Part shown: positions 1 to 64,000 of the stretch, piece after piece
Numbering within the stretch: the stretch's first letter is position 1
How the letters are laid out: each line of letters begins with the position of its first letter
NCBI GenBank assembly: GCA_951406725.2
Contig: OX597831.1
Location: 40,920,001 to 40,984,000, forward strand
Origin: Octopus vulgaris
Taxonomy: Eukaryota
DNA: 64,000 bases
Direction: 5' to 3'
The notes under the pieces: generated by a model
What the model was told of the DNA's origin: nothing
The model's database searches: none
What the model saw: only the letters and a program-made list of their open reading frames with translations
Made by a program: the position numbers and the translations under genes

Positions 1-229
1 TAGTTTACTTTGTACCTTTCTCGTATCGTTCCGGCTTTACACAACTACATTCTTTAAAGTTATAGCTCACAATGTTTCACAAAATCCACCTCAAATGTGT
101 GTGTGTGTGTGTGTGTGTCTATATATATAAAATCTCATTTAACATGCACAGTATTAAAATGCCAAGTACTAATAGTTTATTACTTGAAGATGCGGTTTGT
201 ATAACATGCCTGGTGTCTCCAAGTATTCT

Positions 230-720
230 GCGGACTCTGGGCACATGGTCTAATCAAGACGCTGGTACAAGAAAAGTCACGAGAAAAAACATCGTATATA
301 ACGCAGAAGTAACAGCAACGCTTCAAGATAACCTAACCGAAAGGAAAAATTACATCTGATTATGGGAAGGCGACTTCAAACGACATTATGCAAACCACCT
401 ATCTTCTTTCCAATACATCGACAAAAGTAAAACCACTAAGTTGACTGCAAAGACCAACTGCACACCACAAACAATCAAATGGAGAATTGTAGAGAAATCT
501 ATGTCATATGTTAATGGGTCTAAGAAATGCAACTTACGAGTAGCTGAAAGATCCTATATTCTTTTTAGATCTAAGAAGTCCACTGCACTACTGAATTCCA
601 GATCCGAAATTTTCAGCGTATGTAAACATATAGACAAATTTCTTTTGGCAAACAAGAAGACCGCACCATCTCTGATGATTTCAAAATACGAAGAAACACG
701 ACTGAGTTGTCAGGTTCTTT
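230..720 (+). mobile_element. Penelope-like element remnant: C-terminal GIY-YIG endonuclease (decayed) plus 3' HHR
   Basis: Joined frames read NIVYNAEV...KNYI*LWEGDFKRHYANHLSSF...IKWRIVEK...KKCNLRVAERSYILF...LLNSRSEIFSVCKHIDKF. This is the PLE GIY-YIG end with CxLCxxEK/CxH motifs, carrying a stop and a frameshift. Confidence 0.85.
668..715 (+). ncRNA. Type I hammerhead ribozyme motif
   Basis: atct-CTGATGA-t-ttc(aaaatac)gaa-GAAAC-acgactgagtt-GTC-aggt; stem I atct/aggt, stem II ttc/gaa; lies at the 3' end of the PLE endonuclease homology. Confidence 0.75.
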
Positions 721-761
721 GTATACATAAACAAATATATCCCCACTACTGTTTGGTATGT

Positions 762-992
762 AGAGAGGCGTCACTTAGGGATAGCGTGACGCATTTATGA
801 TCGTAAGATAGTGGTTTCGATTTCTGGAGCTGCTGGGGAGCAGCTGTGTTTTTCAGCAACACACTTCATTTCAAGCTGCTCCAACCCACTCAGCTTGCAA
901 AAATAAGTCATTCTGTGGCACCCTACTCAGATGGGAAATATATGTTACAGAATCTAGGAAATCGGTCTTAGGAGCCTATGGTTCAGGGAGAA
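762..992 (+). mobile_element. Degenerate tRNA-derived SINE (group C relative)
   Basis: B-box-like ggtttcgatt; body resembles the 57121-57425 copy and the tail resembles the 46197-46500 copy. Confidence 0.6.
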
Positions 993-1905
993 CCATTGAT
1001 TCTTTGGAACTTGTCTTTTCAGAAATAAAGGATTTTAGGGGATTCTACAATACATAGTGGTTCGCCCAAATTAGAAGAGTGTCGTTTTGTACATATAAAT
1101 ATTTTATGTGTGTGTGCGTGCGCGTGTGCATGTGTGCGTGCGCGTGTGCATGTGTGTGTGGGTGGGTGTTTGTACGCGTGCGTGCGTGTTTGTGCATATG
1201 CTTGTGCGCGCGCATGCGTGTGTTACGTGGTGGTGTGTCGCAAACGGTCCCTTTTCTAGTCACTCTTCGAAAAATCGTTTTATTTTTATAGATAGAATGC
1301 GGCTCAGAAAGCCACTTGACGTATATGCGTATCTAGTGAGTTGTGTATGTATAAATATATACGTATACATATCTGTCTACGCACGTATATATATATATAT
1401 ATATATACGAATATATACATGGTTCCGGGTGTTCTTCCATTTTCCAAGAAACCAAACAAAATCTGTGCGTAAGCATGTGTCAGTTCTTACATGAGACTCC
1501 TTATGTACGTATGCATTTCTTTTTTGCATTCATGAGTAGGTGCGTTTGTGATTGCATGGGTGAGTGTGCGTGTATGTGTGCATGTGTGTGTGTGCGTGTG
1601 TAATCTCCCGCGAAATCCAAGGAAAGCTTATAAAACTTCCATCCATTAGCGTTACTTTCGTAGAAAATGTGATTGTCCTTAAATAACATGGACTATTTTT
1701 TTGTTAGAACTTTTATTGCATATGTCTCTCTATTACACGCTTCTCTTTCTCTTCCTCAACCTTTCCCCCCCTCTCTCACTATGTATCTATCTCTCCTTAT
1801 TCTTTCTATTTTTATATATATGTATATATATATATACATACATATATATATGCATATATATATACATATATACCTACATATATATATGCATATATATACA
1901 TATAT

Positions 1906-1953
<48 letters not shown>

Positions 1954-2281
1954 TATATTCGTACATATATATATATATATATATGCATATGTATATGTAT
2001 ATATATGAGTGTGTGTGTGTGTGTGTGTGTATGTATGCATGTATATGCATATAACGAACTCTCTATCTCATCCCTTCATCATCTCTTTCATTTTTTTAAC
2101 ACCCCTACCCGTCCTCGTCTCTTCCAACTCTGCTCACTCTCTTTCTTTGTCTTTATTTCTCTCTATTTCTCTCTAGCTGGTTGTCACCGCCTTCCGCACA
2201 TACATAAACACATATAGACACACATATATATATACATATACATATATATATACATATATATATATATGTATAAATATATAT

Positions 2282-2317
<36 letters not shown>

Positions 2318-2338
2318 GCACACACATGCATAAATATG

Positions 2339-2381
<43 letters not shown>

Positions 2382-3506
2382 ATATACATATAAATATATA
2401 TATATACACATCCATATATATATATCTGTGTATGTATATGTGTGCGCGCGTGTGTGTATGTATACGACGAGCTCCCACGCAATTTCCGTCTACCTAATTC
2501 CCTCAGAAGTTATTGGTCAGCCTTGTATATATATATAAGGTTCGCATGTGTGTGTGTGTCTGTGTGTGTCTGTGTTTGTCTGTCTGTCTGTATGTATGTA
2601 TGTCTGTATGTATGTAAGTATGTATGTATGTATATGCGTATGTGTGCGTTTGACATATTTAAAGTTCTAAAGGCAAATTCATTGCAGTTACCTTGCAAAA
2701 AATAATCTCTTTTATGGTAAAAAAAAAAAGTATAAAAACACCATGTCCTATTTACCATAAGAGGGAAATTTTTTCCTCTTCGCTCACTGCTATAAATTTG
2801 CTGTCAGAAGTTGAAATATGGCACAAATATATTTTGACTGACCTATAGTTCGCTTTTGTCTATTCAGTACTTGGCGGCAATACTTCTAACACACACACAC
2901 TCATATATACATCGTTGTAATTTGAGGCGGTCATTTTTTTTTCGCCAAATACACGCATTATATATTTTTTCTTCACTCGTTTATTACTGTTCTAATTTTA
3001 TTATTTTAATTCATGTCCATTGTCCAGAAATCTTTCGTCACACATATGCGACCTCTTCAACGGCTTTTTGTATGTTCTTGCTCCACTGACTCCATTCTGT
3101 TCTTCCAAGGTATGTATCCTTATATGTGCATGTATTTGTGTCCTTGTTTGTGTGTTTGTGCGTGGGTGTGTATACGTGTGTTTGTATGCTTGTGTGTGTG
3201 TGTGTTCTTTTTCTTTTTTTAGCAGCCTTTTTTAGCCTTCTTCTCGGCATCCTTATCCTCTCACCCCGTTGTGCTGCTACTGTCATAAGACCCCAAAATA
3301 TGGTACAGTTCCTGTATTCCTCTCTGTATATGTGTTCAACTACGTGTTGTCATTGTGGTAGTTGTTGTTATTGCCATCGCTGTCTCCGCCGCTGCTGCTG
3401 ATGTTAATTGTGTTGTTGACATTGTTGTGGCCGTCTGTGACATTTCTTGTGTGTGTGTGTGTGTGTGTGGGTTCGCTTCGTATGTTGTATTATCCATGCC
3501 CTCAAC

Positions 3507-3661
3507 GCGGCGAGCTGGCAGAATCGTTAGCACACCGGGCGAAATGGTTAGCAGTATTTCTTCTGCCGCTACGTTCTCAGTTCAAATTCCGCCGAGGTCG
3601 ACTTTGCCTTTCATCCTTTCGGGGTCGATTAAATAAGTACCAGTTACGCACTGGGGTCGAT
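3507..3661 (+). mobile_element. tRNA-derived SINE group B (Meta-domain-like core), 3'-truncated
   Basis: ggcgagctggcagaatcg head, B-box-like gttcaaattcc, core gtcgactttgcctttcatcctttcggggtcgat; more than 10 copies in the window. Confidence 0.85.
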
Positions 3662-4692
3662 AGGCACTGTTTTGGGACCACCACTGTTCATAATGGCCCT
3701 CCCAGACATGCCCTCAGCCACACAGAGGGCCACGATCACAAGTTATGCAGATGATACAAAAGTTTCACAGGTAATGCAGAACCCTGAAGACACTATGCAC
3801 TTGCAATGTGAGCTGGACGAAATATACAAGTGGGTTGAAAAGAAAAGCATGCAGTTTAATGCTGAAAAGTTTCAAGCTTTGTGCTATCAGCATGCATAAC
3901 TAAATGCAATGCCCATTAAATACACTGGACCTGGAGGGATTGCAATCACAAAGGCACAGTCAGTGCGAGACCTGGGCATTTACATGAGTAATGATGCATC
4001 CTTTCATATACATGTTGCTAAATTAGCAACAAGAACAAGAGATCAGGAAACTATGATGGTCTTCTGGAGGACACTTGTCTTAAGCCACTTTGACTATTGC
4101 TCTCAGTTATGGTCACCAACCAGTGTCAAATTAATCTCAGAACTTGAGGCAATCCAACGAAGCTACACGAAGAATACAGCCTCTATGCAGCATATAAGAT
4201 ATTGGGAAAGACTCAAGAGATTAAGACTCTATTCCTTAGAGCGTAGGCGAGAAAGATATGCCATAATATACATCTGGAAGATCCTGGAAGGACTTGTCCC
4301 AAACTTTGGCATCGAGAGTTACACAAATACTAAAAATGGGCGCCACTGCATAGGGCCAAGAACTCCAAATTTGCCATCAAGATGTAGGACAAGATACTGA
4401 AATAGCCTGGGCTTCAGAGGTCCACAGCTCTTCAATATCCTCCCGAAGGACCTGAGAGACCTACATGGGGTGGATGTAGGTGTCTCCAACTTGAAGCTGG
4501 ACCTCTTCCTGTCAAGTGTCACAGATGAATCAACTTCGCAGCATGGGGTGCAGATGATAGCAGCTGAATCAAACTCTCTCATGCATCAATTGTCAATTCC
4601 TAAAAACATTCGTAAAGTAAAACCATGTAGCAACACCAAATGGCGGTGCCCCAGCATGGCCACAGCTCGTGAGTTGAAACTAAATAAGATTT
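3662..4692 (+). mobile_element. 5'-truncated CR1/L2-group LINE, RT C-terminal half, pseudogenised
   Basis: GTVLGPPLF, YADDTK, FNAEKFQ, VRDLGI, HFDYCSQLWSP, LEAIQR, ERLKRLRLYSLERRRERY; in-frame stops near 3899 and 4400; 3' hairpin tail. Confidence 0.9.
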
Positions 4693-4702
4693 AAAAAATT
4701 AA

Positions 4703-4751
<49 letters not shown>

Positions 4752-5575
4752 CATATAAACACGTGTGTGTTTTGGTGTCCCTGTTACTGTTTGTGTTTGT
4801 CCGCCACCATTGCCTGACAACCAGTGTTGGTGTGTTTACGTCCCCGTAGCTTCGCGTTCCGGCAAAAAATATTGGCGTCGATTCATTTGTCTAAAAATTC
4901 TTCAAAGTTGGTGCCCTGCCATGACCGCAACAAGTAAAAAAAAGTTTTTAATAAAAGAGAGAAAGGAATATATATAAAGCATAAATTCAAGATGCGTGAG
5001 AGGTGGAGATAAATTTGTTGATCAAGTATGACTTCCATAAGTTCAATTTAAAACGGGATATTTCTAACATAGTCGAAGTTGATTTCTTGAGGATTGCTAT
5101 CTAAAGGGTTAACTGCGAATTTTTCCTCAAAACATCCGACTTACATAAAAAAAAAAAAGATACAGGGGAGAGAAAGGGATATTCTAGATGAGATTTAATT
5201 CAGTAAACTCAATCATTCGTTAAATAGAAAACAAGAAAATGAGTTACAGAGTTATTATAATCTTGAAGGCCTTATTTCAAAATGGCTGCAAATCCAACGT
5301 CTAAATCTGCAAAATGAAAAATATTAAAATGAAATAGAAACAAAGAAAAGAACCTAAAAGAAAAAATATATTGAGTAAAAGTGTCTGGCGAACGTAACAA
5401 ACACCAGCATAACGAGAGTCTATAGTCACAAAAATTACGTTGTTACGCTCATAATCATATTTTCGTGAAGCTTCTGTTCCATCGAAGAATTCTTAATAAG
5501 ATTAGCCGTCTGCCTAAGGTCATACGTCGACAATACATTTGTTCTTGTCGTCCACAATACGCCCCCTCACGCACC

Positions 5576-5641
<66 letters not shown>

Positions 5642-5815
5642 CACACACGCGCGCACACACACACACATACATACTCGTACATGACACTCTCGTAATTTCG
5701 GCTTCTGACATACATCATAAATGCCATGATAAAGAATGCATAGACCGCCATTCTTGTATATGTGATGTGCATAACGTGTATATGTATGTTTGTATGCACG
5801 TAGGTGTATATACAC

Positions 5816-5890
<75 letters not shown>

Positions 5891-5915
5891 GTATATGTTC
5901 ATAGATATATATATG

Positions 5916-5958
<43 letters not shown>

Positions 5959-6030
5959 CATATATATACATCCATACATATATATATATATTTATATATA
6001 TATATATACATACATAAATAAATATTTCTG

Positions 6031-6080
<50 letters not shown>

Positions 6081-6403
6081 TGTATGCTCGTATGAGTGTG
6101 TGTGTGTGAGCACGTGTGTACACATGTGTACGTGACCCACGGCATAAATAGCAGTGTCGTGGTCGACGAAGCCGTTGTTCTTGTCACTCATTATACCTGG
6201 GGCTATATAACTCAGATGCTCAACTTCTACACACCAGCTAAACCATGTTTAAATGTATGTTTACAAGTATCGAATTCGCTGAAATAATCAATACACGAAA
6301 TGGTAACTAAAGCAATATTATCCTGTAGGCTCATATATAAATATATATGGGTGAGTGAGTGTGTAAGTGTGTAAATGTGTGTATGGATATATATGTGTGG
6401 ATG

Positions 6404-6499
<96 letters not shown>

Positions 6500-6501
<2 letters not shown>

Positions 6502-7690
6502 GTGAAATAGAAAGATGAATAATCTTGTAGTAGATTAATCAAAAGTTTAACCGATACCTTAGTAGCAAAAATCACAGCAGTAAAACAGCACGGTTGGAGG
6601 TACAACCATATGGTGTTGCAACCGTGCGTTGGTGCGGATAATTGAAATTAGAACATTATTGGTGAATTGAAGAAATGGAGCTGAACGCAGATTGAACAGA
6701 AATCGTTTTATTTCATTCTACACGTGTTTCGAAAGGCACAAATTACCAAAATCCGATGGAATAATGGGACCATATTGTGTCTTTCTCTTCAGGAAGAAAA
6801 TAGGAAATCCGTTGGAAAAACAAAAACAGAACAGAGGCGGAGCAAAAACAAATCGAACTATGCTCCTAAGAGCCCATGGCGAAACTGTTTATCAGTGTAT
6901 GTTGAGAACCGGTGGCTGAAGAATTCAACGGGTCAGGCATCGGTCAATCATGTGGGTGAGGGTGCGTAGATGTTCTTTGTGACCGAGAATAAAGTTCTGA
7001 CTATTTAAGGAATATTGGATGTTTTATAAGGGGCGAGAAAAAATCTACTTAGAGACGTGTGTGTGTGTATACTGTTCTATATATGTGTGTGTTGGCGTAG
7101 GGGTAGAAAACATTTTTTGTGTACGTGTGTGCGTTTGATCGTTCGGCTGTCAGTGGCTACTGCCGTGATAACCGTTGGGTGGCAGAAAAAAAAATATATA
7201 TATATCATGTTTTATGTGTGTGTGTGTTCATCTAAGCCTGCCTTGTCAAGGAAACCCCCGCTGTGAAAAAACCAAGCCCCGTTTGTCTTACAGGAGTAAT
7301 TCCCCTTGCAGTGGTTAATCGTAGATATCTTAAAGGCTATTTCAGAATTTGTTACCAAGGGCTATGGGTGCCGGTATTATTTATAAACGCTATTTAAAAG
7401 CCAGATAAGTGTAACGCCGCCAATGGGGGCATCGAAAAGCCGACTGTAAAAGCCCGTTTACCATCCGGCCTCTGGCAAACAAAATATGGAAGAGTTCGGA
7501 GACACAAAGGTTGCACTGCCTTCTGCCCCTATCAAATGGGAGGGCCACCGACAAAATTGACCATTCCAGCCTGTAGCTTAAGTTCGTATCCTTCAGTCGC
7601 CATATTAGCTTACTGAGTCCCGTGGTCTGGCGCTTGTTCATGTCCCGAAAAGTTGCGTAATGGTTGGAGACACGCAAAGACAATCTTGAG
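6500..7690 (-). mobile_element. Penelope-like element 3' part (GIY-YIG fragment, 3' UTR/pLTR with HHR) abutting (TA)n
   Basis: ORF 7390-7683 reads RVSNHYATFR..TGLSKLIWRLK..LEWSIL..CNLCVSE..FRCPH; HHR about 600 nt downstream; ends at a long (TA)n tract. Confidence 0.85.
6716..6795 (-). ncRNA. Type I hammerhead ribozyme, long stem II
   Basis: Minus strand ttc-CTGAAGA-gaaagacacaa...ttgtgcctttc-GAAAC-acgt-GTA-gaa; stem II 10/11 paired. Confidence 0.8.
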
Positions 7691-7726
7691 GATGAGGCCC
7701 CTCATATATACAGATATATACAGCTA

Positions 7727-8112
7727 GTGGAGGCGCAATAGCCCAGTGGTTAGGGCAGCGACTCGCGGTCTTAGGATTGCGGTTTCGACTCCCAGACCGG
7801 CCGTTGTGAGTGTTTATTGAGCGAAAACACCTAAAGCTCCACAAGGCGCCGGCAGAGGGTGGTGGCGAATCCTGCTGTACTCTTGCACCGCAGCTGTACT
7901 CCTCTCACTCTTTCTTCCTGTTTCCGTTGTACCTGTATTTCAAAGGGCTAGCCTTGCCACACTTTGTGCCACGCTCAATTTCCCCGAGAACTACGTTAAG
8001 GGTACACCGCTCTGTGGAGTGCTCAGCCACTTGCACGTTAATTTCACGACCAGGCTGTTCCGTTGATCGGATCAACTGGAACACTCGTCGTTGTAACCGA
8101 CGGAGAGCCAAC
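7727..8112 (+). mobile_element. tRNA-derived SINE group C
   Basis: A-box-like tagcccagtgg and B-box-like ggtttcgactc; head shared with the 11668 and 46197 copies, tail shared with the 31007, 31920 and 57121 copies. Confidence 0.85.
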
Positions 8113-8162
8113 TTTATGTATACATATATACATAAATACACACACATATATATATATTTATG

Positions 8163-8194
<32 letters not shown>

Positions 8195-8257
8195 TACACA
8201 TATATGTATATACACACATATATATATAACTATATATATATATGTGTGTGTGTATAT

Positions 8258-8288
<31 letters not shown>

Positions 8289-8472
8289 CTTATATATATG
8301 TGTGTGTGTGTATATATATAATGTATATGTATATATATGTATGTATGCATATATATATATAGATTCATATATATGAAGACACACGCACAAACATATATAT
8401 ATATATATATACATACATAAATATGCGTATATATGTGGATATATGTATAGATATATATATGTAGATATATAA

Positions 8473-8554
<82 letters not shown>

Positions 8555-9148
8555 ACATATGACTGCGTGTTTCTGACATGGTCACCTCATCTCCGCAATG
8601 GTTGGTCTCCGAGAATGAGCCTTTAATCTACTTTGAAAATAGCTGCTTCAATGGATATGTAATTAATTAATTGATTAATTGATTAATTAATTAACCAAGA
8701 TATCTACACACTACATTGAGAGAGTCTCGATGTGGTCAATAATTTCTCAGAAATAGTAAGTAAAATACCTTGTCATACTGAGACACTGGCATAGTCGTAA
8801 AGACCAGAAATTCACTTTGTGACCCTTTGGTTACGTGTTCAGTCCCACTATGCAGCACTTTGGGAAAGTGTCTCCTACTGTAGACCCTGTGCCGACTGAT
8901 GCCTGGGGAATGAATTTGGAAGACAAAAACTGGGTAGAACCGGTCTTGTATGCATATATCGCGGTTCACCTATCGCAATTTATTATTGCTTTGCTGTTGT
9001 TTTGCATTTATGATAAAATAAATATATACAAATTATGAAAATAATTTTTTTTAAATACAGTACAATACTGCTTTTTCTTCACGGATTTTCACCTATCGGG
9101 CTGGGTATGGAAACGTAACACCCGCGGTAGTCGAAGAATTACCGTATA

Positions 9149-9210
<62 letters not shown>

Positions 9211-9215
<5 letters not shown>

Positions 9216-9767
9216 GAAATATTAAAATAACTAAGTCTCTCTAAAAGAGAACAGCGGCAGCGTTCCCGGAAAATAATAGTTATCGCCATACTAATATAGC
9301 ATTCTTATAAAAATAAGAAAAAGCTGTCCGCTTATTAGCTCCATGAGGCCATCGCCTTAAGTTAGCTATTTGATACACGAACTGTATCCATATAACCTTC
9401 GAACAAGGGAGGTCAGTCGCTCCACACTACTTGACCGGCATATAGGTGTCGCTTCCGACAATCTCTGTTCGATGGTTTTATTTACCTAGTTTCGGTGGAA
9501 TACATCCACTTGTTTTCAATAATAGAAATATTAAAATAACTAAGTCTCTCTTAGTCTCTCTCGCTGCATTGAAAAGGGGCAATACTCCGAAACGCGTCTG
9601 TAGCTGCCGGTCAAGTAGTGTGGAGCGACTGACCTCCCTTGTTCGAAGGTTATATGGATACAGTTCGTGTATCAAATAGCTAACTTAAGGCGATGGCCTC
9701 ATGGAGCTAATAAGCGGACAGCTTTTTTCTTATTTTTATAAGAATGCTATATTAGTATGGCGATAAC

Positions 9768-9773
<6 letters not shown>
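9211..9773 (+). mobile_element. ORF-less fold-back PLE-type module with HHR, inserted in (TA)n
   Basis: Inverted repeat 9273-9440/9605-9773 (1-nt indel only); direct repeat taatagaaatattaaaataactaagtctctct at 9211 and 9520; HHR in the spacer; (TA)n on both sides. Confidence 0.8.
9563..9604 (+). ncRNA. Minimal hammerhead ribozyme with U3-A8 variant core
   Basis: gctgca-TTGAAAA-gggg(caata)ctcc-GAAAC-gc-GTC-tgtagc; stem I 6 bp and stem II 4 bp (each with one G-U). Confidence 0.75.
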
Positions 9774-9821
<48 letters not shown>

Positions 9822-10439
9822 GGGCGCTAAACAATAGTAGCATTGTCCGGTACCTGATTGATCCCAATGGTAGTTATGGAATGTGATGGTGAGCGTGCAG
9901 GCCGTGTTTGTAATGCTATGTGTGTGTCGTCTGCAGTGGGAACAAGGCAGTTTTCTCTATGAAGGACTTTTTAGTTTATCCGCTGATATAGTGTCTTTAC
10001 AACCATTAAAGTCTGTAGTGAAAAATGTATCCGTGCGTGAAAGAAAACGGAAACGACCTGTATCCGGTGCTGTTAACGGAGGTTTAACAACATCGTTGCA
10101 CACAAAAACGTGAGTCCAAGAAGTAGAGCTTCTTTCAAGGCAGAGCTAGGAATGCAATTGTCAAGTAGGTAAAAGGTTTTAAACAGGAACGATATATTCA
10201 AAATTGGTAAAACTAAAAATTCTCGAAGACAAATTAAATTTATTATTGTTACTGAATATGCTAGTGTTATTTAATTTCTGAACGGTTTTGCTGCCATTTG
10301 TTTCTGTAGTCCATTATCCACCAGTTTCTACTAAGATAGAGACGCGAGTAAACTTAATAATAGAGAAACGAAAATAAAACTTTGGAAACAGCAACTCCGC
10401 CATAATTTACGGGGAAACCATGATCGTGCTTTCAGGAAA

Positions 10440-10677
10440 TATAATTAGAGATTGTAATACTTCACGTAAAGTAAATATAACAAATAATCCAGAATCCTTG
10501 TCCGGTGCCGGATCGATTCCAAAATCTAATCGGTTCGTGCCAGTCACGAGGCCAAACGTCCCTGAAAGTTTCATCGAATCCATCCAGCAGTTTTTGAGAT
10601 ATCTTGTCAACGGACAAACAAACAAACAAACACGACTGAAAACAATACCTCCGCCTTCGCTAAGGCGGAAGTAAATA
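10440..10677. mobile_element. Non-autonomous Helentron/HINE (DINE-like) element fragment
   Basis: Terminal hairpin acctccgcc-ttcgctaa-ggcggaagt and a (caaa)n microsatellite; inverted homolog at 23216-23610. Confidence 0.6.
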
Positions 10678-10894
10678 AGCGTGTAGATCACACAAGTTTG
10701 ATAACCGCGAGTCCTGCAAGGTAACGAAGTTAAAAACTAAGCTAAAGTAATCGGCCTTGAAGTTGTAGATCGCGTGCCAAAGTAGCACCGATATATACAT
10801 ATATATTCCATATACATACGATGGGCTTCTTTCAGTTTCCGTCTAGCAAATCTACTCACCAGGCTATAGTGGAAGACAACCAGACGTGCTTTAC

Positions 10895-11085
10895 TTGGAC
10901 TATATTTTTTTCCTTTCTCTCCGGACCTTTCCTCTGTCTCATCTTTCTGACGAAGAAGAGCCAGGCCCGAAACGTTACGCACTTCCTCTTTTTTTCTTTC
11001 CTTTTCTCGAACCAAGCTTCAACCTAATTACATTCACTGTTTAGTCCTTTTGAGTTTCGTTGCTTTGTCTTTATCTTTATATTCG
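10895..11085 (+). mobile_element. PLE pLTR fragment with degenerate minimal HHR (10947-10976)
   Basis: CTGACGA-agaagagcc-a-ggccc-GAAAC-GTT in a pyrimidine-rich context like the 20010 and 39646 copies. Confidence 0.55.
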
Positions 11086-11086
11086 A

Positions 11087-11133
<47 letters not shown>

Positions 11134-11152
11134 GTGTGTGTGCGTGTGCGTG

Positions 11153-11189
<37 letters not shown>

Positions 11190-11302
11190 CTCGTCGACCT
11201 TCAGATTTACCCTGTGCTATCCAGTCGCACAAGGTAAATCTGAAGGTGGACAAGCTTTACATTGTTCTCTACTATGTTCTTTACAAAATATATATGTGTG
11301 TG

Positions 11303-11351
<49 letters not shown>

Positions 11352-11588
11352 ATATCTAAATGTTCTATCTAAATGTTCTAAAATCTACACAGCCTTGGTT
11401 TTTTTATCTCATTACGAAATAAAATTTATATACACAATATACACACGCTGACATATGACCAACGTTGAACTCCTTATTCGCATAATCACCGAACTTGGAA
11501 CTTAACTACGGTCTGTCTATAACACTTATTCAGCATTACCTGACACCTTTGGGTCTCAGTGACACCATTACCTCTCATAACCTCCACA

Positions 11589-11647
<59 letters not shown>

Positions 11648-11667
11648 ATATATATATATATATATAT

Positions 11668-11971
11668 CACGTGATCACGTGACCGACCAGGACCATCAGA
11701 TGTTGTTACACATCACTGGTCACAATGCGTTCGCATTGTTTTAGCCTTCGAATGACGCCACCCTGCTGGCTAAGCGGGCAGGCCAACAGAAGAATGAGTG
11801 GGAGAAAGAGTGGGGAAAGAGTACAGCAGGGATCACCACTATCCCTGCCGGAGCCTCGTGAAGCTTTTAGGTGTTTTTGCTCAATAAACACTCACAACGC
11901 CCGGTCTGGGAATCGAAAATGCGATCCTACGACCGCGAGTCCGCTGCCCTAACCAATGGGCCATTGCGCCT

Positions 11972-11975
<4 letters not shown>
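11668..11975 (-). mobile_element. tRNA-derived SINE group C, alternative tail
   Basis: Reverse complement of the 7727 head (gtggaggcgcaatggccc) with a different 3' segment. Confidence 0.8.
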
Positions 11976-12066
<91 letters not shown>

Positions 12067-12187
12067 CAAATAAAGGTTACAAACCTCATTAAGGAATAGT
12101 AAACTCCAATAAAAGTACTGGTAATTTATTAGGTTGTTCCGAAAATAATTGAGAAATGTCTCAGGCACTTGGTGTCGATATTGCAAT

Positions 12188-12607
12188 AGGCGCAGGAGTG
12201 GCTGTGTGGTAAGTAGCTTGCTAACCAACCACATGGTTCCGGGTTCAGTCCCACTGCGTGGCATCTTGGGCAAGTGTCTTCTGCTATAGCCCCGGGCCGA
12301 CCAAAGCCTTGTGAGTGGATTTGGTAGACGGAAACTGAAAGAAGCCTGTCGTATATATGTATATGTATATGTATATGTGTGTGTGTGTTTGTGTGTCTGT
12401 GTTTGTACCCCTAGCATTGCTTGCCAACCGATGCTGGTGTGTTTACGTCCCCGTCACATTAGCGGTTCGGCAAAAGAGACCGATAGAATAAGTACTGGGC
12501 TTACAAAGGAATAAGTCCCGGGGTCGATTTGCTCGACTAAAGGCGGTGCTCCAGCATGGCCGCAGTCAAATGACTGAAACAAGTAAAAGAGTAAAAGAGT
12601 AAAAGAG
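12188..12607 (+). mobile_element. Full-length SINE group A (bipartite, internal TA/TG microsatellite, (gtaaaaga)n tail)
   Basis: ggcgcaggagtggctgtgtggtaag head, B-box-like gggttcagtccc; near-identical copies at 22788, 35189, 40746, 58593 and 62228. Confidence 0.9.
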
Positions 12608-12697
12608 AGGTCTCACGCAATCTGCAGAAGATTGGTAAGGTGAAAAGCTCGATAAATGGGTACCGCATGGGCTCAATGAAAATCAAAATATAAAACG

Positions 12698-12858
12698 ACG
12701 GACTTCTTTCAGTTTCCGTCTACCAAATCAACTCACAAGGCTTTAGCTGGCCCAAAGCTATAGCAGAAGCCCCTTTTGCGCAAGGTGCCACGCAGTGGGA
12801 CTGAACCCAGAACCGTGCTGTATGGAAGCAGGCTTCTTACTGCACACCCACGCTTGCA
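12698..12858 (-). mobile_element. SINE group A, 5' half
   Basis: Reverse complement of the head and body of the 12188 copy, diverged. Confidence 0.75.
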
Positions 12859-12874
12859 CCTATCTATGTATGTA

Positions 12875-12922
<48 letters not shown>

Positions 12923-13039
12923 CATATATAAATATCTGTGTCTCCTTCAAGATGTTTATCTAAGCCATTACATATTTCCGTTACCTTCCACTCAATGTAA
13001 CATACCGTACTTTGCGGCTTTACAGACTTGACACATTAC

Positions 13040-13785
13040 AACTACCACCACCACCACCACCACCACCACCACCACTACCCCCACCTCTGCTGCTGCTGCT
13101 GTTGCTGCTACTGCTGCTTCTCATTCTGCTGGACTCATTACTATCGATTGCCATCGATGCGCAAGCAATGATACGAGAGACTTAAGCAAATTCCCAGTGC
13201 CTCGCACTGTCATGACGATGACAACGATGACGACGTGGATAATGATGGTGGTACGTGTTGTTGCTAGTGGTGGTGGTGGTGGTGGTGGTGGTGGTGGTGG
13301 TGGTGGCGGTGGCGGTGGTGGTGGTGGTGGTTTTGGTGGTAGTGATGGTGGCTTTGGTGATTTTGATGGTGCTTATTGTTAGTGGTGGTGGTGGTGGCGG
13401 CGGCAACGGCGGCGATGGTGGTGCTGGTGGTGCTGGTGATGCTAGTGGTGATAGCGGTGCTGGTGGTAGTGGTGGTAGTGGTGGTGGCTTTGGGGATTTT
13501 GATGGTGCTTATTGTTGGTGGTGGTGGAGGAGGCGGCGGCGGCAGCGGCGATGGTGGTGGTGGTGGTGCTGGTGATGCTAGTGGTGTTCGTGGTGTTCGT
13601 GGCGGTGGGGGTAGTGGTGATTGTGGTGGTAGTGGTGGTGGTCCTCGTTGTCGTCGTCGTCGTGATCGTTCTGGTGGTTGTGGTGGTGGTGGTGGTAGTG
13701 GTGGTGGTCCTCGTTGTCGTCGTCGTCGTGATGGTTCTGGTGGTGGTGGTGGTGGTGGTGGTGGTGGTGGTGGTGGTGGTGGTGC

Positions 13786-13816
<31 letters not shown>

Positions 13817-13865
13817 AGTGCTGGTGGTGCTGCTGGTGCTAGTGCTGGTGATGAAGGCGGTGGCT
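13040..13865. repeat. Compound (ACC)/(GGT)/(GCT)/(CGT) trinucleotide low-complexity tract
   Basis: Direct reading; internal duplications such as gattttgatggtgcttattgtt near 13359 and 13495. Confidence 0.9.
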
Positions 13866-14024
13866 TTGGGATCGGTTGTCGTTGTAATAGTGCGAATAAA
13901 AGCGGCCGAAACGGGGTTCCTCCGACACTGTCCGTAACTCTCGCAGATCAATCAAGGAGTCAGCACTCATGGTCGAGCCACAACTTCTCCACATCCAGGG
14001 ATCCTAACTCCAAAACTACGAATC

Positions 14025-14210
14025 GAATATATGATTAGAATACTGCAGGAAACGATCGCATTGCAGATTCTTCAAGCCACGCCAACCTGCAAGACACCTA
14101 CAGGAAGATCAAGAACGAGATGGTTGAAAAATATCCAATGTCTCAGTCGATTTCACTCGGAAATCCAGCTGGAAATTGAAATGGTAACTGATAACAATGG
14201 CGCTCTTCTT
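14025..14210 (+). mobile_element. Old RTE-type LINE 3' fragment
   Basis: MIRILQETIALQILQATPTCKTPTGRSRTRWLKNIQ resembles the RTE C-terminal RxxxQIL...GRPRxRW motif. Confidence 0.55.
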
Positions 14211-14363
14211 TATTAGCTTCTGTACTTTCTGAAGGAGAAACCTCAATCCTATAAATATTACCAACATGAAGTCGATTGACAAGTTTATTTTTGAACCTGT
14301 GGAAGACACACGAGATGTCGAAATATTGCTCATTTGATAACAATGGCACTCTTTATTTGCTTA

Positions 14364-14374
14364 TAATAATAATG

Positions 14375-14463
<89 letters not shown>

Positions 14464-14734
14464 AAGAAGAAGAAGAAGAAGAAGAAGAAGAAGAATGATG
14501 ATGATAATAATCCTTTCTATTATAGGCCCAATGCCCCAAATTTTGGGGAAGGGAACTAGTCGATTACATCGACCCAGTGTTTCACTGGTCCTTAATTTAT
14601 CGATCCCGAAAGGATGAAAGGTAAAGACGACCTCGGCGGAATTTGAACTCAGAACGTAAAGACAGACGAAATGCCGCTGAGCATTTCGTCTGGGGTGCTA
14701 ACGATTCTGCCAGCTCGCTGCCTTAATAATAATG

Positions 14735-14829
<95 letters not shown>

Positions 14830-15082
14830 AAGAAGAAGAAGAAGAAGAAGAAGAATGATGATGATAATAATCCTTTCTATTATAGGCCCAATGCCCCAAA
14901 TTTTGGGGAAGGGAACTAGTCGATTACATCGACCCAGTGTTTCACTGGTCCTTAATTTATCGATCCCGAAAGGATGAAAGGTAAAGACGACCTCGGCGGA
15001 ATTTGAACTCAGAACGTAAAGACAGACGAAATGCCGCTGAGCATTTCGTCTGGGGTGCTAACGATTCTGCCAGCTCGCTGCC

Positions 15083-15126
<44 letters not shown>
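14364..15126 (-). repeat. Tandem duplication (360-bp period) of SINE group B plus (AAT)n(AAG)n
   Basis: 14521-14723 is identical to 14881-15083; each SINE copy is on the minus strand. Confidence 0.9.
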
Positions 15127-15156
<30 letters not shown>

Positions 15157-15310
15157 AAGAAGAAGAAGAAGAAGAAGAAGAAGAAGAAGAAGAAGAAGAA
15201 GAAGAAGAAGAAGAAGAAGAAGAAGAAGAAGAAGAAGAAGAAGAAGAAGAAGAAGAAGAAGAAGAAGAAGAAGAAGAAGAAGAAGAAGAAGAAGAAGAAG
15301 AAGAAGAAGA

Positions 15311-15818
15311 ATTGCCCTGCTGCAGTACCAGGCAGTGGCTCTCGTGGCTTCTGATCTTAACTGATTGAAAGTGTTATCATGTACATTGTTTTATCTTGGT
15401 ATATAAGATGGGCTATAGCAAATATTCTGCTCAATACCACAGATTTGCTTGTCAGTTGACCATGTCCCTTATTGGCTGACGATATGCGCATCTCTGATCA
15501 TGAGCAGAAGTAGTGGGGGAGCATCATAGCCGTGTGTTGAAAGGAATTCTTAGAGGTTTGGATAATTCACCTCTGGAAACATGGATGTTTCCTTCAACAT
15601 CCTTAAACACTCCTTATTCAGGGACCTTTTGAGCGGGATGGGCTACTCGACCAGAAGAAAATTCTAACTGGGCCCCACCCGCAAGGTCATGTGCTATTTA
15701 TCTTGACATGAGATCATCATATGGTTGTGATGCATGTGCCTAGTGTACCCTTATCAGACGGGTAGTCATGATGGGTATATTGGGCTTATATATTTTACCC
15801 CAGTGTCACTTTGATGGC
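15311..15818. other. Unclassified 0.5-kb complex segment between (AAG)n and (AAT)n tracts, probable interspersed repeat
   Basis: Sharp boundaries with microsatellites on both sides; no ORF homology recognised. Confidence 0.35.
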
Positions 15819-15859
<41 letters not shown>

Positions 15860-15885
15860 TAATAATAATAATAATAATAATAATG

Positions 15886-15946
<61 letters not shown>

Positions 15947-16542
15947 TAATAATAATAATAATAATAATAATTTTAATAATGTATGAATAAAGCCTAGACG
16001 TTCTATAGCAAATGTAGAAAAGGCACGTAATTAGGACCTTTGAATTGTGTTTACAATATTTTTATACATGAATGTTATGGGTGTATAAATATATGATTAT
16101 ATTTTGTGACACATAGCTTTGAACACAGTATCCATTTCTTCTTCACTTGTAATGGTCCAATAGAATATATTTCAATTCTTAATACCGTACAATACGCATT
16201 CGTCTGGTAACTTTTGAACTTTTTATCTATATTTGCCAATTTTATACATAATATCAACGGCTATCTCTGACATTCGCGTGATTTATGCCTCTGTGTGTCA
16301 GTTCGTATGTGTATGCGTACGTGTTTATTTTGTTTGTGTATATATATGCATACTATATATATATATATATATAGTATGCATATATATATGTATAAATATG
16401 TGCGCATGTATTATGCAAGTGTGTAAAATGTAAATAGCAAATACTAAGTTGGACAATAAAAACAGAACGTATTTGACAAATAGTGTATTAGATCTAATAT
16501 TTGAGAAGTTGAGAGTAATTTATCGTCCTAGAAGTTATATCT

Positions 16543-16930
<388 letters not shown>

Positions 16931-17764
16931 GTGTATGTGTATACACATATATACGTACATAAAAGTAATTATATACACACATACACACTTATACACACGT
17001 CTGTATTTTTTTTTAACTATTATCTTTTAAAATCTCTGATTCTCACCCGGTGGGAGGGGGGGCCATATGTTCCCTGGGATCCATGTAAGACTTTTGGGGG
17101 TGTCCATGCAAGAAAAGCAGTAGATTGTAGACACACCGTAGTATTCTAAGGGTCCAGGAAAAAAATTGATTTAGATGTATTTATTGCAAGAAAGAGCTGG
17201 GTCTCTTTCTCTAACATTTTATATAGTTCAACCTACACAGATTAATGTGGGAAAAAACGAAATGGGAATTTTGAGAGATGTAGAAGCTCCGTGAACGATC
17301 TCAGTGTGAAAATCAATCACAAAGTATTCTGATTGATTTTTCACAACGTGTGTGGAGACGAGGCGGGATGGGTTCTAAAAATCTACTGACTACACCGCAA
17401 TGTTATCTCCGAAGAAGTTCGAGGTAAACACGACTACGAGCTCGGTGATCCGAAAAGGGAGACATGACAAACAACATCAAGCTGCAAAGTAAGTGAGAAG
17501 GTTATTCCTTTGATATGGAAGAGTTCACTTGAATGTCATACGAAGTGGTTTAATGGACATGAAAACGGCTGCGACACAACCGTTTCGGCGCAGCCTATTT
17601 AGCGTCGCTTATCCGACGCTGACGTGCTTGGCATTATTATTTTTCTTATTTCCATATTTCTCTCGTTCTCTCTTTCTCTCTCTCTCGTTCTCTCTCTCTC
17701 TTTCCTATCTATCTATCTACCTATCTATTTATCATTCTATCTATCCATATGTGTGTGTTTGTAT

Positions 17765-18475
17765 AGGGTCCTTCCCCATTCAGGGTGAGCAGCAGCGTTC
17801 CCAAATAGGCCTGCCCAGTCGCAGATGTAAGACCGAATCCCTGGGTTGTCACCAGGTCCCAGGAAGGCGAACATCTTGCATCTGCCGCTAACGTGCAGGT
17901 CCGGACTAGGAGCTTCTAGTTTCACCAAAACCTGCTCCCACCATCCTTACACCATCGTCGTTGGGATTTTGTAAAAAGATAAAGGGGGGAGATGAGGAAA
18001 GTTGAATCAAAAAGAAACCAAACCAGCCAATGGCGTGAGTTTATTTAGGATGACCCAAAATCCTTCTGCTGCGACACTACTTGGAGTGACATGCAAGGTC
18101 CGGAATATGGGTTGCAACGGAATGCCGCCAGCTCCAATGTCATTAGAGTTGTACCTTTCTAGCCAGTCCGTCTGGCATTGCCCTCTTTCGCAAGGATCAA
18201 TCGTTGAATGCGGAGATCTAGCTTCCTTCGCTTAATCCACCGTTGGGCTCTCAGTTTGATATGGTGAGGGACAATGACAGCGCTTCTGTTTGAAGGACAG
18301 CACCCTTGTTTGAACAGATCTTGTTTTTAGTTCTGATGGGTGCCCTCACACCCTCCTCCAAGTTCAAGCAAGCTTAACCAAGAGGGGAGTCGGTTTAGTC
18401 GCCGACGACTCTCAGTAACTGAAAGGAATGGGAGCACATGGTTGGCCGTTGTCTCCAGGAAGAGACCTCAGCGTC
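17765..18475 (-). mobile_element. Probable RTE-clade LINE 5' UTR fragment
   Basis: GC-richer block ending (minus 5' end) in an HDV-ribozyme-like motif ...ggcgactaaacc; no intact ORF. Confidence 0.45.
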
Positions 18476-18646
18476 ATATATATATATAGGGCTCTTAAAC
18501 TATCTGTTATGTCGATTATACATTGATGTAAGAATAAGTTGTTTTATAAATCTCGAAACATGTGTACCGCGACATCCTTTGTGTCGTGTTTTTCATTTTA
18601 TTTATTTCATTTGATACATACACACACGCACACACACACACACACA

Positions 18647-18722
<76 letters not shown>

Positions 18723-18886
18723 AAATGAGAAAATGGAGAAACATACCTAAATCAATCATCAACCATCAGATAATACCCAATCGATACTTTATTAAACCAT
18801 TACACAACAGCAATGATATTATACATAATATATTACAAATATAACAAGACATAGAAATAGAAATAGAAAATACATTTACAATGTAG

Positions 18887-18995
18887 CTGACAGCTGTTTC
18901 GGCCGTGAAGACAGGTATGTCCCATTTAACCTATTAGCCATATAAAGCAGGTATAAATGAGACATTAACAAGAATGTCTCACGGCCTCTTCAGAG
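18887..18995 (-). ncRNA. Hammerhead motif with very long stem II in a (TA)n-abutting PLE-type fragment (about 18721-19050)
   Basis: Minus strand CTGAAGA-ggccgtga...tcacggcc-GAAAC-agct-GTC; 8-bp perfect base of stem II; stem I only 2 bp. Confidence 0.7.
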
Positions 18996-20009
18996 AATTT
19001 AATGTAAGTATGAAAAAAATTTACATATAAATATAAGTATGTGTGCATAGACACTCATAATTCTACACATATATATATACACAATAATACAATATAAACA
19101 ATATAGATCAATATACATTAACAAACACAATAATGTTCCATATTGAACTCATAGCTCTATAACCAACATCAAGGAAATACATGTACACTCACATTTAAAG
19201 CAGGCATATATATTTAACAGTCCAGTCTATTAAAATGTGTAACCACACAAAAAGTCAATAAAATTAATATTAATATTAATAATAATAATAATAACAACCA
19301 TGATTGTACCATCTAAAGCAAGCGGACATCCACATATATACTCAATAAGTCGAATTCCTCTGCCCGCTTGGTATTGATTTTCATAGATATATTCGATTGG
19401 CTTATAGTTTTAAATTTGAATCACAATGGAAATTTTACGGTTAGTTAGCCAGGAAACATACACACGCGCACGCACATCCACAGATCGTGCGCACATACAT
19501 ACATAGTTATATGTATACACGCACACCCACACACATACTCACAGACATAGCCACATACACAACCAATACATAAATAAATAAATAGATAATATAAGAGGTA
19601 GTATCGCAACTATACACATGCAAAACAGAGGAACCCAACCGACTGCACATACATGCATGCAGACATCAAGCCACCCCAAACGACACCAAGGCCGTGGTAT
19701 TAACTAAGTAGATTCACTCACATATTTCCATAAAACAGTAAATGCAAACATACATATAATTACATCCAGATAGAGAATGTAATTTTTTCATAAGGTACAT
19801 AATTCATATGACACCGTATTTTTCGTAAACATAATATTTTATAACTAAAATGTCCGCAAACTTAACCGCTATGTTTTATTCAAACATTCGCTAAATTATA
19901 AAGTATAGAATACCCGTTTCTGTTTGACTATCAAAAGACATAAAAATATACATATACTAAGTTATATATATACTAAGTTATATAGATATATATATATATA
20001 TATATATGA

Positions 20010-20202
20010 CCTCGTGAAGACTACCTGCAATTTTTTTTCCTCTGTCCTCCCGTCTCGGGATCTTTCTTTCTCCTATGTTTCCGACGAAGAGCTCCGCTCG
20101 AAACGTCATACTCTCCTTCTTCCATTTTCCTGAGCGCCTAATAATATTAATACTGTAATTGTTTCACGTGTTGTTGTTTTTTCTGTTTTCCCGTTTGGAT
20201 TA

Positions 20203-20207
<5 letters not shown>
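20010..20207 (+). mobile_element. PLE pLTR fragment in (TA)n with minimal HHR variant (20077-20111)
   Basis: gttt-CCGACGA-a-gagc(tcc)gctc-GAAAC-GTC-atac (U4C core). Confidence 0.65.
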
Positions 20208-20261
<54 letters not shown>

Positions 20262-20605
20262 GTATATACACACATATATGTGTATGTGTGTATGCAAGAA
20301 TGTGTGTATGTATGTATATATATATATCCATTTATCTATGTCTGTTTGTCTGTCTGTCTATCTTTACGTCTGGGCATATGTCTCTTTATATGTGAGGAGA
20401 AGAGAAGTGTTTATGTCAATCTTGTTAAAACCTATAATGCTTCTCTCTCTCTCTCTCTCTCTCTCTCATCCCGGAGTGGGGCCGGGGTGACCATCTCATC
20501 TTCATTTGTACAAATCCATATCATTCATCATCATATGTTATATGCCCCCACATGTCCTGTATTGTCCCCTCTTCGTTGGCCCCTAGTGAGCAATAAAGAA
20601 ATCCC

Positions 20606-20654
<49 letters not shown>

Positions 20655-21284
20655 TTTCTCTCATTCGCTCCTTCTGTCTGCATGCGTACATTCTAATGCG
20701 CGCGCGAGTTCGTTTTATGTGCGTATGCGCCCGCATTTGTGTATGTGTGTGTAAGTGTGTGACAGAGAGAGAGAGAAAGAGAGAGTGTGTGCGCATCTGC
20801 TTCGCGGATAATAGAATATGAATGTTATATGTGTGTAACAGAATGACATCGATGTCGTTACATTGTTTATTGGTCTATTAACTTATGATTAACACAAACG
20901 TGCTTATAATTGGTTATGTCTGCGGTTTTGCTCATAATATAAAGTCATAACATATACGTAGACCGTAATCGAATAATATTTCCGATTATTAATCATTGAA
21001 CTAATATTAATTATTTCTAATTAACGTCTTGATGCTGGCTGCATTAAATGTCTATATTTCATTTTAACTATATTGCATTACTGCATAATATGCTATAATG
21101 TATTTTATCATCGCTTGTGTATTCTCTTATAGTCTGCTAAGCTGCATAGAGGTATGTGTTCTGGTTTTACGGTGGTTTAAGAAACTGTATTGCACAAGGT
21201 GGACTTAGGCGATTCGGCGTAGTTGTTGTGACGTTGATGTTTCGGCACGGCTGACTGAACGAGAGTACTTTTTAGCGCTGGAGG

Positions 21285-22640
21285 CAAACACACTCACACT
21301 CACACCCACGCAAACACACTCACACACACACGCAGACACACACACACTCATTCATATGCAAACACACACTCACACACACACATTCACATGCAAACACACA
21401 CTCACACCCATGCAAACACACTCACACACACACACACACACTCACATGCAAACACACACACTCACATACAAACACACACTCTCACACACACATTCACATG
21501 CAAACACACACTCACACCCATGCAAACACACTCACACACACACACACTCACATGCAAACACACACACTCACATGCAAACACACACTCTCACACACACACT
21601 CACATGCAAACACACATTCACATGCAAACACACACTCACACCCATGCAAACACACTCACACACACACACACTCACATGCAAACACACACACTCACATACA
21701 AACACACACTCTCACATGCACATTCACATGCAAACACACACTCACACCCATGCAAACACACTCACACACACACACTCACATGCAAACACACACACTCACA
21801 TGCAAACACACACTCTCACACACACACTCACATACAAACACACACTCTCACACATACACTCACATGCAAACACACACTCACACCCATGCAAACACACTCA
21901 CATACACATGCACTCACATGCAAACACACACACTCACATGCAAACACACACTCTCACACACACATTCACATGCAAACACACACTCACACCCATGCAAACA
22001 CACTCACACACACACACACTCACATGCAAACACACACACTCACATACAAACACACACTCTCACACACACATTCACATGCAAACACACACTCACACCCATG
22101 CAAACACACTCACACACACACACACTCACATGCAAACACACACACTCACATGCAAACACACACTCACACACACACATTCACATGCAAACACACACTCACA
22201 CCCACGCAAACACACTCACACACACACACACTCACATGCAAACACACACACTCACATGCAAACACACACTCACACACACACATTCACATGCAATTCACAC
22301 ACACTCACACCCATGCAAACACACTCACACACACACACATACTCACACGCAAACACACACTCACACACACACATTCACATGCAAACACACACACACATTC
22401 ACACGCAAACACACTCACACACACACACTCACATGCAAACACACACTCTCACACACACATTCACATGCAAACACACACTCACACCCACGCAAACACACAC
22501 ACACACACACGCAGACACACACACACTCATTCATATGCAAACACACACTCACACACACGCAAAAGCACAATCACACACATACGCAAACATACATTCACAT
22601 TCACGCAAAAACACTCACACACACGCCAAAAATACACTCA
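21285..22640. repeat. CA-derived minisatellite (catgcaaacacacactca units of about 20-34 bp)
   Basis: Direct reading; produces the spurious 436-450 aa Thr/His ORFs. Confidence 0.95.
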
Positions 22641-22787
22641 TACACACACTCTCATGCACGCATATATAGCACGGCATCTTTCAGTTTCCATCCAGTAAAT
22701 CCACTTACAGTAATCCCTCGACTATTGAAGGTGTTACGTTCCAACCCCGCGATAGATGAAAATCCGCAAAGTAGAAACAGTACTATA

Positions 22788-23197
22788 CTCTTTTATTCTT
22801 TTACTTGTTTCAGTCATTTGACTGCGGCCATGCTGGAGCACCGCCTTTAATCGAGCAAATCGACCCCAGGACTTATTCTTTGTAAGCCCAGTACTTATTC
22901 TATCGGTCTCTTTTGCCGAACCGCTAAGTTACTGGTACGTAAACACACCAGCATCCGTTGTCAAGTGATGTTGGCGGGACAAACACAGACACACAAACAT
23001 ACACACTCACACACATATATATATACATATATACGACGGGCTTCTTTCAGTTTCCGTCTACCAAATGCACTCACAAGGCTTTGGTCAGCCCGAAGCTATA
23101 GTAGAAGACACTCGCCCAAGGTGCCACGCAGTGGGACTGAACCCGGAACCATGTGGTTGGTAAGCAAGCTACTTACCACACAGCCACTCCTGCGCCT
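22788..23197 (-). mobile_element. Full-length SINE group A
   Basis: Reverse complement of the 12188 copy. Confidence 0.9.
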
Positions 23198-23215
23198 GTT
23201 TATTTATGTTTTTTA

Positions 23216-23610
23216 GTACCTCTGCCTTAGCGAGGGCGGAGCTATTGTTTTCAGTCGTGTTTGTTTGTCTGTCGACAAGATATCCCCGGGAACCGCTTGA
23301 TGGATTCTGATGAAACTTTCAGGAATTTTGGCTTCGTGATTGGCACGAACCGATTAGATTCTGGGATCGATCCGATATCTGACAAGGATTCTGGATTATT
23401 TTTCCTGTTTTTTTTTGTTTTTTTTTTGTTTTTTGGGGTTTTTTTTACTTAATTTTTGAGAGCTGTCGGGTTCATTTTTAGTATTTTCGTTTGTGAGAGC
23501 AGTCGAGTTTATTTCAGATATTCTCATTTTAAAAATCATCTCTGGCTAATCGTTGAGAAGACGTTGGTGTTGCCTTGACTGGGGCTTGCGCTCTCTGAGT
23601 GTTCTTGTTA
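23216..23610. mobile_element. Non-autonomous Helentron/HINE-like element
   Basis: Hairpin cctctgcc-ttagcgag-ggcggag at the left end and gcgctctctgagtg at the right end; homologous to 10440-10677. Confidence 0.65.
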
Positions 23611-24289
23611 TTTTTATAATTCGCATAAATTTATTTAATTACAAATGCAAAAAAAAAAAAAAAACACGGAGGAATCGACGTAATCTTAAACAATAAACCG
23701 CGATATGTGAACCGCGATACGGCGAGGGATTACTGTACAAAGCTTTCGAAGTCGTTTCGACACTATAGTAGAAGACACTTGCCTAAAGTGCCACTCAGCG
23801 GGATTGAACTGAAAACTATATAGCTGGGAAGCAAACTTCTTACCACTCAGCTATCACTGCGCCTTTTGCTTTGAAATTTTTGCAACATCACTTTCAAGTT
23901 TGATTACATATTTCCATTTTCAGTTCAACTCAAGTGAATTTTCTTTCGCCCATCTCACCCGACTTTAGCATGAAACACGTTTGGTAAGAGTTTAAAATCG
24001 GCTTCTTTTTTTGTTTTGGGGCTTTTTTTTTTTAAGCTTTGAAACCATTTGTCTTTTATCTCCTTTGTCTCTTACTTCTTTCTATTCAGAGACTGCGGCC
24101 GTGCTGTGGGAACCACCTTCAAAGATTTAGTCGAAGAACTCCACCCCAGTATCGTTGCTTGGAATTTTTGTTTTTGGTTTTTCAGCTTATTCTATCGGTC
24201 TCTCTTTCGCCAAACCGCTACAAGGACGCAAAAAAAACAATACTGCTTGTCAAACGGTAATGGGAAACAACACAAAGACACACTTGCTG

Positions 24290-24334
<45 letters not shown>

Positions 24335-24779
24335 CAAACTTAGAACTGGGTTCCAAAAAGTTGTCATGAATATAATATAATTTATGAATTAACTTTATAA
24401 TTTTAAACTGCACCTCTCCATTTTTTTCTGCCTACTACTCCTGGGAGAGTCACGGGGATCAGACTTCTCTTCCGTAAGGTCCTACAAGAAGTAACCATCG
24501 TGCAGGATTCCCAAAACTTAACGAGCAACGACTATGGATATTATCCTGCCATCTCATTCTACCCTTCTGGCAGTTGCTTCGGCTTGAGCTATCCATCTTG
24601 TGATTCTAATCGCATCTCCAAAGAACCGGAGCTGTGGTCACTCAATGCGGAGAAGGAGTGGCCCGATGAGGACAGGCTCCCTGATCGAGTTGCGCACCTT
24701 AAGATCATTAGATTTAAATTATTGAATTAAAAATCACTAAACGTAAATTAATTAGTATTATTATCTGCAGTCAATCTTC

Positions 24780-25086
24780 GCAACCATGACCGATCATGGC
24801 TTAGGCATGACTTGATAAGCTTTCTCCAGGCTGGTCGGTTTTTCGCTTGGGTTTGCCATTTATTATGATGAATTCCTTTCTACTTCATATTCCTTTTTGC
24901 ATTATCTTTGGATCTCAGTCTAGGTCTACCACTCTTTCTTTTCCCCTTGCACAGTTAGGAGTAAAGGATTTGTCTAGGGAGTCCGGTGTACGTGGCCCAA
25001 CCGCCGTAAATTTCTACCAGTGAGGATTTCCATCATAGCAGGAAGGTCAGCATACCATAGGATCTCTTCATTCCTGATCTTGTCGA
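24780..25086 (-). mobile_element. RTE/BovB-type LINE 3' fragment
   Basis: Minus translation DKIRNEEILWYADLP..RNLRRLGHVHR..LPRQILYS*LCKGKRKSGRPRLRSKD..WQTQAKNRPAWRKLI. Confidence 0.85.
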
Positions 25087-26699
25087 AGATTAGTAATTCT
25101 AAATAATTAGTAATCTTCAATAATTAAAATCATTTAAATACCTATTGGTATACATGAGAAATGCAAGATTACTAATCCAGGGTGGAATCGTCAGAGTTCC
25201 GGACAAAATGCTTTGCGGTAACTCTTCCGATTTTTTTATGTACTGACTTCAAATAACGCGGGAATCAACTTTGGCTTCCGTTTTTTCGAGGTTGATAGCA
25301 TACTGTAGAAGTCAAGTACTTGGGGACGACAGCATTGACTAATCCCTTCCTCTCAAGAGCTCTGTTCTTGTGCCAAAATTAGGAAATCGCATACTTCCTC
25401 CGGCCTATCACGTTCTGGATTACAGCAGGGTTAAAATGAGAGAGAGCCAAAAGAGTCCTCTGTGTCCGCTCGTGACGACATAGGCGCCTAAACAATTAGT
25501 GACAGCATGCTACATGTTACCCAGACATATTCGTTCACAGGTGACGTTTGGCTCTTTTTTCTCAGTGAGAAAACAAATTTACTCTCCATATATTTCTTCT
25601 CTGAGTCTATAGAAAAGTTGAAGATTCTTCCTTTACTTTACAAACAAGCTGAGTTCCACAATAATAATATGCCAGACCGCCATACTCACGTTCAAATTTT
25701 TCTAAAGATTCTTTAATTTAGAGATGGATAAATACTTAAGGTATAATGTAGCAGGTTCTTGAAACATTTTCGAATTTTATAGATTTGTCACGTAAATTTT
25801 CAGGATAAACCATGCAGTGGAATCTTATAAATTCTTTATCTGCTAAATTAATTGTGATTTTAATCGAGAAAGTAAGCCCACCATCGCCTATCATAGACAG
25901 AACCCCTGGCAGGCGTTCTGTCAATTGATACATTCATAAGCCCTTCGAGGGATAGATTAAATTTTATTATCGATTTCTTTACCTCTTTATAGATATAGTT
26001 TCTTTAATCGCTAATCTTCTACTATTTGAATGCAAATTCATTTCTTCACGAGCCTTAAAGACTGACTTTATCTACAACTCGAATAAAAACAGTAATTTGA
26101 GCTGATTTTAAAATTGATTTCGGTACCTTTTGTCGATAACCACTGAAAATTAACTAACTTCTAGTTAATTTTCTGCTCTTCCTGTTATTTAATGTTTCCA
26201 AGCGGTTTTGTCTTTTCCGGGTAGAAAATTTCAACAACTGCCGCAAGGCATTCTTTCGTAAATTCTCCATCAATAAATTTGAAGAATTTTAGAATGTGTT
26301 TTTAATTAACAGCATTGATTACGTGTATAATTTCTTTTACAATCTTTGTGTCCTTTAGCAAAACGTTAATTCAGGATGATCCCAATCTGTTTGTTTCAAT
26401 TTTAAACGTTTTTTCATATTTCCTTTTAGTTTATCATACCCACAGTGTTTAGAAATGTAATGACTCTTAACGTTAAGTTCTTCAAACACAGAAAGGTATT
26501 AAGAATATATTAAACAAGCTGGTTTGCTTTTCATTATTTTCTTTGAAAAAGCATTAATTTTTAACTGAAATCGTTAGGAGAGTATTTAATGTGTTTGTAG
26601 CATAAAAGACTAAGATTAAGTATTCCCAACCTGCTTCAAGATCACAAGCTATCGTATATCAAATAACATCACAGAATGTAAAATAATAGTAATATGAAT

Positions 26700-26850
26700 C
26701 TTTAGCAAGCCGGGCAAAATGCTTAGCGGCACTTCGTCTGTTTTTACGTTCTGAGTTCAAATTCCGCCGTGGTTGACTTTTCCTTTCAACCTTTCGGGGT
26801 CGATAAAATGAGTACCAGTTGAACACTGGGATCGATGTAATTACTGCTCT
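26700..26850 (+). mobile_element. SINE group B fragment
   Basis: gttcaaattccgccg...cctttcggggtcgataaaatgagtaccag. Confidence 0.8.
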
Positions 26851-27523
26851 TATGCCAAAATCTGAAACCAATATACATCGTTCTCTCTCACTCATCCACT
26901 CACCCACTCACCCACTCACTCACTCACTCACTCACTCACTCACTCACTCACTCACTCACTCACTCACTCACTCACTTTCACTCTCTTTCGTCATTGTTCT
27001 TTAATTCGGTAAGCTGTCCGATTCTAAGAGAATTTTATCAAGGGGAAGCGTGAATGAACGAGACAGAAAACGTGATGAAATGGTTCAAATTAACCTGAAG
27101 ACTATATTAGAAAAAGTTGCTAAAAGATATATTTGTGTGTTCCTGACATTATACATGCCATACAAAACCTACAAAGATCACATAAAAATCGGAACTTACA
27201 AGTTGCTTAGTCTTGCCATATCAATATACTTCCTGTGGAGCGTAGGCCATCAATGATTTTTCTCCAATATTCTCGACTTTTCTATATCTTCTACTTCTCC
27301 CCAGTTGAACGATCTAAAAAAATTATGCTACGTTCGTCAGAGTCATTTCTGATTATAACGAAGCAGAACACTGAAAGAATGGTACAGGCATGGGGGTAGG
27401 CGAAGAGGAGCAATAAGAATTGGTATTAGGTAAGTGGAAGAGAAATAAAGAGGAAAGGGGGAAATGAAGTGATTTGGAAAAGAAGCAAAGAAAGGAAGCG
27501 AGAAAGGAATATAAAGAACAGAG

Positions 27524-27999
27524 GGTGCTCCTTTGGCGTGTGATCTACAAGGGAGATTACTTTAGGTTACTTTTTTAATTATTTTTGCATACTTAATATT
27601 GTAAATGTATTTTTTCAAAATTCTTACTATTTTAATAAGAAACCATATGAGAATTAAAATAAGCGCGTAGATCACCCACCAAAGTTAATTTGCTCAAATG
27701 GATCACACGGAAAGTAGCATTAACACAAAGTAAACTAAAAAGTAATCTAGAGTAATCTCCCTTTAAATTGTAGATCACACGCCAAAGTGGCACCTTTCTT
27801 TTTCTTAAGAAATGATATGAATTTAGTGCTGGTTTCTTGTCAAAATGCAATTGTCTTCTGGTTTCTTGTCAAAATGCATCTGTCTTCGTTCGTCGCTGAT
27901 CACATTGTAAAAATCTTCAGGCAACATCTTATGGGTTTTTAGAAATTAAAAAGTAACCTGAAGTAATCCTCCTTGTAGATCGCACGCCAAAGAAGCACC
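27524..27999. mobile_element. MITE with about 55-bp TIRs and an extra internal right end
   Basis: ggtgctcctttggcgtgtgatctacaag/cttgtagatcgcacgccaaagaagcacc; internal copy ending at about 27794; solo right end at about 10745-10790. Confidence 0.7.
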
Positions 28000-29064
28000 G
28001 AATTGAGGAGGAGAGGCATTCGATAGAGAAAGAGACAGAGAGAAATTATTCTGATGAAAGTAGCCTTCCTATTCTAGGTCGTTCAGTTTTTCTCAACGAA
28101 TGAACGAGCCGATTGAGTAAGCGAATCAATAACGAACGTGTAGAAACTTCTAGAAACAGCTGTAGGTCAAAATTACTTCAATAAAGCAGAATATGTAATG
28201 ACCATTATTTATGCCTTGTCTTGTATATCACCCTGTTTTTTTTTAAAAAAAACAGTATAACTGGAGCGCAGCTACGGATTCACTTTTAGGATAGTGATGA
28301 ACTATAACCTCTGACCCTGCCGCAAGAAAACGCGAAGTTCTTTTACAATATTGTTAGCCTGATATAATAACAGAGAGCTTATAAAGTGTTTTGCCTGGAT
28401 TGATAACTGATAACTCCTCGCTAATAACTCTGTTTATATGTGTCTGTATGTCTATATGTGTTTGTATAATCTTATACGCTTACCTTTCTGCCAACCATTT
28501 TAATATATCACCTAACTACCAAGATATCCGCCCACTTAAACTATCTCCCTGTCCCCTTGGCTGTTTGTCTATCCGTTTATCAAACATTCTTATCGCTAAA
28601 TATTGATCACAATTATCACCGAGTCTCTTAAAGACCTACGATACAGTAAACAATTTTTTTTCCTGCATCCAACCGCAAAGGAAAGAAAAAAACGAAACTT
28701 TATCTTCCTATTACGCTCCTGTTTTCTCACTCTAACGATCATTTATCGCAACTTATCGGATTATCGGTATTATTGTTTCTGTTCTTGCTTCTGTTGTTTC
28801 TGTCGTTGATGCTGCTACTGCTGCTGCTGCTGCTGCTGTTGTTGTTGTTGTTGTTGTTGTTGTTGTCGTTATTATTATACTTAAGTTTCTTTTTTTTCAC
28901 ATCTGATACTGATACAGACAGATCATATATATTTGTTTTCATGCGTTATTTACACAAATACACACACACACACATATGTACCACACACACACAACACATA
29001 TAGCATACACATATAAACATATACACACAAAAGTAACATATAGATTATAAATAATATCTATCTA

Positions 29065-29136
<72 letters not shown>

Positions 29137-29790
29137 CACTTCTAAATATATTTTATATATATTTATAGACACAGGGATTATATATATGCGTGAATGTATG
29201 TATGTATGTATGTATGTATGTATGTATGTATGTATGTATGTATGTATGTATGTATGTATGTATGTGAGAGTGTATGTATTTATTTATGTATATACCGAGA
29301 AAGAGTGACTAACACAATACATATGCATATCTCTCATGCACGCATATACAAATATGTACATACCTACATATATATATATATATACATACATACATATGTA
29401 TATACACAACATATATATATATATATGTACACATGTATATACATTTACATATGCACACACATACACAAACACATACCAATTTAGAAGATACGTATTAGTA
29501 TAAGCAATGTAAACCAAAAATAAGTTAATAAAATAAAGTAGTGAAATAATAAAATAATATTTATTTGACGCTGAAACTCCACAAAAATTATTTTGCTTCA
29601 CGTTACCGATTCTCAAACGATAACAGAAATGGACGAAAGAAAAACGAAGGCAGTAGTTTCTTTTTCTTAGAAGCCCAAGCAATCACACCGAAGATCGTTC
29701 GTCGACTTGCCAACACAAACTTATGGTAATGGTATATATGTGCATGTCTAAACGTAAGGCACAAAAAGAAAATTACTCTCCCCAGACACA

Positions 29791-29857
<67 letters not shown>

Positions 29858-29858
<1 letters not shown>

Positions 29859-30165
29859 TGTTTTATTTGTTTCAGTCATTTTACTGCGGCCATTGTGGAG
29901 CATCGCCTTGAATGGTTTTTAGAGTCGAACAAATTAACCCCAGGATTTATTCTTTGTAAGCCTAGTCTTATTTTATCGACCACTTTTGTCGAACCGCTAA
30001 GTTACAGGGTATAAACACACCATCAGAGTGGTTGTCAAGCGATGGTGGGAGGACAAACAGACACACAAGCATACACACACATATACATATACATATATTT
30101 ATATATACGACGAGCTTCTTTCAGTTTCCGTCTACCAAATCCACTCACAAGGCTTTGGCCAGCCC
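29858..30165 (-). mobile_element. SINE group A, 5'-truncated
   Basis: Diverged reverse complement of the SINE A 3' portion. Confidence 0.8.
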
Positions 30166-30168
30166 ATA

Positions 30169-30204
<36 letters not shown>

Positions 30205-31006
30205 TGTATGTATGTATGTATGTTAATGGGTATATTTATATTTGCTTCTACAGATATTAAAATATATTTACACCAGATTACGTGGACCTCCACAAAGCAT
30301 CGCATAATAGCACCCATCCAAGCAGTTTCGAAACCACTTCCATATATTGATGAATGCGCTTGCAAGCACACACACACACACACATGAACACACACACACA
30401 CATGAACACGCACACACACACATGAACACGCACACACACATGAACACACACACACACTACGCATATACACATCTACTCGAAAAAATATACATCTCTTTCA
30501 TGACAACTAATTAAAAAAATATTAATTAATTAATTAATTAATTAATTACACTGATAATTAATAGTTGAAATTACATGCAAATATTTTTCTCTATTAATTT
30601 GTCCTATTATTTTTGTTACGCTTCGTTTGTTTGCTATGGTCTATCGCTATCTAAACAAAGTACACACTGCCGCAGGGCAGTGTCACAGTGCCATGGTGGC
30701 ACAGACCCATATAACTTCATCCTTACACCTACAGATATTCCTTAAACATCCATAAATGCTTTGAAAAACACAAATAGTCAGCTTGCTTTATTTAGTTATT
30801 CGGGAAAACTATATATTTCTTTAATATTTTGTTACTTCTCTCAGCCATGGAACTGTGGCCATGCTAGAGCACCGCTTCCAAATGTTTTCTATTCGTGCAA
30901 ACCAACACTAATATTATTATATTACTAACACACACAACGAAACGCACGCACACACACATGCACACATACACATACACACACACACACACGCATATTTATA
31001 TAGGAG

Positions 31007-32240
31007 CATTCCGTCGGCTACGACGACGAGGGTCCCAGCTGATACGATCAACGGAAGAGCTTGCGCGTGAAATTAACGTGCAAGTGGCTGAGCACTCCAC
31101 AGACACGTGCACTCTTCACGTAGTTCTCAGGGAAATTCACCGTGACATATAGTGACAAGGCTTGCTCTTTGAAATACAGGTACTACTCATTTTTGCCAGC
31201 TGAGTGGACTGGAGCTAAGGCTAAGTCGATTCTAGAGGGATTTGAACTCGGATCATAAAGTGCCTAGAGTAATGCTGCTAAGCATTTTGTCCGACGATTT
31301 TTCCAACTCACTGCCTTGATCATGGTTTCAAATTTTGACACGAAGCCAGCAATTTAGAAGGGTATATCGATTCCAGGAGTTATATCGATTCGAGGGGGTC
31401 AACCGATATTAATTCTATTGACCTGGAAAGGATAAAAGGCGAAGTCAACCTCGGCGCAATTTGAACTCAGAACGTAAACCTGAGAAAAATACCTCTAAGT
31501 CTTTTGTCTAGCGCAGGAAATAATTTTACAGCTGCACCGCCTTCGCCGCTTTAATACTGATTTGAAACTGAGGCACAAGGCCAGCATATTCGGTCGAGGG
31601 AGTAAATTGATTACATCGACCTCAATAGTCAACTGGTACTTATTTTATCGACTCCGAAAAGATGAAAGACACAGTCGACCTCGGTGGAATTTGAACTCAG
31701 AAACTAAAGACGGATGAACGCCGCCTTAACAATCGTTTCTACTATAGGCACAAGGCCTGAAAGTTTGGAATGGGGACTGGTCGATTACATCGACCCCAGT
31801 ACTCAACTGGTACTTATTTTATCGACTATGAAGGGTTTCAAAGGCATAATCAACTTCGGCGGTATTTTAACTCAGAACATAGAGACGGACGAACACCGCC
31901 TTAATAACAATAGCCACAACTGGCGCCCCGTCAGTTGTGACGATGAGCGTTTACAGTTGGTCTGACCTCCGGAACATCCTGCTCCTGAAATTAACGTGCA
32001 AGTGGCTGAGCACTCTATAGACACGTGTACTCTAAACGTAATTCTCAGGGAGATTCAGATTGACACTGAATGTAACAAGGCCGGCCCTTTAAAATACAGG
32101 TACTACTCATTTTTGCCAGCTGAGTGGACTGGATGATTGTGAAATAAAGTGACTTGCTCAGGGACAAAACGCTTCGCCGGGAATTGAACTCACGACTTCA
32201 CGATCGTGAGCCAAATACCCTAACCAGCAAGTCATGCGCC
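31007..32240 (-). mobile_element. Cluster of degenerate SINEs (group C tails at 31007-31215 and 31920-32240; several group B fragments at 31225-31900)
   Basis: Repeated gaatttgaactcag, gtcgattacatcgacc and aaattaacgtgcaagtggctgagcac motifs. Confidence 0.75.
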
Positions 32241-32689
32241 TAATGATAAATTTTAATGATTGTGATATTTTTTGTGTGGGTGTTTTCATAAAACATATGA
32301 GGAAAGAATGGAAATGGGGTTTCGTCGCCCCCAGTGATATTAGATAAAAGTATACATGTGAACACAAGACTGATGCAGCCCTTCTGATACATGAGAACAT
32401 CCTACTAATATCAGTCGATAAACCATTCGGATACAGAGTCATCCTGACCACCAATGGTGTTCCGGGATCACATCAGCCCTCGTTCATCTGCTCGTCTCCA
32501 ATCTACAGAAAGTATGTCTAGTAATTCTTCGACAACAGACACAAGGCCTGAAACTTGCGGGAAGAGGTCTATCGATTACATTTATCGAACTTGCTACTCA
32601 GATAGTACCAGTTTTATGGAACCCCGAAATGAGGACCTCGGTGGATATTGAACTCAGCATTCAAATGACGCTAAATATTTTGCCCCGTA

Positions 32690-33082
32690 AAGCGGCGAGC
32701 TGGCAGAAACGTTAGTACGCCGGGTGAAATGCGTAGCCGTATTTCGTCTGCCGTTACGTTCTGAGTTCAAATTCCGCCGAGGTCAACTTTGCCTTTCATC
32801 CTTTCGGGGTCGATAAATTAAGTACCAGTTACGCACAGGGGTCGATATAATCGACTTAATCCGTTTGTCTGTCCTTGTTTGTCCTCTCTTAGCCCCTTGT
32901 GGCTAGTAAAAAATAGATATTTCGTCTACCGTTACGTTCTGAGTTCAAATTCCGCCGAGGTCGACTTTGCCTTTCATCATTTCGGGGTCGATAAATTAAG
33001 TACCAGTTGTGTACTGGAGTCGAGCTAATCGACTCCCACTCCTAAAAAGTTTCGGGCCTTGTGCCTAGAGTAGAAAAAAAAT
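32690..33082 (+). mobile_element. Dimeric SINE group B with 15-bp TSD, inside an older antisense copy
   Basis: TSD atattttgccccgta at 32675-32689 and 33083-33097; core region duplicated internally. Confidence 0.9.
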
Positions 33083-33288
33083 ATATTTTGCCCCGTATGC
33101 TAACGATCCTGCCCGCTCGCCGCCGTTAGTTAACCCACAATATCCTTTCAGCTGTAGGTATAATGGCTAAAGTTTTGTGGGGATGGAGCAAGTTGGTTTC
33201 ATCAATTCCAGTGCTTCACTGGTACTTAATTTATCGATCCCGAAAAGATGAAAGGCAAAGTCCACCATGGTAGAATTTCAACTCAGAA

Positions 33289-33682
33289 GGCAGCGAGCTG
33301 GCAGAATCGTTAAGAGGCCAGACAAAATGCTTGGCGGTATTTCGTCTGTCTTTATGTTCTGAGTTCAAATTCCGCCGAGGTCGACTTTGCCTTTCATCCT
33401 TTCGGGGTCGATTAAATAAGTACCAGTTACACACTGGGGCCGATATAATCGACTTAATCCGTTTGTTTGTCCTTGTTTGTCCTCTCTGTGTTTAGCCCCT
33501 TGTGGGTAATAAAGAAATAGGATTTCGTTTCTCTTTACGTTCTGAGTTCAAATTCCACCGAGTTCGACTTTGCCATTCATCCTTTTGGGGTCGGTGAATT
33601 AAGTACCAGTGAAGCATTGGGGTCGACGTAATCGACTAGTCCACTCTCCAAAATTTCAGGTCCTGTGCCCATAGTAGAAAGT
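33289..33682 (+). mobile_element. Dimeric SINE group B with 14-bp TSD, inside an older antisense copy
   Basis: TSD atttcaactcagaa at 33275-33288 and 33683-33696. Confidence 0.9.
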
Positions 33683-34050
33683 ATTTCAACTCAGAATGTA
33701 AAGACGGACGAAATGCCGCTAAAGATTTTGTCCGGCATGCTAATAGTTCTGCCAGCTCGCCACCTTAAGTCTTCTTGATAATTGTTTGTTCTATAAGCAC
33801 AAAGCCTGAAATTTGTAGGGAGGGACAAGTCGATTGCATCGACCCCAGTGCTCAGTCTAGGGCCCACTCCACTGCTCAGCTCAGGGCTCAGTCTAGTACT
33901 AAAGGGGCCAAGCCTTGATCATGCTTCATAATGATGACCGTTTGATATAAAACATTTGACCCTTTTAATTGTTGATCGCGTTAGGATTTGAACTCAAAAT
34001 GTAAAGGACTATAAGTAAATACATATGAATATATATATATATATATATAT

Positions 34051-34091
<41 letters not shown>

Positions 34092-34193
34092 CGTATACAC
34101 ATACACACATATACATACACATATATGCATACACGCACATACACACATATACATACACATATATGCATATACGCACATACTCGTACAAGCACA

Positions 34194-34229
<36 letters not shown>

Positions 34230-34307
34230 AACGAAGGACTGAAACCACTTCGGGTGTGTGAAATCTACAACCACTTAAATTTGACTATCTGCAACCATTT
34301 TGTAAAC

Positions 34308-34382
<75 letters not shown>

Positions 34383-34567
34383 ACACGTACATATACACAC
34401 AAATACACACACAAACACACAAACACACACACACGTACGCACACACACACGTACATAGACACACTGATAGAGAGGAACGTATATGGTTACGTAATGGTAA
34501 TTGGCAACGAACAACATGAAAGTTAAGAACATCAAAGGGAAGACTTGAGACATTTAAAGTGGCCGAC

Positions 34568-34607
<40 letters not shown>

Positions 34608-34736
34608 ATATATACATGTATATATATATATATATACACACACACACATATATATATATAATGCGTAGATGAGAGTATGTATGTATGCATATATGTACGT
34701 ATGTATGTGTATATGTAAGAGGATATATATATATAC

Positions 34737-34814
<78 letters not shown>

Positions 34815-34863
34815 GCGTGTGTGTATGTATGTATTTATGTAAGTTTAGGGAGAGAAGGGAAGG

Positions 34864-34981
<118 letters not shown>

Positions 34982-35188
34982 ATGTACGCATATAGAATGT
35001 TGCTTAACATAGATACAAATATGTTAGTATATGATTAAAACATTGTCTAAAATAGGACTCAATACCAAATGCAGAGTCGAATCACAATATGTTATAAATA
35101 AAAACGGCCACTTAAGTTACACCCTGATGCCTCATCCGGGTTGAATAACCTTGTAGGACATTTAGTAATTGTCATTATTTATCATACA

Positions 35189-35580
35189 AGGCGCAGGAGT
35201 GGCTGTGTGGTTAGTAGCTTGCTAACCAACCACATGGTTCCGGGTACAGTCCCGCTGCGTGGCATCTTGGGCAAGTGACTTCTGCTATAGCCCCGGGCCG
35301 ACCAATGCCTTGTGAGTGGATTTAGTAGACGGAAACTGAAGAAGCTGTCGTATATATGTATATATATATGTGTGTGTGTGTTTGTGTGTCTGTGTTTGTC
35401 CCCCTAGCATTGCTTGACAACCGATGCTGGTGTGTTTACGTCCCGTTACTTAGCGGTTCGGCAAAAAGTGACCGATAGAATAAGTACTGGGCTTACAAAG
35501 AATAAGTCCGGGGTCGATTTGCTCGACTAAAGGCGGTGCTCCAGCATGGCCGCAGTCAAATGACTGAAACAAGTATAAGA
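35189..35580 (+). mobile_element. Full-length SINE group A
   Basis: Near-identical to the 12188 copy. Confidence 0.9.
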
Positions 35581-35711
35581 AAAAAAAACACCATATGCTC
35601 ACACACACACACTACAAACATACATACGCACATACATACATATATACATACGTACCTACGTACATACGTATGTATGTGTAAATAGGTGACAATTGATAGA
35701 CAGGTGTCAGT

Positions 35712-35792
35712 TCATTACAGCCGTTTCTAACAAATTTTTTAATTGATCAATGCGTACATTATATAATTATAAAAACCGTTTTCTTCAGATTA
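35712..35792 (-). ncRNA. Degenerate hammerhead motif, long stem II
   Basis: Minus strand taat-CTGAAGA-aaacgg...ttgtta-GAAAC-ggct-GTA-atga. Confidence 0.55.
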
Positions 35793-35970
35793 AGACAGGA
35801 ATTTTACAATCAAGGACATTTAAAAGATTTTTAAATCCACGGCACATACATATTTAGTGATTCCACGACTGGCTTTTGCCTAACTAGGTACCTCGCCTTT
35901 AAGTACCTTATTCAACTGAATCTTGTTATATGTCTGTGTGTGTGTGTGTGTGTGTGTGTACGTATGTGTG

Positions 35971-36047
<77 letters not shown>

Positions 36048-36836
36048 GTATGCATATCAGACTTCCATTGATATACAGTCTACCAAACAGACGGGTACAT
36101 AGGAGATTCCTAACGTTCGGAATGTACTGAAATATCGAATCGGAAACGTTTACACCTTGTTTACAGGAATGTAAATAAGTTCTAAAATATCAATCCACAG
36201 TGCCCCACGATTCCTATTTCCTCGCTGCTTGTCGTAGCCGACCCACCCTTTAGTCTTTCATGCATTTAATTACTTTGGTCCCCTATTCTTTCATTTTTGT
36301 TTTTTTTGTTTTTTTGTTTTATTCTTTCCTTCCTACAAGATTTCTTTCTCTCACTGTCGCTTCCTTTTCTAAAGAGAATTTCCAAAGTTACCTTTCCACT
36401 CACAAAAGAAAAAAGTCTTCGGTTAATCAACAAGAATTATCACCACTACACTACGAAAGCTTAACGAGGGTTATTATATAATCTTCCTTGTTTTTTTATA
36501 AAAACAATACTTCTGTACTTTATAAAAAGAAATACTTTTTTTTTATACTTTACAGAAAGTTTTTGCAACACAGAACTTCTCCAGCTGCCACTTTTAGCAG
36601 AGATCCATGACTTACGCGTTTGATGAGAGTGGCTCATTAAGTTTACTCGAAACTAAGGTATCCTAATCAGTTTTTTGTTAGTACGGACATCTTTTACATT
36701 AAACATCCTTACTATTTTCATCTATGTGAAATGTTTGAAGTTTTGCCTAAAACTCGAAGCCGAGAACACCACACACACACACACACACACACACATAAGT
36801 ACACAAACAGACAGACAGACAGACAGATAGACAGAC

Positions 36837-37087
<251 letters not shown>

Positions 37088-37502
37088 TTGGTTGATTGAT
37101 TGGTTGATTGATTGATATGTTGGGATATACGTTTGAATAGAAAAATAAAAATGCATCTAGCCATTCCCATATATGCATTTGTACGCACGCACACACAAAC
37201 ACATTCACATGTATGTATATATATACATATATATGTAGACATGTATGTATATATGTGTGTATATATATATATATATATACACATATGTATGTATATAATG
37301 TGTATGGATATATATATATATATATATGAGCCAGAACAGAGAGATGATCATAATGAAGTGTAGTAGTTGCCCAGTTACATAATCTACCAGCCACCCAGCA
37401 TACCCAGCCACCCAGCATACCCAGCCGCCAGACTGTATGTTTTTTCTGACAAACACAGAAGCTTTTAATGTAGGTTTTTGTCAGTAGCTGACGAAAGTCC
37501 TT

Positions 37503-37536
<34 letters not shown>

Positions 37537-37698
37537 CACGTTCGCACACACTCGTATACACACATGCACGCAAACAGCTATGCTCATACATAGACGTCAA
37601 CAGAAGCACTCATACAGCTTTATCGATATATGCATATAGATGTGTGTGTGTGTGTGTATGTATGTGTGTATATACATATACATATATATATAAATATA

Positions 37699-37765
<67 letters not shown>

Positions 37766-37778
37766 GTATATACATATA

Positions 37779-37838
<60 letters not shown>

Positions 37839-37947
37839 CACATATATATATGTATATACATATGTATATAGCTCCATTTTTGCTGGAAATAGGAGTCAAA
37901 ACGACTTAAAAAGCTCAGTTGTCAGTGTGTATAAGTGAATTATATAT

Positions 37948-38224
37948 CCTCGGCGGAATTTGAACTCAGAACGTAGAGACAGACGAAATACCCATTTCTT
38001 TACTACCCACAAGGGGCTAAACACAAAGAGGACAAACAAGGACAGACAAACGGATTAAGTCGATTATATCGACCACAGTACGTAACTGGTACTTATTTAA
38101 TCGACCCTGAAAGGATGAAAGGCAAAGTCGACCTCGGTGGAATTTGAACTCAGAACGTAGCTGCAGACGAAATACTGCTAAGCATTTCGCCCGGCGTGCT
38201 AACGATTCTGCCAGCTCGCCGCCT
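37948..38224 (-). mobile_element. Dimeric SINE group B, truncated
   Basis: Reverse complement of about 33289-33560. Confidence 0.85.
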
Positions 38225-38976
38225 TCTAAGTAGTGTATATTTTAAAACAAAATGAAATATTAAGATTAAAGATTTAAAAAGCAAGAAATTGAAAGATTCT
38301 GTTTAAAGATATAAAATTAAACCATAATCAGAAAATATTTAAACAAAGATTTTAATGATAATTAAATAATTAAAGTACTTTAAAAACATTTAAAATATTT
38401 TAAAACAGAAAAATAATTGAGAAAGATTAAAACCTAATGGAAATAATTAAGATATTTTATCTGTTTCAGTCGTTAAACTGCGGCCATACTGGGGCATTAC
38501 CATGGCGAATGAATCGCCCCCAGTGATTAAAATGGTTTAATCGTCACTTTCCCCGAACCGCTAAGGTTATGGGGATGTAAACACACCAACACCGGTTGCC
38601 AGGCGGTGGTGGGAGATAAACACCGGTGGGGGACAAACTACACGCACACACACACACATACACACATACACACACACACATAACACACATGTATATATAC
38701 ACACAACACATGGATACACACACACATGTACACACACACACACACTCACTCGCGCACACATATATATATAAAATTTAAATGAATGAATCATTTCTCATTT
38801 AAATTCCTCGTTTAAATTATGACTTTTATAACTCACTCTGCAAGACTAATATTAGGCCTGTGGGCCTTTACATCAATCGAAATCTTTATGAATTTCCTTT
38901 TGATTTTGGAACATTACGCAAGCCAGGATCCTACATGATGTGCTAATGAGGCAATATCCAAGATTATAATTGTTCC

Positions 38977-39033
<57 letters not shown>

Positions 39034-39038
39034 CCTAC

Positions 39039-39077
<39 letters not shown>

Positions 39078-39116
39078 CCTATATATCTATCTACCTATCT
39101 ATCTATCTATCTATCC

Positions 39117-39630
39117 TTGTGGCTATAGCGAAAGAATGTGTATGGTGGACGCGTCTGAATGGTCTAGAGACAAACACTTTCCTCTCTGGTCAATCTCTCA
39201 TCAACTTCTTCAAGTATCACTTGAAGAGGAAGGTGAGAGTAGAGATGAAAGTTTTGTCTAGTGAATGCTTCAAAAAAAGATGGGTGAATGTAGCAAGGAT
39301 GGCACGTGCGAATGACGGAGCCAGATTGAGCATAATACTATGAACCAGAAGAAAAAAAAAGGAAAAGAAAAAAGAGAGCCACTTACGTAATGTGTTTACT
39401 TTTGCATGACTCTATTGGCCAAGTGGTCTATTCCGTAGGCTTTTCTATCCACGGACAAATCTAATTTGCTTTCCCTTTTTACACTGACATTTCTGTGATA
39501 CACGATCCCTATTGATCGGCCCCACTTTTTTTTTTCACAATCCCTTTTGATTGGAATTCTACCCTTTTTCCCTCTTCTTCCCAAAAAGAAAAGCTCTACT
39601 TCGTATTTCGTCCCTTCTATGTTCAGCCCA
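39117..39630 (+). mobile_element. L1/Tx1-type LINE 3' end
   Basis: [15 protein letters not shown]...[13 protein letters not shown]...FKKRW resembles the Tx1/L1 ORF2 C-terminus (AKxxIWxxR...FxxxW); inserted in (ATCT)n. Confidence 0.65.
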
Positions 39631-39645
39631 TCTATCTATCTACCT

Positions 39646-39846
39646 AGGGAGAGTTTACGAAAAAAATAAAAGACGAAGACAGGTGGCGTACAAAACAAAC
39701 AGATGTATTAGTATAACGCTCAGGAATAGAAAAAGTCTTTTACGTTTCGAGCCTACGCTCTTCTACAGAAAGAGACATAGAAAAAAACAAGGAGAGAAAC
39801 AAGGAGAGAAAAAAATGTGTGTAATGGCTAACGATCTATCATGGTG
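39646..39846 (-). mobile_element. PLE pLTR with A6U-variant minimal HHR (39737-39772)
   Basis: Minus strand cttt-CTGTAGA-a-gagc(gtag)gctc-GAAAC-GTA-aaag; homologous to the 43665 and 55518 copies. Confidence 0.75.
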
Positions 39847-39975
39847 ACTAATCAAACTATCTATCAATCTACGTACATACGCACACACATACATACATAC
39901 ATACATACATACATACATACATACATACATACATACATACATACATACATACATACATACATACATACATACATA

Positions 39976-40360
39976 CACAGACATGACAGAAGTAAATAGA
40001 CGCCCTTATAATCGTTAAAATTTATTTAACTCTGAAATTATACATTCAAATTATTTATTAATTATTATAAATGTGAATATTTAATATTTAATAGACATGC
40101 CCCTTGCTTTTTCAATACAAGGACCCTATTAGGCATGCTAATGATCAGATGACAAATGTTCTCTTGAGGAATTTCTTGCCAAGTTTCATACAATAAATCT
40201 CAAAAGATATGGCTTTGAAGATGCCTTCTTGATATTTTTATGAAGTGTTCTGTCCGTTATGCCCCAGAGTTGTTCACTAGAGTTCATATTTGGAGACTGG
40301 CTTCGCCATGGAAGCTTTTTAATGCCATTCTCATCCAAGAAATCTTGGGTCCTGGAGGTC
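39976..40360 (-). mobile_element. Partial Tc1-like transposon (one TIR plus transposase C-terminus)
   Basis: TIR cagacatgacagaagtaaatagac; colinear with 41918-42300. Confidence 0.75.
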
Positions 40361-40499
40361 TTGTAACAAATTCTTGCTTATCAGAAAGCGAAACAACCCA
40401 CATTACGTACATGACGAAAACAGTGAAGTTTGTGTGTGAGAGTCTAATGCTTTGAGGATACATAAAAAAGTGATGGTTCAAGAAAGTTGGTTTAAATTC

Positions 40500-40882
40500 A
40501 TGGTTACTTGAACAGTGCCAAATACATCCAGTTGTTGAAGGACAATTTGGTACCAGGCATGAATGAAGATGGGATTTTTCGGCATGACGGAGCTCCATGC
40601 CGCAGATCACGCGCAACACAACAGTCTGGCTGATAAAGGTGTTGCCGTGGCCAGCCCGGAGCCCTTACTTAAATATCATTGAGCAATTGTGGGCAGAACT
40701 AAAGAGAAGAGTTCGTCAGAAAAATCCACGCAATCTTGAAGAGTTAGGCGCAGGAGTGGCTGTGTGGTAAGTAGCTTGCTTACCAACCACATGGTTCTGG
40801 GTTCAGTCCTACTGCGCGGCACCTTGGGCAAGTGTCTTCTGCTATTGAGTGGATTTGGTTGACAGAAACTGAAAGAATCCCG

Positions 40883-40973
<91 letters not shown>

Positions 40974-41490
40974 TGTATGTATGTATGTATGTATGTATGT
41001 ATGTGTGTGTATATGTTTGTGTGTCTGTGTTTGTCCCCCCAACATCGCTTGACAACCGATGCTGGTGTGTTTACGTCCCCGCAACTTAACGGTTCGGCAG
41101 GAAGAGACCGATAGAATAAGTACTAGTCTTACAAAGTATGAGTCCTGGGGTCGATTTGTTCGACTCTAAAAACCATTCAAGGCGATGCTCCACAATGGCA
41201 GCAGTAAAATGACTGTAACAAGTGAAAGAGTAAAAGAGTTGTGGGAGCTCAGCCACAGAGAATGGCATCTCATACTTGTGAAAATAGGGAAGTATTTGTA
41301 CGCATCTCTTCCCAGGTGCATTGAAGCAATTATTGGAGCCAAGGGAAACCACACGGAATATCTACAATGTACAGTAACTTCTTGAAATGAAGATTATGTA
41401 ATAAATTTTCATTCTAGTCATTTTTCTGTTTTATATCACTGTATCTTGATTGGTTTATGTGAGGTGACCGAAAACTTTTGCACGGCCATT
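40500..41490 (+). mobile_element. Decayed Tc1-like transposase (second family) interrupted by SINE A
   Basis: IFRHDGAPC...[30 protein letters not shown][SINE]WELSHREW..LYASLPRCIEAIIGAKGNHTEY; TIR-like aaaacttttgcacggcca. Confidence 0.8.
40746..41233 (+). mobile_element. Full-length SINE group A with 7-bp TSD
   Basis: TSD aagagtt at 40739-40745 and 41234-41240. Confidence 0.9.
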
Positions 41491-41674
41491 TTTGGTGATC
41501 GTCTCGCATCTTCTCTTCTCATTCCTATCCCCTACTGCAAAATATAATGGTTAGGTATGGAAATGACTCCAACAGGGCCAATGGTTCATCTGTAATAAAC
41601 ACAATGCGAAACATCCACTTATAAGTTGGCAATTAGTAGAAATTTACAATAGTTTGAAGTAGCCGTTGATACTG

Positions 41675-41745
<71 letters not shown>

Positions 41746-41917
41746 AAGAAAAAGAAAACGGAGACATTGAGATATAGACATCAATTTATTAGAACATATT
41801 CAATTCTAAACACACAAACTCACACCACCTACAATTGTTTCCACGCCAAATTAATTCAATATGAGAAATTAAATTAGATTAAGAGGATTTTATATCTTTG
41901 ATTTAATTATATATATA

Positions 41918-43134
41918 CGGAGACATAACAGAAGTAAATAGACACCCTTATAATTACTAAAATGTATTTAAATCTGAAATTATACATTCAAATTATTTAT
42001 TATTTATTATAATGTCAATACTTATTATTTAGTAGACGTGCCCTTTGCATTTTTCAATTCAGGGATGCTATAAAACACGCTCCTGATCAGATGACGAATA
42101 TTCTCTTCAGGAATTTCTTACCAAGTTTCATGTGGTAATCTCAAAAGATCCGGCTTTGAGGATGCGTTCTTGTTCTTTTTATGACGTGTCCTGTCCATTA
42201 TGTCCCAGACGTGTTCAATAGAGTTTATATCTGGTGACTGGCCTGGTCATAGAAGCTTTTTGATGCCATTCTTTTCCAACCTATCTTGGGTCGTTTTAGC
42301 TGTGTGACAAGGATTCCCATCTTCCATAAATAAAGAGTCTTCTTTAATCATTTCACCATTGGAGAAGATTGGAATGAACCCTTTCTGCAATATGGACATA
42401 TATTTACCTGGGTTTATGTTTCTATCACACTCTACCAACCCTGATTGACCATTGTTCCAAATTGCTCCCCAGACAATCACAAAATAGCAGGCCTGTTTCA
42501 TTGTTGGCAGCAATCTTTTCATGTCGAATTCTTGATCACAGAGTCTCCAGAACCACACTCGACCACTGTCAGAAAATACATCAGGGAATATGATAGTGTC
42601 CCAAAGTGCTGGTGGCCTTTCCACTCTTTTGTCCGCTTGATGTTGGCTGGTTGAAGAAGTGGCTTCCTTCTTCCTGCTCTGCCATAGTAACCAAGTTTGT
42701 GGAGATACCCGACAGCTCTTCTGGGACTGATATCAAATTGTTCTACTATGTCAGAGGACTTGCAACGAGGATTATCCTCCACACTTCACTCAACAAAGAG
42801 AAGGGTCCCGTCAGAGGGCCCCTATTGATCTGGATGAGGTGATGTGGATTCTTTCCCATCTCTGGTGGGAATCACTCTATTAGCTGTAGAAAGCAGGATC
42901 CCTAGGTTTTCTGCGGTTTTACATACACTAAGTTCACTTTTGGATTGCTCCACAATACGGCCTCTTTGAAATTCAGACAGTTAGAAGGTTTATTTTATAC
43001 ATGACATGATAGAATAGTCACATGTAGAACCAAAAGCATAAAAATGTCAATTAATAAAAGTACAAATCATTTCAAGTTAAAATAAGCATAGAAAACAGAG
43101 TTTATTAAGTGTCTATTTACTTCTGTCATCTCTG
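41918..43134 (-). mobile_element. Full-length but decayed Tc1/mariner transposon
   Basis: TIRs (cggagacataacagaagtaaatagacac/gtgtctatttacttctgtcatctctg) with TA flanks; motifs RRKPLL, VIVWGAI, FMEDGNPCHTAK, PGQSPDINSIEHVW; frameshifts and stops. Confidence 0.9.
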
Positions 43135-43147
43135 TATGTGCGCGCGC

Positions 43148-43203
<56 letters not shown>

Positions 43204-43382
43204 CAATTGTAGCGTGGAAGGTGTTTGTTTATGAGCCATTTAAGAAACACACAAAAACCGTTAGATTCACTTCAACATTTAAATTTAAGTCATCATTAAC
43301 CTTAATCATAGTTTTCTGTGTTAACCATAAACCACTTACAAGTTAATACGCGTAGTTGGTCAGAATACTCGGTGGAGCCAAG

Positions 43383-43570
43383 CATGACGAGATTATCATA
43401 TCTGGTAAGTTCATGGTTAACAATTCATTGCATGTAAAGTTCACCGTCATCAATTCACCGCTGGGAAAGTTTATCGTCATTAGTTCACCACAGGGCAAGT
43501 TCACAGTTATCAATTCACCGCACGGTAAGTTCACCGTTATGAATTCACCACAGGGAAATTTCACCGTTAT
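43383..43570. repeat. 30-bp tandem repeat (ggtaagttcaccgttatcaattcaccgcac), about 6 copies
   Basis: Direct reading; explains the periodic ORFs at 43343 and 43356. Confidence 0.85.
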
Positions 43571-43597
43571 CTGTTATAAGCTTAAATATATATATAT

Positions 43598-43664
<67 letters not shown>

Positions 43665-43668
<4 letters not shown>

Positions 43669-44728
43669 GAATTAACAAAAAAACAAAAGACGACGGGTGT
43701 GTAAACAACAAACAGATGTATTAGTTTAACGCTCGGGAAGTGAGAAAGTTTTTATGCTTCGAGCCTACGCTCTCCACAGAAAAGAACACTGAAATAAACA
43801 GGGACAGAAAATAGAAAAAGTGGTCTATCATGGTGAATGCCGGGCAGAGGGATCACACAGGAGAGCTATGAAGAAGTGGAGATAATAAAGTAGTGGTGAT
43901 CCCAAAACAAAGTTGCGCGTGTGTGTGTATGTGAGCGTGTATGTGCGTGTGGATGGGGGCTGGTGACATTGACGTGTGCGTGTGTGCATGTATAGGTGTG
44001 TGGATGATGATGTAGATGCTGGGAAGTGGTCAGTGCTAGTGTGTGCGCTGGCGTGGGTGCTGGGAAATGGTCAGTGCTAGTGTGTGCTGGGTGTTGTGAT
44101 GTGGTGTTGTGTGGTGGTGTTGAGGTCTGGGTGATGCGAGAATGGGGGAAGCAAATGTGGGGGTCTAAGGGATGGGATGGGGGATGGGATGTAGAGGGAT
44201 GGTGGGTTGGAATGTGGGGTAACGAGGGAGAAGGTGATGATCAAGGGAGAGGGTGGAAGGGAAAAGGTGGGTAGGAGTGACGAGAGGAAGTAGGTACCAG
44301 AGCAAGAGAGGAGAAGTGGGTGGGAGGAAGTAGGTGTGAGAGGAAGAGAGAAGAGAGGAGGAGGGTTAGATGAAGAGGGGAAGAGAGTTGAGCCCATCTG
44401 GCACAAAGGAGCAACGAGAGAAGATTAATCCCTGCTCACGACGAAGAAGTCCGGATGGCCCTTGTGCAAGGACAATCCGAACAGAGACAGGTGTTGTAAA
44501 GAGTGACCGGTAGAGCGGAAATGGCGCGAGACCGGGGTGTCGTTACCAAGTCGGATGTCTCGGGGATGTTCCGCGAACCGGTCAACGAAGCGACGTCCCG
44601 TTTGACTGATGTATAGAGAAGGACAGAGAGTGCAGGAGATACAGGAGATTCAGTAGATGACGTTGCTAGAAGTGCAGGCGGAGTCAGTGGTATGATAGGA
44701 TCGATGATGGGTGCCTGTGAGGAGAGAG
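43665..44728 (-). mobile_element. Penelope-like (Neptune-type) element 3' part: GIY-YIG remnant plus pLTR with HHR variant
   Basis: Minus translation 44385-44728 CTSSNVIY*ISC..LYISQTGRRFVDRFAEH..PVSRHF..GHS..RREQGLIF..PDGLN; motif CTGTGGA-gagc/gctc-GAAGC at 43750-43783; abuts (TA)n. Confidence 0.85.
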
Positions 44729-44761
44729 GCATACACACACATTTGTGTATATGCAACAACT

Positions 44762-45243
44762 GTTTAGGGTCGAGTTTAGAAGTTAATAATCAAGTATGAT
44801 ATTTAGGGTCAGATTTAGAGATTAGTAGTTTACGATAAAGTTCAGGGTCCAGGTGAAAGGCTAACAATCAACGATAAATTTTAGGGTCCAGTTTAGAAGC
44901 TGATAGTCAAGGATAATATTTAGGGTTAGGTTTAGAGATTAATAGTTCATGATAAAGTTTAGGGTCCAGGTGAGAGGCTAATAGTTAACGATAAAGTTTA
45001 AAGGTGTAATTTACAGGTTAGTAGTTAAGGATAAAGTTTTAGAGTCCAGTTTAAAGGTTAATAATTAAGGATAATATTGAAGAGGCTGGCTAGAGGTAGA
45101 TTAATAGATTAGGATAAAGTTTAGGGGTTAGGCTTGGGAGTTAATAGTTAAATATAATGTTTAGGGTCCAAGTAAAAAGTTTATAGTTAAGGATTATCTT
45201 ACGGTAAGAGCGTGGATCTGGATATTACAATTAAACTTGTGCT
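44762..45243 (+). repeat. About 39-bp tandem array (tttagggtccagtttagaggttaatagttaaggataaag) plus unique inner end; left arm of an inverted pair
   Basis: Reverse complement of 50208-50963, including the non-repetitive inner boundary. Confidence 0.85.
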
Positions 45244-45295
45244 TGTGCATATACTGTAACAGAAATTGGTAGGTCAGCTTATAACGTGTTTAGTA

Positions 45296-47720
45296 GTCTC
45301 TCTATATAAAAGTGAAATGGCCGAAAGTTGTATGTTTGCGGGTCTCATTTAGTGGTTATGCAGGATTCAATGGCAGTAGGCGTGCTCGGATTGCGGCGAA
45401 AATTTATAGGGACATGTAAAATGAGGCGAGGAAGCGACTGGACGAGGTTAGAAATCTCCATCTCCAAAGCTGTGGTTACTAGGGCAACAAAGCCCATTTT
45501 CGATCGATTCTGCAAGCTGTGGAGGTCGTGTTTTGTGGGCGATTTTAATAAAAAGCACACTTGCATAATCTACGGGCTCTTCTGTTTAATAGTTCGTCAA
45601 TTTTTTGTGGAAATTGTTGTTTAAAAGAAAAGATTTTATGTAGTGAAAAAAAAGTTATATTTTTAGTCGTATTACCATTTGCTTTTTTTGCTGCTTGCAT
45701 CTTCGATTTGTTCTGCATAAAAATTATACCACCTTGTAGGATTTGATAAGAAATATTTTTTGGATGTTGATTCGTTCAAAAATTCCGCCGATAAGTACAA
45801 AAATAATCAAGTTTACGGTTATTTTTTATTTTATTTTCTTGATTTAGTGGCACGAGACGGTAGGCGTGATTTTTTACGCGTTTCGCCGAGAAGGCTTATC
45901 GACTTTTTAATCAATGAAGCGTCAATAGTATCATACAGCATTTTTATTTTATCCTTACTAGCATGGATAGATTGGTCCATTATTAAAGCTGAATTACTTC
46001 TATTCCATTGCTACTTAGGCATCTTCAATCAACGGTCATAGAAATAAATGCCTCTCGATTTCTTCAAAAAAATTACAATGGTTTACTAATTCTTTGAAAA
46101 TTAATTTTTCAATGAGCTATATTTCTTCGTTTTATTATATTTTCACGTTTTGGTTAACACTTCACGTTTTTGTTAGTTGTTAAGCTTATTAACTCGGTGG
46201 AGACACATGGCCTAGTGGTTAGAGCAGCGGAATCGCGGTCGAGGAATCGCGGGCTGGAATCTCAGACCAGGCGATGTGTGTTTATGAGCGAAACACCTAA
46301 GCTCCACGCGGCTCCGGCAGAAGGTAATGGCGAACTTCTGCTGACTCTTTCGCCACAACTTTCTCTCACTCTTTCCTCCTACATATTGCAGCTCACCTGC
46401 GATGGACCGGCATCCCGTCCAGGTGGGGAACCTGTACGCTAAGGAAACCGGGAAACCGGCCCTATGAGCCAAGCGTGGCTCGAGAAGGAACAACAACAAC
46501 AAGCATATTAACTTAAGGCCTTATTTTTCATGCATTTTTAGTATAGTTATACGATATGCCAAACGAAATAAAGTCCTGAAATTTACCTTTTTTTAAAATG
46601 TGGTGGTTCGAGAATAGACCTGAATGAAATCGGGTTAAAAAGCTCATGATATGATAAAATTATAATAATCTAGGACAGTTTTAGCTGTCTCTCCTAAACA
46701 CGTCTCAAATCTTCTGGAACGCATCTCGTATATATCTACTACATATGTGGAAAATCGGTGTGTGTTTCTTTGTGGCATTGTTATGTAACTCCTCCTACAT
46801 CGTTTTATTGATTTTGATGAAACTTGACACGTGAGTAGAACTCATGACTGGAAAAATCGTGACATACTTAGATCGTTGAAAATATCGATAATACCGCCCC
46901 TGGGCGGGACCTTAATATTTACCTCATATAACTAATTTTTTTAATCAATCACCCAAGGAAAATAACCCATAGCATCTGCACAATATTTTTTTTAAATACT
47001 CAAGGGAAATACTCCATTTCATTGTTTATGTTTGATTACTATGAATATAGATTTTTGTGTGTCTAATTTCTAATTTTTGCAGACAATATCACTTTATTTG
47101 ACATGTGAATAAAACTCAAGTCTGGAAACCTCGTGACATACTTAGATTGTTTTAAAAAAATCGATAATAGGGCTCCTCCAATGGATCCTTCTATCTACTA
47201 CAATAGTTTTTGTGATGACAGCAATTATACATTTCCCAGATGCTTTCGCTAAGCAGAATAATGTCTTTGCCGCTTGACCCTTCTAACCTCTTCTAGACCA
47301 CCACTGGCTGGATTGAAGATAACAGACCTCCAGCGAAATCACTTGTTCTCAACAATATGTCTATCCTTCAAGCTGCTTTTCAATAATTATAAAAACAAGA
47401 GCTCCGTAAGCTAAAGGCAGTTACTGAGAGCGACCATCAGTGAATGTGAACGTTATTATTGCACGTTCTTCAAACACTTCATTCATATATTTATATAACC
47501 GCTCTCAACCAACCTCCGACAATTTTTCTCGCCAAGCTCCCGAAACTTCTCTCGCCAACCTCCAACAATCTCTTCCTCCTCCAGCTGACAGTTTTTTGTA
47601 CTTTTCAGTGACGGAAAATACACCTTTTGTGGCAGTTATAATGAAATTGCTTTCTTTTATCAAAGTAATAATGCGTTTCAATAGAACATATTTACCCCCG
47701 GGAATTACCGGGTAAATATA
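45296..47720 (+). mobile_element. Possible degraded non-autonomous Helitron(s)
   Basis: tctctctatataaaag and tctactacatat 5'-like starts (45296, 46735); hairpin cccgg-gaatta-ccggg near 47697; CTAG terminus not seen. Confidence 0.3.
46197..46500 (+). mobile_element. tRNA-derived SINE group C with (caa)n tail
   Basis: Head like the 7727 copy; tail ctgcgatggaccggcatcccgtccagg...ggaaaccggccctatgagcc. Confidence 0.85.
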
Positions 47721-47797
47721 TATATGCATGCTTGCATGCATGCATGTATGTATGTATGTATGTATGTATGTATGTATGTATGTATGTATGTATGTAT

Positions 47798-48305
47798 AAC
47801 ATTTCTATCGAGTTAGAAAACAGAGAGATCTAATGGATTCAAATTAATTTATTAATTAATCAACATATTTACCAACAATTGTTTCATTTAACAAACAAAA
47901 TTAAAATTAGAAAATGTATTTAGATATATAATTTTCCATTTTAAATACCTTGTATGGAAAATTATCAGGATGTATTTAAAATGCAAAATCATATATTCAT
48001 ATACATTTTCCATACAAGGTATTTAAAATGCAAGATTATATATTTATATATGTTTTGTAATTTTAATTTTGTTTGTCAAATGAAACAATTGTTGGTGAAT
48101 ATGCTGATTAATTAATAAATTTGTATCCATTAGATCTCTCTGTTTTTTTAACTCGTTAGAAATGTTTGATATTTTACGGTAATCTACCAAATATATTCAC
48201 TGAAGAATTATTGCTCCAAAATTTAATTTATTAAACCAGTGTATCTTGGAATAATATCCCCAAAAGAGGTTTGAATATCCCCATTGTGACTATATTGTGT
48301 GTGTT
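47798..48305. mobile_element. Fold-back PLE-type module (about 165-bp imperfect inverted repeat) with degenerate HHR
   Basis: Arms 47798-47962/48005-48166; minus strand CTGATAA...GAAAC-aatt-GTT; related to 53620-53720 and 56280-56450. Confidence 0.7.
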
Positions 48306-48871
48306 TGTGAGTATATATATATATATACATATATAATAACATAAATAATATATAAATATTTGTATATATACATATATGTACATACCTACATATATATGTA
48401 TATATAGATGAATATATGGGTACAGGACATCAAAAAACGTCAACAAAATGAGAAACGAGAACATAAAAAACAAAAGTAGAGAAAACGAACTTTTTTCGAA
48501 CAAGGAAAGAAACAAATAGAGAAACGAGACAGGCAACAGAAAGAACATTCACTTCATCAGTTGTCCCCTGTTTTGTCTACTCCGCGTTCGAAGGTAGGGG
48601 CAAGACGCGACTTCGTTAAAACAATCCTTCCCACAAAGTAAATTAAATAAAATTTGGGACCTTTTGCGGAGGGTTAAAGTGGTAACAAAAACAGTACAGT
48701 AAGAACAAAACAGTAAAAACAAACGGTGAGGGCTGTTTTATATATATATTGGCGCGCCACAACGAAGACTTTTGAAAGATAGACCCAAATGTAATTGGTA
48801 GAACTGTACACATGTTCAATCTCATGCGGACGTCTCCTGTATAGTTCTGCAAATTATATTTTACTATGACG

Positions 48872-48943
48872 ATCACACTGATGAGTTGCGGACAATTATG
48901 TAAGTAATAACCTAAGGGGTAACAACGAAACTGGGTTTATGAT
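48872..48943 (+). ncRNA. Type I hammerhead ribozyme motif
   Basis: atcaca-CTGATGA-gttg...caac-GAAAC-tgg-GTT-tatgat; stem I 5/6 paired; in a segment bounded by TA runs. Confidence 0.7.
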
Positions 48944-49103
48944 TAATCTTTATATTTTGTATCTTTTAATTTGTCTTGGTCGCTTGCGTTCTGGCGTTTG
49001 CTAAATATTCTTGAGAACAATACTTTCTTAGCGGTAAGACCATAGGGGATCTACTTCTAGCATAATGGATGTCCACTTAGTGGTCATCCCTCTTATATGT
49101 ATG

Positions 49104-49135
<32 letters not shown>

Positions 49136-50207
49136 TATATATACATATATATATATACATATATAATATACATATCTATATATACATACACATATATACA
49201 AACACACACACACACACATATATGTACATGTATGTATGTATGTATGTATGTATGTATGTATGTATGTATGTATGTATGTATGTATGTATGTATGTATGTA
49301 TGCACTGACCTAAACATAATTGTTTAAAGGCAGCGAATTGACAGAGTCACTAAGCCGTTGGAAGACACACACACACACACACACCTATATTCGTGATTGT
49401 TCCTCGAATTCGCGGTTGACGCTTCTCGTTCCGTCGCTCTATTTCTAGATCCTCGGGTGACTTTCCAGTCCAGTTACTATCGCTTCCTAAATTCGTCCAT
49501 ATTCCGGACACATTGTTCCACTTGATAGACCAAGCTTCCCTTCTTGCTCTCACCTCACTCTCATTCTTTCTTCCTCTCTCTCTCCCTCTCTTTTTCTCTC
49601 TCTCTATCTCTCTCGCCTCACTCCCAGATCTCTCTTTTTCTTTTCCGCTCCCTCTCTATCTATAGCTCCCCTTTTTTCTCTCTCTCTTCCTCTAGCTCCC
49701 TTTCTTTATTTATTTCTCTCTCCTCCCCTTGCTCTTTCTCTCTTTCTCTCTCTCCTCCTCTTGCTCTTTCTCTCTTTCTCTCTCTCCCACTCTCCTCACT
49801 CTCGGCCTCCCTCTTTTTCTTTTCATTTCCCTCTTTGTCTATATATCCCATCTTTCTCTCCCTCCCCTCTTGCTTCCTTCCTTTCTTTCTTTCTCTCTCC
49901 TCTCCTTTCTCTCTCTCTCTCTCTCACTCTCTCTCCTCATCCCGGCTTCTCTCTTTTTCTTTTCCTTTCTCTCTCTGTCTATATATCCTCCTATTTTCCC
50001 CTCTCCCTCTCTCTCTCTTGCTCCCTCTCTTTCTCTCTCCCCCCTTCTTTACATGTGTATAGTACATATGTATGTGTTCGTACTTATATACACACATATA
50101 TACACATGCACATACACCAATATACGTTTGATTTTTCCTGCATATATTTTGCAACTTTGGCGAACTACAGTTGCTTTGAAACACTAAACATTAAAACCAT
50201 AAAGATT

Positions 50208-50963
50208 AGCACAAGTTTAATCCTAATCCCTAGGTCCAAGCTCTTACCTTAACATAATCCTTAACAATAAACCATTTACTTGGACCCTAAACATTATTCT
50301 TGACTGTTAACCTCAAGCCTGACCCCCTAAATTTTATCCCTATCTATTAGCCTACCTCTGGATAGACCCCAAAATATTTTCCTTAATTATTAACCTGGAC
50401 CCTACACTTCATCCTTAACTATTACCCTCTAAACTGGACCTTAGTCTTTATCATTAACTATTATCCTTTAATCTAGAACATGAATTTTATCCTTAACTAT
50501 TAGCCTACCTCTGACTAGATCCCTAAATATTATCTTTAATTGGACCTCTAAACTGGACCCTACACTTCATCCTTAACTATTACCTCTAAACTGGACCCTA
50601 ATCTTTATCATTAACTATTAACATTTAATCTAGACCCTGAATTTTATCCTTAACTATTATCATACCTCTGACTAGATCCCTAAATATTATCCTTAATTAT
50701 TAACTTCTAAACTGGACCCTACACTTCATCCTTAACTATTAAACTCGAAACTGGACCCTAATCTTTATCATTAACTATTAGCCTTTAATCTAGACCCTGA
50801 ATTTTATCCTTAACTATTAGCCTACCTCTGACTAGATCCCTAAATATTATCCTTAATTATTAGCCTCTAAACTGGGCCCTAAACTTTAATCATTAACTAT
50901 TAACCTTTAATCGAGACCCTGAACTTTATCCTTAATTATTAACTTCTGAACTGGCCCCTAAAC
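50208..50963 (-). repeat. About 39-bp tandem array with about 158-bp four-monomer higher-order period; right arm of the inverted pair
   Basis: ctggaccctacacttcatcc recurs at 50395, 50553 and 50712; reverse complement of 44762-45243. Confidence 0.85.
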
Positions 50964-51019
50964 TATTGGTCTTTCCCTGCAGCCTAAACTTTTTCTTTCA
51001 TCTTTTTTTTCTATTTTTT

Positions 51020-51261
51020 ACTTCTTTCAGTCATTAGACTGTAGTTATACTGGGGCACCCCCTTGAAAAATATTGTAGTCGTATGAATCGACCCCAGTAC
51101 TTATTATTACTTTTTTTTTTTGTTAATCTTGTACTTATTTTATCGAACACATTTGCCGAACCGCTAAGTTACGGGGACGTAAACACACTAACATCGGTTG
51201 CCATGCAATGATGAAGAACACACACAGATACAAAGACACACACACACACACACACGCACAC

Positions 51262-51318
<57 letters not shown>

Positions 51319-51450
51319 GAGAGAAATAGGACAGGCTACTTTCAGTTTCAGTCTACCAAATTCACTCACAAGGCTTTGGTCGGCCTGAGGCTTATAGCAG
51401 AAGACACTTGCCGAAGGTGCCACGCAGAGGGACTGAAGCGGGAACCATTA
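51020..51450 (-). mobile_element. SINE group A
   Basis: Diverged reverse complement of SINE A. Confidence 0.8.
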
Positions 51451-51740
51451 TATTGAATGTTATCGATAATATCGCCACTGCCTAATCGTGAATATTAACC
51501 TTTAAATGTGCGTCTTCAACACGGACTTTCATTTTGACTCTAAAATTGGGCCCCAAACACTAAGCATAGGTAAAAAAAAAACTCCTCCCGCGTGGCTCTG
51601 TGTTAAAGGGTTTGCTTCCCAGTTACATGGTTCCGGGTTCAATCCCATTGCGTGGCACCTTGTGCAAATATCATCTACTATATCTCCGGGCCAACTAAAG
51701 ATTAGTGAGTGAATTTGGTCGATGGAAGCTGAGAGACGGC

Positions 51741-52665
51741 CATATATAATAATATAAATAATATATAAATATATGCATAAATACATAAGTATATGTACAT
51801 ATCTACATATATGTATATATACATGCGTATATGGGTACATGACATCAAAAAACTTTGAACAAAATGAGAAGTGAAAACATAAAGACAAAAACATAGAAAC
51901 GAACTTTTTTTTGGAACAACGAAAAAAACAGAGAAACGGGACATGCAACATAAAAAATATTCCCCTTCTTTAGTTGTCGCTGTTTCATGTACTCCGCGTT
52001 ACGAAGGCAAGGACAAAACGCGACTTCGTTGAAACAATCCTTCGCGCGAAGCAAATTAAATAAAATTTGGGATTTTTTGCGGAAGGTTAAAGTGGTAACA
52101 AGAACAGGACAGTGATAACAAAACAGTAAAAACAAACGGTGAGGACTGTTAAGCCAAGACGATAGAAAAATTATTATGAACGCTAGGAAGACGAGCTTTT
52201 GAGAGAAGACAGGTATAAGCACGCTTTGTCTTTAGGAAAGTAGTGAGCAGAAAGATAGATTCTCTTTCGTCACGTGTCAGCGACGAGAGAGTCGAGGTGG
52301 AGGAGTGAGAGAGGGAACGGTGAAGAGGAGAGGGGAAGAATAGGGAAGGGTAGGAGAGAAAACTAGAAAGGATGAAGAACAAGAGAGAGAGATATATATA
52401 GACAGATGAGAGATAGTAGAGATAGAAGAGTGCGCGCATCTTAATTATTTAGATAAAACTTACTTGGAAAAGGATGCGTGGCGTTCGATCATATAATAAT
52501 ATAAATAATATATAAATATATGCATATATACATACATTTATGTACATGCCTACATATATATATGTATATATACATGCATATATGGATACAGGACATAAAA
52601 AAAAACGCTGAACACAATGAGAAACTAAAATCTAAAAATAAAAACATAGAAACGAACTTTGGGTG
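51741..52665. mobile_element. Repeat with partial tandem (pLTR-like) duplication; second copy at about 48320-48735
   Basis: atataataatataaataatatataaatatatgcat start repeated at 51742 and 52490; body matches 48410-48735. Confidence 0.6.
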
Positions 52666-53231
52666 GGGGACAACATATATATATATGAATAATGAGGTTA
52701 AAAACCTCATTCAGGGACAGCAAAATCCTATGAATGTACTGGTTAGTTACCTATACAAAGAATGTTGAAAATTACAGTTAATACTCAACTGCAAGGTAAC
52801 TATATAAACCATGGTTTATATATATATATATATATTTATCATAAGATAGGAAAATAGAGAGATAATAAATAATTATTTAATAATTAAAAAATTGTCAAAC
52901 ATCCCTTACAGCTGTTTCAATTCAAGACCTTTCTTACGGCCGTTTCCGTTTCACTCTGATGAAGCTCCGTGTACTAGATCAAATATGCTATGAAGATGAT
53001 GAATATTAGTTTCGGAATTTCTTTCATAAGCACCGACTAAGATTGGAATCGGAAACGGCCGTAAGAACTGTTATGTCATGTTTTGTATTAAAAAATAGTC
53101 AACCGATGTGAGTCAATTTCTTTGTAAATCAAAAGTTTTCTCCATTTTCTAATTATTTAAATTACATATATATATACATACTTACATACATACATGCAGA
53201 TATATACTGATATATATATATATATACAAAT

Positions 53232-53262
<31 letters not shown>

Positions 53263-53263
53263 C

Positions 53264-53315
<52 letters not shown>

Positions 53316-53317
<2 letters not shown>

Positions 53318-53515
53318 TTATTTTATAGAAGGAGCTTCTACAGGACTAGAACTGTTTCATTCAAAAGAAATCATCAGGAAGGCTTCCTGATGATTTCTTT
53401 TGAATGAAACAGTTCTAGTCCTGTAGAAGCTCCTTCTATAAAATAAATTAATTTACTCTGCTATGTATTGAGTACCTTATTTACTGTGGTTAACCCCGAT
53501 TCAACCCGGGACCTA
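53316..53515. mobile_element. Perfect 133-bp palindrome with two head-to-head hammerheads plus short tail, in (TA)n
   Basis: 66-bp arms 53316-53381/53383-53448 around one central base. Confidence 0.85.
53382..53430 (+). ncRNA. Type I hammerhead ribozyme (mirror copy on minus at about 53334-53381)
   Basis: gcttc-CTGATGA-tttc(tttt)gaat-GAAAC-ag(ttctagtc)ct-GTA-gaagc; stems I and III fully paired, stem II 3 bp plus a U-U. Confidence 0.85.
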
Positions 53516-53519
53516 CATA

Positions 53520-53585
<66 letters not shown>

Positions 53586-55058
53586 CATATATCAGTGTGT
53601 ATGTGTGTGGTTGATAAGTTTGAAAATAGAGAGATTCAATGGATATAAATTGATTCATTAATTAGCATTGCTTATAAATGTATCACTTCACAACCAATCT
53701 AAATTACAAAACATATATAATATAAGAATATTAAAGACTATAAGAGACTATATGTATATTAACAAACTGATTTGATTTCATGACACGTTACTAACATTCA
53801 TACACACCCACACATGAATCAACTTAGACAGTAATCATCTACACACACACACACACACACACACGCACAAACTATTATGCATAAATTGAAATGGGCTATG
53901 AAAAGCCATGCTTATACATGTATGTGTCGTTATGGAAATATTCGATAACCTTTTACTGATATAGATACACACGCACTGATAAAGCAACTGAAGCAGTAAC
54001 GATCTATAAACGCGCGCGCGCGCACACACACACACACACAGCCTCATAGATAAACGATGACATCCATACTTGTATTCAATAACCTTATGCTCGGTGAAAT
54101 CTTCATCAGCAGGTACACCTTAGTTTAAATATATAAAACACGAAGCAATCAACTATATATATATATGTGGTGATTCCAGCACTCGGGCTGTTCGTGCTTA
54201 GCCCGAGTATAAATTTAATAAAGTGAATGTGTATTTGCAAGCTGATTTAATTTCTGCCACCACTCTCTTCAAGTATGTAATTTCAACCAGTAACTTGAGC
54301 TCCTTTTATTGAGCCTGGTCGCAGTTCATTTATTTTCGTTCAACGTCTGGAGGTCGTCTTAGAGGTGCCCTCTTTCAAAAAATATCACACGAAGCAGACG
54401 TTCTCTTGACATCGTTCATACGCGCCTGACTCGAGCTCAGAGGTTACTGCCCGAGTTGTTATCTGTAATCGTAAAAATTAAAAGTAATTCAAATTCAATG
54501 TTTTCTTGAAGCAATAAATTTCTATAGAGATTAGGATTTAAATTCCAATCTATGAAAAGTTTCCGTTCTACAATATTCTTAAAGGAACGAAAACTTATCA
54601 AGCAACTCGGACTAATATGAATGAGTCTGCTAGGTGTAAAAGACTAACTGGCATCTCTTGTCAAGAGTACAGGTGACAGTCAAATCGCTGATGTTTGTTG
54701 TGCACTCCGCTGTCGTTATTTGATTGCTGTTCTAATGTGCGTCTGTGTTTAAAGATCAGTTGTGTTTTGCAGGGTTGCTTTATTTTTTTACCCTTCACTT
54801 AGAAATGGAGAAAGACACAGTCAGTGCTAGATATGAAAAAAAAAAGCCATTTGGGGCCAGAAAGAAAGTGGGAGAACGTGAAACTCTTTGAGCAGGCGAA
54901 ATTCTTTGAGTCTAATGCACAAAATTTGTGATGAGCCCGAGTGATGCTGATGTCCTGGAGTCATCACCATCACTGGAGTCGTCTCTAATAATTATATACA
55001 TATTCCAGTAAATATTGGTGCCTTGTTGTACCACAAATCTGTATTTATATGTGTGTGT

Positions 55059-55116
<58 letters not shown>

Positions 55117-55124
<8 letters not shown>

Positions 55125-55436
55125 CGAGACAAAACCACTATTTTAAAACCAAACAAGGAAAGACTTAATCAATACATAAAATTTTAATATAAATTTGATA
55201 CTGATTAGAAGATCGAAAATCCACCTGAAGATTGTCGGTAGCAGACATGAAACATTTGTAGTGGCGGTTTATTTAATTTATATTAAAATTGTATGTATTG
55301 ATTAAGTCTTTCCTTGTTTGGTTTTAAAATAGTGGTTTTGTCTCGAATTATATTATATAATATTTTACTATAAAATTGGATTTAACCCTAAATCTGATTT
55401 TTCCCTGTAATTTTGGATTCATTCCCTAATATTTAT

Positions 55437-55440
<4 letters not shown>
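55117..55440 (+). mobile_element. ORF-less fold-back PLE-type module with HHR in (TA)n
   Basis: Inverted repeat 55117-55195/55275-55353 (one mismatch); HHR in the spacer. Confidence 0.85.
55221..55264 (+). ncRNA. Type I hammerhead ribozyme, canonical core
   Basis: ccac-CTGAAGA-t-tgtc(ggtagca)gaca-t-GAAAC-attt-GTA-gtgg. Confidence 0.85.
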
Positions 55441-55502
<62 letters not shown>

Positions 55503-55517
55503 TCATATATATATACA

Positions 55518-55912
55518 AGGAGAATTCACAAAAAAAAGACAGGTGGTGTAGACAATATACAGATGTATTAGTTTTACGCTCGGGAAGTGAAAAAGTCTTT
55601 AACGTTTCGAGCCTACGCTCTTCCACAGAAAGGAACGTAGAAAGAAACAAGGAGAGAAAATAAAGAATGTGTAGTGGCTAGCGATCTATGGTGGCGAATG
55701 CCGGTTAGAAGGGTCACACAGGAGAGCTAGGAAGTTGGGGAGATAATAAAGTAGTGGTAATCCCAAAACGAAGGTGCGCATGCGTGTGTACAAGAGAGTA
55801 TGTATGTGCGTGTGGAAAAGGGCTGGTGACCTTGACGTGTTCGTGTGTGTATGTGTAGGGGTGAAGATGTGGGGCTGGGAAGTGGTCAGTGCTAGTGTGT
55901 GCGTGGTGGTGT
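55518..55912 (-). mobile_element. PLE pLTR with A6U-variant minimal HHR (55597-55632)
   Basis: Minus strand cttt-CTGTGGA-a-gagc(gtag)gctc-GAAAC-GTT-aaag; colinear with 43665-44050. Confidence 0.8.
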
Positions 55913-56333
55913 GACATAATAAAAAAAAAAACAACAACAACGTGAGGATGTGGTACATGCAAAGTATTAACAGACGCTCAAGGAATGAAAGAAAAGTAGT
56001 TTTACGTTTCAAGCAAACCTCTTGTTTAGAAACGGGAAACAGAGGAAATTCCAAGAGAAAAGGAAGACAGAGGAAAAAAATCGCCAACGATCCACATGTA
56101 GTTACATTTTGAAAAAAAGCTCCTTACCACACAGCCATGCCTGTGCCTATGCGCGCGCACACATTTTCTATGAGGGTATTTAAACCTCTTATAGGGATAG
56201 TTTTATCCTGGTCTAATATATTATATTTTGATGAGTTATTTATTCAATAAATATATTATAAAACACCGAATATAATTAAGTTTGAAAATGAAGAGATTCA
56301 ATGGATATGAATTTATGTATTAATTTATTAACG

Positions 56334-56446
56334 TTGCCTACAATTGTTTCACTTCATATCCAATTTAAATTACAAAACATAAGTAACATATGGTAATAAT
56401 ATAAATATGCGTTTTGAGTACCCTGGGTGGAAGATCTTCAGGGTAA
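56334..56446 (-). ncRNA. Hammerhead motif with long stem II
   Basis: Minus strand ttacc-CTGAAGA-t-cttc...gaag-t-GAAAC-aatt-GTA-ggcaa. Confidence 0.65.
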
Positions 56447-56561
56447 GACAGACATTACAAAATTTACATTTTGATCACTTGAAGTACTCCAACAGACTAA
56501 GCAAATAAAAGCGTATTTATTGTGTGTGTGCGAATGCGTTAATATTTTTATTTTTATTTAG

Positions 56562-56948
<387 letters not shown>

Positions 56949-57063
56949 TAATTCTTTTATTGGCCACAAGGTCTGACAAAAATTAATTATAACATAAAAG
57001 GGACAAAACAAGACGAAAGGTTACAAAGGATTTTGTCCGTTTGTAAGATCGAGTAAAAATAAC

Positions 57064-57115
<52 letters not shown>

Positions 57116-57120
57116 GAAGG

Positions 57121-57425
57121 GGCACTCCGTCGGTTACGACGACGAGGGTCTCAGCTGATACGATCAACGGAACAGCCTGCTCGTGAAATTAACGTGCAAG
57201 TGATTGAGCAATCCACAGACACGTGTACCCTTAACGTAGTTCTCAGGGAGATTCAGCGTGACACAGAGTGTGACAAGACTAGATCTTTGAAATACAGGTT
57301 CGACTCATTTTTGCCAGCTGAGTGGACTGGAGCAACGTGAAATAAAGTGTCTTGCTCAAGGACACAACGCGTTGCCGGGAATCGAACACACGACCATACA
57401 ATCGTGAACCGAATGCTCTAACCAC
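57121..57425 (-). mobile_element. tRNA-derived SINE (group C tail, CORE-like body)
   Basis: Minus strand gttcgattcccgg B box and gtgtccttgagcaagacac; tail shared with the 7727 copy. Confidence 0.85.
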
Positions 57426-57440
57426 CACCACCACCACCAC

Positions 57441-57486
<46 letters not shown>

Positions 57487-57488
<2 letters not shown>

Positions 57489-58171
57489 ATCTTTTCGGGT
57501 TGACCGGCAGTTTTTTAAAATAATTTCCACGTAAAACTTTTTAATCTTCTGGACACCCTAAAAATGTTCTAGCCCTCATAAATATTTTTCCTTCCTAAAA
57601 TTTTTATGCTTTTCGTAGAAACTTGTCTCTATATAACCAAACACTTCTTAAAGCAGTATAAACATTTTTAACACCTTCAAAAATTTTCTGAACTCTACTA
57701 AATATGCTCTGCTTTTACTAAAAGTTTAGCATCTTTTCGGTTTGAACGGCAGTTTTTAACATAATTTCTAGGTAACTTAAAAATGTTAAACTTCGTATAC
57801 TGGTAGAATGTGTTTATAAAACATCTTTTTCTCTCTCTTGGCTTTATTGAGAAAATTCTATAGTTTGTAAGATATTTGTTGTTTTTTTTCTTCAATTTCT
57901 GCAATTTCAACCAATCACTGACGTCTATTGAGGTAAACAACATTCTGTGCCGTATGAATATGTCCCTCGTTTAAGAAACAGATTGGGTTTATTTACATTT
58001 GTGAAGAAAAAAAGATACCCTTCCCCCCACCCCTAACCCTAACTAGCCTTAACTCTAACCCTAATCCTAAAACAGATTGAAATGCAATAGATCGATACTA
58101 GGGTCATAATTATGAGCGACAATTTCATATGACACCGCTAGAAAAAACTGCAGGTCAAACCGAAAAGATCC
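57487..58171. mobile_element. MITE with about 30-bp TIRs, extra internal left end and (CCCTAA)-like run
   Basis: gaatcttttcgggttgaccggcagtttttt/aaaaaactgcaggtcaaaccgaaaagatcc; internal copy at 57729; ccctaaccctaa near 58031. Confidence 0.7.
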
Positions 58172-58414
58172 GAATTAAAGTATATAAGAATAAAAATAAA
58201 AGATAAATATAAAGATTAACAATAAATAATGAAAATAATGAAATATATAATAATAAAAAAATAAATAAAATGAAAATGAAATAAAAGATTTTTTTTACAC
58301 AACATGGATGTCCAAGGTCCATTATGGCTTATGTGTGTGTCTACGTTCGTGTGTATATGTGTATTCGTATGTGTATATATGTATGTTTACTGCCTAAAAT
58401 GATTTATGCGTATG

Positions 58415-59050
58415 CAACTGTGTGGTAAGAAAGCTTGCCTCCTGACCACATGGCTCCGGGTGGCACCTTGGGCAAATGTCTTCTAATATAGCCACGGGCC
58501 GATCCAAAGCCTTGTGAGTGGATTTGGGAGACGGAAAATGAAAGAAACCCGTCGTGCATACATGTATATATATGATGGCGGTGTGTTTATGTAGGAGTGG
58601 CTGTGTGGTAAGTAGCTTGATAACCAACCACATGGTTCCGGGTTCAGTCCCACTGCGTGGCATCATGGGCAAGTGTCTTCAACTATAGCCCCGGGCCGAC
58701 CAATGCCTTGTGAGTGGATTTGGTAGACGGAAACTGAAAGAAGCCTGTCGTATATATGTATATATATATATATATATATGTATGCGTGTGTTTGTGTGTC
58801 TGTGTTTGTCCCCCATAGCATTGCTTGACAACCGATGCTGGTGTGTTTACGTCCCCGTCACTTAGCGGTTCGGCAAAAGCGACTGATAGAATAAGTACTG
58901 GGCTTACAAAGAATAAGTCCTGGGGTCGATTTGCTCGACTAAAAAAAAAGGCGGTGCTCCAGCATGGCCGCAGTCAAATGACTGAAACAAGTAAAAGAGA
59001 AAGAGAAAAAGAGAGTACTTGGCTTACAAAGAATAAGTCCTGGGGTCGAA
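58415..59050 (+). mobile_element. SINE group A: degenerate 5' half followed by a near-full-length copy (58593-59010)
   Basis: Matches the 12188 copy; short tail segment re-duplicated at 59015-59050. Confidence 0.85.
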
Positions 59051-59059
59051 TAAAAGAAT

Positions 59060-60350
59060 GGAAGAATGGGAGAATGGGGTGAAAGAAAACGTTGAAAAGA
59101 GAACTATGAGGTAAACGGGTACAGAAAGAAGAGAGTAGGTGCGTGTGAGAGAGAGAGAGAAAGAGAAAGAGAGAGAGTAATAGAGGGTGGTACATTGATT
59201 AATGCAGACAGACAGAGAGAGAGAGGTGTAAGGAGATAGAAAGCTTGAGAAGAGTCAAAAAGTTACCACAGAGAAAAGGACGGAGAGGTGAAGACAGAAG
59301 CGAAGCAGCTAAAGTAATGACGGAGTAGAAGTAGGAGAGGAAAGAGAGGTAGTGAGAGCAGTTGGATAGACGGAGGGAAATGGGGGAGAAGCAGCATGTA
59401 GACAATTGAGAAGGAGAGGGAGGGTGGAAGGTAAATAGTTAAAATAATTGAGGATGGGAGTAGGAGAGAAACCAGTGAGGAAAAGTGTGAGAAAGAGAAA
59501 GAGAGAGAGAGAGAGAGAAGCAAATAAAGTTAATATGAGAGAGGAAGAGGCGAGGGGGATTATTAGCATGCCTGGATCGAGGGAATGAGAAAGAGGCAGG
59601 GAGTTATAGTTAGAGGAGAATGAAAGATAGAGAGAGGCTGACGTAAAGTTATTTAAGAGAAAGGGAGAGAGAAAGAGAGATACTTAAAAAGGTAGAGAGA
59701 GTGTTTGGGGAAGAGAAAGGGAAAGTTAGTTTAGGGACGAGAGAGAGAAAGAGAGAGACAGTTAAGAGACTAAACGAAAAAAAAAAGAGAGAGAGGTCGA
59801 GAGTATAGTTAAAGTTGTCTGAGAGACAGAGACAGTTAAGAGACTAGAGAGAGAGGCAGATAAGTAAGAGACTAGAGAAAGAGAGAGAGAGGGGAAGTGA
59901 AGGCTGACAGTTGAAGTTATTTGAGAGAGAGAGAGAGAGGGGGGGAACGAAGGAAATTGATAGTTTAAGTGTGTGGAAAGAGAGAAGTGAAGGAAGGCAA
60001 CTATTTGAAGAAAGGGCATGAAAGAGAAGTAAAACGATAGCAAAGAAAGAAAGAGAGAGGGAGAAAAAGAGAGATTGAGATATTTAGACCAAAGTATACG
60101 AACGGGGGGGCGGATAGCGTAAACGAGATATATAGAGAGAGAGGGAGTTACGGAGTGAGAGAAGGTGGAAGGGGAGTTATAAAAAGAGATACAAAGTAAA
60201 GGGAGTTATAAAGATTAGAGAGAGAGAGAGAGTGAGAGAGAGAGTTAATGATATTCAGAGAGAGGGGGTTTATAAAGCTAAAAGAGTTAGAGCGATATAC
60301 ATGAGAAAGAGAGAGAGGGAGAAACAGACAAAATAGAGAGGCAAGTTTAA
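59060..60350. repeat. Degenerate GA-rich low-complexity tract (CT-rich counterpart at 49545-50050)
   Basis: Direct reading. Confidence 0.85.
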
Positions 60351-60451
60351 AGATAGTGTTACGATTGTTGTTTAACCCTTGGTTTGCCCAAACAGGCTCA
60401 TAATCAACGTGATTACAGACATGACCATCCAAACAATAATTTTATACATAA

Positions 60452-60862
60452 CTAGTAGTATCGCCCGGCGTTGCTCGGGTTTGTAAGGGAAATAACTTTA
60501 TAAGCATTTTTAGAGAGTTATAGCCAAAAAAGTAGCAAAAAAATGCATTTAAAATGGGAAAAAAATGATGGCAAATTTTTTTAAAAACGTTGACTCATCG
60601 TAGACATTTTTAGAGAGTTACTTCCCTTATATAATAGCGAAAAAATGCATTAAAATGGGAAAAAAATGATGGTAAATGTTTTTTAAAATCGTAGACTCAT
60701 CGTAGACTCATCGTAGACGCGCGCTAATACCCAGAAGGGCTCGATATGAATCACGACTATAAGATACCCGGTTTTGCTTAAACTGCACCGCAAAATATGG
60801 GAGTAGTTAGGAATCTAAATCGTAGGAGACAGACACTCACACAACTACAGTTTTATATATAA

Positions 60863-60865
<3 letters not shown>
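60452..60865 (-). mobile_element. Non-autonomous Helitron
   Basis: Minus strand 5' TC(tttatatataaaa), 3' hairpin cccgagcaacgccggg then CTAG, inserted between A and T; internal tandem duplication of about 100 bp. Confidence 0.8.
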
Positions 60866-60924
<59 letters not shown>

Positions 60925-61387
60925 GTTTCCAGGCTACAATTAATTGGCCGTTTTCTTTTAATTATGAGAAATGATTTAAAGAAGATTTAGTTGTTGTTTC
61001 TAACAGGTCTGGCTTGCCGTTGTTGTTCAACCCCCAATTAAACACTGGTTGTAGTAGACAAACGATTAAAGGTATTCCGAACACGACCATCCAATCCGTT
61101 TTATTATTATTGTTGTTGTTGTTGTTGTTGTTGTTGTTATTTCTCACATCAAAAACCTTGGACCACAAATTGTCCATGTGACCTTCCAGAACATAGTTTT
61201 TGAGCAGATTTGGTTGTTATTTCTAGCACACATAGCAACCTTCTAAAGGCACGTTTGCTGTTGTTGATGTTGTTACTATTGCTGTTTAGCCCCCGGTCAG
61301 GCCTGACTGTACAAACATGATCATCTTCACTACCATGTATTTTACAAAATTTTACAAAATTATTATTCTGTTCTTTTTTTTACTAAA

Positions 61388-61803
61388 CACATGGTCCCGG
61401 GTTCGATCCCACAACGTGGCGCCTTGGGCAAATGGCTTCTACTATTACCACGGGCCGACCAACCAAAGTCGTGTGAATTTAGTAGAAGGAAACTAAAAGA
61501 AACCCGATGTGTGTGTGTGTGTATGTGTGTGTGTGAATGTGTGTATCCTTGTCTCTATACCATGTGTGTGTGTGTGTGTGTGTGCCTTCGTGTTTGTGCC
61601 CCACCCCCGCTTGACGACCGGTGGTAGTTTATTTACGTCCAAGTAAGCTAGCAGTTGAGCCTAAGAAATCGATAGAATAAGTGCGGGTTTTCAAAAAAAA
61701 AAAAACAATTAAAAAAACTGCTGTCGATTTACTCGACGAAACGCTTGAAGTGGTGCTCCAGCATGGCCGCAGTCTAATGACCGAAACAAGTCGAAGATAA
61801 AAG
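61388..61803 (+). mobile_element. Diverged SINE group A
   Basis: gggttcgatccc B box; tail ggtgctccagcatggccgcagtc. Confidence 0.8.
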
Positions 61804-62128
61804 TGACAAAGCATGAACATTTACGGGTTTGATTTGACGGACTTTGGCTGCTGTTTTTAGCTGGGCGACAGACCGACCATGTGTATAACCCTTGTTGTTG
61901 GCTTCGAAAAGTAGGTAAGAAAAGTAGGAGGAAGAGTTATTAAAAGAAACAAAAGATGGAGGATGTGTAAGAGTAAGTGCGAGAAAGAGAGAGGATGGAT
62001 CTGAGAGAGGGAGGGGGAATAGAGTGTGTTGACACATTATTGGAAAGGAAGTTAGAGAGAGTAGGAGGTAGAGGGCGTATAGGGATATTGTTAACAGACA
62101 ATGAGTGACTTGCAGTTGATAGACAGAC

Positions 62129-62199
<71 letters not shown>

Positions 62200-62227
62200 C
62201 AGACAGATAATGATATATATATGTATT

Positions 62228-62597
62228 CCTTTATTTGTTTCAGTTGACTGCGGCCATGCTGGAGCACCGCCTTTAGTCGAACAAATCGACCCCAGGACTT
62301 ATTCTTCGTAAGCCTAGCCTAGTACTTCTATTTCATCGGTCTCTTATGCCGAACCGCTAGGTTACGGGGACGTAAACACACCAACATCGATTGTCAAGCG
62401 ATAGTGGGGAGACAAACACAGACACACAAACACACACACACACACCAGTTTCCGTCTACCAAATCCACTCACAAGGCTTTGATCGGCCCGAGGGCTATGG
62501 TAGAAGACGCTTGCCCAAGATGCCACGCAGTGGGACTGAACCCGGAACTACGTGGTTGTTAAGCAAACTACTTACCACACGGACACTCTTGCGCCTG
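62228..62597 (-). mobile_element. SINE group A
   Basis: Reverse complement of the 12188 copy with a small internal deletion. Confidence 0.85.
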
Positions 62598-62772
62598 CCT
62601 ATCTATGTATACGTATATCTCACATACACGCATGTATGTATGTATGTATGTATGTATGTATGTATGGATGGATGAATGAATGAATGAATGAATGTATGGA
62701 TATATGTAAGTATATAGGTAGGTGGAGGCTTCCGTATCTGTAAATGTATCAAGTAACGTCAAACGAGCACAA

Positions 62773-62822
<50 letters not shown>

Positions 62823-62966
62823 CTGAGCGTGTGTGTGTGTGTGTGTGTGTCTGCGTCTGTATGTTTGTGTGTGTGTACGGACACTGTCTCCAGTTAAATT
62901 TATATATCAGATAATGTTAAGCGCGTAAAATATATTTTAATGTACTTTACAACTCTTGTTACAATG

Positions 62967-63047
<81 letters not shown>

Positions 63048-63288
63048 ATATATGTTTAAAGATATGTATATGAATGTGTACGTGTGCGCATGTGAGTGCG
63101 TGTGTGGAAGTGGAACTCTGTGTGTTTGTGTCCGTGTGTCTGTGTGTGTGCGTGTGTATAAGTGTAAGAGGTCAGACCTAAGTGACACTTTACATGTAGA
63201 CACATGTATGTGAGTGTGTGTGTGGCTTGTCCACGAGAGGGAGGGCAAACAGCAATAGAAAGACAGGGAGAAAGAGAGACAGAGATAG

Positions 63289-63319
<31 letters not shown>

Positions 63320-64000
63320 TATACAGACATACACATAGAGACAACTAGAGTGAGAGAGAGCGCGAGGAAGAGGGAGGGAGAGAAAGAAAGAAAAGAAGGT
63401 AAGAAAGAAAGCGATAAACAAAACGAATAGGAGAGAAAAAAAAAAAGCAACAGTGAACAACAGAAGTAGGTGGGGGGGGGGAGGGGGAGGGGAAGCGATG
63501 TAAAACCGAGGGAAATGAAATACTTTTCTTTTTCTTTTTCTTTTTCTTTTTCTTTTTCTTTCGGCGGGTCGGCGGCGGCGGCGGTTGTGGTGGACTACAG
63601 AATCATGACAAACACTTGTAGAATTAAAAAGATCACCATGAATTTATAATAGCTAAAGGGTTAAATCGCTCGCCCTGTTGAACAAAACTACAAACTAATA
63701 CACGTCCCGCCGTCATTCCTCAATATTTTCTACGGTGTAAACTTTATTTATATTATTATTTTTTTCCTCCCTTCATTCTTGTGTTCTACTATACACGGAT
63801 TTTTATCATTCCGACATTCCGATATTCTGAAACGAAAAGCTCATAGGATTTTACAAAACAGGTATAGTTAAAATTTAATAATTATATATTATATATATAT
63901 ATATATATATATGTAAATATTTATATTTATATCAATATATATATATGGTTACATATATATATATATATGGTTACATACATACCGACTACGAGTTTACGGG

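What the first reader, a model, noticed from the sequence alone, without database searches (positions are those of the whole stretch)
9211..9773. U3-A8 compensated hammerhead inside a near-perfect 168-bp fold-back
Seen: the core reads TTGAAAA instead of CTGANGA, with intact stems I and II and GAAAC-gc-GTC; the flanking arms differ by one base, so the insertion is young. Established: C3-G8 is a tertiary Watson-Crick pair and U3-A8 swaps can retain activity. Inference: the double change is covariation, not decay, so the ribozyme was probably under selection and would be missed by canonical pattern searches.
Basis: partly seen in the sequence, partly recalled or inferred. Interest (0 to 1): 0.7.

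Follow-up and report, generated by a model that had tools for sequence, protein, structure and literature searches.

The report
U3-A8 hammerhead retrozyme, Penelope-type insertion
This is one truncated copy of a 362-base non-coding repeat with over 900 copies in this genome, whose predicted self-cutting RNA carries a rare but already published base-pair swap, and whose mirror-image arms are likely the footprint of a Penelope-type jumping-gene enzyme copying one RNA onto both sides of a DNA cut.

Summary
The core is TTGAAAA (U3 9569, A8 9574), and the arms 9273-9440 and 9605-9773 differ by one homopolymer indel. The locus is a truncated, mirror-image insertion of a 362-bp tandem hammerhead repeat (non-LTR retrozyme type) in (AT)n. 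U3-A8 is family-wide: 925 of 926 genomic copies, none C3-G8. Two sister subfamilies (about 77-86% identical) keep U3/A8, change N7, and keep a palindromic stem III with three different centres, so selection on a dimer-type hammerhead is likely. No C3-G8 relative of this lineage was found, so the swap itself is not shown as an event. Natural U3-A8 cores are already in print (PMC3088659; PMC4209133, about 1,300 hits). The fold-back is not a terminal repeat. It is two divergent arms ending at fixed unit positions, about 175 and 238, one per arm in 54 of 56 scorable insertions. A young RT + GIY-YIG element here shows the same rule (15 of 15) but shares no sequence, so the partner is unproven. This copy lacks the distal stem I and a second hammerhead, so it is probably a weak ribozyme. 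Cleavage and expression are untested. The scan had already noted what is probably this family, and this signature, elsewhere in this genome.

The parts
9143..9209 (.). (AT)n microsatellite target, left flank (left edge approximate)
   Evidence: 67 of 76 ends of bipolar insertions sit in (AT)n
9210..9440 (-). Left arm, first pass: unit positions 238 to 7; outer end is the long ('T') end
   Evidence: L001 1211-1441, 98.3% to the L030 unit; 231/231 identical to a unit of array L207
9210..9272 (-). 63-nt tail (unit 176-238), present on this arm only
9441..9442 (.). 2-nt insert at a 54-nt deletion (unit 315-362 plus 1-6) that removes the left arm's hammerhead
9443..9551 (-). Left arm, second pass: unit 314 to 206. 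Its last 33 nt repeat 9210-9242, which explains the direct repeat
   Evidence: (D11)
9552..9561 (.). 10-nt filler resembling the preceding bases, at the head-to-head junction of the two arms
   Evidence: templated-insertion reading is inferred
9562..9773 (+). Right arm: unit 326-362 then 1-175, 5'-truncated; outer end is the short ('S') end
   Evidence: L001 1563-1774
9563..9604 (+). Type I hammerhead motif: stem Ia, core U3 U4 G5 A6 A7 A8 A9 (9569-9575), stem II with loop CAAUA, GAA, palindrome ACGCGU, predicted cut after C 9598. The 5' strand of the distal stem I and the UAC bulge found in intact family units are missing
9273..9440 (-). Left half of the 168-bp fold-back (unit 175 to 7)
9605..9773 (+). 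Right half of the fold-back (unit 7 to 175)
9774..9821 (.). (AT)n microsatellite target, right flank

Best explanation
The locus is a truncated, two-armed copy of a 362-bp protein-free tandem repeat (an animal non-LTR retrozyme) whose U3-A8 hammerhead is predicted to cut multimeric transcripts as a dimer, and which was likely inserted into (AT)n by a Penelope-like element's enzyme copying one RNA from two fixed internal start points. Shown: unit length, copy number, family-wide U3-A8, (AT)n targets, head-to-head arms, one short and one long end per insertion, arms sharing a haplotype, and arms running through the cut site for up to ten units. Inferred: transcripts are cut at GUC by paired hammerheads joined through the ACGCGU palindrome; monomers are probably ligated to circles, as shown for coral, mussel and axolotl retrozymes. 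A Penelope-type RT/GIY-YIG protein then nicks both strands of (AT)n and primes cDNA at about position 175 on one side and about 238 on the other; the two cDNAs are joined head-to-head by microhomology or filler, which creates the fold-back. This particular copy is probably a poor ribozyme and a dead end.
For: Unit of 362 bp in tandem arrays. 925 of 926 copies U3-A8. Three subfamilies with stem III palindromes ACGCGT, ACATGT and ACTAGT. On 14 hand-picked copies, 94.6% of cells pair, 4 pairs change on both sides, and the covariation score is 0.287 against at most 0.069 for slid controls. Cofolding two family hammerheads gives the intermolecular 6-bp helix III, -70.3 against -64.2 kcal/mol for two monomers. 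The circular monomer folds at z = -5.5 against 100 shuffles. End rule: 33 of 33 clean bipolar insertions in the first set (56 elements, 38 bipolar; p 2e-10) and 21 of 23 in a pre-registered second set (35 elements, 27 bipolar). Arms of one locus differ by 0.61% against 1.54% between loci, and 9 rare variants are in both arms. A young element with a 1312-aa RT + C-terminal GIY-YIG-like ORF has the same (AT)n, head-to-head, short/long-end rule, 15 of 15 scorable loci, 56-nt tail. Literature: PAc cleaves and extends both strands and starts RT at two internal sites that delimit the tail (PMC11167929). The tail is often at only one end of a PLE insertion (PMC8557442; PMC3846280). Retrozymes relate to PLE pLTRs (10.64898/2026.07.22.740005).
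Against: No autonomous element with sequence homology to the unit was found among three PLE-like families examined (30, 29 and 1 reference 3' region). The signature-matching element has a 56-nt tail, not 63, and different end sequences. No genomic trace of cleavage: 5' truncations at unit 1-8 were 7 of 106 in the first set but 1 of 64 on replication. 75 of 84 rare variants covered by both arms are in one arm only, and 80 of 91 rare variants in multi-pass arms are not in all passes. That fits later mutation but gives little positive support for a single circular template. In at least two loci the arms carry different stem II variants (L005; C1:2663612 versus 2663830). In the shuffle control, the number of pairs with a two-sided change was not above chance (359 of 500 shuffles reach it). 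In PAc, hammerhead cleavage is dispensable for insertion in vitro, and only 1 of 9 Xenopus retrozyme dimers cleaved.
Confidence: 0.75

Rival explanations
1. The unit is only the pLTR of an undiscovered autonomous Penelope-like element. Tandems come from uncleaved linear multimeric transcripts, the hammerhead is little used, and no circle is made.
For: Insertion footprint is that of PLEs. PAc insertion does not need hammerhead cleavage. No truncation peak at the cut site on replication. Thousands of PLE-like fragments exist and only the top 150 candidates of each search were scored.
Against: In the 89 stretches mapped the family sequence occurs as 362-bp units or parts of them, and no PLE-type ORF continuous with the unit was seen (one chance 148-aa frame overlaps a unit in L059). 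The hammerhead is of the canonical-retrozyme build, with distal stem I, rather than a minimal PLE hammerhead.
Confidence: 0.15
2. One reading: this copy is itself an active, selected monomeric ribozyme embedded in a functional fold-back.
For: All core nucleotides and stems Ia and II are intact, and the MFE fold of the whole + strand keeps stem Ia and stem II formed at the base of the fold-back.
Against: Stem III is 2 bp around a 2-nt loop. The distal stem I and bulge are lost, the left arm's hammerhead is deleted, and the fold-back recurs with variable junctions in 65 of 91 mapped elements, so it is an insertion by-product.
Confidence: 0.05
3. U3-A8 is a fixed, weakening or dead mutation pair carried passively by a satellite-like repeat.
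For: Two sites staying unchanged between subfamilies about 80% identical is not unlikely by itself (roughly 0.64, my estimate). No activity data.
Against: All 12 core positions are shared by the three subfamilies while N7 changes, and stems and palindrome change in a compensated way. U3-A8 cores are reported active in vitro (as stated in PMC3088659).
Confidence: 0.05

Closest known systems
Metazoan non-LTR retrozymes (Cervera and de la Pena 2020, PMC7229834, parts 2-4 of 6 and passages read; Li, Clavereau and Pollet, bioRxiv 10.64898/2026.07.22.740005, parts 1-3 of 5 read)
   Same: Protein-free tandem unit of 150-450 bp (mussel 350-390), GC below 45% (41% here), one type I hammerhead per unit with short palindromic helix III, strongly self-paired predicted circle, coexistence with PLEs.
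   Different: Core is U3-A8, not C3-G8. In the parts read those papers do not describe head-to-head two-armed insertions with fixed paired ends. Expression, cleavage and circles are shown there and untested here.
U3-A8 minimal hammerheads of Cercyon PLEs in Schistosoma mansoni (Cervera and de la Pena 2014, PMC4209133, parts 1-2 of 4 read) and natural U3-A8 hammerheads (Perreault et al. 2011, PMC3088659, passages read)
   Same: Same core swap, missed by canonical descriptors, type I, dimer-type helix III, PLE association.
   Different: There a minimal hammerhead (long helix II, short helix I, mostly single heterogeneous motifs). Here a 6-bp stem Ia plus distal stem I, a 4-bp stem II and near-identical tandem units.
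EN+ Penelope-like elements: PAc of Anolis (PMC11167929, parts 1-2 of 4 read), Penelope/Neptune/Naiad architecture (PMC8557442, PMC3846280, passages read)
   Same: 5' truncation, inverted 5' copy, partial tandems, AT-rich or (TA)n targets, a tail at one end delimited by two RT start sites.
   Different: No ORF. Tail is 63 nt rather than 30-40. The strict one-short, one-long pairing is quantified here (54 of 56); PAc in vitro showed no start-site difference between strands.

Membership tests
Type I hammerhead ribozyme | Three helices around core Y-U-G-A-N-R-A, GAAA, NUH, with a Watson-Crick 3-8 pair | tested here: met
   U3-A8 instead of C3-G8
Type I hammerhead ribozyme | Structure conserved by compensatory changes | tested here: met
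   4 pairs with two-sided change, score 0.287 against at most 0.069 slid; three subfamilies only, hand-picked rows; the 3-8 pair itself never varies
Type I hammerhead ribozyme | Match to an Rfam hammerhead model | tested here: not met
   no hammerhead family listed
Type I hammerhead ribozyme | Self-cleavage 3' of NUH | not testable with these tools
   needs in vitro assay; genomic truncation signal not replicated
Non-LTR retrozyme | Tandem units of 150-450 bp, one hammerhead each, at least two consecutive | tested here: met
   family arrays of 362-bp units, up to 10 full units in one arm; this copy alone holds one hammerhead
Non-LTR retrozyme | No protein coding, GC below about 45-50%, self-paired monomer | tested here: met
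   no PLE-type ORF in the unit; GC 0.41, circular fold z -5.5
Non-LTR retrozyme | Expressed as unit-length linear and circular RNA | not testable with these tools
   only assembled contigs were available, which cannot tell a circle from a tandem
PLE-mobilised non-autonomous element | Head-to-head inverted 5'-truncated arms, (TA)n target, tail at one end | tested here: met
PLE-mobilised non-autonomous element | Sequence homology to the pLTR of an autonomous PLE | tested here: inconclusive
   none in three families examined; most PLE candidates unscored
MITE / fold-back DNA transposon | Fixed terminal inverted repeats with constant internal structure | tested here: not met
   arms have unequal fixed outer ends and variable inner junctions and unit numbers

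The most novel reading that the evidence does not exclude
A U3-A8 dimer hammerhead releases a 362-nt circle. A Penelope-type enzyme dimer binds that one circle asymmetrically, so that its two active sites always start at different fixed points (175 and 238) on the two ends of one (AT)n cut and roll round the circle. This single step would explain PLE inverted ends, the one-sided tail and retrozyme tandems together. The same genome would then use three different Watson-Crick pairs at hammerhead position 3-8 (C-G, U-A and A-U) in different families.
Probability: 0.35. Interest if true: 0.6.

Novelty: new member of a known kind. Interest (0 to 1): 0.3.

Why it matters
The core swap itself is old news, so the highlighted point adds one more family with a U3-A8 hammerhead. 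The practical lesson is that CTGANGA descriptors and Rfam miss a family of more than 900 young copies. The more useful part is the insertion footprint: a strict one-short, one-long end rule shared by a protein-free hammerhead repeat and a young intact Penelope-like element in the same genome. It supports the proposed but unshown mobilisation of animal retrozymes by PLEs and gives a small RNA and a candidate enzyme for the published PAc-type in vitro assay. The scan has already recorded this pattern many times in this genome, so this window adds little beyond replication.

Tried and rejected
(1) Truncation at the cut site as a genomic sign of cleavage: 7 of 106 arm ends at unit 1-8 (expected 2.3, nominal p 0.009, below the scan-level 95% bound of 10), then 1 of 64 in the pre-registered replicate. 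Rejected. (2) Expression: no RNA holder listed; 20 of 21 listed runs hold the unit, but none is on record as RNA, and all 8 runs laid were contigs. This is no evidence either way. One contig going back 362 bases cannot tell a circle from a tandem. (3) Autonomous partner: a decayed GIY-YIG-like family (30 loci of 12,144 candidates), a Neptune-like family (29 loci of 19,246) and a young intact family (3' region of one copy; 4,718 candidates) show no homology to the unit. A Pfam accession recalled from memory was not in the library. (4) Rfam: no hammerhead hit. (5) MITE or fold-back transposon: rejected. (6) A C3-G8 ancestor: none among 926 pattern matches or 77 aligned hammerheads; the pattern fixes the stems, so diverged relatives were not covered. 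(7) Literature: Przybilski and Hammann 2007 and Lunse et al. 2016 are not held, so I saw them only as cited in PMC3088659 and PMC6765202. Searches and passages turned up no description of this family. I read no supplements, and those of PMC7229834, PMC4209133 and Lunse et al. may list it. (8) Sequence look-up in the scan's own notes returned nothing, but word look-ups did.

Full report
Observation. The sequence is as described. A type I hammerhead-like motif spans 9563-9604: stem Ia GCTGCA/TGTAGC, core TTGAAAA at 9569-9575 (U3 = 9569, A8 = 9574), stem II GGGG-CAATA-CTCC, GAA, the palindrome ACGCGT and C17 at 9598. The arms 9273-9440 and 9605-9773 align over 169 columns with no mismatch and one gap. 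The motif sits in the spacer between the arms. Rfam reports nothing in the window at gathering score and no hammerhead family at relaxed E-values.

What the locus is. A search of the own genome (G000, 2.8 Gb, unnamed) gave 220 matches from 40 of 511 candidates, many spaced 362 bp apart. Taking one natural unit from array L030, numbered from the base after GUC, the window reads as follows: (AT)n; left arm on the minus strand, unit 238 to 7, a 2-nt insert, then unit 314 to 206; a 10-nt filler; right arm on the plus strand, unit 326-362 then 1-175; (AT)n. The fold-back is the stretch 7-175 that both arms share. The left arm lost its hammerhead through a 54-nt deletion. The right arm begins at 326, so it lacks the 5' strand of the distal stem I and the UAC bulge that intact units have. 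The left arm is identical over 231 of 231 bases to a unit of an array on another contig (L207), so the insertion is young. The one-base arm difference is a homopolymer indel and is not a clock.

Is U3-A8 decay? No. A pattern free at positions 3, 7 and 8 finds 926 copies (reversed control 0). One has C3 with A8 and none has a base other than A at 8 with U3, so 925 of 926 are U3-A8 and none is C3-G8. Because this family is about 99% identical (median 98.9%), that alone does not show selection. Loose ends in run contigs led to two sister subfamilies, fetched by tail motifs (972 and 142 matches; the first pattern also catches some copies of the window's own subfamily). Their segments are about 79-86% (one 32-nt piece 91%) and 77-87% identical to the unit. 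Among 77 de-duplicated hammerheads spanning the core (of 97 profile hits; 20 partial hits dropped), 54 are of the window's subfamily, 13 of B and 10 of C. All keep U3 and A8, N7 is A, U or G, and stem III reads mainly ACGCGT, ACATGT or ACTAGT, each self-complementary. On 14 hand-picked copies the named structure has 94.6% paired cells, four pairs with two-sided changes and a covariation score of 0.287, against at most 0.069 when slid. The count of two-sided pairs is not above shuffles, and the rows represent only three lineages. Cofolding two intact hammerheads yields the intermolecular helix III of the dimer model. So the fold is likely under selection as a dimer ribozyme. The 3-8 pair never varies inside the lineage, so its covariation is inferred from outside. 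Other families in this genome carry C3-G8 (L105, L130, L203) and apparently A3-U8 (22 of 29 copies of a Neptune-like 3' end).

How it was inserted. In 56 elements from the first pattern hits on C1 and C2, 38 are head-to-head. In all 33 with both outer ends clean, one arm ends near 175 and the other near 238 (p 2e-10 against independence); 5 had an unscorable end. A pre-registered second set gave 21 of 23, with two long/long cases, one a 143-bp fragment, and 4 unscorable. 67 of 76 ends lie in (AT)n. Arms of one locus are more alike than arms of different loci (0.61% against 1.54%; 35 loci), and 9 of 84 rare variants are in both arms. Arms cross the predicted cut site freely, up to ten full units. 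Inner junctions cluster at a TTCGAA palindrome near unit 38-46 (14 of 106, then 5 of 64). [quoted passage not shown] It shares no significant sequence with the unit in the 1,400 bases examined. This matches published PLE behaviour: two internal RT start sites delimiting the tail, with both strands cut and extended (PMC11167929), and an inverted 5' copy with a tail often at one end (PMC8557442; PMC3846280).

Mechanism. Shown: family structure, core, conservation pattern, target and end rule. Inferred: dimer cleavage of multimeric transcripts, circle formation by a host ligase as in other retrozymes (PMC7229834), and copying by a Penelope-type enzyme from two starts onto both ends of one cut, with the cDNAs joined head-to-head. 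Against: no homologous autonomous partner; no replicated truncation at the cut site; most rare variants are private to one pass or arm; PAc does not need its hammerhead in vitro; 8 of 9 Xenopus retrozyme dimers did not cleave.

Comparison with what is known. Natural U3-A8 hammerheads were reported in 2011, with the statement that such cores had been shown active in vitro (PMC3088659). About 1,300 were found in S. mansoni PLEs in 2014 (PMC4209133). Non-LTR retrozymes and their proposed PLE origin are published. My searches found no paper on this family, but two key papers and all supplements were unseen. The scan's own notes, seen only after my end-rule result, describe what is probably this family and the same signature elsewhere in this genome. 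They are not independent support.

Verdict. A real, family-wide U3-A8 hammerhead in a young retrozyme-type repeat: a new member of a known kind. This copy is a truncated, probably weak example. Interest 0.3.

Noticed in passing
L209-L238 (e.g. L135, about 220 bases 3' of the ORF at 2700-3401 minus): An abundant Neptune-like PLE family (Pfam GIY-YIG hit; 19,246 candidates) has a hammerhead-like fold after its ORF with core ATGAATA, i.e. A3-U8, in 22 of 29 copies and a palindromic stem III. G12-A13-A14 is often altered, so it may be decayed. A literature search with the term A3-U8 listed no paper containing it among the five shown.
   Followed up: partly
L270 1263-5198; family loci L240-L289: Young, intact Penelope-like element: 1310-1312-aa frames with an N-rich insert, about 4.6-kb tandem period, (AT)n target, paired short/long ends 56 nt apart. 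Its 3' region has CTGATGC followed by a stem and GAAA, an atypical hammerhead-like core that I did not analyse.
   Followed up: partly
L030 736-923, run X11 record 10: One 194-nt contig (depth 7.7) has 25 differences, with A>G dominating that run's list (21 places) on the hammerhead-sense strand. This looks like A-to-I hyper-editing of double-stranded RNA such as fold-back copies would make. Single contig; the run is only guessed to be RNA.
   Followed up: no
window 360-800 (+): Decayed C-terminal fragment resembling a PLE GIY-YIG endonuclease (assignment recalled from motifs; no Pfam hit), with 12,144 genomic candidates. Unrelated to the retrozyme.
   Followed up: partly
L105 760, L130 771, L203 1118: A separate repeat with a canonical C3-G8 minimal hammerhead (CTGACGA core, palindrome ACGT).
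   Followed up: no
window 48871 (+) and 36613 (+): Two weaker hammerhead-like pattern hits (CTGATGA and TTGATGA cores) from a relaxed scan; may be chance.
   Followed up: no
G000:C1:2663830: The only family copy among 926 with C3 opposite A8, a natural single mutant.
   Followed up: no
L116 3084-6503: A 1140-aa LINE-like ORF (endonuclease-like start, read from motifs) lies between two parts of a retrozyme array; L189 ends on the same flanking sequence as L116's first part, suggesting this LINE inserted at unit position about 317 in both.
   Followed up: no
window 3900-4400 (+) and 42247-42732 (-): Fragments resembling a LINE RT C-terminus and a Tc1/mariner transposase (recalled from motifs; no matching Pfam family).
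   Followed up: no
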